In this document: piece by piece, positions 1 to 64,000 of the stretch | Position numbering within the stretch: the stretch's first letter is position 1 | Layout of the letters: the number at the start of each line of letters is the position of its first letter | NCBI GenBank assembly: GCA_046538485.1 | Contig: JBKHIT010000013.1 | Coordinates: 26,271-90,270, forward strand | Reading direction: 5' to 3' | Length of the DNA: 64,000 nt | Source of the DNA: Candidatus Brocadiia bacterium | GTDB taxonomy: Bacteria > Planctomycetota > Brocadiia > SM23-32 | The notes under the pieces: generated by a model | Database searches by the model: none | Told to the model about the DNA's origin: nothing | What the model saw: the letters and a program-made list of their open reading frames with translations, nothing else | Position numbers and translations under genes: made by a program

Positions 1-2
1 CA

Positions 3-3000
3 CTTAAACTTCTCGATTCACCCTACACCGGTTCGGCGAACAGGTTCCTGCGCAAAAAACTGAAAGATGAGGCCATGCTCCGGAAAGTCATACCGCTTTT
101 CGGACTCGATGAACTCGATCTGGCGGCCCAGCTCGAGGTCGATGTCGGTTCCAAGACGACGGGACCTGGAATTGGCAAGAAAACACTCGATCTCAGCAAA
201 TTGCAGGATACGCTGACTGGACCGCGTTTCCGCCGTAACCTTGTGACCGCTATCGGGCCGCTGAGGGCGGAATCCGCCCGCAAAGCCCTCCTGACCATCG
301 CGGCCAACGACGAGGATGCCGGCGTTCGCGCTGCAGCGGCCGGGGTTCTCGGGGAACATTACAAAGAGACCGGAGATGCCCTGGGAGATGTTTTTGAGGC
401 TGACGAATCCGGCGAAGTGCGAGCCGCGGCATTGCGGGGACTCGCAAAACAGAAAGAGCTGAAGGAAGATCGGGTCAAAACGGCCGCCGAAGATCCCGCC
501 TCTTCCGTGCGGCTGGTGCTGGCGGAGGTCTTGCCGAAATCTCCCATCGATACCGAACAGAAACGCAAATTATGGATGCAATTGCTTGAAGATGAAGACG
601 CGGAGGTGCGAGCGGCATCAATCCGCCAGCTGCGAAAGCATACCGAACTGGTCATCACCGATCCAAAAGCAAAGGCGTTTGTGGAGCGGGCGCTGAAGGC
701 CGGCTCCGAGACCGAAAAATTAATCGCACTTCGGTGGATACGTCAGGAAAATGTGCGGGTCGCCTCCGATCGCGTTGCGACGCTCCTCCGGGCAGAAAAA
801 CCGAGTTTGCGGGCCGAAGCTGCGGAATGTCTCGCCGCCGTGGATCCCGACCGGAGTTCCAAAATCATTGATGTGCTGAAAAATGACGAAGCCACGGTTG
901 TTCAGAAAGCGGTGGCGCAGGCGATGGCGGATGTTGGAACCGAAAAAGCACGGAGAAGTATTTTCTCACTGCTCAAACGCGCTGACCCAGCGGCCCGTAG
1001 CGCTATCTGCGCGGCTGCATACCGTTTGCTGGTCGAAGATCGTGTGGCGCTCGCGCGAGCCATGCGCTTCGATCCAAGCATGTCGGTGAACCTGGCCAGC
1101 ATGCGTTTGGCGGGACGAGTGATGGAAGATGGAGAATTGCAGGATTTTCTGCCGGATACGGTGCGTGAACATAACAATGAGTACATTCGCGCCCGCGCCT
1201 TGCGTAGAATGCACGAAAAAGGTTTTCCGGACGTTCATGATTTGTGCATGGATGTTGTCGAGAGCCCATACTGGGTATTGAGACTGGAAGCCGCCGATAT
1301 ACTGGCAGACATCGCTCAGGAGGATGACGCCGAAAAGATTAGTGCTCTGATGGAAGAGGTCAACGATGAGTGGCTCCACATGGCCCTGGAGGATGCGCTC
1401 CGTCAGGCCGAGGGGCGGCCGAAGCCCGAGCGGGTTGAGCTGAATCTGGGGGAGACGGAGCATACCCCCGGCGGAGATACGCCCTATGGGTTCCAAACGT
1501 GGCTGGGGAGGATGCCTGAGGACAAAGAAAAAACCCGGGAGATGGTCGATCAAGGATATCGATTCGGGGTCAAAAACTTCCCGGCGAACATGCCCGGAGG
1601 TATGGTGTTGAACACCTACAACCGGACCACCGGGGCACGCAACATCTATCTCCTCGAATCCATTCTCGATCCACTTGAGAACAAATGGAAGGATAAACTG
1701 CCCTATCTCTATTATATTGCCCTGTTCGATGAACCATGCTCGCTGGGCCGAGCGTCTCTCCGGGCGATGCTGCTGGAGGCGGGACGGCCGGATCTGTTGG
1801 AAAAAGTCGAAGGGTTGGGCCGAAAGAAAAAACTTGAAGCGCTGCCCGGGCGGCTTCGCCGCGCCTATGAATGGTACAACGCAAAGTTCGGGGGGATAGG
1901 ATCCAACTGGGTGACGCACATGTATCGAATGACGGCCCAGCGCAAATATCCCGACATCCAGATCTTCCCGCAAAGTCTGTCCTACATGCGCAAGCATACG
2001 CACGATGCGTTCAACATGATCGAGGCGGACGGGGATTACAGCTGGATCTACCACAACGGCAATTATTACAGAGATCCTTCCATCGGTGGTGTGAACCGCG
2101 TGATCAACCCCGGTAAACCTCTGTGCATGATTGCATGGATGGGATGGTACAACCCGCGTATCTTCAATCCAAAACCGTTGTGCATTTCCTCCAACTGGAA
2201 GTTGAAACCGTGGCGGATGCGGGAATATTTCGGGACGCGATCGGGGTTAGCCCTCTGGGCCAGTGGCACGGAGGCCGGATTTTTCCCGCATATCGGATTC
2301 GCAAAAGAATCCAAAAAAGATGAAAAAGGGTATCACGGGATGTCGACGCTGTCGTTCCGCCTGAAACCCTGGTCGGACCATGCGAAAAAGGCCGTCGAAT
2401 ACATGCTCGACGACGACGAATACTGGGAAGTGGTGGAGGGACGCCTCGATATCGAGAAGATGAACGAAAAACGCGAAGACGATGGGCTGGGAATGATGGC
2501 ACCTGATGAGGACGAGGGGATGGATATCCCCCCGCTGGAGGAAGGTCCCACCCCAAAAGAAAAAAAGCTCAAAGAAAAACGCGAGAAACTCTATGAAAAA
2601 CTCATGACGGGCGTCTCTTACATGAACATCTTCAATCTGGACAATACCCGGGCGCTGTCGAATCTTCCCAAACCGGACACCAGCCTGCGGGATACTTTAC
2701 TCATCATGGGGCGCGATATCTCCTGGTGGGCCGATGGGTCATTTTTCAAAATGCCGGCCGAGGCCATCGTGCAGGGCTGGGACCTCGTGCCAAACTATGA
2801 TTGCATCGGCGACGCGGAACTGACGAACTACGATACGATTTTACTCCGATCATCCAACGATGGGGTGACCTCGGAACTGGTGGAACGTATTAATCAATGG
2901 CTGCGCAACAAAAAAGACGGTTTGCTGATTGTGGGGGGCGATTGCACCAGCGATAAAGTGTTGTTTCCGTCACTGACGCTCGACGAGATCGATGCCCCCT

Positions 3001-3848
3001 TCCTCTGGGAGAATGACATCGCATTCCACGTGCAAAAACGGGTGAAGCAGACGTATAAAGATCGGCGTGGACGCAAACGCACCCGCAAGAACTGGCCGGC
3101 AATGAAGGAGTTGCGCAAGGCCGATGGAGAACTGGTAAAAGACCCCGTCAGCCGGTTGCATAATACGATTTCAGGCGAGGTGAAACCGTTGATCACGACG
3201 AAAGCTGGGAAAGCTATCCTGGCGCGCTGGAAGGCGCCGCCGGAAGTCAAAAGTGTGGTTCTCTTCGATGGGGCATACCCCGCCGGACCTGAATACACGG
3301 CCGCGCTGGAAAAAGTAATACTGAGAATCGACGAGGAACGCGGCTCAGATGTGAAACGCAACCACTGGTGGGGACACACGATCTATGAGAACGATAAATT
3401 CGTGGTCGATGTGGCCACCAGCCAGCTCCACATGTTCCACAAACGACGCCCGCGGCAACACAAAGGCGTCGATATTATCACAGGCGTCATTAACCCCGAA
3501 GTCAGACACCGCGAAAGCGCGCTGATACTGAAAGATTACGTCGGCCCCTATGCCGGCGGGAAAGGCGATTGGGCCGTGATGGCGCGCGAAGCCCTGAAAG
3601 AAATGAAGGTGAAAAATCCCGGCGAACTCTACGTCGAGGCCGACGGCGTCACACGAATATCCCACATCGGCCCCGAACCGATCAAACTGGAAGATGCAAC
3701 GGGATTCGAAGAAGTTGAGAACCAGGTGCTGGTCTGGAAGATGATGCGCGAAGGCACGAAAGCCTACAGCCAGAATGAAGTCAACGGCGGACGTGAATTG
3801 CACGTCTACAGCCCGGATCCGTTCACCGTGCTCACCGGTTCGGAATAA
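3..3848 (+). CDS. Large HEAT-repeat protein with C-terminal putative glycosidase-like (GH42-like TIM barrel plus trimerisation-like) region; 5'-truncated by the window edge
   Basis: Frame is open from base 3 (LKLLDSPYTG...), so the true start is upstream. Many HEAT/PBS-lyase repeats (D..VRAAAA..LG). Clear paralogue of 34444-38658. Confidence 0.75.
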   Translation, partial: LKLLDSPYTGSANRFLRKKLKDEAMLRKVIPLFGLDELDLAAQLEVDVGSKTTGPGIGKKTLDLSKLQDTLTGPRFRRNLVTAIGPLRAESARKALLTIAANDEDAGVRAAAAGVLGEHYKETGDALGDVFEADESGEVRAAALRGLAKQKELKEDRVKTAAEDPASSVRLVLAEVLPKSPIDTEQKRKLWMQLLEDEDAEVRAASIRQLRKHTELVITDPKAKAFVERALKAGSETEKLIALRWIRQENVRVASDRVATLLRAEKPSLRAEAAECLAAVDPDRSSKIIDVLKNDEATVVQKAVAQAMADVGTEKARRSIFSLLKRADPAARSAICAAAYRLLVEDRVALARAMRFDPSMSVNLASMRLAGRVMEDGELQDFLPDTVREHNNEYIRARALRRMHEKGFPDVHDLCMDVVESPYWVLRLEAADILADIAQEDDAEKISALMEEVNDEWLHMALEDALRQAEGRPKPERVELNLGETEHTPGGDTPYGFQTWLGRMPEDKEKTREMVDQGYRFGVKNFPANMPGGMVLNTYNRTTGARNIYLLESILDPLENKWKDKLPYLYYIALFDEPCSLGRASLRAMLLEAGRPDLLEKVEGLGRKKKLEALPGRLRRAYEWYNAKFGGIGSNWVTHMYRMTAQRKYPDIQIFPQSLSYMRKHTHDAFNMIEADGDYSWIYHNGNYYRDPSIGGVNRVINPGKPLCMIAWMGWYNPRIFNPKPLCISSNWKLKPWRMREYFGTRSGLALWASGTEAGFFPHIGFAKESKKDEKGYHGMSTLSFRLKPWSDHAKKAVEYMLDDDEYWEVVEGRLDIEKMNEKREDDGLGMMAPDEDEGMDIPPLEEGPTPKEKKLKEKREKLYEKLMTGVSYMNIFNLDNTRALSNLPKPDTSLRDTLLIMGRDISWWADGSFFKMPAEAIVQGWDLVPNYDCIGDAELTNYDTILLRSSNDGVTSELVERINQWLRNKKDGLLIVGGDCTSDKVLFPSLTLDEIDAPFLWENDIAFHVQKRVKQTYKDRRGRKRTRKNWPAMKELRKADGELVKDPVSRLHNTISGEVKPLITTKAGKAILARWKAPPEVKSVVLFDGAYPAGPEYTAALEKVILRIDEERGSDVKRNHWWGHTIYENDKFVVDVATSQLHMFHKRRPRQHKGVDIITGVINPEVRHRESALILKDYVGPYAGGKGDWAVMAREALKEMKVKNPGELYVEADGVTRISHIGPEPIKLEDATGFEEVENQVLVWKMMREGTKAYSQNEVNGGRELHVYSPDPFTVLTGSE

Positions 3849-3991
3849 AAAAGTTTCCCGAGCCGAAAGCCCCCTGTGGCTCATGGTCTTAAGAGTTCTG
3901 AAGGACCCATAAGAAACGACCCGCAGTCCCCTATGCCACTTTTTTTGTTCTTTAAAGTCGTACCCGACAAAAACGAAAGGAAGTTAACGCT

Positions 3992-6340
3992 GTGACGGAA
4001 GATGTGATACTGGGAAAACGCCGAATCCGATGTCTATCGCCCACTCTGATTCGTCTCGAATTCGGGCTTTCGGCCGAATTTGAGGACCGGCGGAGCATTG
4101 TGGCGTACGAAGAGCAGGAACCGTGTTCGTTCGCCGAAGTTCGAAAAGATGGCGAATGCACGGTGCTGGATACGGGAAGTGTGGAAGTGCGCAGCCGACA
4201 GAACGATAAACCTTTTGACAGAACGAATCTGGAGATCCGCTGGACGGATGATCGGTTGCGGCAGTGCTGGCGCCCCGGGGACCGCGACCACCAGAATCTG
4301 GGCGGGACTCTGCGTTCGCTGGATCGTTACGGTGGGGCGGCTGCCGAGCTGGATGGAGTGCATACGGCGGATATGGAAGCACCCGACCCCGCGGCGACCA
4401 ACTGGCCGGCATGGATTCAGTGCGAGGAAGCGCCGCTTTACAGGGAACTTCACCCGGATCCGCCCGATAACCTGGATAAAGGAAGCTGGCTGCGATTGGC
4501 AGAGGCGGACCACAATGACGGGCGCGTCATGGAGCGGTTCTGGAACTGGTACGTCGAAGCGCGCAAATTCGGCCCGGGGGTCGTCAGCCGGAGTGGATAC
4601 TATTTTCTGAACGATTCCCGTAGCGCGGTGATGGACGAAGACGATTTCCCGGTCGAGCGGGAGCGTCCCGGCTGCCAGGACTGGTATTTCTTCGCTTATG
4701 GACGGGACTACAAGCAGGCGTTGCGAGATTTCCACACTCTTGCGGGACCGGCCCCGCTACCCCCGCACCGGAGCCTCGGCATCATGTTCTCCCGCTGGCC
4801 GGCGTTCTCGCAGGGGGAAGTCCGGGAACTCTACGAAGGATTTCGCAAGAACGGTTATCCGCTCTCGGTGTTGATCATGGACATGGAATGGCACGAGTTC
4901 GGCTGGGGACACTGGGATTTTAACGAGGAGCTGATGCCCGACCCCGAGCAGTTTTTCGAGTGGTGTCACGAGCACGATATGGACGTGGTCTTCAACGACC
5001 ATCCACTGGATGTCCGAAGCGATGATTCCCATTTTGAACCCTATCTGGAGAAGGCGGACACGCGGGAAAAGGTGCATGATATAACCTACGGCGATCGGGA
5101 AAATGAGCGGTCAACTCTTCCGGCTGTGCCGGTGGATATCACAAACAAAAAGGAAAACCAGGCCTTTGTGGAAGTCTGTCACCGCCCGATTCGTGAGGCC
5201 GGGCTCGATTACTGGTGGAATGATGGATCGCGCGGGAAAATGAGCCATACCTGCGGCCAGCTTGTGGCAAACAAGACATTCTACCAGGAAACCGAAGACG
5301 AGTCGACCCGCGGGATGCTTCTGGCGCGCTACGGGGGGCTCGGATCGCATCGATACGGTGGATTTTTCACGGGTGATACGGGTTCTTGTTTCGAAGTGCT
5401 GCGTCTGCAGTGCGAGTTCAACGTACGGGCGGGACACACGGGCCTGAATTACATGAGTCACGATATCGGTGGGTTCATGACCGGCGGAAAAGAGACCGAG
5501 CGGATCGATCCGCAACGCTATTGCCGGTGGCTGCAGTTCGGTGTTTTCAACCCCATTCTGCGGTTCCACTGTGCTCCTAACGCCGGCAGTCGACGTCCCT
5601 GGGACTACGACGATGATTGCGGTGGGGCGTGCCGTCGGTGGTTACGCGTGCGCCACAGCCTTTTGCCTTATATCAATACGGCCAACCACGTCTGCTTTGA
5701 GACCGGTATCCCCGTCGTGCGGGGGATCTTCCTGGAGGAACCCGACAGGGAAGATGCTTATCGGTTTGATCAGTTTTACTTTGGCACAAATCTGCTTGTG
5801 GCCCCGGTACTGAGCGATGAAAACCGTCGCTCGATTTATCTGCCTGCGGGAAAATGGTGGAAGTTCGAGACCGATAACTGCCGGAAAGGCGGCGAAGTCA
5901 TAGAACGCGACGTGCCGCTGGAGGAGGTGCCGGTCTACGTCCCGGCCGGAGGCATCATACCCCGTCAGGACCCGGATGCTGATATACACGCCTCCCATAT
6001 TGATCCGCTTATCCTGGATGTTTACGCGGGAGCCGACGGCACTGCGGAATTGCGGGAAGACGACGGACGATCTCCGGCGTATCAGGAAGGTGAGTACTGC
6101 ACAACCCGGTTTGAGCTGCGGGATGAGGAGGACCAACTCACCCTTTCGGTTCAGCCTGTTGAGGGCGAACCGTTCGGTGAGGCGCGGAACATCACGGTGA
6201 GATTCCACATTGAGTTTACACCCGACGGCGTTACGTGTGATGGTGAAGAAACGAAGTGGGAGAAAGCCGATGGTATGCATGTCCTTAAAATCCCCGGGGT
6301 GTCAGTAGAGGAAGGATGTTCCGTGACGGTTCAGAAGTAG
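3992..6340 (+). CDS. Glycoside hydrolase family 31 (alpha-glucosidase/xylosidase-like)
   Basis: MDMEWH, YWWNDG (nucleophile position), FTGDT (acid/base position), SHDIGG, RWLQFGVFNPILRFH, QFYFGTNLLVAPV. GTG start with AAAGGA RBS. No signal peptide. Confidence 0.92.
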   Translation: MTEDVILGKRRIRCLSPTLIRLEFGLSAEFEDRRSIVAYEEQEPCSFAEVRKDGECTVLDTGSVEVRSRQNDKPFDRTNLEIRWTDDRLRQCWRPGDRDHQNLGGTLRSLDRYGGAAAELDGVHTADMEAPDPAATNWPAWIQCEEAPLYRELHPDPPDNLDKGSWLRLAEADHNDGRVMERFWNWYVEARKFGPGVVSRSGYYFLNDSRSAVMDEDDFPVERERPGCQDWYFFAYGRDYKQALRDFHTLAGPAPLPPHRSLGIMFSRWPAFSQGEVRELYEGFRKNGYPLSVLIMDMEWHEFGWGHWDFNEELMPDPEQFFEWCHEHDMDVVFNDHPLDVRSDDSHFEPYLEKADTREKVHDITYGDRENERSTLPAVPVDITNKKENQAFVEVCHRPIREAGLDYWWNDGSRGKMSHTCGQLVANKTFYQETEDESTRGMLLARYGGLGSHRYGGFFTGDTGSCFEVLRLQCEFNVRAGHTGLNYMSHDIGGFMTGGKETERIDPQRYCRWLQFGVFNPILRFHCAPNAGSRRPWDYDDDCGGACRRWLRVRHSLLPYINTANHVCFETGIPVVRGIFLEEPDREDAYRFDQFYFGTNLLVAPVLSDENRRSIYLPAGKWWKFETDNCRKGGEVIERDVPLEEVPVYVPAGGIIPRQDPDADIHASHIDPLILDVYAGADGTAELREDDGRSPAYQEGEYCTTRFELRDEEDQLTLSVQPVEGEPFGEARNITVRFHIEFTPDGVTCDGEETKWEKADGMHVLKIPGVSVEEGCSVTVQK

Positions 6341-6458
6341 CGCAATTCCCAGGGCGGAAGCGGGGTTTCGTACAACCGCGGCGAAGGCGGGCGTTCGGAT
6401 GTGCATTTTATGAAACTGTGTCTCGCTTTGATCAACAATTCTCGGCGAGGAGGACGAT

Positions 6459-8267
6459 ATGAAAAAACCCTGTGAATACATGGTGCTGTGTTTGATTGCG
6501 GCGGTTGTGCCTGCGTTAACAGCGTGCGCGGCGGAAGTGCCCGGTGAGAAACGGCTCAGCGGTATGGTGACCCTTCGGGTCTCAAAGCCGATGAAAACAC
6601 CCACGTGGGCAAAAAAAGAACGTCAGCTGATGCGGGAGAACGTGCGAGGTCTGGAACTTTTCGAAGGAAAGTATTATGACGAAAGGGGTTACCTGAAAGT
6701 GAAAATCAGCCTCGGGGGAGGCACCGGGGCGGATGATGCTATGGAACATACCTGGAACTGGTCCCTGTTCTACGCCCTCAGTGGAATGGATCAGGCCCGC
6801 GAAATTATGCGGGAAGCGGGGGAAGGTCACTACGAACAATACACGAAAGCGGGCGCGCTGAAAGACGATTTTATAAAAAGTTTCGACTGGCAGCATAACG
6901 GCGAACATTACTGTTCGTTCTTCCGAAGAGCTTTCGGGGAACCCGATAACGAAACGTATGTGAGACGGGCCTGCCGGTTTGCGGACTTATATCTGGGAAT
7001 GCCTAACTACGATCCCGAGCACAACATCATCCGCAGCGCAATGAACGGAAGTGCCGGTCCCAATCTCGACGCGACGATTGAAGACTGGGGCGGAAGCGAC
7101 TTTTTCACCCACTGGGTGGGGAAAAATGTCCGCGGCGACACGCCGTTCAACCTGACAGCAACTTCCCTGGTGCTGACGGCTTACGGGCTCAGCGGCGAGT
7201 CAAAATACCGCGACTGGATGGTGAAATACGTCGACGGGTGGATCGAACGAGCCCGTCATAACAACTGGAATTTCCCCGGGAATGTCGGCTTGAACGGGGA
7301 AGTGGGCGAAGACTGGCCCGATCCCGCCGAGCAGTTCCCCGGATACGTTCCGAAAGGTTCAGATATCTATCCCTGGGCCGGCGGAATCATGGGATGGTCC
7401 GGATGGGGAGGATGGTGTTTCGTCCCGGCGTCGGTCCGAATGGGCATGAAAAACGCCTATCTGCTGACGGGCGATGCGAAATACCTTAAGGCTATGGAAC
7501 GGCAGATGGAAAACCTGCGAGAAGGCGTCAAAATTGGCGAAAGAAAAAACGGGAAACCCGTCATCAAAAAAGGCGGTTGGCAGACACCCTGGATGGCGAT
7601 GGATCTCTACCTGATAACCATGGATCCAAAATATGACTGGTTTATGGATGATTGGAAACCGGGTCGGTGGCAGTCGGGGGAGGGTATCTACGGTATGGGA
7701 TGGACGCAGGACTGGGTTGCATATCTGCAGGGCAAGTACCCCGAGTTCCCCGAGAAAATGCTCGATCGTGGCCTGGCCCGCACGCGCAAAAGAATCGCCA
7801 AAATCAAGAAAGATGACAGCAAAGACTGGGAGCGGAAAGCCGAACTGCGCGACAAAAACCCGGTGACGACCTCCGCGCTCACAATGCTGACGACCGGCGC
7901 GCGGGAACCGAGCTGGCGCGGCTCGCCGCTGGTAAGCCGGCTGAGGCATTTCGACCCGGAAAGAGGATGCGCCGGCCTGCCTCCCGATGTGGCGGTTCTG
8001 GTGGAGAAGATGGATCGGCGGAACGTCTGGGTCAGATTCGTTAATATGTCAGATGAAACAACGCGAACCGTCGTCCAGGGCGGAGCGTATGGCGAACACA
8101 GGATTGTTGAAGTGGCGCGATCCGGCAAAAGGGGGAAAAAAGTGGGGGACCGGGCCTTTGCTCTCGTCCTGAAACCGGGCTGCGGAGAACGAGTGCGCAT
8201 TGAGATGGACCGTTTCGTGAACCGTCCGACGTTTGACTGGCCGTGGGGAGGCCGAGAGGAGAATTGA
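6459..8267 (+). CDS. Exported hypothetical protein, possible lipoprotein, possibly an (alpha/alpha)-toroid carbohydrate-active fold
   Basis: GAGGAGG RBS. Signal peptide with LTAC lipobox-like motif. Rich in W/Y/G with acidic motifs (DDAME, FDWQHNGE). The fold is a guess. Confidence 0.6.
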   Translation: MKKPCEYMVLCLIAAVVPALTACAAEVPGEKRLSGMVTLRVSKPMKTPTWAKKERQLMRENVRGLELFEGKYYDERGYLKVKISLGGGTGADDAMEHTWNWSLFYALSGMDQAREIMREAGEGHYEQYTKAGALKDDFIKSFDWQHNGEHYCSFFRRAFGEPDNETYVRRACRFADLYLGMPNYDPEHNIIRSAMNGSAGPNLDATIEDWGGSDFFTHWVGKNVRGDTPFNLTATSLVLTAYGLSGESKYRDWMVKYVDGWIERARHNNWNFPGNVGLNGEVGEDWPDPAEQFPGYVPKGSDIYPWAGGIMGWSGWGGWCFVPASVRMGMKNAYLLTGDAKYLKAMERQMENLREGVKIGERKNGKPVIKKGGWQTPWMAMDLYLITMDPKYDWFMDDWKPGRWQSGEGIYGMGWTQDWVAYLQGKYPEFPEKMLDRGLARTRKRIAKIKKDDSKDWERKAELRDKNPVTTSALTMLTTGAREPSWRGSPLVSRLRHFDPERGCAGLPPDVAVLVEKMDRRNVWVRFVNMSDETTRTVVQGGAYGEHRIVEVARSGKRGKKVGDRAFALVLKPGCGERVRIEMDRFVNRPTFDWPWGGREEN

Positions 8268-8378
8268 GAGTCTCCGGGAAATGCTGATGACACGCAGGTC
8301 TCAGCCCTGGGGGGACCGAGCCAGTCCCCGCGATCGTCGTACTGCTGTTTTGCCGGGAGACCTGTCGGCTGCTGAGCA

Positions 8379-8490
8379 GCGTTCTGAACTCCAGCCCCGC
8401 AGAGCGGCGCTGAAGTCCAGTCCGCTCATCTGGAACGGAGACTCGAGTTCAGCTGAGCCCGCCACTGGGCGGGCGAAACTGGACTTGAGG
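8379..8490. ncRNA. Structured repeat, copy 1: pseudoknot-capable core (candidate ncRNA/ribozyme)
   Basis: CTGAACTC 8384-8391 pairs with GAGTTCAG 8445-8452. AAGTCCAG 8413-8420 pairs with CTGGACTT 8479-8486, crossing the first pairing. Three internal hairpins. Homologous to 42108-42210. Confidence 0.55.
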
Positions 8491-8667
8491 TGGACAAACC
8501 CGGGAAATATCAAAAGATGCGGACCTGCCGTTTGTTGAAACCACTGGACGGGATTTATGGATAAATTCAACCGACTATTGCCAAATTGGACAGGTGTCTG
8601 TTTGCTGGATACCGTTGACAGCGCTTCGCTACCAAAAAACCGGTCCCCGGCAATTCGAAGGAAGGGC

Positions 8668-8696
8668 TTGACAGAAAAAAATGGAGCCAGTAGAAT
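8668..8696 (+). promoter_or_regulatory. Sigma70-type promoter for the prepilin-like gene
   Basis: TTGACA-N17-TAGAAT. Confidence 0.7.
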
Positions 8697-8755
8697 AATA
8701 ATAGCATATAGTCTATGGAGTACGAAAATGCCCTGGAAGGGGAGGATGTCAAAAA

Positions 8756-9679
8756 ATGGCTTCAGGGGGAATTGAATCAGAGAATCGTTTGAATTTCAAA
8801 GGTTTCACACTCATAGAACTCCTTGTCGTCATCGCCATCATCGCCATCCTGGCGGCGATGTTGATGCCGGCGCTGGAACGGGCGCGGGAATCGGCCCGAC
8901 GGGCGGCATGTGTCAACAACCTGCACCAGCTGGCTCTCGGGGCAACGATGGGGGCGGGCGATAACGATGGGTTACCGGTCACGCGCAAAGGAGGCGGGAA
9001 TTTCCGGACGATCAATCCATATTCCAGCGATCCGCTCGGCATGATGAAACTGCTGAATGGAGAGTATTTTAATCTGGATGTGCTCGGATGCCCCAGCGAA
9101 GATTATCCGCTCATCCACGGTTGGTCCGCGAGAAGTCACGCTCTTACATTCACCAGCTATGCGTACCGTTACAACGTTTCTCAGGTCGTTCGAATCCACG
9201 CGACTTCGGGCAATGAGATGTGGTTGGGCGGGGCAAAATACCAGCGGATCAGCAAGCACCGGCGATGGCAGGCTTTTTTTGCCGAAGCATCGGCGAAGCG
9301 AAACTACTACGTCACTCCTCCAAGGACAGAAGCGGATCTTTCTCCCGCTCACGATGACCACGAAGATCCGAATGCGTACCTGGCGCCACACAACCACGGT
9401 CCTTACCGTCGATGGGCGCACCAAACCGGGGGCCATGTGGCCCGGTTCGACGGTTCTGTTGAATGGGTGCCCAACTGGATTCTTTACGCCACAGGCCATG
9501 GCGCCGAGAATTCCACCTGGCCGACCCATTCCAGCCGAGCTGACTGGCGTTACATCCATCACGGATACTACCGTTCATGGGGGATTGATTATTTCCTGAA
9601 AGAAAACGACGGTGGCATCCGTGAAGTGCACTCGAATCCATTCTGGTGGGGAGCAAACAGTGACCCGAATGAGTGGTAA
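8756..9679 (+). CDS. Prepilin-type N-terminal cleavage/methylation protein (DUF1559 / H-X9-DG type)
   Basis: [45 protein letters not shown] and C-terminal [12 protein letters not shown] motif. Confidence 0.9.
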
Positions 9680-9855
9680 ATGCTGAGCGTTTATCCTTAT
9701 CGAATTTCTTCTCCGACATCTACGGACAGCGGTCAAGAAGCTGGCCTTCAAGCGGACGCGGGCCCATGTGGCACGAACTCGATCTGAAAGCCGAAGAACA
9801 AAGGTAATCGTCCGATCAAACCGAAATCCCTCCCCGACTTGAGGATCTCGCCCGA

Positions 9856-9869
9856 TCACGATATCGTGA
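9856..9869. promoter_or_regulatory. Perfect 14-bp palindrome, candidate operator
   Basis: TCACGATATCGTGA, about 42 bp upstream of the first sulfatase start. Confidence 0.35.
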
Positions 9870-9911
9870 CCTATCTGTTTTCCGATGACTCTGGATGATA
9901 AGGCCTTTTTA

Positions 9912-11261
9912 ATGGCTCAACCGAACTTCATTTTTATACTCACCGACGATCAGGGATGGGAAGATCTCGGCAGTTTTGGCCATCCCTACCTCAAAACTCC
10001 CCATCTGGACCGGCTGGCGAAGGAAGGAACATCTTTCACGCAATCATACGTCTCCTCGCCGGTCTGTTCCCCGAGCCGGGTGAGCTTTATGACCGGGCAT
10101 TACCCCGCCCGCCATAACGTCCATCACATCTACCGGCGCGAAAACCGCCTCGATCGAATGCGCGAGGAAGGGGTACCGCCGTTTCTCGACCCTGATACAA
10201 CCACCCTGACAGGTGTTCTCCAGGATAACGGTTACGCGATCGGGCATTTCGGAAAATGGCACATGGGCAACCTTCCCGGAGCGCCTCCCCCATCGGACTA
10301 CGGCATCGATGAATTTCGTGCCTTCGGCACCGCCCCGAAATACGAAGGCTGGCCCGACTGGAAGGACGAGGAGTACTGGTGGGCGAAATCAACCGATCTC
10401 TTCGTCGATGAAACGATCGATTTCATCGATCAGAACAAGGACCGTCCGTTTTATGTCAATCTCTGGAGCCTTATCCCCCACGCCCGGCTCAATCCCACTC
10501 CCGAACAACTCGTCGAATACGAAGATCTGACTGTCCATCCCGACGATTTCCAGGCGTGGATGCGTCCGTACCTGGAAGAGGCCGAAAATGTTGATGACAA
10601 AATGAAGGTCTATTGCGCGTCCATGACGAGCCTGGATACCGCTATCGGTCGGCTGCTCGATTATCTGGACGAAACCGGCCTGGCTGACAATACGTTCATC
10701 TTTTTCACAAGCGACAACGGTCCCGAGGATTACTGCGTCGGGAACGCTTCAAACGCCGGCGTCGGCTCGCCGGGGGAGGGGCGCGCGCGGAAACGAAGCA
10801 TCTACGAGGGCGGGGTCCGTACGCCCGCCATCACACGCTGGCCCGGTCAGATACCGGCCGATAGAATCGACGACCAATCGGTGATCGGAGCCGTCGACTG
10901 GTTCCCGACGGTCTGCGCTGCCGCCGGCGTGGAGATGCCCGATATTGAACCCGACGGCGAAGATATCCGCGATATTCTTTCCGGCACCTCCCGGCCGCGC
11001 CAGACCCCGCTTTTCTGGGAATGGAAATGTAATGTTTTCGGAGACGACGACTACCATCCCCCGGAACTCGCCATACGCGACGGGGACTGGAAGCTGTTCA
11101 TGAATCCCGACGAATCGGGAATTGCCCTGTATAATCTTGCAATCGACCCCGCCGAATGCGATAACGTGGCCGACGAACACCCGGAAATTGTGGCCCGGCT
11201 CAAACCGCAACTGGCCGATTGGAAAGCCACACTCCCCGATGGATATCAATACAATGAGTGA
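9912..11261 (+). CDS. Cys-type sulfatase (S1 family)
   Basis: PNFIFILTDDQG, CSPSR..FMTG, GKWH, SDNG, YEGGVRTP. Alternative start at 9885. Confidence 0.95.
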   Translation: MAQPNFIFILTDDQGWEDLGSFGHPYLKTPHLDRLAKEGTSFTQSYVSSPVCSPSRVSFMTGHYPARHNVHHIYRRENRLDRMREEGVPPFLDPDTTTLTGVLQDNGYAIGHFGKWHMGNLPGAPPPSDYGIDEFRAFGTAPKYEGWPDWKDEEYWWAKSTDLFVDETIDFIDQNKDRPFYVNLWSLIPHARLNPTPEQLVEYEDLTVHPDDFQAWMRPYLEEAENVDDKMKVYCASMTSLDTAIGRLLDYLDETGLADNTFIFFTSDNGPEDYCVGNASNAGVGSPGEGRARKRSIYEGGVRTPAITRWPGQIPADRIDDQSVIGAVDWFPTVCAAAGVEMPDIEPDGEDIRDILSGTSRPRQTPLFWEWKCNVFGDDDYHPPELAIRDGDWKLFMNPDESGIALYNLAIDPAECDNVADEHPEIVARLKPQLADWKATLPDGYQYNE

Positions 11262-11276
11262 GTTGTCCCCCCCGCA

Positions 11277-11312
11277 GTCCCTTACGTCCCTTTTGTCCTT
11301 TAAGTCCCTTCA
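11277..11312 (+). repeat. 4 x 9-bp GTCCCTTNN tandem array
   Basis: gtcccttac gtccctttt gtcctttaa gtcccttca. Confidence 0.8.
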
Positions 11313-11383
11313 AATCACATTTTTGACGGTCCTACACCAAAAAACATCTCAACATTTGAACACCCAACAGCGGGAGAAACGTC

Positions 11384-12766
11384 ATGCCTCGACCGAACAT
11401 ACTTTACGTGATGACTGACCAGCAGCGGGCCGACGCGATGGGATGCAGTGGCGGCTGGGTGAAGACCCCCAATCTCGACCGTATTGCTTCCGAAGGCGTT
11501 CGGTTCGAGAATGCCGTCACGAATTCCCCCGTCTGCATTCCCGCCCGTGTCTCGCTGGCCACCGGTCGGTATCCGCACAATACCACCATCTGGAACAACG
11601 TCCATTTTGACATGCCGCCGGACACCCCCACCTGGATGCAGGCGGTCCGCGAGGCGGGGTACCACACCAGCGTCTTCGGGAAGACCCATCTGCACCATCA
11701 CAGCGGCGATCTACGCGACCGGGAACATCTGATTCACGCGTACGGTCTGGACGAAGTGGACGAAATTGGCGGTCCCCGGGCCAGCGCGCGTGTTGGCAGC
11801 TACATGACGGAACGATGGGATAAAAAAGGGCTGTGGGAAAAATATCAGGAGGATTACGCCGAGCGGTTCGACAATAAACCATGGGTCGTACGGCCGTCGG
11901 TGCTCCCACTGGAAGAATATGCGGATGTCTATGTTGGGCAACAGGCAAAAAAATATCTTGAGTCTTACGATCGCGATGAACCGTGGTTCTGCTGGGTGAG
12001 TTTCGGCGGTCCGCACGAACCATGGGACACCCCCGAACCCTATGCCAGCATGTATGAACCCGAGGATATGCCGCCACCGATGGACCGCGAAGAGATCCTG
12101 AAGAAAGAAAATGTCGGCGGCAATATCGGCCGCCATCTGAATCGAGCCGCGGACATACCGGCCGAAGATATCGCCGCGATGCGGGCCGATTATGCGGCCA
12201 ACGTTACGCTGATTGACGAACAGATCGGTCAAATTCTCACTGCTGTTGAGGATCGCGGCGAGCTGGAAAATACCGTCATAATTTTCTCCTCGGATCACGG
12301 CGAGATGAATGGCGATCACGGGATGATCTATAAAGGACACTTCCTGAACGGCGCGCTCCGCGTGCCGCTGCTTGTGCGGACCCCCGAAACGGCGAACGGT
12401 GACGTGGCGGGGAGCGTATCGGAGTCGCCGGTGGAATGGTTTGATATCGGTCCGACGCTGGTGGAAGCGGCGGGAGGCGAGCTGGAACATCAGCAGTTTG
12501 CCCGATCCCTATATCCCGTGCTTGAATCACCGGCCAGCGAACACAGGCAGTTTGTTGTCTCAGAAATTCACGGCGAGGTTATGATCATGGATCGCCGCTG
12601 GAAACTCATTTTCAGCGCGGACGGCGAACCATACGCGCTTTTCGACCAGATTAACGACCCGGAAGAAATTGCCAACCGCGCCGACGACCCTGAGATGAAA
12701 GAGATTGTGGACCGAATGCAGGAACAGCTCTTCCAGCACATCGTCCGGACCCAGGTCAGGCGATGA
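11384..12766 (+). CDS. Cys-type sulfatase
   Basis: PNILYVMTDQQR, CIPAR..LATG, GKTH, PHEPW, SDHGE. Confidence 0.95.
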   Translation: MPRPNILYVMTDQQRADAMGCSGGWVKTPNLDRIASEGVRFENAVTNSPVCIPARVSLATGRYPHNTTIWNNVHFDMPPDTPTWMQAVREAGYHTSVFGKTHLHHHSGDLRDREHLIHAYGLDEVDEIGGPRASARVGSYMTERWDKKGLWEKYQEDYAERFDNKPWVVRPSVLPLEEYADVYVGQQAKKYLESYDRDEPWFCWVSFGGPHEPWDTPEPYASMYEPEDMPPPMDREEILKKENVGGNIGRHLNRAADIPAEDIAAMRADYAANVTLIDEQIGQILTAVEDRGELENTVIIFSSDHGEMNGDHGMIYKGHFLNGALRVPLLVRTPETANGDVAGSVSESPVEWFDIGPTLVEAAGGELEHQQFARSLYPVLESPASEHRQFVVSEIHGEVMIMDRRWKLIFSADGEPYALFDQINDPEEIANRADDPEMKEIVDRMQEQLFQHIVRTQVRR

Positions 12767-12803
12767 GGCGTGAAATGCTTCTGAGAGAAGAAAACCAATC
12801 GCT

Positions 12804-14180
12804 ATGGCTCCCCCTAATATCCTCCTGATCACCAACGACCAGCACCGGTTTGATTTTTATGAAGGCGGTGTTATCCCGGGATTGCGAACGCCCAATATCT
12901 CCAGGCTCAGGGCTGAGGGGACGACTCTGTCGAATTATTTCAGTTCCTGCCCGCTCTGTGTTCCGACCCGTTTCACATGGCTTTACGGACTTCGGGCAAG
13001 CCAGGGCAACGGGGCATGGGGCGATTTTGACGGTCGTTGGCCCGTGCACCTGCGCAGCATGGCCCACGTGCTGCAACACTCCGGCTACCACACGGCTCTT
13101 ATAGGGAAACTTCATTCCCACAGCGGCCTTCCCAGCATCGACCTGGCGGATATCAAAGAAGAATCTCTCGGCCGCGGATTCGATGAGATCACAGAGATGG
13201 CCGGGAAATCGCTGGTTCAATACTTCGATTGTAATTACACCCGATACCTGGCCGACAAAGGCCTTCTCAAAGAGTATCTGAGCCGTTTGGAAGAAAGAGG
13301 GGCAGGACACTGCGAGCCCCTCCCGTTTGACGAGGAAGACAGCATGGATGCCGTGATCGGACGGCGCGTTCGGCGATGGTTGTCTGAATACGACTTAGAG
13401 AACCCCTTCTTCCTTCATGCCTCGTTTTGCAATCCCCATTTTCCTTACGATCCGGTGCCAGAATATGCGGAACGGTATAAACCCGAGGATATGCCTCCGC
13501 CGGTCGGCGTCGACGACCCGGAGAAGATCCAGGCCCATAAACTGGCTCGGGCCCGCTACTGCGGTCTGATCGAACAGGACGATGAAGAAATTGGCCGACT
13601 CCTCCAGGTCCTTGATGATCGCGGGATCACCGAAGAAACGGTCGTGATTTTTGGCGCCGATCATGGCGACATGATGGGGTACCGGGACCGACGCGGCAAA
13701 CACGAACCATACGATCCCTCGGCGCGGACACCCGTTGTTGTGCGATTCCCGGGCGTGGTGCCCGCCGGGCACGTTTTGACGGGGCCCGCTGAATCGATTG
13801 ATATACCGTGTTCGATTCTTGAAGCGACGGGACTGGATAATGTTCCCGGGGACCTGCTTCCGACATCGCCGGGGCGATCGTGGTGGGATTACGTCCGCGG
13901 TGAATGCGACGACCACCGACGGTGGGCCTACTCCGAGATGGGGCCCTGGAAGATGGTCTGCGACGAAGAATGGAAATATATTCATCGTTCGCAAGAAAAA
14001 AACGAACTTTACCACCGCGCGGAGGATCCGCACGAACTGAATAATCTCATCGACTCTCCCGAATACCGGGACCGCGTTTCAAGAATGCAGGGCTGGATCA
14101 TTGAATCAATGTCAGAAAACATCGCACCGCCTTCACAAGATCTGGCGGGTGTGAATCCTTTTTCACAGGTCGAAACATGA
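12804..14180 (+). CDS. Cys-type sulfatase
   Basis: PNILLITNDQHR, CVPTR, GKLH, PHFPY, ADHGD. Confidence 0.93.
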   Translation: MAPPNILLITNDQHRFDFYEGGVIPGLRTPNISRLRAEGTTLSNYFSSCPLCVPTRFTWLYGLRASQGNGAWGDFDGRWPVHLRSMAHVLQHSGYHTALIGKLHSHSGLPSIDLADIKEESLGRGFDEITEMAGKSLVQYFDCNYTRYLADKGLLKEYLSRLEERGAGHCEPLPFDEEDSMDAVIGRRVRRWLSEYDLENPFFLHASFCNPHFPYDPVPEYAERYKPEDMPPPVGVDDPEKIQAHKLARARYCGLIEQDDEEIGRLLQVLDDRGITEETVVIFGADHGDMMGYRDRRGKHEPYDPSARTPVVVRFPGVVPAGHVLTGPAESIDIPCSILEATGLDNVPGDLLPTSPGRSWWDYVRGECDDHRRWAYSEMGPWKMVCDEEWKYIHRSQEKNELYHRAEDPHELNNLIDSPEYRDRVSRMQGWIIESMSENIAPPSQDLAGVNPFSQVET

Positions 14181-15760
14181 GCGAACAATACCGCCTCGTT
14201 ACGGATGTGTCGTCGGGCCAGGAACGTCTCCTTTACGTCACCCTGCAGGGTATCGTAAACCGTGAACAACCGCGTCTGTACCTGCTCGGCGAGCAAGAGA
14301 CCGACGGACACTGGGTCGATTGGTACGAGAAATATGGTCTTGAACCGCAGAAGAGCCCTCTGGACGATGTTCTTGAAGAATTTCTTCCCGAGACGGACGG
14401 CGCGTACGTCCTGGGCCAACAAAACATCGATTGGGAGGTGCCCCTGGCGGTGACGCTGGCCGGGCTCCATGATCGCTTGATCATCACGCCGGAACAGGTC
14501 GATCTGGTCGAAAAGCACGGCGGCAATGTCGAGCCACTACCGGTCCCTGAATTTCAGACGCGTATCGAGGCCATGGCCTGGGCGTTCAGTCACCTGCGCC
14601 CCGATACCAATCCCAATCTGCTGCACTCCAACGCCTGGCCCCGCCAGACCCACAACATCGATATAACGGACTGGATTGTGGCCAAACGCGGATTCAGTTT
14701 CCGTCTGACCACCCATCCCGTCTCGGATCCGGGCGAGCGTGAACTGCTGGGGGAGATTTACGATAACAGCCCGATGTACAGCCATGTCCTCGGCTGGCAT
14801 CTGGCCGATGGTGAGACATCGATCGTGCAGTATGCTTCCGAATATGGGCTGGTACCGTTCTGCATGACGCGAAATCTTAACTTCTCGTTCCATCAGCATG
14901 TGGAGGCGCGGGGCAATTTCCAGCAGACCGCTGCATCTGATCCGCCGCCGCTGGAGAAGGACCGGTGTTACCTTACGTTCGTGTTCTCGGACGGTGACGC
15001 GCCACACTCGATGGTAGACCTTCAGAAACGCCAGTGGAAAAAACCAGAGCGTGGGAACTTCCCCTTCGGATGGGCTATCCCGCCGCAGATGTTAACGTTC
15101 GGTCCCGCCATGCTGGAATATTTCTACGAAACGCTGACCGACCGGGACGAATTGCTCTGCGGACCGTCGGGGCTTGGTTACAACTACCTGTCATGCTGGG
15201 CGACGCGGCGGAGCGATGTCGACGATGCCCGCGCATCCCGCATCGAGTATCTGGAACGCACTAATGACCTGATGGAAAAACTGGATCTACACGGGATGTG
15301 GCCTATCAATCGGATTATCGACTGGCTTCCCGACGGGCGCATGTTGCGGAGGATTGCCGGAGAGGACGTCTGGGCGATCAACGCCGACAAAGAACCGGGC
15401 ACCTACGGTGTCGATTTCATGGACGATGGTGTGATCCGCGACTATTGCACTTACGTGTCGGCCAGCCGAGGATTCTTCCAGGGCTGGCACAATATCCCAC
15501 ACGAACTTGAGCGGGTGTTCGAGGGGCGCCCGTATTTCCCCGGGAAAGTGCTGGCGGCTGAACCTGAACAGACAGTGCGCGACATCCAGAAACACAGGGC
15601 GCTTGAGGGGACTCCCTGTTTTATCCCCGTTCATGTGAACTGCTACTCGATGGGGCTGGCGGGGGTGGAGGACACAATCGAAAGACTGGGTCGAGAGCGT
15701 TTCACGGTGGTCCTCCCCTCGGCGTTCCTTGAGCTGAAGAGGAGACAGGCAAGGGGGTGA
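14177..15760 (+). CDS. GxGYxYP-family putative glycoside hydrolase
   Basis: TLQGIVNREQPRLY N-terminal motif, FVFSDGD, GPSGLGYNY. ATGA overlap with the upstream sulfatase. Confidence 0.8.
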   Translation: MSEQYRLVTDVSSGQERLLYVTLQGIVNREQPRLYLLGEQETDGHWVDWYEKYGLEPQKSPLDDVLEEFLPETDGAYVLGQQNIDWEVPLAVTLAGLHDRLIITPEQVDLVEKHGGNVEPLPVPEFQTRIEAMAWAFSHLRPDTNPNLLHSNAWPRQTHNIDITDWIVAKRGFSFRLTTHPVSDPGERELLGEIYDNSPMYSHVLGWHLADGETSIVQYASEYGLVPFCMTRNLNFSFHQHVEARGNFQQTAASDPPPLEKDRCYLTFVFSDGDAPHSMVDLQKRQWKKPERGNFPFGWAIPPQMLTFGPAMLEYFYETLTDRDELLCGPSGLGYNYLSCWATRRSDVDDARASRIEYLERTNDLMEKLDLHGMWPINRIIDWLPDGRMLRRIAGEDVWAINADKEPGTYGVDFMDDGVIRDYCTYVSASRGFFQGWHNIPHELERVFEGRPYFPGKVLAAEPEQTVRDIQKHRALEGTPCFIPVHVNCYSMGLAGVEDTIERLGRERFTVVLPSAFLELKRRQARG

Positions 15761-15824
15761 GATCGATATATGGAATCTGCACGTCCAACTCTCAGTAAGA
15801 AACGAGGTCTCTTCAAGATTTGCG

Positions 15825-15853
15825 TTGAAACCTCCCCTCGCATTTGGTAGAAT
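15825..15853 (+). promoter_or_regulatory. Sigma70-type promoter
   Basis: TTGAAA-N17-TAGAAT. Confidence 0.6.
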
Positions 15854-15906
15854 ATTAATAGTATATACTCCATGCTATGTGCCGTGGTGAACCACAGGTG
15901 TATTGA

Positions 15907-16995
15907 TTGTCGAAATCACCGCTATCGGGAGCAAAAAGGTTGGATAAGATCGTTGAGTGGTTTGGCGAACGGACGCTGAAAGATCGTCGGAAAAAGATCG
16001 ATGCGTTCTGGGAGGGCGACAGGCAATGCATCGTGACTGTTCATTCCACGGAAGCCCATTACCGCCAGAATCAAAACGATGACGAAGTGCTTGAGCTGGC
16101 GCCTCAGAACCTGAAAGCTCAGTCCGAGCTGCCGGGATGCAATATGCCGACATTCTTTGCGGATTTCGGCCCGATAAGCACGGCGAAATACTGGGGCGGT
16201 GAGATGTCCTACGATGAAGAATCGGAAAACATCTACATTGAACCGGCCGCCGAGAGCGTGGAGGGAGCGCTGGAGCTGGAACGACGTCCCGTGGATGATC
16301 CACAGCTGGATGCAGCCCGCGGCGTGCGGCTTTATCGCCAGCTCTGCGATCGGCTGGATACCGATAATCTATGGCTGCGGATGCCTGACACCCAGGGCCC
16401 CTTGAACACCGCCGGGCTGGTCGTGAACCAGACTGAGCTGCTCATGGCCACACGCACCGAGCCTGAAAACGTCCATCGGCTCCTCGATCAAATCACTGAT
16501 TTTCTGATCGACTACGTGAGGTATTGTTTTGAAGGAGCCGACGGGCAGGTCTGCGGTTTCATCTGGCCATACACGTTCTTCCCCGCCGAGCTCGGTCTCT
16601 CGCTCACTGAAGACCTGATGCCGCTCCTCTCGGAGGCCAGTTACCGCGAGTTCGGCCTTCCGTGCCTGCGGCGATTGGCTGAGGAATTCGGAGGACTCCA
16701 CATCCATTGTTGCGGTCAGTGGGGGCAACACGCCGAGACGTTGGCCCAGAGCGAACTCCCGATTCGAGCCGTGGAATATCATTATCCTTTCACCGAAATC
16801 AAAGAACTTGTCCCTCTGGCGCCGGACGCGGCATTTGTCCCCTACATCAGCGTCGATCAACAGGACGAATACGACAGTCAGGCCGAATACTATGAACATC
16901 TCCTGTCTGATATGGACCAGGACTACCGCTTCTGGTTCGCTTTCGGCGACGATAGCGAAGAAGCCATTAATTTCGCCGAAGCTCACGGATTTTGA
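15907..16995 (+). CDS. Uroporphyrinogen decarboxylase (URO-D)/MtaA-like superfamily protein
   Basis: DTQGPLNTA, SEASYREFGLP, LHIHCCG Zn-binding-type motif. TTG start. Confidence 0.8.
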   Translation: MSKSPLSGAKRLDKIVEWFGERTLKDRRKKIDAFWEGDRQCIVTVHSTEAHYRQNQNDDEVLELAPQNLKAQSELPGCNMPTFFADFGPISTAKYWGGEMSYDEESENIYIEPAAESVEGALELERRPVDDPQLDAARGVRLYRQLCDRLDTDNLWLRMPDTQGPLNTAGLVVNQTELLMATRTEPENVHRLLDQITDFLIDYVRYCFEGADGQVCGFIWPYTFFPAELGLSLTEDLMPLLSEASYREFGLPCLRRLAEEFGGLHIHCCGQWGQHAETLAQSELPIRAVEYHYPFTEIKELVPLAPDAAFVPYISVDQQDEYDSQAEYYEHLLSDMDQDYRFWFAFGDDSEEAINFAEAHGF

Positions 16996-17085
16996 GGCTC
17001 CCAATGACCCCCGAAGAAAACCACAACGCGGCTGCATCATCGCCTGAATACGCCAGTTCCACAAGGAGAACCCCCAAAATCAGTA

Positions 17086-17121
17086 GTCCATTTTGTCCCT
17101 TAAGCCCCTTACGTCCCTGTG
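17086..17121 (+). repeat. 4 x 9-bp GTCCCTTNN tandem array
   Basis: gtccatttt gtcccttaa gccccttac gtccctgtg. Confidence 0.75.
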
Positions 17122-17171
17122 AAACCAACCGCCCAAAATACAATCTTCATCACCCAACTGAGGAGCAACTC

Positions 17172-20100
17172 ATGAAAAAACTGCTGATGATATCTGCGGT
17201 TCTATTAAGTCTATTGGTGGTCCATGCCATCCACGCTGAGGTGCCCGTAGCCAGGGAGGGAAAAGCCAATGCGCGTATCGTCCACAACGGCCATGAAAAG
17301 GAGGCCAAAACACTTCAGAAATATTTGAAAAAGATCACGGGCGCCGAGCTTCCGCTGGCGGCGACGGCCGAGGCGGCGCCGGAAGGGCTCGCCGCGGTCG
17401 AGCTCCGTGTGGTGGACAGGCTTCCCGGCGCCAGCGACAAGCGCACGGCCGAGCACGCCTACCGTCTGAAGAGCGACGAGAACCGCCTGCTCATCACCGC
17501 GCAAAGCGAACTCGGGCTTGACTATGCCGTCTACGGCTTGCTGCAGGATCATCTCGGGGTGGGCTTCTACTCCGGCACCTACGAGCACATCCCCGAGGAT
17601 CCGAACCTCACCATCCCGGCGCTCGACACGCTTGCGGAACCGGCGTTCTACCACCGCAATCCGATGTTCTTTTCGTGGAAGTCGGGCGAGTCCGAGAAGC
17701 GATTCGCCCTCCGCAACCGGATGTTTCCCGTCGACGGACAGCCCCACAACGCAGGCCACACCTTCCGGAAATACGGCATCCACAAAAACTGCCCGCTCGA
17801 TGAGGAATTCCATAAACAGCTCGGCGAGATGTTCAAGAAACAATTCGCCAAACGCGATGCAGACGGCGCACCGCTTCCGGTTGGCCAGATGGACGGACCG
17901 TACAAGCTGGGTTGCGAGGGCTGCGACAAATGCCAGAACCTGATCGACGAAGAAGGCTCCTACGCTGCGCCCATGCTGATCATGCTCAATGCCGCGCTCG
18001 ACTACGCGTCCGAAGAGTATCCCGAGCACGAAGTCATGACCTTCGCCTACTGGAACACCCTGCCCGTGCCGAAGACCATCCGCCCGCACAAAAACCTCTG
18101 GATACAGATCGTTTCCAGCGACGCCAGCCTCAACCAGGGCGGCGATCATCTCGGCGAGATCGCTGGCAACCCGGCCAACCGCCTCTACGAGCACGCCGTT
18201 CGCGAGTGGCCCAGGGCCCACCCCACCGGCAAGGTCACGACCTGGCACTGGGCGACCGGCGGCGGCGAGTACGAATGGCCCAACCTCTATGATTTCATCG
18301 AGGATCTGCGCTTCTTCGGGGAGCAAGGCATTGTGGGCGCCCAGACGCAGGGCAGTTCCCTCCACACTGGCAACTGGAGCGAGCTCAAGTACTGGGTCTG
18401 GGAACAGATCAAGTGGAACCCGGACCAGGACGAGGACGCGCTGATCGATCGCTTCCTGCGCGAGTATTACGGCGAAAAAGCCGCACCACACCTGCGCGAT
18501 TACTTGAAGACGGCCGAGCGGCTCCAACAGGAGAGCGGCTACCGGGCGCCCGGCGGGCTTATTCGCTGGAGCGCGTGGAATGTGAACCAGCGCCGCAAGT
18601 TCCTCCACCTTGAGACGACCGAGCAACTGGCGGCGCTTCTGCAAAAGGCACACGAAGCGGCAGCGCAATCGGACAACCCTGTTTACAAAAAAAACCTGGA
18701 CGATGCCAGCGCTCGGTCGCTGGACCCGGTGATCATCGACGCGGTCCGCGAAGCGGAAGGTTTCGCCCGCGTGAACCACCCCGAGACCGGCGAGCCGTGG
18801 TACGTACCCGGCGGCCGTGCGGACATGCCCCGGCGGATTCAGCGCTCGATGCCGGACGACCGCCGCAAGGAAGACTGGTTCAAGCGCCGCGCCGGCGGAC
18901 GGATTTATGAAGTGCAGGTCGGCGATTTGCGCGCCGATGTCGTACCCAACTATCGCGGGCGCATCGTGAGCCTCGTGCACGAGCCGACGGGCAAGGAGCT
19001 TCTGGCCGGCGACGGCTACAGCGACATGCTCGGCGCGCGCAACCATATCCAGCGTGTGCAGGAAAACGACGCGAGACATGTGCGCACGGACGTGCTCTTC
19101 GGCGGCGGGTTCTACGCGTGGGGCCGCCCCGACAAGATGCTCCGCGACATCACCGGCGAAGAAAACGGACTGACCGTGAGCCGGCGGTTCACCGGGAAAA
19201 AAACCAGGGCCAATGGTCAGTGGGAGTTCCGCCTGCCCAATCCCGCGGCAGCGCGCGTGCATGTTAAAGGCGGCGGCATTGACAAGAGCTACGAGGGCTC
19301 GGAGTTGCTGTATCGCACCAAAGCGATCAAGCACGAGCTCAAAGCCGCGGCCGACGAGGCCGGCAAAAACGGCATGCTAACCGTCACGGTCGATCGCGGC
19401 GACGGCATTGTGATCGAGTTGCGCACACCCGCGGCCGGCTGGAAAAACGTGCAGTTTCTGCCCGACCTGGTCAGTCGATCCGAGCAGTTCGACATGAGTC
19501 AGCACAAGATGGACCCGCAGATCACACCCGAAGGGGAAATGCAGCTCAGTACCGCGGGGCGTTTTGACTGGCGTCGCCGGCCGAACTGGCCCGGGGATTA
19601 CGACGTCTGGCCGCGCGACCCCGCGGCGATGGTGCGCGTGTTCCTGCGCTATAACGGCGTGATGGACAAGGAAGAGAAGACGCTGCCGGAACAGCACCTT
19701 GCCGTGCGCACGGATGGCGAAAAGCGTGAGGTCGATACCGAGGAGGCCCTGGCCGCCGCGGGCGGCGATGAGGAGCCCGTCGGGCGGGCACCGAAGCCGC
19801 TGAAGATCATCGGTGACGGCCGGGCGATCAACCCCCACGACGGCGCCGAGCTCGTCTGGGTCCCCGCCGGAACATTCACCCGAGGCAGCGATCGCTACCG
19901 CGACGAGCAGCCCGTCCGCCAGATCGAGCTTGACGGTTACTGGATCTACAAGAACCAGGTCACGGTTGAGCGATACAAGAAGTTCCTCGAAGCCACCGGC
20001 CGTGACGCCAGGATCAAGATCCCCGGCTTCCCCTACGTTATCCAGCCGCCGGTGAAAGAGAATAAGGGGCTTTATCCGGCGCTGGCCAACTGGTACGACG

Positions 20101-20564
20101 CCGCGGCCTACGCCGCGTGGGCCGGCGGGTCGCTGCCCACAGAGGCGCAGTGGGAGAAGGCCGCCCGCGGCACCGACGCCCGCAAATACCCCTGGGGCGG
20201 TAAGTGGGACGTGGACAAGGTCGCCCGCCAACCGTGGGAGCAGTACGTCCTCGAGCGCGGCCTGGCGCACGTCGGCTCAGCACCCGAGGGCGCCAGCCCC
20301 TACGGCGCGCTCGACATGGCCGGCAACGCCTGGGAGTGGGTCGCCGACTGGTACGCCCCGACGCGGTACGAAAACGCCGCGGCCAAAAATCCGACTGGCC
20401 CCGACTCGGGCACGTTCAAAATCCTCCGCGGCGGCAACGTCCTCTGGGACCACCGCCACGCCACCACCACCTTCCGCTTCCCCCAGCCGCCGTGGACCAC
20501 CAACTGGGTGCAGACCGGTTTCCGTTTGGTGATCGACGCGAATGCGAACGGGAAATTGCGGTGA
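17172..20564 (+). CDS. Secreted DUF4838-like protein with C-terminal FGE-sulfatase (SUMF1/EgtB/PvdO-like) domain
   Basis: AGGAG RBS and signal peptide at 17172. CEGCDKC, TFAYWNT and YYG..A motifs are typical of DUF4838. C-terminal LPTEAQWEKAARG, DMAGNAWEWVADWY, RGG, GFR. Confidence 0.8.
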   Translation: MKKLLMISAVLLSLLVVHAIHAEVPVAREGKANARIVHNGHEKEAKTLQKYLKKITGAELPLAATAEAAPEGLAAVELRVVDRLPGASDKRTAEHAYRLKSDENRLLITAQSELGLDYAVYGLLQDHLGVGFYSGTYEHIPEDPNLTIPALDTLAEPAFYHRNPMFFSWKSGESEKRFALRNRMFPVDGQPHNAGHTFRKYGIHKNCPLDEEFHKQLGEMFKKQFAKRDADGAPLPVGQMDGPYKLGCEGCDKCQNLIDEEGSYAAPMLIMLNAALDYASEEYPEHEVMTFAYWNTLPVPKTIRPHKNLWIQIVSSDASLNQGGDHLGEIAGNPANRLYEHAVREWPRAHPTGKVTTWHWATGGGEYEWPNLYDFIEDLRFFGEQGIVGAQTQGSSLHTGNWSELKYWVWEQIKWNPDQDEDALIDRFLREYYGEKAAPHLRDYLKTAERLQQESGYRAPGGLIRWSAWNVNQRRKFLHLETTEQLAALLQKAHEAAAQSDNPVYKKNLDDASARSLDPVIIDAVREAEGFARVNHPETGEPWYVPGGRADMPRRIQRSMPDDRRKEDWFKRRAGGRIYEVQVGDLRADVVPNYRGRIVSLVHEPTGKELLAGDGYSDMLGARNHIQRVQENDARHVRTDVLFGGGFYAWGRPDKMLRDITGEENGLTVSRRFTGKKTRANGQWEFRLPNPAAARVHVKGGGIDKSYEGSELLYRTKAIKHELKAAADEAGKNGMLTVTVDRGDGIVIELRTPAAGWKNVQFLPDLVSRSEQFDMSQHKMDPQITPEGEMQLSTAGRFDWRRRPNWPGDYDVWPRDPAAMVRVFLRYNGVMDKEEKTLPEQHLAVRTDGEKREVDTEEALAAAGGDEEPVGRAPKPLKIIGDGRAINPHDGAELVWVPAGTFTRGSDRYRDEQPVRQIELDGYWIYKNQVTVERYKKFLEATGRDARIKIPGFPYVIQPPVKENKGLYPALANWYDAAAYAAWAGGSLPTEAQWEKAARGTDARKYPWGGKWDVDKVARQPWEQYVLERGLAHVGSAPEGASPYGALDMAGNAWEWVADWYAPTRYENAAAKNPTGPDSGTFKILRGGNVLWDHRHATTTFRFPQPPWTTNWVQTGFRLVIDANANGKLR

Positions 20565-20884
20565 GTTGGGAGACTGTGGCTTATGCCTGAAGGGCGGGAA
20601 ATGGTATAAGAGACTCCTGGAATCTCAGGCCGGGGGCAGCACTGAAAGTCCTGTGGGACTCTTCAGTTTATTTTGTCCCTTTTGGCTTCATAGTTTTCTT
20701 ATGTTGCGGCCGGGAAATACCACGGGCATCGGGAGCTCCGTGGTCTGGTTCCGTGATCCATCGTCTGGGTGAGGCAGATACCTTCTTTCAGTGGAAGGGG
20801 CAAAACCTTATAATCTTGCTCTAATCGATGTGCTGATGTTTAGTTTGGATTCCGGATTATCCAGGACATAAAGGATTGTCTTTA

Positions 20885-22231
20885 ATGACAACTCCAAATA
20901 TCGTCTACGCTCACTGTCACGACGCCGGACGCCACATCCAGCCTTACGGTTATCCTGTTCCAACACCGAACTTGCAGAAACTGGCCGAGGAAGGAGTGGT
21001 TTTCCGCCGAGCATTTTCCATGGGGCCGACATGTTCGCCAAGCCGTGCGGCTTTGCTGACCGGTCAGTCTCCGCATGGATGCGGAATGTTTGGGGTAACA
21101 AATAGAAATCTCGGCGGTTTTGCGCTGAACGATTACCAGCAGCATCTCGTCCATACCCTCCGCCGCGCGGGGTACAAAAGCACGTTGTGCGGATTCCAGC
21201 ATGTTGCCGATAGGGCCGAACAAATCGGATACGACCGAATACTCGATCTGCCCGATGAGGCCCGCGACCGGGCTCGGACCGTGGCGCCGCGAGCGAGCGA
21301 ATTTTTGTCGTCCGGACCCGAAGAACCGTTTTTTCTCTCGGTGGGCACCTCGGAACCGCACCGGATTATGGGCGGGAACGACCCCGCATGGTTTTCGCCG
21401 GATCCGGAGAACACCGATGGCCGCTACGCGCGCCCTCCCGCCATACTTCCGGATACCCCGGAAACACGACGGGATATGGCGGATTATATCCGCGCTGCGG
21501 GGGAATACGACTACAGTGTCGGCACCGTTATGCGGGCACTGGAAGAGAATGACCTTGCAGATAGAACTCTCCTGATTGCGACGACCGATCATGGGATTGA
21601 TTTCCCCGGCATGAAATGCAACCTCACCGATCACGGGCTCGGTGTGCTGCTTATCTGCCGGGGGCCGGGGGAATTCACCGGAGGCCAGGTTCTCGATGGC
21701 CTGGTCAGTCACGTCGATGTCTTTCCCACGCTCTGTGAGATGAGCGGAATTGAGCGACCGGATTGGGTCGAAGGTGTGTCTTTGCTGCCGATGGTGCGCG
21801 GTGAAACGCAGTTCGTGCGCGAGGAGATCCACGGTGAAATAAACTACCATGGCGTCTACGAACCCCAGCGATGTGTCCGCACCGAGAGATGGAAGTACAT
21901 TCGTCGCTTCGACGAGATCCTCCCTCCACATAGCGCCGAAGGCGGGGCATGGCCACGCACCAGCGCACTGGAGCGCCCGCTTCCGAACACCGGACCGGCT
22001 GTGAGTCGAGATGTTATGACGGAGTACGGAATGGCTGGCCATTTCCCTGCTCGGGAACAGCTTTATGACCTGGTGATGGATCCGATGGAACGGGTGAATC
22101 GGGCCGATGACTCCGACTGCGAACGCCCTCTGGCGGCCATGCAGGCGCGTTTGGAACGGTGGATGCGTCAGACCAATGATCCGCTGCTGGAGGGCAATGG
22201 ACCCGATACCGGACCGAATGTGGTGCCGTAA
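20885..22231 (+). CDS. Cys-type sulfatase (N-sulfatase-like N-terminus)
   Basis: PNIVYAHCHDAG, CSPSRAALLTG, EPHR, TTDHG. Confidence 0.92.
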   Translation: MTTPNIVYAHCHDAGRHIQPYGYPVPTPNLQKLAEEGVVFRRAFSMGPTCSPSRAALLTGQSPHGCGMFGVTNRNLGGFALNDYQQHLVHTLRRAGYKSTLCGFQHVADRAEQIGYDRILDLPDEARDRARTVAPRASEFLSSGPEEPFFLSVGTSEPHRIMGGNDPAWFSPDPENTDGRYARPPAILPDTPETRRDMADYIRAAGEYDYSVGTVMRALEENDLADRTLLIATTDHGIDFPGMKCNLTDHGLGVLLICRGPGEFTGGQVLDGLVSHVDVFPTLCEMSGIERPDWVEGVSLLPMVRGETQFVREEIHGEINYHGVYEPQRCVRTERWKYIRRFDEILPPHSAEGGAWPRTSALERPLPNTGPAVSRDVMTEYGMAGHFPAREQLYDLVMDPMERVNRADDSDCERPLAAMQARLERWMRQTNDPLLEGNGPDTGPNVVP

Positions 22232-22277
22232 GGTATTTTGGTTTTCGTATTAATTCGTTAATGGAAGCAAGCCAAAC

Positions 22278-23774
22278 ATGAAATACTCTCCGTTGCACGA
22301 AAAAATCCTCAAACAGGAAGCGCCCGGCGGGAGCCCGGCTTTGCTCAGCCTGGTTGTGCCGAGTATCACCCGACCCGGCCAACCCTTCGAACTCAAGCTT
22401 GCGATTCTTGACTCGATGGGATATCCCTCACTGGAGTACGAAGGTTCGGTGGAAGTTACACCGCCGGGAGGTGGTGGGAGCCAATCGCTTCTCCGGTTCG
22501 AAACGGGCGAACCTGCGATCGGGCAGGTGTCCGGGATACGTTTGAGAGAAGAAGGAGTTTTCCGCTTCGAGGGCAAGGCAGGAGATATTGAGGCATATTC
22601 CAATCCGACGCTCTGCAGTGAAGAAAAATTGCCCGGAATTTACTGGGGCGACCCGCATGTGCATACGGTGCTTTCCAATTGCCATCCTGACAAATGTCGA
22701 TCGCTTAATTTTTGTTATACGAGCGCGAGGTTCTTGACCGGACTCGACTGGGTCGCGGCGGCCGATCACGTCTCGAATGGACGGTGTGATTGGTCGAAGT
22801 GGAAAGAACAACGCACTGTATCAGAGCTCCATCACGACGAACCCGACTTCATCACGCTTCCGGGCTACGAAGCGTCACTCAAGGGGGGCGCCGGAGGCGA
22901 CAACAACGTGTATATGGTTCGTTTCCCGGAGAACTTCGTGGATGAATACGAAGAAGGTACAGTAAAAACACTTTGCGAAGAACTCAAACAACTGCTCAAT
23001 CCGGAAGAATTCTTCGTCGTTCCCCACCACACCACCCGTACCGGCAAACATGGCGAAATCACCGACGATATCTATCCGGGGCCTGATGCCATGCCACTGA
23101 TTGAGATTTATTCGAAATGGGGCACTTCCGAATACCGGGGCAATTCAAATCCTTTACAGAAAATTCATCCGGGACCAAGCTACGCGGTGGATTTTCTCAA
23201 CCGGGGCATGATTCTGGGGTTTGTTGCGGGGACCGACACCCATGCAACAATGCCCTCGGGTGCTGGCGAGGAGCCCGGCCACATCGACCGTCCGCCGGGC
23301 ATTACTGCCGTCCGGGCTGATAAACTCACGCGACGAAACATTTTTGAGAATCTGCAGGCCAGAAATTGCTACGCAACGAGCCTGGAACGTATTCTGCTCC
23401 ACGGAATGATAGACGGAGTTCAGTTCGGAGAGCAAATCTCGGCGGGAGACCTTTCGCCGGAACCCGAAATAGACGTCCTCGTCGCGGCCAAGTCTTCCAT
23501 TCGTAGCGTCGAACTGGTGCGTAACGGCGAGACGATTGAAACTCTCAATCCGGATACATGGAACGCACACTTTGCCTGCACTGACACCGATAAGCAGAAC
23601 CGATTTATGGAACTGCCCGGCGGTTCGCGAAAACAAGCATACTACTACCTCCGCGTGACCTGCGAATCCGGCGCTCAGGCCTGGTCAAGCCCGGTCTGGG
23701 TCACAGAAGAAGAATCAAAGTTGAGGGAAGATAATGGCGAAAAATCCCAATATCGTTTTCATTCTCGCGGATGA
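22278..23774 (+). CDS. DUF3604 / PHP-like metallohydrolase
   Basis: WGDPHVHT, AADH, PGYE, VPHHT, EIYSKWG, GTDTH, terminal AWSSPVW. Overlaps the next gene by 41 nt. Confidence 0.8.
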   Translation: MKYSPLHEKILKQEAPGGSPALLSLVVPSITRPGQPFELKLAILDSMGYPSLEYEGSVEVTPPGGGGSQSLLRFETGEPAIGQVSGIRLREEGVFRFEGKAGDIEAYSNPTLCSEEKLPGIYWGDPHVHTVLSNCHPDKCRSLNFCYTSARFLTGLDWVAAADHVSNGRCDWSKWKEQRTVSELHHDEPDFITLPGYEASLKGGAGGDNNVYMVRFPENFVDEYEEGTVKTLCEELKQLLNPEEFFVVPHHTTRTGKHGEITDDIYPGPDAMPLIEIYSKWGTSEYRGNSNPLQKIHPGPSYAVDFLNRGMILGFVAGTDTHATMPSGAGEEPGHIDRPPGITAVRADKLTRRNIFENLQARNCYATSLERILLHGMIDGVQFGEQISAGDLSPEPEIDVLVAAKSSIRSVELVRNGETIETLNPDTWNAHFACTDTDKQNRFMELPGGSRKQAYYYLRVTCESGAQAWSSPVWVTEEESKLREDNGEKSQYRFHSRG

Positions 23775-25230
23775 TCTTGGTTACGGCGATGTCGCGTGTC
23801 TGAATCCCCGCTGCAGAATCCCCACCCCCAACCTGGACCGACTGGCTTCGGGGGGGATGACGTTCACCGATGCCCACGCAAGTTCCTCGGTCTGCTCCCC
23901 GTCACGCTACGGGGTTCTGACCGGACGTTATAACTGGCGGAGCTGTTTGCAAAAGGGGATTGTTGGCACTTACGGCCCCGCACTGATAGGACGCGAACAA
24001 CTGACCGTGCCGCGTTTGCTCGGACAGGCCGACTACAACTCCGCCTGCGTTGGAAAATGGCATCTTGGGTGGGATTGGCCGCTGGAGATGTCGGAATATT
24101 TCCGTCCCGATCGGGATAATCCAACCCCGCAGGTAACACAAGATACGCTCGATGCCTGGGAGGAGGCCTTTTCGCAGCCGATCGATGAAGGACCCACCAC
24201 TCGCGGATTCGACACGTATTTCGGGGTCGATGTGCCGAACTGGCCGCCGTATGCTTTCATCGAGGACGACCGTTTGCAGGGTGTGCCGACCGAATATCTC
24301 CCGGCGGATTTGATCGGTAATAATCAGGCCAGTGTCCCGGGACCGGCGCTTGAGGGCTGGAAACTCGAAGCTATTTTGCCGGCGCTGAGGGATAGAGCCT
24401 GCGATTATATTGCAGAAAGCGCCCGCAAAGAGGCGCCGTTCTTCCTCTACATGCCGCTGACGTCTCCCCACACACCTCTCGCTGTGAATGATGAATGGAA
24501 AGGTGAAAGCGGACTGAATCTATACGCCGATTTTGTGATGGAGACCGATGATGTGATCGGGGATGTCCTCGACGCGGTCGACGAAAGCGGCGCGTCTGAC
24601 AATACACTTGTAATGTTCGCGAGCGATAACGGCTGCGCCCCCTACATCGGGGTCCCGGAACTTGAAGATATGGGGCATTACCCGAGCGCGCACTACCGGG
24701 GTTACAAAGCCGATGCCTGGGACGGCGGACACCGCATTCCTCTCTTCGCGCGATGGCCCAAAGAGATCCAGGCCGATAGCAAATGCGCTCAGGCCGTCTG
24801 TCTCACCGATCTGCTGGCAACCTGCGGCGATATCACTGGCAAAGAGATCCCGGAAGAGTCGGGAGAGGATAGTTTCAGCATCCTGCGGCTTCTGAATGGT
24901 CGGGATGAGATGACCCGTGAAGAAGTGATTCATCATTCCATCTCCGGCAAATTTGCCATCCGTACTGGCAAGTGGAAACTGGTTTTATGCCCCGGTTCCG
25001 GCGGCTGGGCGAGCCCTACAGACGAAGAGGCAATCGAACAGGGCCTGCCGCCAATACAACTCTACGATATGGAACAAGATCCCGGGGAACAGAATAATCT
25101 GGAATCAGAACGCGAAGACGTCGTGGAGAAGTTGAGCAATCATCTTGCGGATCTCGTGAACAAAGGCCGCAGCACGCCCGGCAAACCGTTGGAAAACGAT
25201 GTCGAGGTGGATATTTGGAAACGGGGTTGA
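23734..25230 (+). CDS. Arylsulfatase-type Cys sulfatase
   Basis: PNIVFILADDLGYGD, CSPSRYGVLTG, GKWHLG, SDNG, DGGHRIP. Confidence 0.95.
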   Translation: MAKNPNIVFILADDLGYGDVACLNPRCRIPTPNLDRLASGGMTFTDAHASSSVCSPSRYGVLTGRYNWRSCLQKGIVGTYGPALIGREQLTVPRLLGQADYNSACVGKWHLGWDWPLEMSEYFRPDRDNPTPQVTQDTLDAWEEAFSQPIDEGPTTRGFDTYFGVDVPNWPPYAFIEDDRLQGVPTEYLPADLIGNNQASVPGPALEGWKLEAILPALRDRACDYIAESARKEAPFFLYMPLTSPHTPLAVNDEWKGESGLNLYADFVMETDDVIGDVLDAVDESGASDNTLVMFASDNGCAPYIGVPELEDMGHYPSAHYRGYKADAWDGGHRIPLFARWPKEIQADSKCAQAVCLTDLLATCGDITGKEIPEESGEDSFSILRLLNGRDEMTREEVIHHSISGKFAIRTGKWKLVLCPGSGGWASPTDEEAIEQGLPPIQLYDMEQDPGEQNNLESEREDVVEKLSNHLADLVNKGRSTPGKPLENDVEVDIWKRG

Positions 25231-25274
25231 GTCCGGGGACAGCCTAACCTGCATCTTACGGATGCAGGCTATAT

Positions 25275-25468
25275 AAAACGGCGCATGCCGTTTAGGAGTA
25301 AGAGTTTACAACAACAAGAAGTGTCCGCAATTTCCGGCCAGTGCTACTGTGCCGGAAGATGTCTGTATCTTCTTTGTGAAAGAGCAGTTAAAGCCAATCG
25401 TTTCTCAATGTAGCGTTCGCCTCGTTGCTGATCACTAATTTTAAGTTGTCAGATTTATGCGCCGTTTT
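25275..25468. mobile_element. AT-rich MITE-like element with 12-bp inverted ends
   Basis: AAAACGGCGCAT (25275-86) ... ATGCGCCGTTTT (25457-68). Confidence 0.45.
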
Positions 25469-25472
25469 TTTA

Positions 25473-25570
25473 GCCCGGATTTTTGGCTGAGAAGGGTTAT
25501 GAACGGTCTTCAATAAAGATTCTATCCTGATTTGGCAAGAATGGCTTCCAATTATCCGTAAAATCCGGGC
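25473..25570. mobile_element. 98-bp MITE with GCCCGGAT-type TIRs, TA-flanked
   Basis: TA|GCCCGGATTTT ... AAAATCCGGGC|TA. Confidence 0.7.
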
Positions 25571-25654
25571 TAGCCAAGCGAAACCTTCTCCGGCCCCCGG
25601 GGGGGCGCCGGGTGAAGAAGCTTTCGCCAGGATACCAACGTCGCCGGCCGGAAA

Positions 25655-25683
25655 TTTACGACAGAAGAAGGGCTTGTTATAAT
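25655..25683 (+). promoter_or_regulatory. Extended -10 promoter
   Basis: TTTACG-N17-TATAAT with TGn extension. Confidence 0.6.
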
Positions 25684-25759
25684 GGAATCAGACGTAATGC
25701 CGGAATTTTTCGCCCGGTAGGAAAGTTGTTCGTTGTTTTCACGGAGGTTGATAACGAAA

Positions 25760-28700
25760 ATGCGGGGATTCCGAACGTTTACCGTACTGCTTGCCGGGTT
25801 TCTCTCTCTGCTGGCAGTTTTCCCTGCAATGGCGAAGAAAAATTACGGTTACGGGGAATGCTGGTGGCGAGAATACCGATACCACGATAATACCCAATTG
25901 CTGCTCCATTTCGGCGCGCCGCAGGTCAGCGGACGTGATAAACTCGCAAAAAAGGTCAAAAAAACGCGCAAAGAAGAAGCGGTGTTCGATGATCTGGATC
26001 CCGGCAGTGACGAGGGACTCGGTGTGGATGAGATCGAGCCGGATCCGATGGCGTTCCAGAAAGGACCCCAGATCGATCCTGAGAAAGTTCCCGCGGATCA
26101 GGTGCAAGATTACGCTCATGCCAAACATCGAATCCGGCTGCCGGAGGGGATGCGGAAAATCGATGAGGGACGGTTCGGCGGGGGGCTGCTCTGCACGGGC
26201 GGCCAGGGAATGATGATCAAAACAGGTGCCCCCAATTCCATCGAACTGAATTTCAACATTTCCGAATTTCCCGATGAGACCCAGTGTCTGTGGTCCACGC
26301 AAAATGATGAAGCGCGGCTCCTGCTCCATCCGGACGGTCGACTCGAGTTCAAACTGAAAGAACCCCACGGCCATCCCGCCAAAAACCCGAACCGCAAGAC
26401 AGCCCTGACCGAGGCCGAACTCAAGGCTATAATGGCCCGCGACGCCCAAATCATCTCCAAAAAACCGGTTTCCCTGAACCGCTGGGTCCACGCAAGAGTC
26501 TACCGTCATCCGCATCCGACTCCGGGTGGCGGATCACCGTGGGACGCGCGCCTGGTCATCGACGGGAAAACGGTCGATCGATACCTCAGCGAACGCTATA
26601 ACATGTATCGGTTTTTCGGACGCCGCGAGGTGCGGATGGTGCTTGCTAACAGCGCGGCCGGCGACCAGGGGTTTGTGGGGAAAATCGATGAATGCCGTCT
26701 GATCGGCCGGCATAAGACGTTCTACGAGCGCCCACCGATGCCGTGGCGCGATTCCGAACATGAACTCCAGTTCGGACGACCCTGGTTCCGAAACGATAGT
26801 CTCCTGTTCCGGGCGACCCTCGGGAAAAGAAGCGATTATGTCGTGAATGAGGGGAATGCGGGGCCGATTCAGCTCGATCTGAAAGGCGGGAAACTGGAAG
26901 GTCTCATCGTCGGCGGAATCCGCGGGAAAGGCTGGGTGATGGATCCGGTGATCGGGTTTCCGCGATTTCCCCTGGATGGGATGAGTGCCGAAGAAGGCGC
27001 ACTCGAGTTCTGGATGCGTCCCGTCAACTGGGACGATTGCACCGGCTACTGGCACCATTCCCCGCCGTCCCACAGGCACCTGACCGTCGCGCGTTTTTTT
27101 GGGCGAGATCGACGCGACGGAAAAGTCAAACGTTTCATGAGTGTGCGTCTCCAGCGTGCCCACAACCTCGAACGCGGTCGCCGACCCCTTGATCCGGGAC
27201 ACTGGATGCACATTGTTGTCAGCTGGCACAAAGGGAACCGAAAATGGGCGGGCCTGCGGGTGCAACCGGTCGGGGAACGCGCGAAAAGCCACGGTATCCG
27301 ACGCGATCCCGAACTAATCGCCAATGTCGATCCCCTCTACGTCCAGTTTGGCGTCCCCGATAACGTCACGGTGAAATGGCATCAGAAACCGCGTATCGAA
27401 ATCGATGAAGTCGTGGGATATAAACTGCCGCTGGCTAAGGACGAACGACAGCAGGCTTTCCGACGCTGGACCGGGAAGATCGATCCGATCCGGCTCTACG
27501 AAGATAGACTCCACTTCAAATGGTCTCTGCAGAAGCTCGAATACACCTGGAAACCGAGGCTGCCAAGGGAAAGGACGGCGAAGGAAGTGGAGCTTACTTT
27601 AAAACGTCGGTCTGGAGAGAACTGGAAGAGAATGGGCGAGACTCGAAATGTCCCGATTCGGAAAGGCAGAGCTTTCGCTGTCTTACACCGCGAAACAAAA
27701 CTCCCCGAAGGGCGCTATCGGGTGGAGTTCACTGCGCGAAACGATGCGGGCGAGACGGTGCTGAAGGGAAGCCGCCACTGGGATTATGAGGAAAAACCCT
27801 GGCGACATTACAGCGGCGGGATACTGAACACGCCTCCGCATCCGTGGATCCCTATCGAGAGAGATGGTGGCGAGTTCCGGACCCGAATGACTACATACAG
27901 GCTGGCGGAGAACGGTCTGCCGCAAAGAATCGAGGCGAAAGGGGAAAATCTGCTGGCCTCTCCGATCCGTCTGCTCGAAGACGGCGTCCCGATGGATTCC
28001 GGGAACTATACAGTGGGCGAGGAAAACCCGACAGAAGTGCGCTGGCGCTCGCAATTCCGCGGCAAGACCGCGGACGTGCGCATGCAGTGCCGGCTGGAAT
28101 TCGACGGGATGGTCCGTTACGAGCTGCGGATCGAACCGAAAGGCAAAGTCCAACCGCTGAGTTTCGAGATTCCTATCAAATCCAAACGTGCCCGTCGTTA
28201 CCTGTACTATCCGATGGGCTCGCGCGGGGTGAAGACCGGGGTGATAAGGCCGCAATCCAAAACCATTCTTCAGTCCCGGGTCGATCCAATATCCTGGCGG
28301 CAGTACAAAAGAGCACGACGCAAGAATCGGAAATTGAGCTGGGGCGAATATCGCAGGCAGCAACGCCAGAACCGAAAAGCTTACGGGTTTTACGGGCACG
28401 TGGATGTCCACGATATGAACCGGGGACTTTTCTGGTTCTGCGACAATGCGGCGGGCTGGCATCAGTCAAAGACGAAAAGCGCCATCGAGATTGTGCGCCG
28501 CGATGATGGTGTGGTTGCGATGCGGTTCAATCTTGTGGCCGAGCCGGTGGATTACGAATATGAGCGTCCCATCGTGTTCGCGATTATCCCGCATCCGGCC
28601 CGGCCTATGCCCGATAAATATCGGCTCTATGACCGGGTTTCGTCCGAGAAAGATCCCAAAGCCTGCAGCGTGTTCGATGCTTTCCGCCCGTGGCCGATGG

Positions 28701-30064
28701 ATCCGAAGTACGGAAACATGAAAATTTTTCCCGCCGCCGACCCGAAAAAACCCGAAGAAGGCCCGAGCTGGGAGTATGCCGAACGATGCGTGCCAATCAT
28801 GAAAAGCGCCAAACCCGTCGGCTACCGGACCATGTATCTATCGCTGAAATGGATGAGCTGCCGGGCCGGAGCCTACGACGGCTGGGAGTGGCGGAGCGGT
28901 AACAGCGGAGCGGCGTCGCTGACTCACAGTTTTGTGAATTACCTCTGCTGGGAGATGAACGAATGGATCGGCCGGAATATTTTTGACGCGGTCTATCTCG
29001 ATGAATGTTACGAGGAACAGCTGCGCAATCTCGAGGCCGGGATGTCGGTGCGGTTGCCCGACGGCGGACATCAGCCTGGGGTCGATAATTTTCACTTCCG
29101 GGAGCTGATGAAACGGTGGTACGGCTTATTCATCAAACACGATCAAACACCCATGCTTCTCGCTCATTGCACGCACAGTTTTCAGTATCCGGGTCTGCTC
29201 TACACGCAGGCCTATCTCGACGGGGAAAATTCGCCGATTGTGAGCCTGAAAAGCCGCGATTGGATCGACAGCACGAGCAAACAGAGATTCGAAACCGTCC
29301 AGAACGGCTACCTCTGGGGAACCACGCCCTTCTACATGCCGTATATCAGCGAGGGCGGTTTTGCGGAAGAGAAAGATGAATTCAAGGTCTGGCAATGGCG
29401 CATGGCCCGCCAGGCCCAGAGTATGTTCGCCCACTACGAAGTGGGAACCGTCTACGAAGGACAGGGCGCCGGGGTCTATCGGTCCTACTGGAACGATTTG
29501 CTCAAATGGGGCGTGGGTGATCCGGATCAGGTGCCCTTCTATCCCTATTGGAACAACGGGGAATATCTGAACGCTCGGTTCCGCCCCCGGGGAGAGAATG
29601 AAGGCACAAGCCGGGACCAGAGCGGCCCTCCGGCAAATCCAGATTGGGAAGAGGGCCATACGGGCGATCTGCGGGTTTCGTTCTACCGGCGGGGCAAAAA
29701 GATTCTGCTCATCGCCAGCAATAATCGCAAGAAAGATGTTGTGGTCGAAATCCAGTTCGAAGAAAACGGGCTGGCACTTCCGGACAATCCGGAAGCGCGG
29801 AGCGTGGATAGCACGTTCAATCCACCTCCGGGCAGTGATTACCAAAAAACAGATACGAAAAGGGCCACGGCCGATCTTGCCGAAGAAGGCGATTTGCTGG
29901 GCGGCGAAGATGAGACCGGAGTGGCGACAACGCCGGACGAATTGTTCAATGATCCCGTCGAGACCAAAAAGCGCAGTAAGAATTGGTGGAAACCTACAAC
30001 CAATAGTAGAGTACTGACCGTACCGATACGTGCCCGGGACTATCGCGTCATTGCGATTGAATGA
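25760..30064 (+). CDS. Large secreted protein: LamG/concanavalin-like domains plus DUF6067-like putative glycoside hydrolase
   Basis: Signal peptide (..FPAMA). LamG-type motifs (WVH..., FVGKIDECRL, GALEFWMRP, IDEV). LEFDGMVRY, AVYLDE, AYLDGE and FYPYW shared with 30557-34012. Confidence 0.7.
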   Translation: MRGFRTFTVLLAGFLSLLAVFPAMAKKNYGYGECWWREYRYHDNTQLLLHFGAPQVSGRDKLAKKVKKTRKEEAVFDDLDPGSDEGLGVDEIEPDPMAFQKGPQIDPEKVPADQVQDYAHAKHRIRLPEGMRKIDEGRFGGGLLCTGGQGMMIKTGAPNSIELNFNISEFPDETQCLWSTQNDEARLLLHPDGRLEFKLKEPHGHPAKNPNRKTALTEAELKAIMARDAQIISKKPVSLNRWVHARVYRHPHPTPGGGSPWDARLVIDGKTVDRYLSERYNMYRFFGRREVRMVLANSAAGDQGFVGKIDECRLIGRHKTFYERPPMPWRDSEHELQFGRPWFRNDSLLFRATLGKRSDYVVNEGNAGPIQLDLKGGKLEGLIVGGIRGKGWVMDPVIGFPRFPLDGMSAEEGALEFWMRPVNWDDCTGYWHHSPPSHRHLTVARFFGRDRRDGKVKRFMSVRLQRAHNLERGRRPLDPGHWMHIVVSWHKGNRKWAGLRVQPVGERAKSHGIRRDPELIANVDPLYVQFGVPDNVTVKWHQKPRIEIDEVVGYKLPLAKDERQQAFRRWTGKIDPIRLYEDRLHFKWSLQKLEYTWKPRLPRERTAKEVELTLKRRSGENWKRMGETRNVPIRKGRAFAVLHRETKLPEGRYRVEFTARNDAGETVLKGSRHWDYEEKPWRHYSGGILNTPPHPWIPIERDGGEFRTRMTTYRLAENGLPQRIEAKGENLLASPIRLLEDGVPMDSGNYTVGEENPTEVRWRSQFRGKTADVRMQCRLEFDGMVRYELRIEPKGKVQPLSFEIPIKSKRARRYLYYPMGSRGVKTGVIRPQSKTILQSRVDPISWRQYKRARRKNRKLSWGEYRRQQRQNRKAYGFYGHVDVHDMNRGLFWFCDNAAGWHQSKTKSAIEIVRRDDGVVAMRFNLVAEPVDYEYERPIVFAIIPHPARPMPDKYRLYDRVSSEKDPKACSVFDAFRPWPMDPKYGNMKIFPAADPKKPEEGPSWEYAERCVPIMKSAKPVGYRTMYLSLKWMSCRAGAYDGWEWRSGNSGAASLTHSFVNYLCWEMNEWIGRNIFDAVYLDECYEEQLRNLEAGMSVRLPDGGHQPGVDNFHFRELMKRWYGLFIKHDQTPMLLAHCTHSFQYPGLLYTQAYLDGENSPIVSLKSRDWIDSTSKQRFETVQNGYLWGTTPFYMPYISEGGFAEEKDEFKVWQWRMARQAQSMFAHYEVGTVYEGQGAGVYRSYWNDLLKWGVGDPDQVPFYPYWNNGEYLNARFRPRGENEGTSRDQSGPPANPDWEEGHTGDLRVSFYRRGKKILLIASNNRKKDVVVEIQFEENGLALPDNPEARSVDSTFNPPPGSDYQKTDTKRATADLAEEGDLLGGEDETGVATTPDELFNDPVETKKRSKNWWKPTTNSRVLTVPIRARDYRVIAIE

Positions 30065-30222
30065 GGCGAGCTGTTATCCCAACCGGGCAGTTCTCTGTCA
30101 AATCCCCCCTCGGAAGTTCTTGGCCAGCTTCTTTGGTAGGCCTTGACAGAATCGCTTCAGAGGCCATACTAAGGCGCCAAGTTTGCTCGCCACTGATTAA
30201 TCGAGAAAGAATTTGGGAATGA

Positions 30223-30351
30223 GCGACGATCGGGCATAAAGCCATCTGCCGATTCCCGGCCATCAGCGTCCGAAAAGTGCGTATTGAGATCGAGAAGGCA
30301 GATGGACCCATTAGAATGCGCAACGTGGAACTGCATTTCGCCGGAGAATGA
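30223..30351 (+). pseudogene. Orphan 3' remnant resembling the C-terminal F5/8 (CBM32-like) domain of GH29 fucosidases
   Basis: Translates as ATIGHKAICRFPAISVRKVRIEIEKADGPIRMRNVELHFAGE*, preceded by an in-frame TGA and lacking a start. Confidence 0.45.
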
Positions 30352-30410
30352 GCTGTACAGTAATGACTGGAAGGGACTCCTGAGATTGAGAGCCGGCCTG
30401 AGAATTGTAA

Positions 30411-30446
30411 GTCCCCTTCGTCCCTTCAATCCCTTGTGTCCCTCTT
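30411..30446 (+). repeat. 4 x 9-bp GTCCCTTNN tandem array
   Basis: gtccccttc gtcccttca atcccttgt gtccctctt. Confidence 0.7.
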
Positions 30447-30556
30447 TCTTTCGCCCTCAGCTTCACCTTGCCAGCGGATCACAATGACAAAAAGGTCTCC
30501 ACATACTAAAATAGCCCTTTAAATATTTTTCACCCCTTTCCACAGGAGTTTTCGTA

Positions 30557-33500
30557 ATGGCTATGTCCTGGCTGCGTAAGCTGACCGCATTTTTTGCCTT
30601 TGCTTGTCTTTTCGCCGCCCATTCCCTGGCAGGGGGGCTCTCGAAGGACGAAGTGCCGGTTGTGGCGGTTCCGAGGATGAGTTCGCCGCCGAAGATTGAC
30701 GGGAAAATCGGAGACAAAGAATGGCAGGAAGCGGCCGCTATCAGCGGCGTGACATCGCTGAAGAAAACCCAGCTGGTGCCCCGGCCGACAACGTTTTATC
30801 TGGCCTGGGATGAAGGACATTTTTACTTCGCTTACCGGGTGTATCTGCGGCCAAATTATAAACCGCGTGTCAGTGGACGAGGACCAACAATGGCCAAAGT
30901 GCATGACGATGGGGCGGAACTGGTGGTCAAACCCATGGGCGAGAACGTGCGGGGCACCAACAAACGCACGGCCTACAAATTTTTCCTCAACTGTCTGGGG
31001 TTCACCGGCGATCTGACGAAACTCGAACTCGGGCAACAGTTCAAAAACTGGTCGCCTGATTTTGAGACAGCCGGCGGTATTACGGAACCCGGCACGGCTC
31101 CCAACGGCGGTTCCTGGCTCGAAGTGGAATTGAGCTCGACACCCGCCGACTTTGAACTGGATGGGCCGCACAAAGTCGGAGATCAATGGCGCGTGATGCT
31201 GGGGATGAACCATATGCCCATCTGGATGCAGGTTCGCATCCCGGCGATCGGTTCGTATTTTGAATCTTCCGGGGCCGGTTACACACGACTCACGCTCGTG
31301 GAGGATACCCCGGCGGTCCAGTTCACAATGAATTCGCTGGATAATCTCGTCACGAACGGCACCGCTGCGCTGGAGATCAGCGCCTACAATCCGTCCAAAA
31401 ACGCCGAGACGGTCGACATCGCTGTCAATGTGGCAGAAAAAATTCAGAAGGATAAAAAACTCGAACTCCCTGGAGGCAAGTCGGCCGGTTTCTCTCTTGA
31501 TGAGAAACTGCCGGAAGATACAAAAAACGGGAAATTCAGCGTCGATGTGACTCAGAACAAACAGACGCTCCTGAGCTACACCGGTTTCTTCAAAGTCGGG
31601 GCGATGTCCCATGTCCTGAAACCGGTTAAGGAACGAGACCCGAATAAATTTGCGTTTTCGGTGCGTTTTAACCCGGTGCGAAAGTGGGTTTTGCTGAAAG
31701 CCGATTCCTACTATCTGCCCGATCCCGATGCGGCCGAGGCGCTGAACTACCGCATTTTCCCCGAGGGGGAACAGTGGAATGTGCTCGATCGCGGCACGGC
31801 GAGCCAGAAGGTCCAGTATTATTTTACAAAACAGCGGGAACTTCCCGAACTTAAACCCGGGAAATACGTGGCCGAGGCTACCCTGAAATTATCCGACGGT
31901 TCTGAAGTCGGTCCCATGCGGAAGACATTCACCAAGAAAAACGAAGCGGAAGAATATCCGGAATGGTGGGGCAAAAAGTTCGGCGATATCAACCAGGTGC
32001 TGCCTCCGTTTGAAGCCATCAAAGAGACTAAAGGATCCCGCTCGGGGTTCTTTTCCAAATCCGCCCCACGTTTCTCGTGCTGGGGGCGCCAGTATGAACT
32101 GAATGCTCTCGGACTGCCGTCCGATCTGGTGTCCCAGGGCAAGAGCATTCTGAACGGACCAGCGCGTCTGGTTGTCGTGCTCGACGGGCAAAAGCACGCC
32201 GTCAAGCTGAAAAACCCGAAAATCACAAAGAAAAAGCCCCACCGCGTTCGGTTCAAAGGAAAAGCGTCCGGAGCAGGACTCAATTTCTCCGCCCGCGGTT
32301 GGCTCGAACAGGATGGGCTGGTCTATGTTGAGCTGACATATGCACCCGAAAAGGAAACGACGGTGAGGGTGGACGCACTGCGCCTGGAGTATCCGCTGGC
32401 CGCGAAGGAGGCCCAGTGCCTGGTCTGTCTCGGGCCCGGAGGAAATTTTGCCGCCCACACAGCCAAAACCCTCCCGTCTGACAAAGAAGGACAGCTCTGG
32501 TCGACCCTCGATACCGGACGGCCCGGGAGCCAGATGACTCTTGGCAATTTTTATCCAACCGTCTGGGTCGGCAACGATAATCGCGGTTTCATGTGGTGGA
32601 GCGATACCGACAAAGGCTGGTTCCCGGTCAATGATGAACCCGCGCACGAGACAGTCCGTGAAGATGGCAGTGTGATTTTCCGGAACAATATTATCTCGCG
32701 TCCGGTGGAGCTGACCGACTCCCAAACGATCCGTTTCAGCTACAACGCGACTCCGTATCGCCCCTTCACGAAAGGTTGGCGAGCGGTCGGTGCGACCGAA
32801 GACGGCACGTTCGTGGTGCCGCATCGCAAGACGCGCGTGGATGCCAATGGCGTGAAAGTAAACGATCCGCAAACGCAGAAAAACTGGATGCATCCCAATT
32901 CCACCGCCAAAGAAGAATGGGATGAACTTTATGCCAAATGGAAGAAAGAAGCCGATTCCATCGTGCGACGTCACCAGTGGAGAGATCCCTACCGCGCGCG
33001 GAATGGTGTCAACCTGGGGCACATGTCTTTTGCGCTTCATGGTTACGGCGCCAAAACCATTTTCGGCGGACTTTATAAATATTTCGGCGCTGAATGGAGG
33101 GGCGATACGTGGAATGAATCGTATCGGGATTACGCTATGTATCTGATGGATATGACGTTCGGGAAAGGTGGCGTGCGGAGCACTTACTGGGACATCACTT
33201 TCCCGCGTCAGTTCTCCAATCCGCTCAGTGGCCTGGGGTATTATCTGCCCGACGGACGGATTCAGCCGGAGTATAACGGCTGGAACCTGCGCCGGTTCTT
33301 CATGCGATTGCAGGCTCTGGCGAAAAAATATGACTTGTTTCCAAACGCCGTTGGGGTCCATTCGACCAACGACTATCATCTGGTGGCCATGCCGTGGATC
33401 GATGCTGTCCTCGACGGCGAGCGGAACTGGAACATTGAAATCGCCGACGAGGACTGGGTTGACTACTATCCCATCTCCCGTATGCGGGCGATGTCTTCGC

Positions 33501-34012
33501 CACACAACTGGGGCGTGCCCATCTGCTGGATGGCCAATATCGATGGTGGCACAAAAGAGAAACGGATAGAAGCCAAAAACGTCCAGGCCCAGTGGATCTG
33601 GATGCACGATTCCTGGCGCAATCCGTATGTCCGGCCGTTGACGCAGATGCCAACCAGCGTTCTTGACTGGGGTCTGAACGATGAACGGGTCGTGTATCAT
33701 CCCTACTGGCGAAATCCTTACGTCGAAAGCGAGGATGAGGACATCCTGGTGTCGCTCTGGCAACTGCCTGACCGCGTCATTCTGGGGGTGTTCAACTACA
33801 ACGGTGATAAGAGAAAGAACGTGGTGCTTAAGGTTGATCTGGACAAACTGGATCTGGTGCCGGAGAAGAAGTGGCAGGAGTTCGTGCGTGTGAGGGATTT
33901 GTGGTCCGGCGACGAGGGACCGGGAACAAGGCTCAAATTCCACGCCCGCAGTTTGTCGATCAAGAAACTCTCCCCGCACCGCCTGCGTCTGATCGGTATC
34001 CGGAGATACTGA
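30557..34012 (+). CDS. Secreted CBM9-like plus DUF6067-like putative glycoside hydrolase
   Basis: AGGAG RBS and signal peptide. PKIDGKIGDKEW...FYLAWDEGHFYFAY (CBM9/DOMON-like). LEQDGLVY, TYWD, AVLDGE, YHPYW. Confidence 0.7.
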   Translation: MAMSWLRKLTAFFAFACLFAAHSLAGGLSKDEVPVVAVPRMSSPPKIDGKIGDKEWQEAAAISGVTSLKKTQLVPRPTTFYLAWDEGHFYFAYRVYLRPNYKPRVSGRGPTMAKVHDDGAELVVKPMGENVRGTNKRTAYKFFLNCLGFTGDLTKLELGQQFKNWSPDFETAGGITEPGTAPNGGSWLEVELSSTPADFELDGPHKVGDQWRVMLGMNHMPIWMQVRIPAIGSYFESSGAGYTRLTLVEDTPAVQFTMNSLDNLVTNGTAALEISAYNPSKNAETVDIAVNVAEKIQKDKKLELPGGKSAGFSLDEKLPEDTKNGKFSVDVTQNKQTLLSYTGFFKVGAMSHVLKPVKERDPNKFAFSVRFNPVRKWVLLKADSYYLPDPDAAEALNYRIFPEGEQWNVLDRGTASQKVQYYFTKQRELPELKPGKYVAEATLKLSDGSEVGPMRKTFTKKNEAEEYPEWWGKKFGDINQVLPPFEAIKETKGSRSGFFSKSAPRFSCWGRQYELNALGLPSDLVSQGKSILNGPARLVVVLDGQKHAVKLKNPKITKKKPHRVRFKGKASGAGLNFSARGWLEQDGLVYVELTYAPEKETTVRVDALRLEYPLAAKEAQCLVCLGPGGNFAAHTAKTLPSDKEGQLWSTLDTGRPGSQMTLGNFYPTVWVGNDNRGFMWWSDTDKGWFPVNDEPAHETVREDGSVIFRNNIISRPVELTDSQTIRFSYNATPYRPFTKGWRAVGATEDGTFVVPHRKTRVDANGVKVNDPQTQKNWMHPNSTAKEEWDELYAKWKKEADSIVRRHQWRDPYRARNGVNLGHMSFALHGYGAKTIFGGLYKYFGAEWRGDTWNESYRDYAMYLMDMTFGKGGVRSTYWDITFPRQFSNPLSGLGYYLPDGRIQPEYNGWNLRRFFMRLQALAKKYDLFPNAVGVHSTNDYHLVAMPWIDAVLDGERNWNIEIADEDWVDYYPISRMRAMSSPHNWGVPICWMANIDGGTKEKRIEAKNVQAQWIWMHDSWRNPYVRPLTQMPTSVLDWGLNDERVVYHPYWRNPYVESEDEDILVSLWQLPDRVILGVFNYNGDKRKNVVLKVDLDKLDLVPEKKWQEFVRVRDLWSGDEGPGTRLKFHARSLSIKKLSPHRLRLIGIRRY

Positions 34013-34059
34013 TATCTCCCCGAAAACGCGCCACAGTTGCCGCGAGATATTACAGAGCT

Positions 34060-34205
34060 GTAGGTCCGCATCGGCGAGGCGGACCTGCCTGAATGTTCCC
34101 GCGGCTTGCCCCGGCGATCGTCAGTTTTTTTGCATCGTAAGGCAGGAAACGGGACAGAGAACCATCGAGTCCCTTTTGTCACTTAAGTCCCTTCCGTCCC
34201 TTCCC
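34060..34205 (+). repeat. Composite intergenic repeat, copy A (REP-like hairpin + GCTTGCCCCGGCG + 4x9-bp array)
   Basis: GTAGGTCCGC...GCGGACCT hairpin. Colinear with 41757-41927. Confidence 0.75.
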
Positions 34206-34286
34206 GCGCAACCACGGGCCGCCTTGGGGCAAAGCTGCAGATCTCACTGCGTGTCAGGCGCCCTGCCAGCGCTCCGGCGCTGGCTC

Positions 34287-34333
34287 TGGAGTGCGGTGGG
34301 GAGTTCGGCTGCGCCGAACGGAGCACCGCTTTT
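34287..34333 (+). repeat. REP-like hairpin (TGGAGTGCGG type)
   Basis: TGGAGTGCGGTG...GTTCGG-CTGCG-CCGAAC...CACCGCTTT. Confidence 0.5.
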
Positions 34334-34358
34334 CCTTTTCCTGGAAACACTCCCTCCA

Positions 34359-34387
34359 TTGAAACCTCCCCCGCCCACAGGTAGCAT
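34359..34387 (+). promoter_or_regulatory. Sigma70-type promoter
   Basis: TTGAAA-N17-TAGCAT. Confidence 0.55.
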
Positions 34388-34443
34388 GTAAACAGTACAA
34401 ACGGAGGCCGTGGTCGGAATCTAAAACCGTCGAGGATTTTGTC

Positions 34444-37400
34444 ATGAAATTAGCCCATAATTTCCTGCTCCGCCGCCTGACGGTTCTCTCTGTCCTTGTT
34501 CTGCTGGCGGTTTCCCTTGTCCAATCCGCCCGTGCCGAGGGCAGACCGTTTCGCATTGTCCTCCCCGCCCCTGGCAGAATAAAGGGCCGGCCCACCACAC
34601 ATGAAAAAAACAGCGTCTGTCTGGCTCACTGGCTCAGGGACCGCTTTCGTGCCGACCCTCGTGTCCGAATCGTTGATCAAGGCTGGTCGGGGCCGGTTGT
34701 GGGAAACCTGCGAAGCGCGAAATGGGCTTCGCCTCCGAGAAATTTTCTGAAAACCGTATCGCATTATTTTCCCACCGACGCGGTCGTGGAGTTCGGATCC
34801 CGGGACGAGCAATTCGTCCTCAAACTCCACCTCACCGACCGACCCGCCCCGGCGGAACTTACCATAAAGGAGGATCAATCGAGCAAACAGTTTTTCCAGA
34901 AGACCACGGATTTTCTTCTCACCGAACTGGATTTGCCGGCAGAGTCTGAAAAATCCCTTGCGGAACCTCTCGGGGTGCCGTCGCGGACGTTGCGTGCTGT
35001 TTACCTCTCCCTCCAGCAGGTTCCCAACTGGAAATACACCACGGCCGAACCGCGCATCGAGATGCTCAAACCGCACCTGAAACACGTCGAAAAAAGCCCG
35101 CTCGTGGCTTACAGCATCGTGAAAGCGGGCGAAAAATTGACCACGGAACATAAGGAAGCTAAGAAACCAGAGTCGGTGATGCGCGTGGTGCGGGCCGTCT
35201 TCCCATTTTTGCTCGGGACTGAAAGAGAAAAAACCGCCTATAAATTCCTCCGCCGCAACCAGCACAATCGCGATTGGTTTGAAGAAGATTTTTTGAAGAT
35301 GATAAAGCCTCTGGCGACCGATGAGATGGATAAAATGCTTGGGGGGCCTGGCGGATTGGGTGGGGGAGTGGAAACTGGACAATCGGAAGGACCAGGGCCC
35401 GGCTCGAGCAGCCCTCTGGGACGACTGGTGGCCTACAAAGAATGGTCCCGCGCGCAAAGAGCGGGAGCGCTGCGATGTCTCGGCGTTCTCAAATCCGAAA
35501 AAGCATTTTCTGAGATACTGAAATGTGCTTCCCACGAAGATCCCGTTGTGAGATGTGCCGTGGCTTCCGCCCTGCAATTTTTTGAATCCGAAAAAAGCCA
35601 AAAAAGGCTACGGAAACTGGCCACCGACAAGGATCTCTCGGTCCGTCTTGCCGCTGGCTATGCTCTCTGGAAGCAGGAAGAGCAAGTCGAGGGTCTGCTG
35701 CCGCTCGCACGGAAAGTGCTGGAACGACATTCCGGCAACGCACGTGCGCTGAAAATCATCAGCCAGACGGGCGAGAAGCAGGATAACGCTTTGCTTTGGG
35801 AACTCACCCGGAGTAAGGATCCCGACCTGGCGGTGCGGTCGGCTCGGCGACTTTTCGAACTGGGCGATGTCGACGATGAACAAATGCTTGAGCTGCTTAC
35901 CTCGCACAGTTCGAGCGTGGTGCAGGCCGCGCTGGAAAATCTCAAAACCGATGCTTCGTCTGCGATCGTTGAGAGAGTTTTCGTTCTGGCGAATGGCCCC
36001 TTTGGGGAACTGGCCGACGTGGCCCGTTCCGCCCTCCGGCAGCTCTGCCCGGATGACCCGTCTGAAAGGCGTCGTTTTGAACTTCGCTACGAACATCTCT
36101 ATGTGCGCCGACAGATCATCCGGAAGCTTGCGGAGTTGGGCGATCAGGAGAATATCGAGGCGCTCGAAGAAGCCTGCGGCAACTCTCATCCCCATGCCCG
36201 GGCGTATGCACTCAAACGTCTGGCTGAGATCAGTCCCGAACGAGCCGCCGAGGCGATGGGGCCGCTTCTGACGGACCGCCATCGTTGGATTCAACTTCGC
36301 GCGGCCGCAGTCGCATCGAAAGTTGCACGACCTGAAGATGCGAAAACGATCAAAGCAGCGATCGAAAAAGCCGCGGACAAATCGACTCGCCTTTATCTGA
36401 AAGATGCTCTGGCGAAAGCCGAAGACAAACCAGCGCCGGAACCGGCCCGCGGTGCCAACAGAATCGATAGCCGGCGCTTGTTGCCGTCTCTCTGCGGGAC
36501 GGGGCCCTACGCCCCCAAATCCCCGATGCAACTTTACTACCAGCTCCACCTCCCGAAAGAAAAAGGCGGATACATAAAAGAAGCCCACGATAAGGGCAAG
36601 GTGATGATTACGCGCTGCAACTCCAGTATGAAGGGCGACCCTGCCCGCGTGCTGTTCCATCCCTACTGGCAGGACGGTTTCTGGCTGGGTATGGAAAGTG
36701 AGTTCATGGGCCGGCTCGATACGGTCGACGGAATCGTGCTGGGGGAGGAAACGATGTATTTCTTCCCGAAAGTCACATGGCGGCTGGGCGGCTGGCGGTA
36801 TTTTTGCCGCGATGCCGGAATCGATCCCGATCGGGTAAAAGGGGACAAAAGCAATCTGAACAAATATGAAATGCGCGCGTGGAAACACTGGGCACTGGAA
36901 CGGTCCATCGAGGGATTCAACATGGCGGCCGACTACATCAAACTCCGTTTCGGGAAACTGCGTCCCGGATTCTGCGTCGGAACGTTTATGCCCCATCAGG
37001 CGGGCCCTAACCCGGCCGATCTCGACTGGCGTTTCGACGTCGCCGGTGGTTACTATTACCACACTTCCAACCGCCGAATGTACAGCCGGGTCAGGCGTTT
37101 CAAAACCCTCTGGCCCGATCGGCATGCTCTGTGGCTTGTGTATGGATGCGGCGCCGCCGGAGGTTTCAGCGCTGTCAAATATAATCGGAAGGTGCCTGAA
37201 AATCCTTTGTCCAACCGTAGATATCGGGGTTACGCCGATGCTGTCAGCGTGTGGCTCGCGGGCGGAATGCCCGGTTGGTTCAGCAGCTGGCTGTTCACCC
37301 GGAGGGACGTCGATGAATCCGGCACCTGGGTCGGACCGGAAAGCATCTACAAAGAGAGCGAAATTCTGGACGAAGGAATTCGGACCTGTTTCAGCGGCCT

Positions 37401-38658
37401 GAAGGAATTCTACAGGAACAAAGACGCGCTCGAAGGGCTCCGTGAAGGCACCGCGGAGGAAGAAGGCGAGTTGGATCTCGAGGGAGATGATGGCGGCCTC
37501 GATATAGAACTTGGGGAGGAGGACAAAGAAGAAACCGAGATTGCGCAACGGATCGAAGAACAGAAGAAACGTCTCCGCTACGGATTCCACTACGAACGGA
37601 GGCGAATCTTCGATGCCGCCCGGTTGCTCCATAGCCTCCCGCCGCCGAAGGGCAATTACCCCGTTCTCCTGGTCAAAGTCGACAGAGCTATACCGGGGTT
37701 CCGTCTGTTCAACCGCTACGATTTTATCTTCGATATCAACAAACTCGTTCATCTTGACACCAGCCGTTACCGGTTCATTGGCGTCGCAGGTTGCGATTCG
37801 ATCGTGCTGCGCGATGAGACAATACGTGCTCTGACATCCTGGCTTCGCGATGGGCCCAATCTGCTCTATGTCCGGGGGTGGGTTACGTCATCGAATTCGG
37901 CGGAGGCAAGCACAGCCGCCGACCACGACGGAGAACTCAGAGAAGATTGGCCCTGGGAAAACAGCATCGCATTTTCGGACGGGGTTTACCGATTAAAAGA
38001 CAGCAGCACCGTTTCAAAGGCAGCTGGAGGCGACTCTGAAGAGACAGAGCTGGCATTGTGGCAGCCGGATGGTTTCAAAGGCGCTGTTCTTTTTGACAAC
38101 GCGAAACTGGAATCATCTGAACGCCGGCCTATCTTGAAAAAAGTCGCCGGGTCGATCGGAATCGAGCTGGAAATTGACGGTCCCGCCGGAATTCAGCTTG
38201 TGGAAATGGATAAACTGACCGGTGCCGCGGCGCCACGGCGCGTTCCCGAACCTCTTCAGTTGAAAGGCGTGGAAGCTCTCACCGGCGAGCCGGGTCCGCT
38301 CGTCGGAAACCGATCCGGCGCGGGGATCGTTTGCGATAACTATGCCGGACAGTTCGTCGCGAGTTTTCATGGAATCAATGTGCTCACCCGAAAACCCATC
38401 CGGGCCGCTGAGCCGATCCCGAAAGGTTTGAAAGTGCACTGCGATGGTCTGGTCCAGGCGACCTCTATTACGGGCGCCGCTGAAGTGCGCTGCACGGGCG
38501 TTGAGATGCGTGATTTCACCGAGGATGAAGAACGTGAGAAATGGATCCTTTTCGGCGGGTCCGAGGGGTTCGCGGCCGTTGAAGATGATAGAACAAACCA
38601 CATCGTGTATTTTATCCGCTCGTCAAAGCCCATTTTCATTCGTCAAGCAAAACCATGA
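34444..38658 (+). CDS. Secreted HEAT-repeat protein with C-terminal putative GH42-like catalytic and trimerisation-like region
   Basis: Signal peptide (..QSARA). HEAT repeats. DGIVLGEE and AWKHWALE...YIK motifs. YRFIGV...ETIRALTSWLRDGPNLLYV. Paralogue of 3-3848. Confidence 0.7.
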   Translation: MKLAHNFLLRRLTVLSVLVLLAVSLVQSARAEGRPFRIVLPAPGRIKGRPTTHEKNSVCLAHWLRDRFRADPRVRIVDQGWSGPVVGNLRSAKWASPPRNFLKTVSHYFPTDAVVEFGSRDEQFVLKLHLTDRPAPAELTIKEDQSSKQFFQKTTDFLLTELDLPAESEKSLAEPLGVPSRTLRAVYLSLQQVPNWKYTTAEPRIEMLKPHLKHVEKSPLVAYSIVKAGEKLTTEHKEAKKPESVMRVVRAVFPFLLGTEREKTAYKFLRRNQHNRDWFEEDFLKMIKPLATDEMDKMLGGPGGLGGGVETGQSEGPGPGSSSPLGRLVAYKEWSRAQRAGALRCLGVLKSEKAFSEILKCASHEDPVVRCAVASALQFFESEKSQKRLRKLATDKDLSVRLAAGYALWKQEEQVEGLLPLARKVLERHSGNARALKIISQTGEKQDNALLWELTRSKDPDLAVRSARRLFELGDVDDEQMLELLTSHSSSVVQAALENLKTDASSAIVERVFVLANGPFGELADVARSALRQLCPDDPSERRRFELRYEHLYVRRQIIRKLAELGDQENIEALEEACGNSHPHARAYALKRLAEISPERAAEAMGPLLTDRHRWIQLRAAAVASKVARPEDAKTIKAAIEKAADKSTRLYLKDALAKAEDKPAPEPARGANRIDSRRLLPSLCGTGPYAPKSPMQLYYQLHLPKEKGGYIKEAHDKGKVMITRCNSSMKGDPARVLFHPYWQDGFWLGMESEFMGRLDTVDGIVLGEETMYFFPKVTWRLGGWRYFCRDAGIDPDRVKGDKSNLNKYEMRAWKHWALERSIEGFNMAADYIKLRFGKLRPGFCVGTFMPHQAGPNPADLDWRFDVAGGYYYHTSNRRMYSRVRRFKTLWPDRHALWLVYGCGAAGGFSAVKYNRKVPENPLSNRRYRGYADAVSVWLAGGMPGWFSSWLFTRRDVDESGTWVGPESIYKESEILDEGIRTCFSGLKEFYRNKDALEGLREGTAEEEGELDLEGDDGGLDIELGEEDKEETEIAQRIEEQKKRLRYGFHYERRRIFDAARLLHSLPPPKGNYPVLLVKVDRAIPGFRLFNRYDFIFDINKLVHLDTSRYRFIGVAGCDSIVLRDETIRALTSWLRDGPNLLYVRGWVTSSNSAEASTAADHDGELREDWPWENSIAFSDGVYRLKDSSTVSKAAGGDSEETELALWQPDGFKGAVLFDNAKLESSERRPILKKVAGSIGIELEIDGPAGIQLVEMDKLTGAAAPRRVPEPLQLKGVEALTGEPGPLVGNRSGAGIVCDNYAGQFVASFHGINVLTRKPIRAAEPIPKGLKVHCDGLVQATSITGAAEVRCTGVEMRDFTEDEEREKWILFGGSEGFAAVEDDRTNHIVYFIRSSKPIFIRQAKP

Positions 38659-41600
38659 TTGAAACCGAACGCAAGCATCGAGAACAAAGAGTCGAAAAGT
38701 TCATCCAGCGCCTCGAAGGCTGTTACTACGGTCCCGAGATCCCGCTCAATGCCCGTTGCGCCGTTGCAAAAGAATCCGTGCCATTCGAAACCCGTGCGGA
38801 CGGCCTGTTCAAAAATGTCGAGGTCGGCGACGTCTGGGGCGAGCCCTGGGACCTGGCCTGGTTTCAGTTCGAGGGCCGGGTGCCGGAGAACTGGCGGGGC
38901 GCGACGGTTGTCGCGCGGCTGAATCTCGGCGGGGAAGTGCTGGTCTTCGACGATGATGGCGTTCCGGTGCAGAGTCTCACCTCGGGAACGGTTTTTGCCC
39001 CGGGTTGGGTTCGAGATCGGTTGACCCTTTTCGAGCCGTGCGAGGGCGAGGAAGAGGTCGACTTGTGGGCCGAAGTCAGTGCCTGCACGCGCATGGGGAT
39101 CGATCGTCCCAAAGACCCCCATCCGAACCATCCAGAACGTTACGGTTATCACGAACCACGGATCGAAGATCTTGCGCTGGCGGTTTTTGATCGGGAATTG
39201 TGGGATTTCTACCTCGACTGCCGAATCCTCCACGCACAGATGATGGCCCAACCGGGAGAGAGCGTGCGGCGGGCGCGTATTCTTCATGCCCTGAACGAAG
39301 CCGCGGCGGAGTATCGGGCCGATGTCAACGGTCTACAGAGGAGAAAAAAATGTCTGAAAGAGGTGCTCAACGATCCGGCGGCCCCGTCGGATCTGAAAAC
39401 GACGGCCGTCGGCCACGCGCATATCGATACCGGTTGGCTCTGGCCCGTCGATGAAACAGTCCGCAAATGCGCTCGCACGTTCGCGCGACAGATCAGCCTG
39501 ATGGAGGATTATCCGGACTATGTCTTCGGCGCGTCCCAGGCCCAGCATTACGCATTCGTGAAGGAACATTACCCGGCTCTTTATGAAAAAATCCGCCAGA
39601 AGGTCGAGGAGGGGCGCTGGGAGCCGCAGGGCGGCATGTGGGTGGAGGCCGATTGCAACGTCATCGGCGGCGAATCGATGGTCCGCCAGATGCTTCACGG
39701 CAAGAATTTTTTCCGGGACGAGTTTGGAGTCGATGTGGAGAATCTCTGGCTGCCAGACGTTTTTGGTTACAGCGCGGCGTTGCCCCAGATCCTGAAGAAA
39801 AGTGGCATCGACTCTCTGGTTACGCAAAAGATCTCGTGGAGTCAATACAACAAGTTCCCCCACCACACTTTTGTCTGGGAAGGAATCGACGGCAGCGAAG
39901 TGGTGGCGCATTTCCCGCCCGAAGACAATTACAACAGCACGCTGAACCCGGGAAGATTGGCCTACGCCCGTGATAACTTCACCGAAAAAGGTTTTCTTGA
40001 TGAGTTCCTGACACTTTACGGCCTGGGCGACGGTGGGGGCGGACCGACCGAAGATATCGTTGAAGCCGGTCTGCGACAGAAAGACCTCGAAGGCAGTCCG
40101 AAAGTGGAATTTGGTACGGCGCAACCATTTCTGGACCGTCTGTGCGACGAAAAAGACAGGCTGAAACGGTGGGTCGGCGAACTCTACCTCGAACTTCATC
40201 GCGGGACTCTGACGACTCAGGCGCACAACAAAAAGATGAACCGGGCCATGGAACTGCGGCTCCGCGAAATCGAATGGATCTATAGCTGTCTGCCCGCCGA
40301 AAACTATCCGCGAGAAGAGCTGGATTCTGTCTGGAAACGCGTCCTCATGAACCAGTTCCACGATATCCTGCCCGGATCAAGCATCCGGAGAGTCTACCAA
40401 AACACCCGCCGCGAATATGAAGAGATGTGGCAGCGAACCGAAAATCTCGTCGAGGAGGCTGGCAGGCAGTTATTCGAACCCGATCCTGAATCCGTTACCC
40501 TTGTCAATTCGTTGTCCGAGCCGTACCGGCGTCCGGTCGAACTGCCCGCGGAGTGGTCGGGCTGCGAAGTCCTCGACGCCGACGGCAAATCGCTGCCTGT
40601 TCAGGACGTTGACGCCGGACCGATTGTATGCGTGGACGTCCCGGCTTCTGCGGCTCTGACGCTCCAAAAAGGCGAGAAATCGAATTATAAGACGAAGGAC
40701 CGTGACGCCGAGCCGCTGGTGCTTGAGAATGAACTCGTGCGTTACGAGTTTGCCGAAGACGGGACGTTGTCGCGGGCTTTTGACAGAAAATCGGGACGAG
40801 AAGCCCTTCCCGAGGGAGAATCGGGCAACAAATTGCAGCTTTACCGCGATCGCCCCGTTGCCTGGGATGCGTGGGACGTGGACATTTTCTACGAGGAAGA
40901 GTTTCTCGAACAGGCGGAGTTGACGGATTGGGAACGGCGACCGGGAGGGCCGGCCCAGGAGACTCTCCATCTGGAATTTGCCATTGGCGATTCGACAATT
41001 GAGCAGGAGGTTGTGCTGGCGGCGGGCAGCAAACAGCTTGAGTTCCGGACGAGCGTTGACTGGCGGGAAGACCATCGGATGCTGCGGGTTTCGTTCCCTG
41101 TAGCCGTCTTCGCGCAGGAGGCGTCCTTTGAGATTCAATACGGCCATGTGCGTCGAAATACCCACCGCAATACCAGCTGGGACATGGCGAAATTCGAGTC
41201 GTGTGCGCATCGGTTCGTGGATTTGTCCGAGCACGACTACGGAGTGGCGCTCTTGAATGACTGCAAATACGGTCACAAGGTGCTGGGGCACGTGCTCGAT
41301 TTGAATCTGCTCAGGAGCCCGACTCATCCCGATCCCGATGCCGACCGGGGACGCCACGAGTTTACTTACAGTCTGCTTCCTCACACGGGAAATCTGGCGG
41401 AGTCGTGTGTCTTTGCCGAAGCGGCGCAGCTCAACCAACCGGTCATGGTGTACGATGGAATGCGCGCCGATAATCTCGACGTTCCGTGCCGATTGGACGG
41501 GGAAGGGGTGGCGCTGGAAGTGCTCAAGCGCGGCGAAAAAGAAGAATGCCACATCGTTCGCCTCTACGAACAACGCGGCCGCCGATCCAGAGCAGCTTTG

Positions 41601-41735
41601 AATTTGCGGAAGGGGATCAGCGAGGTAATCGAAACGAATCTGATGGAAGATTCAGGTGAGGTGCTGGACTGCGACGGTCGACGGTTGGAATTGCAGTTCG
41701 ACCCCTTTGAGATCCGAACATTCAAGTTGCGGTGA
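38655..41735 (+). CDS. Alpha-mannosidase, glycoside hydrolase family 38
   Basis: GHAHIDTGWLWP, WLPDVFGY, GDGGGGP, WVGELYLELHRGT, NQFHDILPGSSI. ATGA overlap with the upstream gene. Confidence 0.96.
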   Translation: MIETERKHREQRVEKFIQRLEGCYYGPEIPLNARCAVAKESVPFETRADGLFKNVEVGDVWGEPWDLAWFQFEGRVPENWRGATVVARLNLGGEVLVFDDDGVPVQSLTSGTVFAPGWVRDRLTLFEPCEGEEEVDLWAEVSACTRMGIDRPKDPHPNHPERYGYHEPRIEDLALAVFDRELWDFYLDCRILHAQMMAQPGESVRRARILHALNEAAAEYRADVNGLQRRKKCLKEVLNDPAAPSDLKTTAVGHAHIDTGWLWPVDETVRKCARTFARQISLMEDYPDYVFGASQAQHYAFVKEHYPALYEKIRQKVEEGRWEPQGGMWVEADCNVIGGESMVRQMLHGKNFFRDEFGVDVENLWLPDVFGYSAALPQILKKSGIDSLVTQKISWSQYNKFPHHTFVWEGIDGSEVVAHFPPEDNYNSTLNPGRLAYARDNFTEKGFLDEFLTLYGLGDGGGGPTEDIVEAGLRQKDLEGSPKVEFGTAQPFLDRLCDEKDRLKRWVGELYLELHRGTLTTQAHNKKMNRAMELRLREIEWIYSCLPAENYPREELDSVWKRVLMNQFHDILPGSSIRRVYQNTRREYEEMWQRTENLVEEAGRQLFEPDPESVTLVNSLSEPYRRPVELPAEWSGCEVLDADGKSLPVQDVDAGPIVCVDVPASAALTLQKGEKSNYKTKDRDAEPLVLENELVRYEFAEDGTLSRAFDRKSGREALPEGESGNKLQLYRDRPVAWDAWDVDIFYEEEFLEQAELTDWERRPGGPAQETLHLEFAIGDSTIEQEVVLAAGSKQLEFRTSVDWREDHRMLRVSFPVAVFAQEASFEIQYGHVRRNTHRNTSWDMAKFESCAHRFVDLSEHDYGVALLNDCKYGHKVLGHVLDLNLLRSPTHPDPDADRGRHEFTYSLLPHTGNLAESCVFAEAAQLNQPVMVYDGMRADNLDVPCRLDGEGVALEVLKRGEKEECHIVRLYEQRGRRSRAALNLRKGISEVIETNLMEDSGEVLDCDGRRLELQFDPFEIRTFKLR

Positions 41736-41756
41736 CCCGAAGTGCGGAATCCTCGT

Positions 41757-41927
41757 TAGGTCCGCATCGCCGAGGCGGGCCTGGCGTTGCCGTTCGCCGT
41801 TTTTGACTACGTAAAATCCGCCGGGCTTGCCCCGGCGCGCGTTAGGTTTTTTTGCACCCTGAGGTCAGGAACCGCGGCAGAAACCATCGAGTCCCTTTTG
41901 TCCCTTAAGTCCCTTCCGTCCCTTCCC
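41757..41927 (+). repeat. Composite intergenic repeat, copy B
   Basis: TAGGTCCGCATCG..GAGGCGGGCCT, GGCTTGCCCCGGCG, T-run, AACCATCGA followed by 4 x GTCCCTTNN (41891-41926). Confidence 0.75.
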
Positions 41928-42107
41928 CGTGCAGACTATCTTTGAGGTTTCAACCCCCGTATCCCGTCCCCGGTTGCAGAGCTACCGCCGACCTTGTGTC
42001 AGTGGGCTGTACTTTTGCACTACTCGGGAGCTGTTCCCAAAAAGGCTACCACTTACCTTGCGTGAGTGGGGCCGTACCTGTGCATCAGGTTGGCCCGGGG
42101 GGAGCCC

Positions 42108-42210
42108 GCGTTCTGAACTCCACCCTTTGGGTGAAGTCCAGTCCGCTTACGGATCCCGGAGACTCGAGTTCAGCTGAGCCCGCCGGCAGCGGGCGAAGGG
42201 GGACTTGAGG
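42108..42210. ncRNA. Structured repeat, copy 2: pseudoknot-capable core
   Basis: Same crossing stems as copy 1 (42113-20/42166-73 and 42134-39/42201-06). Peripheral hairpins differ in sequence but still pair. Confidence 0.55.
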
Positions 42211-42258
42211 CCGGCAAATGTTGGACCACCAGGGGACGGGATTCGGGCGGCACTGACA

Positions 42259-43053
42259 TCAGCTGTGTGTTTCAAGATCCGCTGGAGTCCTGCGCATCTC
42301 GGAAGCTTTACATGCCCGCATCCCGCACCCGCAAACAAACCATTCTTCCGCGAAACGCCGTCCGAGTTCTATCTGACCGGCCGTGTTATAGTGCAAATGA
42401 TCGTCCTCAGGCAGATCGTGGGTTGCCACGAGGCCCGTGCAATCTGTGTCCCGCGCGACTCTTGCCTGCGCACGACGAACAATATCCCGCCACCGATGGG
42501 CGAATTCCCCGTCGACCCCGTTGATCATTCGCGGACAAATCTGCGCCAGAATAAAAGGCAAATCGGGAACGCCTGTGTCTTCGCGAATGCGTGCGATAAA
42601 GGGGCGAAGGTTCTCTGCATACGCCTCTGCCATCGAGGCAAAAACAGAGTCCCGCTCCCCCTGCATCCAGATCATTCCGCCGAGTTTCGCCTCAGGAACA
42701 CTCGATCTGACCGACTGAAGTGCTTCCAGCAGGCGCGGATACATTGGCCCGCGATACTCGTCTTCGGGTCCCGGTTCCGTGATGTCCGGATTCCAATCGC
42801 AGGCGAGATTCGCGCCTCCTCGGGCGATTTTACACAGAATGAGCGGTTCGGAGTCTTTGCGTGAGCGAAATTCATGGGCGAAACCCACTTCCGGACCGAA
42901 ATGATCCGCGGGGAAGGTTTCCTGGAACACATCATTTTCGAACAGTTGCGTGTCAGCGGGAGGAACCTTCAGATTTTCCGGCAGCAAATCCGGATCCCCG
43001 GCGCCCACCATGTTCGACTGACCGGCCAGGAGGAAAATCGTTGTCACGTTCAT
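42259..43053 (-). CDS. Sialate O-acetylesterase / CE6-like SGNH esterase (SASA domain)
   Basis: LLAGQSNM, FGPEVGF, WMQGERD, DHLHY. Start overlaps the cobT stop (ATGA). Confidence 0.88.
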   Translation of the reverse strand: MNVTTIFLLAGQSNMVGAGDPDLLPENLKVPPADTQLFENDVFQETFPADHFGPEVGFAHEFRSRKDSEPLILCKIARGGANLACDWNPDITEPGPEDEYRGPMYPRLLEALQSVRSSVPEAKLGGMIWMQGERDSVFASMAEAYAENLRPFIARIREDTGVPDLPFILAQICPRMINGVDGEFAHRWRDIVRRAQARVARDTDCTGLVATHDLPEDDHLHYNTAGQIELGRRFAEEWFVCGCGMRACKASEMRRTPADLETHS

Positions 43054-44114
43054 TGCTCCGATTGCGAGACAGATGCTTCTTCGAACGTGCTGACTTCGGT
43101 AAGGACCCGACTGGCGGCTTCCAGCAGTGGCATCGCGAGCGCTGCCCCGGTACCTTCGCCGAGACGCAGCTCCAGGTCCAGCAGAGGATGTTTGCCGATA
43201 TGCTTGAGCATGAGGATGTGGCCCCGCTCGACACTGCGGTGCGCGGCGATCATGTAGTCGGCCGATTCCGGGCAGAGGGCGTGAGCGATCAGCGCGCCGG
43301 CGGTGCAGATCAGCCCATCGACAAGAACAGGTTTGTGAGCGGCCGCGCACCCGAGGAAAAATCCCGCAATACCCCCGATCTCAAATCCCCCGACTTTCGC
43401 CAGCACGTCCAACCCCTCGTCGGCATCCGGTTCGTTAACTTCCAATGATTTTTGGACGACAGCAATCTTCTTTTCGAGCCCATCGTCGTCGATACCCGTC
43501 CCGCGTCCAGTCATCTCGGCCGGATGATCACCCGTAATCGCGCAACCGACCGCGGCGCTCGGAGTGGTATTGCCGATACCCATATCGCCGGCCGCCAGAA
43601 TGTCGTTGGAATCGACGAGCTGGCGTGCGACATCGATGCCGGCTTCGAGAGACCGCACGGCGTCGTCACCGCTCATGGCGGGTCCTCGGGCAATGCTGGC
43701 GGTTCCGGGTCCGATCTTGCGGTCGATCAGTTGCCCCTCTTCGATCAGCTCGCTTAAATCGGCGGCCACCCCCATATCGACGACGTGGACCTCGGCTCCG
43801 GCGGCGTGGGCCAGGGCGTTGATACCGGCGCCTCCGTCGCAGAAATTATGCACCATCTGGACCGTGACTTCCTGAGGGAATTTGCTGACGCCTTCTTTGC
43901 AGACCCCGTGGTCGGAGGCCATCACGGCGATGGCGCGGCGTTTCACCGGGGGGCTCATCGATCCGGTCATGGCGGCCAGATCTTCCGCGAGGTCCATCAC
44001 GTGACCGAGCGCCCGGTGTGGCATTGTGAGCTGGTCGAGGCGTGAACGGGCCTGCTGGCGCGTGGTGTCGTCGGCGGGTGCGATTGAACCGAGCGTTTCG
44101 TCAAGTAATCCCAT
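43050..44114 (-). CDS. cobT: Nicotinate-nucleotide--dimethylbenzimidazole phosphoribosyltransferase
   Basis: ASDHGV, GGAGIN, GDMGIGNTT, GGFEIGG, LRLGEGTGAALA. Confidence 0.96.
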   Translation of the reverse strand: MGLLDETLGSIAPADDTTRQQARSRLDQLTMPHRALGHVMDLAEDLAAMTGSMSPPVKRRAIAVMASDHGVCKEGVSKFPQEVTVQMVHNFCDGGAGINALAHAAGAEVHVVDMGVAADLSELIEEGQLIDRKIGPGTASIARGPAMSGDDAVRSLEAGIDVARQLVDSNDILAAGDMGIGNTTPSAAVGCAITGDHPAEMTGRGTGIDDDGLEKKIAVVQKSLEVNEPDADEGLDVLAKVGGFEIGGIAGFFLGCAAAHKPVLVDGLICTAGALIAHALCPESADYMIAAHRSVERGHILMLKHIGKHPLLDLELRLGEGTGAALAMPLLEAASRVLTEVSTFEEASVSQSEQ

Positions 44115-44124
44115 GGGATATCTC

Positions 44125-44661
44125 CTATTTTATCTTCCGGTCAATGCCGCAGGTAACGAGTCGGACGTCATCGGCGGCGGCGGCGATGGCCTGGTTGCAG
44201 CGACCCACCAGGTCGCGGTAGCGTCGGGCGAGGGCGTTTTCCGGCACGATACCCATTCCGACTTCGTTGGTGACGAAGATGACGGTCCCTGGATGTTTGC
44301 GGGCGGCTCCGAGGAGCTCAATGGTGATTTTTTCGATATTGCTTTCATCGAGATCGCGATTTTTCTCGCTCGACCGGTGCATCAGGTTGTTAATCCAGAG
44401 CGTGATACAGTCAATGAGCATGACGTTGTAGGAGGTATTCTTCTGCAGGACATCGGCCAGGTTTGTGGTTTCTTCGATGGTATCCCATCCGGCTTTTTCC
44501 CGCGCGTTTTGGTGAGCTTCGATTCGTTGCTGCATTTCTTCGTCGAGCGGAGGGCAGGTGGCGATGAAGGCGCGGGGTTCGGGGCATTTTTCGGCCAGAT
44601 CGAGAGCCAGCCGGCTTTTCCCGCTACGCGCGCCGCCTGTGATAAGTATGATCTGGGCCAT
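44125..44661 (-). CDS. cobU: Bifunctional adenosylcobinamide kinase / adenosylcobinamide-phosphate guanylyltransferase
   Basis: ITGGARSGKS, EMQQRIEAH, IDCITLW, VTNEVGMGIVP. Confidence 0.96.
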   Translation of the reverse strand: MAQIILITGGARSGKSRLALDLAEKCPEPRAFIATCPPLDEEMQQRIEAHQNAREKAGWDTIEETTNLADVLQKNTSYNVMLIDCITLWINNLMHRSSEKNRDLDESNIEKITIELLGAARKHPGTVIFVTNEVGMGIVPENALARRYRDLVGRCNQAIAAAADDVRLVTCGIDRKIK

Positions 44662-44726
44662 GGCAGGGAAAGGGAGGACAGAGAAGCAGAATTTGTAAGG
44701 TTGAACCGTTGGATTCCGGTTAGGTT

Positions 44727-44755
44727 ATGCTATTCGGCCGGGCGTGAGCTGTCAA
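44727..44755 (-). promoter_or_regulatory. Sigma70-type promoter of cobU-cobT-esterase
   Basis: Minus-strand TTGACA-N17-TAGCAT. Confidence 0.65.
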
Positions 44756-44847
44756 GGCACAGAACGGCTATTGCTTTTTGCTTTAGCCTTTACTCTTCTT
44801 CCCCTGCCGCTCTGAGTTCTGGTCTCCGCCGTTTCCCAAAGTCCTGC

Positions 44848-44899
44848 GTTTGCCTTCCGCGCATATCCGACGCTGAAAGTGTTTGAAAGATCCATTTTA
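44848..44899. mobile_element. Degenerate right-end fragment of the GCCCGGAT MITE family
   Basis: TTTGCCTTCCGCGCATATCCGACGCTGA..TTGAAA matches 51430-51470 and 60903-60943. Confidence 0.55.
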
Positions 44900-44921
44900 A
44901 TTCGCCCTGTTTTGCCCACCC

Positions 44922-46166
44922 TCAGCTCGTATTAACCGGGCGCAAAAGCTGCTGGCATTTTCTGCCGAGTCTCCGGAGAAGCAGCCCGTTCAAACCACCC
45001 GATCCCAGCTTGGCAATTATCTTTCCCAGCCCCGGGATATCCCTTACTCCGTCCTTCAGTGCTCCCGCAGGAAGGTTTTCGGTTGCCCAATCAAACGCAT
45101 CTTCCATTTGCCCTTCCAGTTTGTCGGTTGTTCCGGCTATCAGCGTGTTCCAAACGACATACCCGAGGACTACGGTGGTGTTCCATGCGCCCATTCGAAC
45201 GTTGTATACGATACATAAGTCGGAAAGCATCTCATAGCTGCAATATGCAACAACCAGCGTGTCGGCAAGAGGGTATGGCAATACGCTCGTTCGCATCCAT
45301 GCCCTTCTGGCCCACCTTTTAATTCGAATCTCGGCGATCTCATCGATTCTTTTCTGGAAATGTTTTTCGTATAAATCAAACCACTCATCAGTGGATATCC
45401 GAGGGGAAGAGTTTGCTACCAGGTTGTAATCCGAATTCAGTTTCTCCAGCTTCTCTTTTGAAACCGTCCAGTCGCTGAAAACTTTTTCCGTATTTTGCTC
45501 CATGGGATAAGCACGTAAGTAATCCTGCAACTGCTTTTGCGCCTCGCTCCTTTTTTGATCCACCAACTTTTGCAGGGTTTCTCTCTGGGAGAGCTCCGTT
45601 AAAGCTGTGAGAGGAATCTGTTCATTTCTGGAGAGTCTGAAATATGCGAACACAAGTTTGCCAAAAGCAAACACAACGGTTCCCAGCAGCAAAACCAGTG
45701 CCCCCCTCAAAACCCATTTTTCCCATGCCGGTAGTCGGTTCACTGAACTGAGTAAAGATGCGGTCTGAGACAGGGCAAAAAGAGCCAGCAGGCTGATCCC
45801 GATTACCAATACGCAGATAATGAGCGGGTGCGACAGGAATTTGGGGATCGGAAGCTGAGGTAATCGTTTCTCAATTTCGGTTTCGAAGGTCTTTTCGGCC
45901 CGACGTTTCTCTTTACTCTCCTTTTCCGTCTGGATATTTTCGAGCTCCTCCCGGGACAAAGGGCCGGAGAAATCATCTTTCTGAGGGGGAACTCCAAGCT
46001 GCCCCGGAGAGTCTTCCGCACCCTGTTCCGGTTCAGCCGCCGAGGATCGCTCCGAAGCAGCCTTCCTCGTTTCTTCCGAATCTTCATCATTTACACTTGG
46101 CCTGTCGCCTGTATGTGGTTCCTGGGGCGGAATCCCCAGATTGTTATCGTTGTGTCCGTTTTCCAT
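44922..46166 (-). CDS. ycjF: YcjF/DUF697-family membrane protein
   Basis: Two N-proximal TM helices, PYPLADTLVV...LCIVY, KLGSGGLNGLLLRRLG..LRP. Directly downstream of ycjX. Confidence 0.75.
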   Translation of the reverse strand: MENGHNDNNLGIPPQEPHTGDRPSVNDEDSEETRKAASERSSAAEPEQGAEDSPGQLGVPPQKDDFSGPLSREELENIQTEKESKEKRRAEKTFETEIEKRLPQLPIPKFLSHPLIICVLVIGISLLALFALSQTASLLSSVNRLPAWEKWVLRGALVLLLGTVVFAFGKLVFAYFRLSRNEQIPLTALTELSQRETLQKLVDQKRSEAQKQLQDYLRAYPMEQNTEKVFSDWTVSKEKLEKLNSDYNLVANSSPRISTDEWFDLYEKHFQKRIDEIAEIRIKRWARRAWMRTSVLPYPLADTLVVAYCSYEMLSDLCIVYNVRMGAWNTTVVLGYVVWNTLIAGTTDKLEGQMEDAFDWATENLPAGALKDGVRDIPGLGKIIAKLGSGGLNGLLLRRLGRKCQQLLRPVNTS

Positions 46167-46183
46167 CAGAGCCCTCCTCGTTG

Positions 46184-47548
46184 CTAGTGTGTAAGGAAGT
46201 TGAATAACTTATCGAGGTTTTCGTGATTCGGTGGGTAGTCTTTTCTGTCAATCATAACAGGACGAACGTTGGGGAAACTGTATTCTCCCGGTTCCCATTC
46301 TCTTGGCCAGTCATGTGGCACTTTAGAGACCTCGAATTTTTGCTTTTCGTCCGCCTCGCGACCATTGTCGCCGTTGGTGGCGGGGAATCCACAGAGCGTT
46401 CTCTCGTGCTTTTCCACCACGTCAGTGGATATTGCTGCACTGCAGGTCAGATATTCCGTTTTCACGTGATCGAGATCGAGGGCATCACGCTCGACCATGG
46501 TGCGCATCAAATTTTTGTAGTTATCCATGTCCAGAGGGTGGACTTTATCGGATTTTGATGCCACAAATGCTATTTTGCTTATTCCGCCCGGACACCATAA
46601 CGACGGCAAAGCCTGACGGGAGAGAGCTTTTACGTTTCGTAAGAGCAATCCGTCGTTCGGTTCCAGGGTCCTGAGCAGCTCCCTTATCAACGCTTGATTG
46701 TCGTCGTACATGCCTGTTCCGCCGCTCAGGACCATCGTGACGTCGACCAGAACTGCCAGACCGTGACACTTTTTCAGTCCTTTGACCCAGGGGCGCACGA
46801 TCTTTTTCCGGTATTCATCGTAGCGGGCAGCGAACGTTCTGGACAGTTTGCGGTTTTCTTCCTGGCACTTTTTCCCCAGAGGGGCGAACTGTCTGTCTTC
46901 ATCGAGCCCCGCACAACGGTCCTCCGCGATTTCTTCCACCGATCCTGTGCTCGCATGGTTTCCGGAAACATCAAGTAGAAAAACGGAGGGAGAGATCAGA
47001 GGCTTATACGCACACGCCAGCCGGGCAAGTGCTTTCTTGTAAGCATAAACGACTTTGCCTTCTTCGATGTCCCCCTCTTTCTGAAGATTAAGATATTCAC
47101 GCACCCGGTCCCTGTACCGGCGATCATCCTCAAAACGCTTTATCATACTTTGGGACCACGCTTCGTAGCTGCATTTATACATCCCAATGTCAGCAATCCT
47201 CTCGCCGGGGAAGTCATAGAATTTCAGGCGTTGCCAGCGGTTTCTGTCGGTTCTCTGGAATTCACATGCGTACTGCAACCGATCCGAAGTATCCGGAGGC
47301 CATTGCCCGTGCGCGAGGGCGTCTCGATAACGGGCATAACGGAAACGCTCCCACTCCGAACCTGGATCCGGTTCATTTTCCTGGAACTTGCGAATTCTCG
47401 CCTTTCCCTCTTTTCCCAGGGAGAACCTGTCCGGTTCCTGATATTTCAGGTGATCAATTAGAGAAGTTAGCAGAACCGTCTTGCCCGATTCATACAGCCC
47501 CAGAACTCCTAAACGGTGTTCCTTAACGGGCCATGTCTTGAGTCCCAT
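46184..47548 (-). CDS. ycjX: YcjX-family P-loop NTPase
   Basis: GVLGLYESGKTVLLTSLI, DFPGE, VLVD, FVASKSD. GGAGG RBS before the ATG at 47548. Confidence 0.85.
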   Translation of the reverse strand: MGLKTWPVKEHRLGVLGLYESGKTVLLTSLIDHLKYQEPDRFSLGKEGKARIRKFQENEPDPGSEWERFRYARYRDALAHGQWPPDTSDRLQYACEFQRTDRNRWQRLKFYDFPGERIADIGMYKCSYEAWSQSMIKRFEDDRRYRDRVREYLNLQKEGDIEEGKVVYAYKKALARLACAYKPLISPSVFLLDVSGNHASTGSVEEIAEDRCAGLDEDRQFAPLGKKCQEENRKLSRTFAARYDEYRKKIVRPWVKGLKKCHGLAVLVDVTMVLSGGTGMYDDNQALIRELLRTLEPNDGLLLRNVKALSRQALPSLWCPGGISKIAFVASKSDKVHPLDMDNYKNLMRTMVERDALDLDHVKTEYLTCSAAISTDVVEKHERTLCGFPATNGDNGREADEKQKFEVSKVPHDWPREWEPGEYSFPNVRPVMIDRKDYPPNHENLDKLFNFLTH

Positions 47549-47806
47549 GTCGTAGCCTCCTGGTCGGGTCTTGCGAATGAAAACCCCAGTATAATCGATG
47601 ACTACAAATGTTCCTAAATCCCGCTGGCGATTTAAGCGTTTTTTTGCTGATGCACAAATGAATTCTGTTTGCTGCAGAATGACGGTGAACGGGATGCCGC
47701 TTTTTCTGACGCGGTTGAGCGGAAGGACGATTCGCACCTGACCATCTTAGACGTTCCGGGGAAAGGCACCGGGACGCAGGCTGTATGCGTTTGTAATCAC
47801 TCGCCA

Positions 47807-50800
47807 TCATCGGCCCCTTTCAGCCACTCGTATTATCCCAAACGCGACAGGCTGAGCCGAAATGTCAGCCTTTTTCTCCGCCTTGTCCAGCTCTTCAAGT
47901 CTCTTTGTGTGATCTCGCCTGGCTTTCTCAAGCTGTGAAATATACATCCGCCGGATGTTCTCGTCAGTCGCCTCATGCAGTTTATCGCTCAGGAGTCCGG
48001 AACTGGCCGAATAGCTTTTTTTCAGGCTTTCCCGTTTGTAGGCGACATGCTCAGCAGTATCGGCGCGGTGTTCTTCCAGAGCCTGTCTCCATTCCCCGTG
48101 GTGTCGCTGGTCAAGATCATCAAACTTCGAATCAGGAGGGAGTCCCGCCAGCGCAAGATCGATGGGATCTCCCCGTTCCAGAAATGACAGAAAATTGTCA
48201 GACAACCGTGGTTCCTCACAGATCGGTCGCAGGGCAAGTTGATCGCGCAGGCCAGAGTAGCGCCACTCGTAGATAGCAAACGGGTAGTCTCCTGGATCGA
48301 CCTCGGCTTCCTCCACCTCAAAGGCTGTATACAGACGCTTTTCCGGCCCGAAAGCTTCTGCCGCCTGGAGCACAACCGGATGAACAGGAGTGATGAAAGT
48401 GGCCTCCCGGTTGTCTCTGGCACACTCGGCATCGAATGTAATAGCGAGATGGGGATTCCCTCGCCGCAAGAACTGGCTCCACTGCCGGCGAGTTTCTGAC
48501 CGTTTCAGCTCCAGAGCCCTGAAATCATCCAGTAGCGTCTCTCGCATTTCTCGGGAGGTGCGCAGATTCTTCAAAAGGCCCTTCCCCTGAATGTGTCCTC
48601 CGGGCGAATCGCTGATATGATCGAGATACTTCATAACGAGGTTTTCTATTGCATCGGCGGACAGCCAGTAACTGGCCGCATCATCGATCTCCTCTTTTAG
48701 CTCTTCCTGGGGGAGACGGATCCCAAAGAGGTCCCTCTGGCGCTCTTCAAGTCGTTCCTCTTCCTGGATCTCGCGAATTTCATTGTCGGCCAGTTGTTGT
48801 AACCGGGCATTCCTTTCCTCTTCGCTCAGTTCCAGATTTTCCGCAATGCTATGTATTTCCTGGGAAATTTCTCCCAGTATCGTTTCGTTGCTCCCCAGGG
48901 CTTTTTCAAACACACCTATCCGGGATAAACACCGCTCATAGATCTCCGCATCGACCGTCCCCGGAGTAATCATATTGTAAATGGCTACAGTGTCGCTGGC
49001 CTGGCCGTGCCGGTCTATACGGCCAATCCTCTGCTCGATACGCATCGGATTCCAGGGTAGATCGTAGTTCACGATGCAATCGCAGAATTCAAAATCCAGC
49101 CCCTCGCAGGCCACCTCCGAAAACAACACCATATCGAGCGCCTCATCGTTTTCTCGGGGCAAGCGAAAACGCTCTCGGATCCGCACACGCTCCCCGTCGG
49201 GTGTGCCCCCGTGCATCACCGTTATTCTGTATCCGTCGTTTCCGAGACGATACATTAGATACTTGAGGGTATGGCGAAATGTGCTGAACAGCATCACGCG
49301 ATTGTTCTCCATTTCCTGTTTTTCGGTCACGATTCCCCGGAGAGCTTCAAGTTTCCGATCAGGCCCCCTCAGGCGTTTGGCCTTCCCGATCACGGTTTCG
49401 ATCTCGGATCTGATATTCGGCAGAAAACTCATATCGGGGATGTCATAGGCCTCCGTGGCTTCCTGCTGAACCAATTCATCGATGCGACGGGTGAGAATGG
49501 CCTCAAGGAACGGGGCGAGACCGAACAGACAGCTTGCCGCCTGCCTCCGTATGGTTGTCATCAGAAATTTTACGGGAATATCCTCGTGGAGTCTGCTGAG
49601 GATTCTCGCCTGTACCCGTAGCATTTGATCGTGCACCGCTTTTTGGTCATCGGTGAAAGGCACACGCACGGTTTCCGGCTTTCGCGTGGTGAACTCTCCG
49701 ATATCACGCCTTCGAGTGCGGTTTATGAGATCAGAAAAGGTGTGAAGTTCCTGGAGATCATTTATTATCTCGACCCTTTTGTTGGGGCTAAGTTGACCTT
49801 GAGAGAGGCGGTCTCGTACGTCTTTATAGTCGGGAGACATTGAAAGTATAGCCCGTCCCCATTCCGTCCTGCCGGCATCTTCGACGGCGTTCTTGGCTTT
49901 CTTCTCCCATCCCGGTTGCGCACCTCGTGCGGCTCTAATGCCACGGTTGATGTGCTCGTTTGGCTGGGCCATATATTCGAAGCTTTCTTCATCCACGATC
50001 AGGTCGGGCCGCAAAACGTTCAGCAGAACAAACAGGTCGTGGGCACCCATCTGGATCGGAGTGGCCGTCAGAAAAAGCACAGCCTCAGCGTTTTCGCAGA
50101 AAAACCGGACGACTTTATGGGAATAGGTGTCAGTGTTCCTGATATGGTGAGCTTCATCTACGATCACGAGATCGAAGTACGGGGGAGGATCAAGTTCTTT
50201 CAGCCCCAGTCGCCGATGTGTGGTTTTTCCCGGACCGCGTCCCTTGAGTAACACCTCATTAAACAGAGAATAAGGCATTACGGTTTTCGAATGACGGCCG
50301 GGCCACTCGCCGTCCAGGTCGGTTTCTCGCATGCAATGACGAAGCGTAGGGCCATCAAGTTGGGTGAATTTTTCGTCAAACCTCTTCATCTCCAGTTCCC
50401 ATTTCCGATCGGTCACCAGAGCTTTTGGGCAAATGATAAGGGCTGAATCCACCTCGCTTCTGGCCTGAAGTTCCCGCAAAATCAGTCCCGCTTCGATGGT
50501 CTTCCCCACTCCGACACCATCAGCGATAAGAAGGCGGGGCCTCTCAGCCCGAATGAATTTCATCACCGGACGGAACTGATAGGGCACGAAATCCACGCGC
50601 GCCGCATTCAAGGAATAGAGCGTGGAAGTGCCCGGATGCTGGATCTGCAAAGCGCTCAGGTGAGCGTGAAAGTGAGAGAGGGGTAGGACTTTTTGCGGAG
50701 CCGTCTGTTTTTCGACAGCGACGAGCTGGGAGGCATAATATGTGCGCGTTTCCTCGCCAACCAATACGACGAATCTATTCTCTGGTTTTCCCAGCAGGAC

Positions 50801-50896
50801 CTCTACAACGGCTCCGGTTACCGCAGGCTCCGCTTGCAGGGAGACCAACGAGCCCGGTGGGAACTCCACCTCGTTTTTTTCGGGTTTCTGAGACAC
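47807..50896 (-). CDS. SNF2-family (RapA/HepA/DrmD-like) helicase
   Basis: LIADGVGVGKT, DEAHH, LTATP, YDLPWNPMRIEQRIGRIDR. Probable GTG start at 50896 with GAGGA RBS. Confidence 0.9.
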   Translation of the reverse strand: MSQKPEKNEVEFPPGSLVSLQAEPAVTGAVVEVLLGKPENRFVVLVGEETRTYYASQLVAVEKQTAPQKVLPLSHFHAHLSALQIQHPGTSTLYSLNAARVDFVPYQFRPVMKFIRAERPRLLIADGVGVGKTIEAGLILRELQARSEVDSALIICPKALVTDRKWELEMKRFDEKFTQLDGPTLRHCMRETDLDGEWPGRHSKTVMPYSLFNEVLLKGRGPGKTTHRRLGLKELDPPPYFDLVIVDEAHHIRNTDTYSHKVVRFFCENAEAVLFLTATPIQMGAHDLFVLLNVLRPDLIVDEESFEYMAQPNEHINRGIRAARGAQPGWEKKAKNAVEDAGRTEWGRAILSMSPDYKDVRDRLSQGQLSPNKRVEIINDLQELHTFSDLINRTRRRDIGEFTTRKPETVRVPFTDDQKAVHDQMLRVQARILSRLHEDIPVKFLMTTIRRQAASCLFGLAPFLEAILTRRIDELVQQEATEAYDIPDMSFLPNIRSEIETVIGKAKRLRGPDRKLEALRGIVTEKQEMENNRVMLFSTFRHTLKYLMYRLGNDGYRITVMHGGTPDGERVRIRERFRLPRENDEALDMVLFSEVACEGLDFEFCDCIVNYDLPWNPMRIEQRIGRIDRHGQASDTVAIYNMITPGTVDAEIYERCLSRIGVFEKALGSNETILGEISQEIHSIAENLELSEEERNARLQQLADNEIREIQEEERLEERQRDLFGIRLPQEELKEEIDDAASYWLSADAIENLVMKYLDHISDSPGGHIQGKGLLKNLRTSREMRETLLDDFRALELKRSETRRQWSQFLRRGNPHLAITFDAECARDNREATFITPVHPVVLQAAEAFGPEKRLYTAFEVEEAEVDPGDYPFAIYEWRYSGLRDQLALRPICEEPRLSDNFLSFLERGDPIDLALAGLPPDSKFDDLDQRHHGEWRQALEEHRADTAEHVAYKRESLKKSYSASSGLLSDKLHEATDENIRRMYISQLEKARRDHTKRLEELDKAEKKADISAQPVAFGIIRVAERGR

Positions 50897-51129
50897 TGCA
50901 TGTCCTCGACATTGATACCGGCCACCGCGCAGCCTTTTGTAGTTGCAGACTGTGAGATTTGTATAATGGTGAGGCAAATCCATTATAGTAAGGCTGATGC
51001 CAGTTTCAATCCTTATACCCACGGCCTCAAGGGTCCTGGCTGGCCGGCGCCGATGAGAGTACGGAGGACAGAAAACAGGCGTTACTACGCGAGTCCCGCT
51101 TGAAGACCGGCGTAAGATTAATCGATTTA

Positions 51130-51477
51130 GCCCGGATATGTCATGAATTCCGAAGTGATATTACTATAAAGCATTTTTGGGCTTGGTCTTACTACGTATT
51201 TCACTATGATGATTTGTACACACCCTGTACTGAGCGCTTTTTCAAACAAACGGCAGGAATTCACCCTGTCGGGAGCCCCCTCAGCCGCCAGTTGGCGGTT
51301 CCGTTGGAGTGAGACTGTCAGACCGCGCGGACGGTGACAAAAAAACCAGCCCCGGTCTTACTATGATGAAAGAGGCTTCTGCCTCTATGCTTTGTCAGGC
51401 TGCAGTTGGGGTATACGAACACACCCGCCTTTACCCTCCGCGCATATCCGGCGCTGAGGGGCTTGAAATATGCGGGT
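51130..51477. mobile_element. 348-bp MITE, GCCCGGAT-type TIRs, TA-flanked
   Basis: TA|GCCCGGATATGTCA ... TGAAATATGCGGGT|TA. Internally homologous to 60706-60951. Confidence 0.75.
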
Positions 51478-51511
51478 TAGGCCGGGCGCCCACTGTCAAG
51501 GCGCAGAATGC

Positions 51512-51540
51512 TTGACCTTTTTTGGTTTCTTAACTATACT
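51512..51540 (+). promoter_or_regulatory. tRNA promoter
   Basis: TTGACC-N17-TATACT. Confidence 0.75.
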
Positions 51541-51558
51541 TTCCAGAGACGAATCAGC

Positions 51559-51635
51559 ACCCCCTTAGCTCAGTTTGGCAGAGCAACGGATTCTTAATCC
51601 GTGGGTCCGGGGTTCGAGTCCCCGAGGGGGTACCA
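51559..51635 (+). tRNA. trnK: tRNA-Lys (anticodon CTT)
   Basis: Acceptor ACCCCCT/AGGGGGT, D arm GCTC/GAGC, anticodon arm ACGGA-TTCTTAA-TCCGT, GTTCGAG T-loop, encoded CCA. Confidence 0.95.
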
Positions 51636-51798
51636 TTCACTTCATTATTGGAAGCTCTTGCCAGGCAAGGGCTTCCAGTTTTTGTTCGATCGTTTGCCGT
51701 TGTGGACTGCGTATCCGACTGCCAAACCGGCCAAGAAGCTTATGTAGCACAGCCTCTCCCGCGCACCCCATGTAGCACAGGCTCCTTGGGCTCCATAG

Positions 51799-52540
51799 TT
51801 AATATGAAGGCCGTCCCTCCTGTAAGATTTGTGGTGATGTTGAGAGTCATTTTTCTCACAAGGAGAAACGGCCCAATGGTTGAGTCTAATGTGTTGCGCA
51901 GAAATGGCAAGCGTATCGTAATCGGTTTAGGCGATCGGGTATACGTCGGATTGGACGTGCACAAGAAAAATATCAATGTCGTTGTGTGGAGAGACAGGCG
52001 AAAGGTAGCCGAGTGGCTGAGTCCAAGTTCGCCGCGGGCTCTGGTTGCCAGCCTCAAGCCGCTGGGTGCGGCTGCCGAAAAAGCCGTCTACGAAGCGGGA
52101 CCGTGCGGATTCGAACTGTATCAGCCGGAGCGTTTCGAGGTGCACAGGCAAGTATCGACTATGGTCGGTCTTGTGCCGCGCTTTGCCAGCAGCGGGGAAA
52201 GGCACACAGACGAGGGTCTTATCAAAGCCGGCAGGGAAAGCTTGCGCTCGATGCTTGTGGATGCGGCCTGGCGGTGGGTAGGTTTAGAGAACGCTGCAAG
52301 CAAAACGTTCGCAAGGCTGGTGGGTAATACTGGCTGCAAGCAAAAAGTGATCGTAGGGATGGCCCGAAAGCTTTGCGTGAATCTCTGGTGCATGCGCACG
52401 CGGGGTGAGCGATATCGTCCGGGAGGATAACACAGAGACTCCCGGCTGATAAGAACAGTAATCACAATTCAGATAGTAAACGAGAAAGGACAAACACAAG
52501 ATGGAATGGATTTTGGTCTTGACAAACGGCCTCATAGGAG
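51799..52540 (+). mobile_element. IS110-family (IS1111-like) element, internally deleted, inserted in a REP-like palindrome
   Basis: Subterminal IRs ATGAAGGCCGT / ACGGCCTCAT. AG present at both junctions. Flanks rejoin to match the empty site at 56016-56073. Confidence 0.85.
51876..52430 (+). pseudogene. IS110 recombinase/transposase with in-frame internal deletion (184 aa)
   Basis: YVGLDVHKK and YEAG (N-terminal DEDD part) are fused directly to PERF...GLVP...SSG...KAG...MARKL (C-terminal part). The D..D and IPGVG region is missing. Confidence 0.85.
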
Positions 52541-52896
52541 CCTCGTGCGGAGAAGGCTCCAGCCTGTGAACCGGGTCGTCAGCCCCGGACTGCTCTTCCA
52601 GGCTCACTTTTGTGGTGGGCCTCCAGCCCACTATGTTTTTCTTTGCGCTGTTAACCCAGGGCTCCGAAGACCTTCAGCCTTCTGCACCATGGGCTATGAT
52701 ATTTTGACTTTTCAGGGCTGCTTTGCTGCTATAGTCGGTCATCTCCGCTTTTCTGCACTGGTTTGCTATGGTAGGTTTGTTGCTGGAGTCTGAAAATCCT
52801 TTCTTGTATTACTTTAACACGAATAAAACTTACCGAAGGGAATTGACAGCTGGCCTTATCGTTGGGGACACTATCTGGAGCAAGGAGTCAAGACGA

Positions 52897-54486
52897 ATGG
52901 GAGAAACCCTGTACAACGGAATTGAACTACCGAACGAATGGCCGCCGCGGAATCTGGGCCCTGCTGGGTATGATCCGATGCCGGTGCCGTATCTTGAAAC
53001 ATCACCCCCGGTCATACCGATCGACGTGGGAAGACAACTTTTTGTTGACGACTTTCTGATCGCAGAAACCAGCATGCAACGTGTCTTTCATGCGGCGGAG
53101 AAGTTCGAGAACAATCCGGTCATGAAGCCGGAAACATCCCTGGAACGAGAAACGAGCGGCGTCTTTCCTGCTGCTGTCCCGAAGGACGGCGGCGTCTGGT
53201 GGGATCCTGCTGAACGACGTTTCAAGATGTGGTACGAGGCCGGGTGGTGCGGTGCACTTAGCTACGCCGTCAGTGCGGACGGCCTGGTCTGGTCGCGGCC
53301 GGAACTCGATGTCAACCCGCCCACCAACCAGGTCGTGCAGGGGCTCGTCGGCGACTCGGGTGCCGTCGTGCTTGACCTCGATAGCGAGAATCCCCGGCAA
53401 CGCTATAAGATGTTCCAACGGGAATGCAATGCGGCCATCGGTATGGGGCGTGGTCCTGGGAACAGCCTGGTTTCGGCCGACGGCATCCACTGGAGTGCCC
53501 CGGTGAAGACAGGACCTGTAGGGGACCGCAGTACGATGTTCTACAACGCGTTTCGGAAGAAATGGGTCTACAGTATCCGCAGCAGCCGGGCCGGGATCGG
53601 CCGCGCCAGGGAATATCGGGAGCACGATGATTTTCTCCAGGGCGCCACCTGGACCGATACTGAGAAGGTCTTCTGGTGCGGCGCTGATCGCCACGATACA
53701 CCGGACCCGGAGATTGGCGATCCCGCGCAGCTCTACAACCTGACCGCGGTGGCCTACGAAAGCATCATGCTCGGCCTCTTCGAGATTCACCTTGGTCCCA
53801 GCAACGAGAAGTGCAAGGAGCAGCGGCGTCCGAAGATCACGGAACTGAAAACTGCCTTCAGCCGTGATGGATTTCACTGGCACCGCCCGGACCGCAACGT
53901 CTTCATCGAAGCGGTCCGCAATCCCGATGCCTGGGACCGGGGCTACGTGCAGTCAGTGGGGGGCATTTGCACTATCCACGATGATGAACTGTGGTTCTAT
54001 TATACGGGTTTTGCGGGTGACTCTGGCAATGCGACGGACCGGTTTGGGTTTCCTGCCGCCCTGTATTCGAACGGATGCACCGGGATCGCCAAACTCCGCC
54101 GTGACGGTTTTGCTTCGATGCATGCGAACGAGGAGGAAACCGTGCTGCTCACCCGCCCGGTTACCTTTTCCGGGAGCCATCTCTTCGTCAACGTGGACAA
54201 CCCGAACGGCGAGCTGGGCGTGGAACTGTGTGATAAGAACGGCACGGTGCTGTCGGGCTTCAGTAAAGTGGACTGTCTGCCTGTGGGGACGGATTCCACC
54301 AGGGTGCGAATCCAATGGGATGACCGATCGAGTGTTGCGGAGTTTGCCGGGCGTCCTGTCCGCTTCCGGTTCTATCTGCGTGATGGGGACCTGTATGGCT
54401 TCTGGGTAAGCGGTTCCGCACGCGGTGAGTCCAGTGGCTACATCGCGGCCGGCGGACCAGGCTTTACCAGCAACCGCGATCTCTGA
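52897..54486 (+). CDS. GH32/GH43-clan-like five-bladed beta-propeller glycosidase
   Basis: RQLFVDDFLI, FKMWY, SADGLVW / SADGIHW / SRDGFHW repeats, LRRDGFAS. AAGGAG RBS before the ATG at 52897. Confidence 0.75.
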   Translation: MGETLYNGIELPNEWPPRNLGPAGYDPMPVPYLETSPPVIPIDVGRQLFVDDFLIAETSMQRVFHAAEKFENNPVMKPETSLERETSGVFPAAVPKDGGVWWDPAERRFKMWYEAGWCGALSYAVSADGLVWSRPELDVNPPTNQVVQGLVGDSGAVVLDLDSENPRQRYKMFQRECNAAIGMGRGPGNSLVSADGIHWSAPVKTGPVGDRSTMFYNAFRKKWVYSIRSSRAGIGRAREYREHDDFLQGATWTDTEKVFWCGADRHDTPDPEIGDPAQLYNLTAVAYESIMLGLFEIHLGPSNEKCKEQRRPKITELKTAFSRDGFHWHRPDRNVFIEAVRNPDAWDRGYVQSVGGICTIHDDELWFYYTGFAGDSGNATDRFGFPAALYSNGCTGIAKLRRDGFASMHANEEETVLLTRPVTFSGSHLFVNVDNPNGELGVELCDKNGTVLSGFSKVDCLPVGTDSTRVRIQWDDRSSVAEFAGRPVRFRFYLRDGDLYGFWVSGSARGESSGYIAAGGPGFTSNRDL

Positions 54487-54934
54487 CCGCTACGGCGGAC
54501 GAAGGTAACAACATCGATGAAATAACGGCGTGAAGAACACGGGACCTGCGCTCCGAGGGACCGGACGAGGCCACGTCGTCTGCGCTGGGCGCTTCCGGCT
54601 ACCGGGTCCGAAAGGGGACTTCGCATCACCACCGAACGATTACGTCCCTGGCCCATACGATTGGTGCTGCGCCCGAAATGGTGGCCTGGCTCGAAAACGA
54701 ACACCCGGAAATGATTTGAGAATTACGTTCGTGGACACAGATATGGGGTATTCGGAGGGGGCCGGGTTGGTATGTGGTATGTGTTTAGGTCCCGGGTGAA
54801 AGCTGCGAGCTGAGACGGGAGAGGACTTTTTGCGTGCGGGGCCTGGGGACGGTAGAATGTTGAGGGAGATTGGAACAGTAGAGACGCAAAAAGGAAAAAA
54901 ACCGTACGATGTCCCCGGATATCGGAGCCGCGAA

Positions 54935-55669
54935 ATGGGAAAAGGGTCCTCAAAAGAGATGGTGAAGGGTAAAAAAATCTATCTTGTGCTTACATGGTTA
55001 ATCCGCATCTCGCTTCTCTTTGCCATCCTGGGAGCTATTTGGGAACGAGCGTGGATGCCGCTATTTGTCAGTTCCCTTTCATTGCTACTTTCCTTTCTGC
55101 CTTTATTTATGAAGAGGAACTACAGGATTAACCTTCCGGGAGAGATCCAAATTATAATTGTCCTCTTCGTATATGCGGCCCTTTTTCTAGGGATGGCCAG
55201 GGAATGGTATGCACGTTTCCGCTGGTGGGATTCGATGATGCACAGTTTCTCTGGAATTGCACTGGGCTTTGCGGGTTTTATGATTCTGTATGTCCTTCAC
55301 AAAAGTGGGAAGTTGGAGGCAAAGCCTTCCCTTATAGTCCTCTTTTCGTTTTGCTTTGCAGTTGCAATGGGAACCGTTTGGGAAATATTGGAATTCGCGA
55401 CTGACACCTATTTTACCCAAGTGAATATGCAACGTACCAGAACCATTGAAGAAGTTATCCAATATGGAAGTACACGGCTTGTAATTTATGATACGATGTG
55501 GGATTTGGTACTCAACACCATAGGAGCCTTTCTGGCTTCCCTCGGCGGTTACATATACCTCAAGAAAGGCGAAATATTTCTTTTCGATAAACTGGTCAAC
55601 CAGTTCGAAGAAGTGAATCCGCAACTGTTCAAGCGGAGGCACCGAAGGCACGAGGATAAGGCAGGGTGA
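54935..55669 (+). CDS. Integral membrane protein (DUF2238-like); start uncertain (54935 or 54959)
   Basis: Multiple TM helices. WWD..MH, WE..EF..D, DTMWDL..N motifs. Confidence 0.65.
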   Translation: MGKGSSKEMVKGKKIYLVLTWLIRISLLFAILGAIWERAWMPLFVSSLSLLLSFLPLFMKRNYRINLPGEIQIIIVLFVYAALFLGMAREWYARFRWWDSMMHSFSGIALGFAGFMILYVLHKSGKLEAKPSLIVLFSFCFAVAMGTVWEILEFATDTYFTQVNMQRTRTIEEVIQYGSTRLVIYDTMWDLVLNTIGAFLASLGGYIYLKKGEIFLFDKLVNQFEEVNPQLFKRRHRRHEDKAG

Positions 55670-55691
55670 TATACTGATATTGTGTTGAGTC

Positions 55692-55756
55692 TTGGGGATT
55701 GGGCATTGGGGTCAGACCGGGAGCAGTTGTTGTTAGTTGCTCGTTGCTGGTTGTTG
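55692..55756. repeat. Short heptamer tandem repeats
   Basis: ttgggga ttgggca ttggggt, then gttgtta gttgctc gttgctg gttgttg. Confidence 0.5.
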
Positions 55757-56015
55757 AAGGATATGAGTGAAGGGTGTGAGGGGCGGGCCATCAGAAGTGT
55801 TTCCGCGTAAATAAGTTACGGCAAAAAGCTTGATATATGGCTTAGAGGAGCCATCCTGCCTGAGGCGGATAAATGTGACTCCAAAAACAGGCTGCTAAAG
55901 CGGGCGGACGGACGGAGTACAGAAGACAGATGACAGCGACGGTGCTGGGGCAGGAGGCGAAGCGGTGGCGACCAGCGCACTCCGGTAGGAGCGGCGGTCG
56001 GGCCTTGTGGTCCGA

Positions 56016-56073
56016 TTCACAGGCTGGAGCCTTCTCCGCACGAGGCTATGGAGCTCAAGGGCCTGTGCCACAT
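56016..56073 (-). repeat. REP-like palindrome: empty copy of the IS target site
   Basis: Minus strand reads ATGTGGCACAGGCCCTTGAGCTCCATAGCCTCGTGCGGAGAAGGCTCCAGCCTGTGAA, near-identical to 51770-51798 joined to 52541-52570. Confidence 0.85.
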
Positions 56074-56147
56074 CGAAGACGACAAAACGACGAACGGCAA
56101 CGGCAAAGAAGAACGGCAAGGCGCAAAAGGTATCTGCCGATTGGCGA

Positions 56148-56176
56148 TTGAAACCTGCCGCAGAGCTCTTTAGACT
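56148..56176 (+). promoter_or_regulatory. Sigma70-type promoter of the kinase gene
   Basis: TTGAAA-N17-TAGACT. Confidence 0.55.
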
Positions 56177-56235
56177 TAGATTTGGGATAACGCTATTTTC
56201 AGGTCTATTAAGGGTTAAGCGAGAGAACGGCACGT

Positions 56236-59200
56236 ATGGAATCAGTTCAGAAATTTACCTGTCCGCATTGTGGAGCCCAGCAGGAAGTAAGGTCATCACT
56301 CCGGACCGGAGACAGTTTCGAGTGCGAGGACTGTGGCCGGAAGATCGTTTTTGGGGCGGAAGAACTGTCCAAGCCTACCATTTCCACGCAGGTAATTGGG
56401 CAGTTGTGGGAAGAGTCGCTATCGGAGAACAACTCTCCCAACGATACGATTAAAGAAGCGCGTCGTGCTGAGCGGTCCCTGGAAGGTGTTACCATTCAGC
56501 GCCGGGATGTCCTGCCGGAGAGGGAAGACCAGGAAGAATACGCCGACTACAAGCTGGAGGAACTCATTGGCAGGGGCGGGATGGGGGTCGTATATAAAGC
56601 GCATCAGTTTTCAATGGATCGGGAAGTGGCCGTCAAGATGATTCATTCTGAGGCGGCCGACGATTCTCACAATCGGGCGAAATTTCTCTCTGAGGCCGCG
56701 GTTACAGGCAACCTCGATCATCCGAACATCGTACCCATCCACGATCTGGGATCCGACGAAAAGGGGCAACTTTTTTATGCGATGAAAGAGGTGAAGGGCC
56801 GGTCGTGGCGCGAAGTGATCGAAGAAAACGGCGTTCAGGAGAATGTGGATATTCTGCTGGATGTATGTGATGCCGTGGCATTCGCCCATTCGAAAGGTGT
56901 GATTCACCGTGATATCAAACCTGAAAACGTAATGCTGGGAGAATACGGAGAAGTGCTACTGATGGACTGGGGCCTCGCTGCTTCCACGGGCGAAGGGGGG
57001 AAGGGGGAGAGTCTCAATGGCAAAGTGAGCACTGCCGGCACCCCGTCCTATATGGCGCCGGAGATGGCGCGAGGACTCGGAGATTCGATCGGGTTCCATA
57101 GCGATCAATATCTGCTGGGAGCGATTCTATTCCAGATTGTGACGGGCAAACGTCCCCACCCGGGAGAATCCACCATCGAATGCATTCGCAACGCCGGGAA
57201 TAATGTGATCCAGGAGACCGACCAGACGGGCGAACTCGTGCACATTGCAATGAAAGCAATGGCAACTGATCCAAAGGATCGTTACGAAAGCGTTCAGGAG
57301 TTTCAGAATGCTCTGCAGCAGTATGGGAAACATCTGGAAAGCGTGAGATTGGGGCAGCAAGCTCGAACCCAGCTGGAGAAAGCGAAGGAAAGCGGTAGCT
57401 ATGATGACTACGCAGCGGCCGCTTTCGGATTCAAGCAAGCTGTCGAACTCTGGGCTGGCAACGAACGCGCGGCCGCGGGAATTGTTGAGGCGGAAGTTGC
57501 CTATGCCAAATGCGCGCTCAGACACGGAGATCTGGATCTTGCGGGGTCACTTCTGCGTGAAGAAGAACCGAGTCATGCCGACCTGATTGAAAGAGTGGAA
57601 GTTCTGCGGAAACGTCGGGACGGCCGGAGGAAAACAGTGCGTCTGCTCTCATACGCGTCTGTAACTCTGGTTGCTATCGTCATTGTTATCCTGGCAGTGG
57701 CATTCTTCTGGGTCCGGGAGGAACGTAATGCGGCCATTGCAGCGAAAGCGAAAGAAATACGCTCGCGTCAGCAGACAGAATTAGCGCGAGACAAGGCTGA
57801 GATCGCGCGAAAGAAGGCTGTGCAGGCGAGACAAGAGACGCTCGCTAATGCGCGGAAAGCTTCCGAACGATTCTGCAAACAGGCATTGCGTATGATTAAT
57901 GAAGGCCGTTTGAAGGAAGCTCAACACCGTGCCGAAGATGCCCTTCTGGTTTGCAAACAGGCCCCCTTTGGCTGGTATGCGCAAGCGAGAGTTGCCCAGG
58001 CGAAAAATAGTCATGAGAAGGCGATCGAACTTTTTGAGAAAAGTCTGGAAGTGAATCCGAATTACAAAGATTCGGAAATTGCAATGGTCCGTTCGAAAGA
58101 AGCTCTCGGTCGCCTTGCTGCCGCCGAGGTAGATGTTAAGCTGAGTGAACTGATAGATGAGGAGGGTTTGGAGGCGGAGGAAGATTCTTACGTAGATGGC
58201 GTCGATACGGTGCAGGATTGGAAGAACCTGAAGGAGTACGCCGATGCGGCATTTTCGGCGGGGCGTTACGAGAAGGCGTACGAAACGTATAAGAGGACAC
58301 TGAAGGTTATGGAGAAGGAGGGAGCGCTCGCGTATCAAATCCAGGAATGTAAGTCCAGGATTCAGAAATCGCACGTGAAAAATTTGTGTGATTCATGGTA
58401 TGCCGAAAGGGATAAGCAAACAGGGAAGGAGAAGGCAGAGGCTGTTATAGGGAAACTTCGGGAATGCAATGGCGAGATCGGCGAATGGGAATATGAGGTG
58501 GATGGAAATCGTCTTGTTTCGATGCAGGCGAACGAGGGCGATTCGCTCCGCTGGTTGGAACCTTTGAGGGGGTTGGAATTGACTTCGCTGAGCCTGGTGG
58601 CCTGCCCCCATCTGTCGGATCTTTCTCCGCTCAGAGGTATGCCGCTCCAAAAACTGCACCTTGAAAAAGTCTCAGTCAGTGATATTAGCGCTCTTAAAGG
58701 CATGCCGCTGAAACAGTTGCGATTGGGAGATAGTCCGGTCAGCGATATCAGTGCGCTGAAGGGATTGTCACTCATGGATTTCAAGCTCTGGAACACGGGG
58801 GTCAGGGATATAAGTCCTCTCAGCGGGATGCCGCTAACGCAACTACGCTTGCGGCAGAACTATATCAACGATATCCGGGCGCTGAACGGCTTGCCGCTCA
58901 AGACTTTGGAATTCACTTATAACAGGGATCCAGAAGTAACCGATTTGAGCCCGCTGAAAGGGATGCGGCTGACGGAGTTGAATCTTTGCGGCAATAGCAT
59001 AGCTGATCTGCAACCCCTCAAGGGCATGCCGCTGACTGATCTGAACCTTTGTGGGAATAATGTGACTGATCTAACTCCCCTGAGAGGTATGCCACTGGAA
59101 TCGTTGAATATTGCTCTCACCGGTGTGAGTAGCCTGACCCCACTCAGAGGCATGCCGCTGAAATCGCTGAACCTTTATGATACGAACGTAACCGACATCA

Positions 59201-59472
59201 GTGTGCTTGAGGATATGCCGCTGGAGTGGTTAAATCTGGGGAGAACAGAAGTGCGCGATATGAGCCCTTTGAAGAGGACGCAGCTGCAAAAGCTCGCCTT
59301 ACCTTCTGACCGAGAAGGAGTTGAAGTCCTCCGGGCAATAGACACGCTCAAAGCTATTGGAATAGCGAAGGGGTATTTATCTATTACCTGGCAATCCGCC
59401 GACGAGTTCTGGGCTAACAGGAAGGCGCGGGAGGCTCTGGAAGAAGGAGTCTACGAGGATTCTGTGCATTGA
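56236..59472 (+). CDS. Membrane Ser/Thr protein kinase: Zn ribbon - kinase - TM - coiled coil - TPR - about 12 LRRs
   Basis: CPHC..CEDC, IGRGGMGVVY, VAVK, HRDIKPEN, DWG, GTPSYMAPE. One TM helix. 21-aa LxPLxGMPLxxLxL repeats. Confidence 0.93.
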   Translation: MESVQKFTCPHCGAQQEVRSSLRTGDSFECEDCGRKIVFGAEELSKPTISTQVIGQLWEESLSENNSPNDTIKEARRAERSLEGVTIQRRDVLPEREDQEEYADYKLEELIGRGGMGVVYKAHQFSMDREVAVKMIHSEAADDSHNRAKFLSEAAVTGNLDHPNIVPIHDLGSDEKGQLFYAMKEVKGRSWREVIEENGVQENVDILLDVCDAVAFAHSKGVIHRDIKPENVMLGEYGEVLLMDWGLAASTGEGGKGESLNGKVSTAGTPSYMAPEMARGLGDSIGFHSDQYLLGAILFQIVTGKRPHPGESTIECIRNAGNNVIQETDQTGELVHIAMKAMATDPKDRYESVQEFQNALQQYGKHLESVRLGQQARTQLEKAKESGSYDDYAAAAFGFKQAVELWAGNERAAAGIVEAEVAYAKCALRHGDLDLAGSLLREEEPSHADLIERVEVLRKRRDGRRKTVRLLSYASVTLVAIVIVILAVAFFWVREERNAAIAAKAKEIRSRQQTELARDKAEIARKKAVQARQETLANARKASERFCKQALRMINEGRLKEAQHRAEDALLVCKQAPFGWYAQARVAQAKNSHEKAIELFEKSLEVNPNYKDSEIAMVRSKEALGRLAAAEVDVKLSELIDEEGLEAEEDSYVDGVDTVQDWKNLKEYADAAFSAGRYEKAYETYKRTLKVMEKEGALAYQIQECKSRIQKSHVKNLCDSWYAERDKQTGKEKAEAVIGKLRECNGEIGEWEYEVDGNRLVSMQANEGDSLRWLEPLRGLELTSLSLVACPHLSDLSPLRGMPLQKLHLEKVSVSDISALKGMPLKQLRLGDSPVSDISALKGLSLMDFKLWNTGVRDISPLSGMPLTQLRLRQNYINDIRALNGLPLKTLEFTYNRDPEVTDLSPLKGMRLTELNLCGNSIADLQPLKGMPLTDLNLCGNNVTDLTPLRGMPLESLNIALTGVSSLTPLRGMPLKSLNLYDTNVTDISVLEDMPLEWLNLGRTEVRDMSPLKRTQLQKLALPSDREGVEVLRAIDTLKAIGIAKGYLSITWQSADEFWANRKAREALEEGVYEDSVH

Positions 59473-59910
59473 GTTTTGCTCCGAAGATCTCCTTTACCCC
59501 TGGGCTGTCAATTCTTATTGATGAATTGCGAGGTAGGGGCGCTATTTCTGAACGCTGTAGGCGTACCATCCCCAACCGAGATCCTGGGTCTGGCCCAGCG
59601 CATCGAAATCCGATCAGAGCACAGCCGCATCAATTCGCGCTCTGTAGTTTCCTTCCACTTTTTCGCGTGCATATGTCCGGTGAAAGCGGCAGGCGGGGTG
59701 GCCGGTTTGGGTGAGGCGGGGGCCGGAGCAAAAGTTGGCAGCGTAGCCATAGCTTGCTTCCCAGAGGAGCTGGTCGTCGAACAAAATTACGCTATCTCCG
59801 AAGTGCCGGGGCATCAGCGCCGAGACAAGGCTTTTCGGGCCAGTAGAGCCAGCTCACCATTGTGGCGGTGGTCCATTTGATTTCCAAAGGCCTCGGAAAT
59901 GGACAGACCG

Positions 59911-59939
59911 TTGACCCCGGAGAGTAGACAGGCTATTAT
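59911..59939 (+). promoter_or_regulatory. Sigma70-type promoter
   Basis: TTGACC-N17-TATTAT. Confidence 0.6.
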
Positions 59940-60010
59940 TGGCTTGTTTTTTAGGATTCTTGGGTTTTGAGCAAGGGAAATTTTGTTCCGGGCTGACGGA
60001 TAAATTTTCA

Positions 60011-60469
60011 ATGTGTCGACTTCGTGATTATAGACATGGCGATGAACAGAGCGTGTTTCAAATCGTGAAGGAGGTTCTTGCCGGTTACGGTCTGAGCACA
60101 AATCCCGAGGTCACCGACGCTGATCTCAAGGACATCGATCGGTTTTATATCTCCTGCGGTGGCACTTTTAAAGTGCTCGAATCTGATGGCCGGATCGTCG
60201 GATCGTACGGATTGTATCCAGAAACCGCGAGTTGCTGTGAACTGCGGAAAATGTATCTTCTGCCTGAATTTCAAGGCTGTGGTTTGGGTAAGAAGATGCT
60301 GGAGGACGCGCTCAGTGAGGCGAGGACTCTGGGATTTTCTGAGATGGCTTTGGAGACAAATTCGTGTCTGAAAAAGGCCCTTGGATTGTATAGATCGTAT
60401 GGTTTTCGGGAGTTTACGCCGGATCACTTGTCTGACAGGTGTGATATTGCGATGAAAAGGGAACTTTAG
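60011..60469 (+). CDS. GNAT-family N-acetyltransferase
   Basis: ELRKMYLLPEFQGCGLGKKML, LET...A..LY...GF. Confidence 0.9.
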   Translation: MCRLRDYRHGDEQSVFQIVKEVLAGYGLSTNPEVTDADLKDIDRFYISCGGTFKVLESDGRIVGSYGLYPETASCCELRKMYLLPEFQGCGLGKKMLEDALSEARTLGFSEMALETNSCLKKALGLYRSYGFREFTPDHLSDRCDIAMKREL

Positions 60470-60593
60470 AAATGGGAGGAGCGAAGGGAAAGCAAGGTTT
60501 TAGGCATGATGTTTTGGCGGCCTTTTGCAGAATTGGCGGTCCGAATACCGAAGTGTGGATAACAAGGAATCAGGACTTGTGAAAGGAGATGTA

Positions 60594-61144
60594 ATGGAGA
60601 AAACCAGTGGATTTTTCGCCCCTTTGTTTGACTTTTCATTCAGCGAATATGTTACTGTAAGGGTCATCAAGATCCTTTACATCCTTGCAATAGTCGTTGC
60701 TGCTATCCCGGATATTTCATGAATCCAACGATAAAATTATTCTAACGGCATCTATGGCAACAATTTAAGTGGCATTTGGGGAGCTTTTCTATTGGTACAC
60801 CCTGTACTTTGGCCCGAACAGAAAGGATTCACCCTGCGGGAGCGCCCTCAGCACTGCATCTGCTTTGTCAGGCTGCAGTTGGCGTGTGAGAACACTGCCG
60901 CCTTTGCCTTCCGCGCATATGCAGCGCTGAGGACGCTTGAAATTTCCGGGCTATAGGTGTTTTGGTATCTATTGTTACTGGATTCAGAGCATCCGCGGTG
61001 AGCGGTATTATAAGTTTGATTTTATCCCCGATTTTTTTCTTTTTATCTGTTGTTTTTGCGAGGATATACCTTGAGGTGCTCATTGTCTTTTTCCGGATAG
61101 CGGAGAATACCGGCAGATTGGTTGAGCTGAACGAAGAAGCTTGA
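60594..61144 (+). pseudogene. DUF4282-like small membrane protein interrupted by a MITE
   Basis: MEKTSGFFAPLFDFSFSEYVTVRVIKILYILAIVVAA (60594-60705) joins IGVLVSIVTGF...ARIYLEVLIVFFRIAENT (60954-61144) into one 100-aa ORF when the insert and one TA are removed. Confidence 0.85.
60706..60951. mobile_element. 246-bp MITE with 14-bp TIRs and TA target duplication
   Basis: TA|TCCCGGATATTTCA ... TGAAATTTCCGGGC|TA (12/14 match). Long internal hairpin. Confidence 0.88.
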
Positions 61145-61234
61145 TTGCGGAAAGGAGGCCGTATTCGCGTTCCAACTCCCGGGGACATCGCCATGGCTGC
61201 CTAGGAATATTCCCTGGGGAATTTGCGTTGTTTC

Positions 61235-62572
61235 ATGACCGAATCTGCTTCCATAGAAAAGAAATCTTCCAAATCAGGGTACTTCCGGCGCAATTATTAT
61301 CTCGGAGTAGCTAACGGGACGCTTGCCAAACTGGGTTTTAGTTTCATCGATCCGCATTTGGTGATGGCGGCTTTTGTCTATGAACGGACTCATTCGCCTG
61401 CTCTGGTCGGTTTGCTGTCAGCCCTGACTTTTGCTGGTGTTTTGTGGCCACAGCTGTACATAAGCAGTCTGATTGAGCATCGACCCCGCAAGAAACCGTT
61501 CTACGTTTTCATGTCGTTCCTTCGGGTGGCTATCCTTTTGGGGTTGGCCTCGTCTATTCTATTTTCTGCTCCTGGCGGCAGTTTCTGGTGGCTTATTCTG
61601 TTTTTTGTTTGCTGGTTCGCGTTCCGAAGCGCTGTTGGGGCGGCAGCGATGCCATTTCTCGATTTGGTGGGGCAAACCATTCGGCCGGAAAAACTGGGCG
61701 GTTTTTTCGCCAAGCGAAGTTTTCTCGGCGACTCGCTCAGTTCTGTGGCAGCGATATTGGTCATCAGCCCGATTATCGGACATTTTGTCTTTCCGCGTGA
61801 CTACGCAATCCTTGCTTTCATCGGCACAGCTGTGATGGCTCTTGCCTGGGGGCTTTGGAGTACGGCGGATGAAGAAGAGGATAAAAATCCGCCGGATCGG
61901 CGCGCTTTTGGACAGGTATGGCGCGATGGCTTGAGTATGTTGAAGGAGAATCGCAATTACAGGTTGCTGTTTTTTATTCGGTTGATGATGCGGGTTAATG
62001 TGTTGACGCTTGTTTTCTACGTGCCCTATGGTGTGGAACGTCTTGGGGCGATCGGGATGGCGGGGATATTTGTGATGATAATGCGAGCCAGCAAGCTTTT
62101 ATCCAGTCTTTTCTGGGGTCGGCTCAGTGATAGGAAGGGCAATCGCGTTTGCTTGATAGGAGCGGCTGTGTTGTTTGCCGCCAACCCAGTGGTTGCTCTG
62201 CTGGCCCCTCAGTTGCCGGAGTTGTTCCACATCAGTCTGCCCGTTGTAGGGACAGAATTGGATCTGCCGAAATGCGTTTATCTTCTGTCTTTGTGTCTGG
62301 TCGGTCTGGCCCTTTCGGGCAATGTGGTTGGCACAAATGCGTTTTTGCTGGAATCGGCTCCTGACGACCGGCGTCCGAGTTACATAGCATTTTTGAATAC
62401 GTGCACGTTTCCGCTTGCCTTCCTGTCGCTCATTGCCGGGGCACTGATAACTCCCCAGGGCCCGGGTCTGGAGATTTTGTTCGGCGTGGTGGTAGTCAGC
62501 GGAATGCTGACACTCATAGCCGCCGTGAAACTCAAGGCGGTGAGGGAGCCAGCCAAGGTTAATGAGGGCTAA
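61235..62572 (+). CDS. MFS transporter
   Basis: About 12 TM helices, WGRLSDRKGNR loop motif. Confidence 0.88.
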   Translation: MTESASIEKKSSKSGYFRRNYYLGVANGTLAKLGFSFIDPHLVMAAFVYERTHSPALVGLLSALTFAGVLWPQLYISSLIEHRPRKKPFYVFMSFLRVAILLGLASSILFSAPGGSFWWLILFFVCWFAFRSAVGAAAMPFLDLVGQTIRPEKLGGFFAKRSFLGDSLSSVAAILVISPIIGHFVFPRDYAILAFIGTAVMALAWGLWSTADEEEDKNPPDRRAFGQVWRDGLSMLKENRNYRLLFFIRLMMRVNVLTLVFYVPYGVERLGAIGMAGIFVMIMRASKLLSSLFWGRLSDRKGNRVCLIGAAVLFAANPVVALLAPQLPELFHISLPVVGTELDLPKCVYLLSLCLVGLALSGNVVGTNAFLLESAPDDRRPSYIAFLNTCTFPLAFLSLIAGALITPQGPGLEILFGVVVVSGMLTLIAAVKLKAVREPAKVNEG

Positions 62573-63714
62573 ACCAGTTCATTTGTCTCCGGCCAGGTGA
62601 TGCGGGCGGCCCAAATGGTGTTATCGCTTCCGTATTTTTCACAGCCCACCGGCTGCATCCATTCCGCCACGACGACCCATGTTTCCGATGGCGAGACATC
62701 TGTCACGGCAAAGTTCCCCAGTCGGGCTCCACGATTCGGAACGAGTTCACGTTCGGTGTCGCGGATAACCACGAGTTCTTCCGGGTCCACCTCGGCGATC
62801 ATCAGGGGAGCGCGATGCCGAAAAACATGGTCGTTGCCCAATCCGCGCCGGGTATAGACCAAAAACAGTCCGTTGCTGTGTGTGACCCAGTGCTGCTGGG
62901 TATTGTAATTGCCCAGCTCGGTGCCATCGTCGAACAGCCAGGGGCGAGGTGTCTCGAAATGAAGTCCGTCCTCACTGACAGCGACGTATCCACGCACGTC
63001 GTTCCTGAGCGTGAGGAAGTAACGTCCGTCGTAGTGCGTGATGGATGGTTCGGCGAAGCCACGGGGATCTTCTACAGTCATTTCCGTGCCATGTTCGAGG
63101 TGCTCCAGCTGAGATCCATCAAAGGCGCAATGCAACACCGTTGCCGAACAACACGCATCCCATTCATCCGAGATCGCTTTGAAATAGATTGGCAGGAGAA
63201 TGGTTCCGTCCTCGAGGTCAAAACGTTGTGTTGAGCCGGCCCCAGCGTTTTTGAACTGCGGGCGGTCGGGCAACTCCACTGTGCTCCAGGGCGTCCAGAT
63301 GTGTTCGGAAGAATTGTATGTCGAGTAAGCCACATCGCGTCGTCTCGCGACGATTGGATGGCTGTCGTCGCGATACCGAACGGTGTGACCTGTCGTCAGG
63401 AGCGTTTGTGTTCCGGCATGCCAGCGCGGGGTCATATCGCAGATACCGACGATCGTTCCGTCGTTTTCCTCCCGCCGCCCCAGGGTGTCCGCGTGTTCGA
63501 TCGGCCCTTCCCACGTTTTGCCAGAATCTGATGATCGCCATTCGGAGAGGGCGAAATACACATCCGAGCCGCTACGTAGAGCCGGTTGAGCGGTCAGGAC
63601 GACGGTAGGGGAATCGTCAGCCGTCCCTGGAATCGTCCCGGCCCGTGCCTGGCCCCAAAAAGTGCGACCGTCGAACCCACTTCGGACAGCGAGAAGATCA
63701 ATGTCGTAATTCAT
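62569..63714 (-). CDS. Sialidase-family / BNR-repeat beta-propeller protein
   Basis: Asp boxes SSDSGKTW and SEDGLHF. DGTILLPIY, AEPSI, RHRAPL. Confidence 0.8.
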   Translation of the reverse strand: MNYDIDLLAVRSGFDGRTFWGQARAGTIPGTADDSPTVVLTAQPALRSGSDVYFALSEWRSSDSGKTWEGPIEHADTLGRREENDGTIVGICDMTPRWHAGTQTLLTTGHTVRYRDDSHPIVARRRDVAYSTYNSSEHIWTPWSTVELPDRPQFKNAGAGSTQRFDLEDGTILLPIYFKAISDEWDACCSATVLHCAFDGSQLEHLEHGTEMTVEDPRGFAEPSITHYDGRYFLTLRNDVRGYVAVSEDGLHFETPRPWLFDDGTELGNYNTQQHWVTHSNGLFLVYTRRGLGNDHVFRHRAPLMIAEVDPEELVVIRDTERELVPNRGARLGNFAVTDVSPSETWVVVAEWMQPVGCEKYGSDNTIWAARITWPETNELV

Positions 63715-63768
63715 AAGTTTTTGAACTCCTGGACGCTATTTTGTCAAGCTCTATGTGGACGGGAGACA

Positions 63769-63797
63769 ATCCTAAAGTTCTCCTGGAGGCACGTCAA
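63769..63797 (-). promoter_or_regulatory. Sigma70-type promoter of the sialidase-like gene
   Basis: Minus-strand TTGACG-N17-TAGGAT. Confidence 0.55.
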
Positions 63798-63841
63798 GAT
63801 TTAAACGCAGTCTGTGTTGACTGAAAGGCTTTATCAGGCTA

Positions 63842-64000
63842 GGCTCTGTCTGAAAATGCGGATCTGGATTCGAGCGGCTGCATTCGCGGCCGGCTTTGTC
63901 CGCCTGTATCGGCTTATCTCCACTGGATAGGCCTGCTTCGGCGTTCGCGCCAGCCACAAATTCGCTCGCTCTCGGTCCGACGACCGCATTCTCAGACAGA
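63842..64000. mobile_element. About 160-bp MITE-like element, right end cut by the window edge
   Basis: TCTGTCTGAAAATGCGG (63845-61) ... CCGCATTCTCAGACAGA (63984-64000), 16/17 inverted match. Confidence 0.7.

Follow-up and report, generated by a model that had tools for sequence, protein, structure and literature searches.

A decayed IS110/IS1111-type element present in two identical copies in a REP-like repeat, lacking most of its recombinase and apparently its guide RNA

A REP-like repeat within the 64,000-nucleotide stretch of DNA that was analyzed (the window) is interrupted by a discrete 742-bp element at 51799-52540 on the plus strand. The element belongs to a known and ordinary kind: it is a decayed insertion sequence (IS) of the IS110 family with an IS1111-type layout, and more precisely a non-autonomous deletion derivative. 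It is notable only because it occurs in two identical copies despite missing its enzyme and, apparently, its guide RNA. It sits at an AG core in the center of a REP-like palindrome. We consider it probable that this derivative carries no guide and was moved in trans. The features on which this reading draws are listed below in window coordinates.

51770..51798 (+): left half of the target repeat (family A), ending with the core AG at 51797-51798 (junction reading, BLAST, core scan)
51799..52540 (+): 742-bp non-autonomous IS1111-type element, IS110 family (junctions, BLAST, second copy, siblings)
51799..51875 (+): left non-coding end, 77 nt (sequence, relatives, fold)
51800..51805 (+): TAATAT, putative -10-like hexamer, 17 nt from the right-end TTGACA after end joining (spacing counted by hand)
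51808..51814 (+): left sub-terminal inverted repeat AGGCCGT (longer in relatives)
51809..51873 (+): RNA stem of the left end, in which GGCCGU/CUCCUGU pairs with the ribosome-binding site AAGGAG and with the ACGGCC just 5' of ATG (fold z = -2.81; same in relatives)
51876..52430 (+): 184-aa in-frame remnant of a 358-aa recombinase, residues ~80-254 gone (Pfam, homolog alignment)
52113..52121 (+): site of the internal deletion of the recombinase gene, marked by codon microhomology (E-L-Y) (alignment, metagenome contig)
52431..52474 (+): inner portion of the right non-coding end, specific to this lineage, with no guide-like match to the target (match tests, contig comparison)
52475..52540 (+): 66-nt right tail common to siblings in another repeat (sibling ends, metagenome contigs)
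52519..52524 (+): TTGACA, -35 half of a putative circle-junction promoter (TTGAC conserved in relatives)
52526..52532 (+): right sub-terminal inverted repeat ACGGCCT (sequence)
52539..52540 (+): second copy of the core AG (junction reading, BLAST)
52541..52570 (+): right half of the target repeat (junction reading, BLAST)
56016..56073 (-): empty member of the same repeat family, core (CT on the plus strand) at 56046-56047 (BLAST, core scan, fold)

The boundaries of the element can be read directly from its junctions, where AG stands on either side (51797-98 and 52539-40). The left junction reads GGGCTCCATAG/TTAATATG, with the IS beginning at 51799, and the right junction reads CATAGGAG/CCTCGTGCGGAG, with the IS stopping at 52540. 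Once joined, the flanks recreate the uninterrupted repeat that lies ~3.5 kb away at 56016-56073 on the minus strand, as the first-pass annotation had proposed when it described filled and empty sites in one window. The reverse complement of this empty member is identical to the right flank across 32 nt (BLAST, whole assembly) and differs from the left flank at ~3-4 of 29 positions, including one indel, as judged by eye. Such a likeness greatly exceeds what chance would give, for the sole reason that the target belongs to a repeat family. The same boundaries are supported by a second copy at C13:53081-53822, which is identical at 742 of 742 positions and has different outer flanks, by eight contig-end fragments of sibling elements with the same termini and the same AG, and by an equivalent end geometry in relatives from other genomes. 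Junctions, second copy, siblings, and relatives thus bear out what had earlier been said of the IS110/IS1111-type identity, the boundaries, the AG core, and the REP-like target; the accompanying inference of an encoded guide RNA is not supported.

Membership in the IS110 family is indicated by the short AG core on both sides, without a long target duplication, and by an insertion position relative to AG that is the same in the two copies, the eight sibling ends, and the relatives. Two features point to the IS1111 type. Sub-terminal inverted repeats (7-17 bp in this group) are present as AGGCCGT (51808-14) and ACGGCCT (52526-32), and are longer in relatives, for example AGGCCGTTCC and GGAACGGCCT. 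The longer non-coding region lies downstream from the recombinase gene, at 110 nt versus 77 nt upstream; relatives with a definable right end have 207-434 nt there, and left ends of roughly 75-125 nt. The element also resembles MITEs and other non-autonomous IS derivatives in that it keeps both ends without a functional transposase and exists in multiple identical copies. However, it is unlike MITEs in its length of 742 bp, its 184-aa in-frame remnant open reading frame (ORF), and its total of only two copies. Because the family is RNA-guided, a guide as well as an enzyme would be needed in trans, a further point of difference.

The ORF matches PF02371, the IS110 C-terminal domain (E = 9.8e-10; bit score 39.1, cut-off 21.3), and the residues S280 and G281 of its conserved SG motif are invariant in our protein alignment (A1). 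PF01548, the N-terminal DEDD domain with a RuvC-like fold, gave no hit on the 184-aa ORF, in which only the first part of the RuvC-like domain (GLDVH, YEAG) is left. Full-length homologs at 58-87% identity carry PF01548, and thus the element is a broken member of the IS110 family rather than a non-member. The closest of these proteins (P0001; 358 aa, 87% identity) has both PF01548 and PF02371. Comparison with it reveals an in-frame deletion of ~174 of 358 residues (~80-254), and consequently the element cannot make a recombinase. The missing stretch takes in the coiled coil as well as the latter half of the RuvC-like domain. A metagenome contig (85% identical) crosses the deletion point as a full-length gene, in which the end left loose before 52116 continues as ..TAMNFILE. 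The 184-aa protein itself was found only on this genome's two contigs in a collection of 5.8 billion proteins. The internal deletion had been missed in the first-pass annotation.

Relatives of the element made it possible to establish what kind of RNA such elements normally carry. Whole-genome searches covered 41 relatives, 401 genomes of the phylum, and 132 of the class, the nearest full-length relative of the element being 57% identical (G506); protein-guided locus searches gave relatives of at most 48% identity among the matches listed, and the protein homologs at 58-87% identity are absent from the DNA-level comparison. In the right end of 20 relatives (38-57% identity) there is a covarying two-loop bridge RNA. 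Across the alignment of 19 of them, 90.7% of cells are paired and 12 pairs are changed on both sides, a result that none of 500 shuffles equaled. The RNA comprises a right target guide, a GUGC..GCAC hairpin, and a left target guide, an arrangement that is repeated for the donor, and the core is AG. At the nine loci where both flanks are definable, guides match their cognate flanks over a mean of 7.7 nt (left) and 6.6 nt (right), compared with 3.6 nt and 2.8 nt for non-cognate pairings (n=70). The 57%-identical relative, which has the same CATAGG-AG end as the present element, carries AAUAGGAG in its donor loop. By covariation and guide-flank matches, a right-end bridge RNA is now defined for this uncharacterized clade of 358-aa recombinases.

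This RNA can be compared with two characterized systems. Like the bridge RNA of IS621 (Durrant et al. 2024, PMC11208160), it has two loops, one serving the target and the other the donor, and in each of them separate guides for the two strands flank a 2-nt core. A match to the partner DNA is also seen at two additional nucleotides, which resemble the “handshake” guides named in another report (PMC13626964). Its location is different, since the bridge RNAs of the IS110 group, such as that of IS621, are reported mainly in the left end (PMC11208160), whereas those of the present clade occupy the right end. In addition, each guide pair of the present clade flanks the conserved hairpin noted above, and its AG core sets it apart from IS621. 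The IS621 core is CT. The IS1111 elements with seekRNAs (ISEc11, ISPa11, ISKpn4; Siddiquee et al. 2024, PMC11187229) share with the present element the sub-terminal inverted repeats, the longer downstream non-coding region, a fixed insertion point in a folded repeat (REP in the case of ISPa11), and a promoter formed from joined ends, which in the present element is putative; they share with its relatives the order in which the top-strand match lies 5' of the bottom-strand match. They differ from the present copy, which has lost most of its recombinase and has no recognizable RNA; the likeness described is one of layout. The clade's recombinases, at 358 aa, are also longer than the 330-350 aa given for those of the IS1111 type (PMC11187229).

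The element itself shows no such module. A covariance model of the clade's RNA (R1) reached at most 3.1 bits across 51700-52650 with filters off, and elsewhere in the assembly it found only another IS of the same genome (71.5 bits at C75:7789-7915). A structured RNA with guides to both strands of target and donor, the hallmark of bridge and seek RNAs, was thus found in relatives and not in the element. The right end measures 110 nt versus 207-434 nt in relatives, and its last 66 nt are common to other copies in the sample. We judge that the element most probably no longer encodes the clade's right-end bridge (seek) RNA. A partial match to the model at 37450-37496 of the window (12.3 bits, E = 0.033) was taken as chance.

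Both copies of the element occupy members of the same repeat family at the identical position. Around the element, the two filled loci agree completely over the nearest 15 nt on the left and 12 nt on the right, and their flanks diverge farther out. A scan with the 21-nt core allowing up to four mismatches gave 19 hits; 15 were judged by their flanks to be true empty members and four were dropped. Adding the two filled members, the exact variant CCATAG/CCTCGTG is present at three of 17 sites, and two of those three are filled. The “palindrome” of the repeat is imperfect (DNA fold -14.6 kcal/mol, z = -1.98), and the short palindrome of which it is a longer version is more abundant. A search for the outer arms alone gave 96 hits, of which 51 have a 2-nt spacer and nine a 32-33-nt spacer.

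Sibling elements are visible as right ends at the ends of five contigs (C107, C71, C105, C51, C25) and left ends at three others (C85, C83, C78). All eight lie in a different repeat family, with the target CAGACGT-AG-CCCCGGGCG. Siblings with unrelated insertion sites or different boundaries had been named beforehand as grounds for abandoning the first-pass reading; the outcome is mixed, as the boundaries are conserved but the repeat family is not. The last 38 nt of the element are visibly identical in two siblings (C107 and C71), and a 68-nt contig with a depth of 162.9, versus ~52 for the element interior, shows that the tail at 52475-52540 is common to other copies. Upstream of 52475, the sibling contigs diverge from the element. 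The assembly systematically misses full-length IS copies, as its smallest contig is 3454 nt and eight IS ends fall at contig ends. Some metagenome contigs contain joints that skip the 742 bp; these rest on 25-28 nt on one side and 85% likeness, may stem from other repeat members, and were not counted as excision or as an empty allele.

Recent copying in trans is the most likely history because two base-for-base identical copies reside in different repeat members. Mobilization in trans would proceed with recombinase supplied by full-length siblings, whose termini interrupt the assembly and account for the eight contig ends. The element would pass through a circular intermediate, and joining its ends would place TTGACA (52519-24) 17 nt from TAATAT (51800-05), a predicted promoter. 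In one relative's contig (L018), the right end abuts a left end across a single AG. On this reading, the full-length siblings should have right ends of ~200-300 nt that fit model R1, with target guides reading CCGGGGCU and GACGUAGUU. The short right end of the element presumably arose by deletion or recombination. Weighing against this account, the right ends of the full-length siblings are missing from the assembly, so that the canonical RNA of the P0001 lineage and the length of its right end are presumed. Moreover, both filled sites have the exact core found in just one of 15 empty sites; this points to a guide dedicated to that variant, and none turned up anywhere in the assembly. The contig depths of run X1, taken up below, also weigh against the account.

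That argument underlies a tentative alternative, namely that the guide came from a variant-specific bridge RNA that is absent from the assembly. Its source might, for instance, be a full-length parent or an orphan RNA module, either of them unassembled, rare, or since lost. The selectivity for CCATAG/CCTCGTG and the lack of full-length copies in the assembly fit this possibility, and independent RNA modules are known for ISPpu9/ssr9 (Pares-Guillen et al. 2025, PMC12288879). However, model R1 finds only the C75 element in the assembly, and its guides were judged unfit for the site. In a comparison by hand, the left guide of the C75 element would tolerate A-type sites at the cost of one mismatch, whereas the right guide misfits, and the element was rejected as a helper. 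Unitig depths in run X1 also fit two copies of the lineage, with no full-length parent there, although depth is a weak measure and does not equal copy number. A hunt for an orphan target loop by regular expression returned only noise; the R1 search of the assembly is the better test. Exact patterns of the IS ends had no hits in the genome_contigs or viral_contigs collections.

It is unlikely that the siblings' own bridge RNA placed the element in what would be a near-cognate site. The two targets do agree at seven of nine positions to the right of the core, both with TAG/CC, and by a hand count ~10 contiguous core-proximal positions could pair if G-T wobble is allowed and the sibling guides are as assumed. 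Yet ~50 sibling-type sites are available and neither copy is in one. The guide in question, which is assumed rather than read, would also be blind to the difference between CCTCGTG and the more frequent variants CCTCGCG and CCTTGCG, and nevertheless the two copies have both landed in the rare exact one.

The element could instead encode its own guide for the repeat in one of its non-coding ends (right, 110 nt, 52431-52540; left, 77 nt, 51799-51875), as the first-pass annotation had suggested, but we find this quite improbable. A dedicated guide would account for the identical core variant at both filled sites, for visible sibling ends that are all in another repeat, and for the missing sign of a full-length parent in run X1; moreover, lengths of only 82-96 nt are on record for IS1111-type seekRNAs (PMC11187229). 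Nevertheless, the clade's right-end RNA, which is easily seen in relatives, is absent here. Folding of the right end is not significant (z = -0.41), and its sequence offers no Watson-Crick match of at least 6 nt to the target, which is below chance level given that 251 of 500 shuffles had one. A wobble-tolerant duplex scan gave 8 bp at best, a value reached by 185 of 500 shuffles. The short guide matches proposed earlier, ACGAG (52480-84) and ATGGA (52501-05, 52506-10), all fall within the tail that is common to siblings in a different repeat. The left end does fold significantly, but as a stem over the ribosome-binding site, like that of relatives, and its role is probably translational, through sequestration of that site. 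An Rfam scan of 51500-52800 (E <=10) returned only tRNA and chance hits.

Homologous recombination or gene conversion between repeat members, rather than transposition, would leave short identical tracts such as the 15 nt and 12 nt seen here, but as the origin of the second copy it is very unlikely. The homologous arms span just ~25-30 nt and contain mismatches, the genome has active-looking siblings that end in the same way, and guide specificity explains the identical near flanks equally well.

A more far-reaching but doubtful interpretation is that a hitchhiker without recombinase or bridge RNA would still be copied, landing in a repeat variant unused by the visible siblings, with target choice and donor ends coming from separate molecules in this genome. 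A bridge RNA encoded elsewhere would have a donor loop that fits the shared CATAGG-AG / TTAATATG ends and a target loop that reads a different repeat, with guides reading ACGAGGCU and CUCCAUAGUU, and would redirect the sibling recombinase. If true, this would be a natural “reprogramming in trans” of an RNA-guided recombinase. Mobilization of cargo in trans has been demonstrated in the laboratory (PMC11187229), and a narrow search of the open-access literature found no description of a natural guide-less derivative. ISPpu9 of Pseudomonas putida is similar in that it is an IS110-family element inserted in REP sequences, parts of which are spread as separate modules by its transposase (PMC12288879). 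There the hitchhiker is a small-RNA module, ssr9, whereas here it is an element with both ends and neither enzyme nor, apparently, RNA. The defective copy offers a natural test case for movement with protein and guide both in trans, and for which element supplies the guide.

A further point against the preferred account concerns how this lineage is built. The 30 nt upstream of 52475 in one sibling show no obvious fit to the bridge-RNA model. The shared tail, which is also found in active-looking siblings, has ACACAAG where relatives have the donor guide, and the lineage may thus be organized differently from its relatives.

The defective IS1111-type copy at 51799-52540 interrupts a member of a palindromic repeat family (family A), and both of its borders can be read in the sequence, as ..GGGCTCCATAG|TTAATATGAAGGCCGT.. 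at 51799 and ..ACGGCCTCATAGGAG|CCTCGTGCGGAG.. at 52540. The dinucleotide AG closes the left flank (51797-98) and also closes the element (52539-40). The first-pass annotation had described an element with filled and empty target sites in one window, and this was confirmed when the flanked element and the reverse-complemented uninterrupted member (56016-56073, minus strand) were used as BLAST queries against the whole assembly (143 contigs; the window is C19:26271-90270). By BLAST, the right flank and the empty site agree without mismatch over 32 nt; the left flank, compared by eye, shows ~3-4 differences in 29 positions.

Scanning for the 21-nt core of family A at ≤4 mismatches gave 19 matches, of which 4 were dropped and 15 kept on the basis of their flanks. 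The target is thus a repeat family with 17 sites in the assembly, 15 judged to be empty and 2 filled. Family A represents the long version of a commoner palindrome. A regular expression for the two outer arms matches 96 times, the spacer being 2 nt in 51 matches and 32-33 nt in 9. Folded as DNA, the empty site has moderate structure only (z = -1.98). A 33-nt repeat composed of the outer arm and a ACCGGGTCGTCAG-like tail is abundant, occurring at 52557-52589 and ~45 other places in the genome; the IS target represents a less frequent, longer version of its palindrome, with a central insert of ~31 nt. Directly upstream of the element's repeat cluster lies a tRNA-Lys(CTT) gene (51559-51635) with a GC-rich hairpin and a run of T behind it (51559-51689 overall), and a partial copy of the outer arm is found at 51742-51757.

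The element has IS1111-type organization and is a broken representative of a known kind. Its earlier assignment to IS110/IS1111 was right: the sole long ORF (51876-52430, 184 aa) matches PF02371 and nothing else, inverted repeats are placed sub-terminally at 51808-14 and 52526-32, and the non-coding end downstream of the ORF is longer than the upstream one. The earlier annotation overlooked a deletion in the recombinase gene. Longer proteins include 358-aa homologs carrying PF01548 and PF02371 (best P0001, 87% identity over the aligned part), and alignment reveals the 184-aa protein to be the 358-aa form minus residues ~80-254. Two E-L-Y motifs mark the junction (52113-52121), so the reading frame was preserved automatically. 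The remnant retains GLDVH, YEAG, and the C-terminal SG motif and has lost the protein's central part as well as the remainder of the RuvC-like domain. Full-length forms exist, since an 85%-identical metagenome contig reads through the deletion point as ..TAMNFILE|LYQ..; in a collection of 5.8 billion proteins, the 184-aa form is confined to two contigs of this genome.

The left end folds significantly (z = -2.81), and the region just inside the left repeat pairs with the AAGGAG ribosome-binding site. The same pairing is seen in relatives (GGCCGTTCCTCC...GGAGGAACGGCC-ATG), and the stem may protect against translation of read-through transcripts. Were the ends joined, TTGACA (52519-24) would by hand count be set 17 nt from TAATAT (51800-05). 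On a metagenome contig (L018:1400-1620), a relative's right end directly abuts a left end across a single AG (..CATAGCAG|GTAATATG..), an arrangement that would be consistent with a circle junction, with a tandem dimer, or with a wrapped-around assembly.

The closest known systems are seekRNA-guided IS1111 elements and IS621. A bridge RNA could be defined in relatives from metagenomes and genomes, which have 38-48% identity among the matches listed, plus one from the same bacterial family at 57% (G506). Their right ends, where definable, are 207-434 nt long and carry conserved motifs. An alignment of 19 sequences supports four helices, with 90.7% of cells paired and both sides changed in 12 of 16 pairs; this was matched by none of 500 shuffles, and all slid controls scored far lower. 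The plan of the RNA was deduced by comparing each element's guides with its own flanks. In the target loop, the first guide, enclosed by a stem, is the reverse complement of AG and ~6 nt of right flank; a GUGC..GCAC hairpin follows this guide, and then the left flank, AG, and the first 2 nt of the IS. The donor loop holds the reverse complement of AG and the IS left end, a second hairpin, and then AAUAGCAG, which equals the IS right end plus AG. This last guide follows the IS end: G506, which ends in CATAGG-AG as does our element, has AAUAGGAG in place of AAUAGCAG.

At the nine loci with both flanks definable, the mean match between cognate guides and flanks is 7.7 nt for the left and 6.6 nt for the right, compared with 3.6 and 2.8 nt in 70 non-cognate pairings, where no right-guide match reached at least 7 nt. 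The right guides of L015, L017, and L095 are weak cases, matching just 3-5 nt. According to PMC11187229, IS1111-type seekRNAs place the top-strand match 5' of the bottom-strand match, the same order as in the relatives' RNA, and the right-end location agrees with that given for IS1111 in PMC11208160. In the 57% relative (L179, G506:C155, reverse strand), 14 nt on the 3' side of the donor loop (ATAGGAG + AATGACG) match the entire right junction, well past the 2-nt "handshake"; the flank there is the edge of the GTGGCACAGGC palindrome that is also abundant in the window's genome.

Our element lacks this right-end bridge RNA. It had been proposed that one of its non-coding ends encodes a guide RNA for the repeat, a claim that the analysis does not support. 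With filters off, R1, the covariance model of the clade's RNA, scores at best 3.1 bits in 51700-52650, and the right end (113 nt) folds no better than shuffles (z = -0.41). Exact matches to the target of at least 6 nt are absent from the right end, being restricted to the left end and the coding sequence; when the right end was shuffled 500 times, 251 of the shuffles reached such a match. Allowing wobbles, the best duplex between right end and target is 8 bp, equaled in 185 of 500 shuffles. Across the assembly, R1 has a single strong match (C75:7789-7915, 71.5 bits, E = 8e-17), just downstream of the other recombinase gene. The locus (C75:6289-9415; L174, ~195-1890) is a full-length IS110-family element with 43% identity to the remnant, and its right-end bridge RNA is complete; the 25-nt sequence of its right end (..GATTTGACAAAGGGCTACATAGCAG) is present as two tandem copies with 29 nt between them. 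A weak partial match at 37450-37496 of the window (12.3 bits, E = 0.033, model positions 17-61) is probably due to chance.

A second copy, identical at 742 of 742 positions, lies at C13:53081-53822 (minus strand) at the same insertion position in another family A member; the two copies share 15 nt of identical left flank and 12 nt of identical right flank, beyond which their surroundings differ. By tblastn, the assembly has matches only on C19, C13, and C75. Termini of related elements (siblings) occur at eight contig ends, all eight with the same AG:

C107 and C71: right ends whose last 38 nt equal the element's
C105, C51, and C25: right ends, variant
C85, C83, and C78: left ends, variant

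All eight are flanked by ..CAGACGTAG| or |CCCCGGGCGATCCCGGG.., a repeat different from and commoner than family A (51 uncurated matches at ≤4 mismatches), and the assembly, whose smallest contig is 3454 nt, holds no full-length sibling. The siblings' target likewise forms a repeat family (..AGGCCCGTAGGGCC..CAGACGTAGCCCCGGGCGATCCCGGG..); its several sub-types occupy ~50 places in the genome (e.g., C6:26753, C26:70182, C63, and C89), and its core resembles that of family A around TAG|CC.

Contigs derived from the reads of four runs in two studies (microbial mat and salt lake) offer a view of the short right end. Positions 52475-52542 form a separate 68-nt contig, the last 38 nt of which are shared by C107 and C71 in the assembly. 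Because its depth, which is not a copy number, is ~3x that of the element interior, this segment is common to other copies in the sample. Upstream of position 52475 a sibling contig departs from the element, which means that the remainder of the right end is different in the sibling, and the lineage-private part is 52431-52474, which holds nothing guide-like. Both 5-mers noted earlier as short, unconvincing guide matches (ATGGA and ACGAG) lie in the shared tail and therefore cannot specify this repeat. Given this tail and the guide-free private segment, the element looks like a mosaic or the product of a second deletion.

Of the 17 sites, just three carry the exact 21-nt core, and both filled sites are among them, an outcome with a chance of ~0.02 if sites were taken at random. 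This preference points to a guide tuned to the exact-core variant. No such guide was found in the element or, by R1 search, in the assembly, and run X1 contains no full-length parent of the lineage as far as contig depth can tell. The siblings' own guides, if they match the siblings' target, would by hand count pair at ~10 core-proximal positions here, including two G-T wobbles, although they would not account for the preference for a rare core variant. The identical near flanks, and the second copy itself, would be explained by gene conversion between repeat members, but the homology arms are short. A narrow search of open-access literature for natural non-autonomous IS110/IS1111 derivatives turned up work on ISPpu9, a review, and work on a Coxiella MITE. 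Of these, ISPpu9/ssr9, as described in PMC12288879, is a precedent in which modules are carried along by a sibling's transposase.
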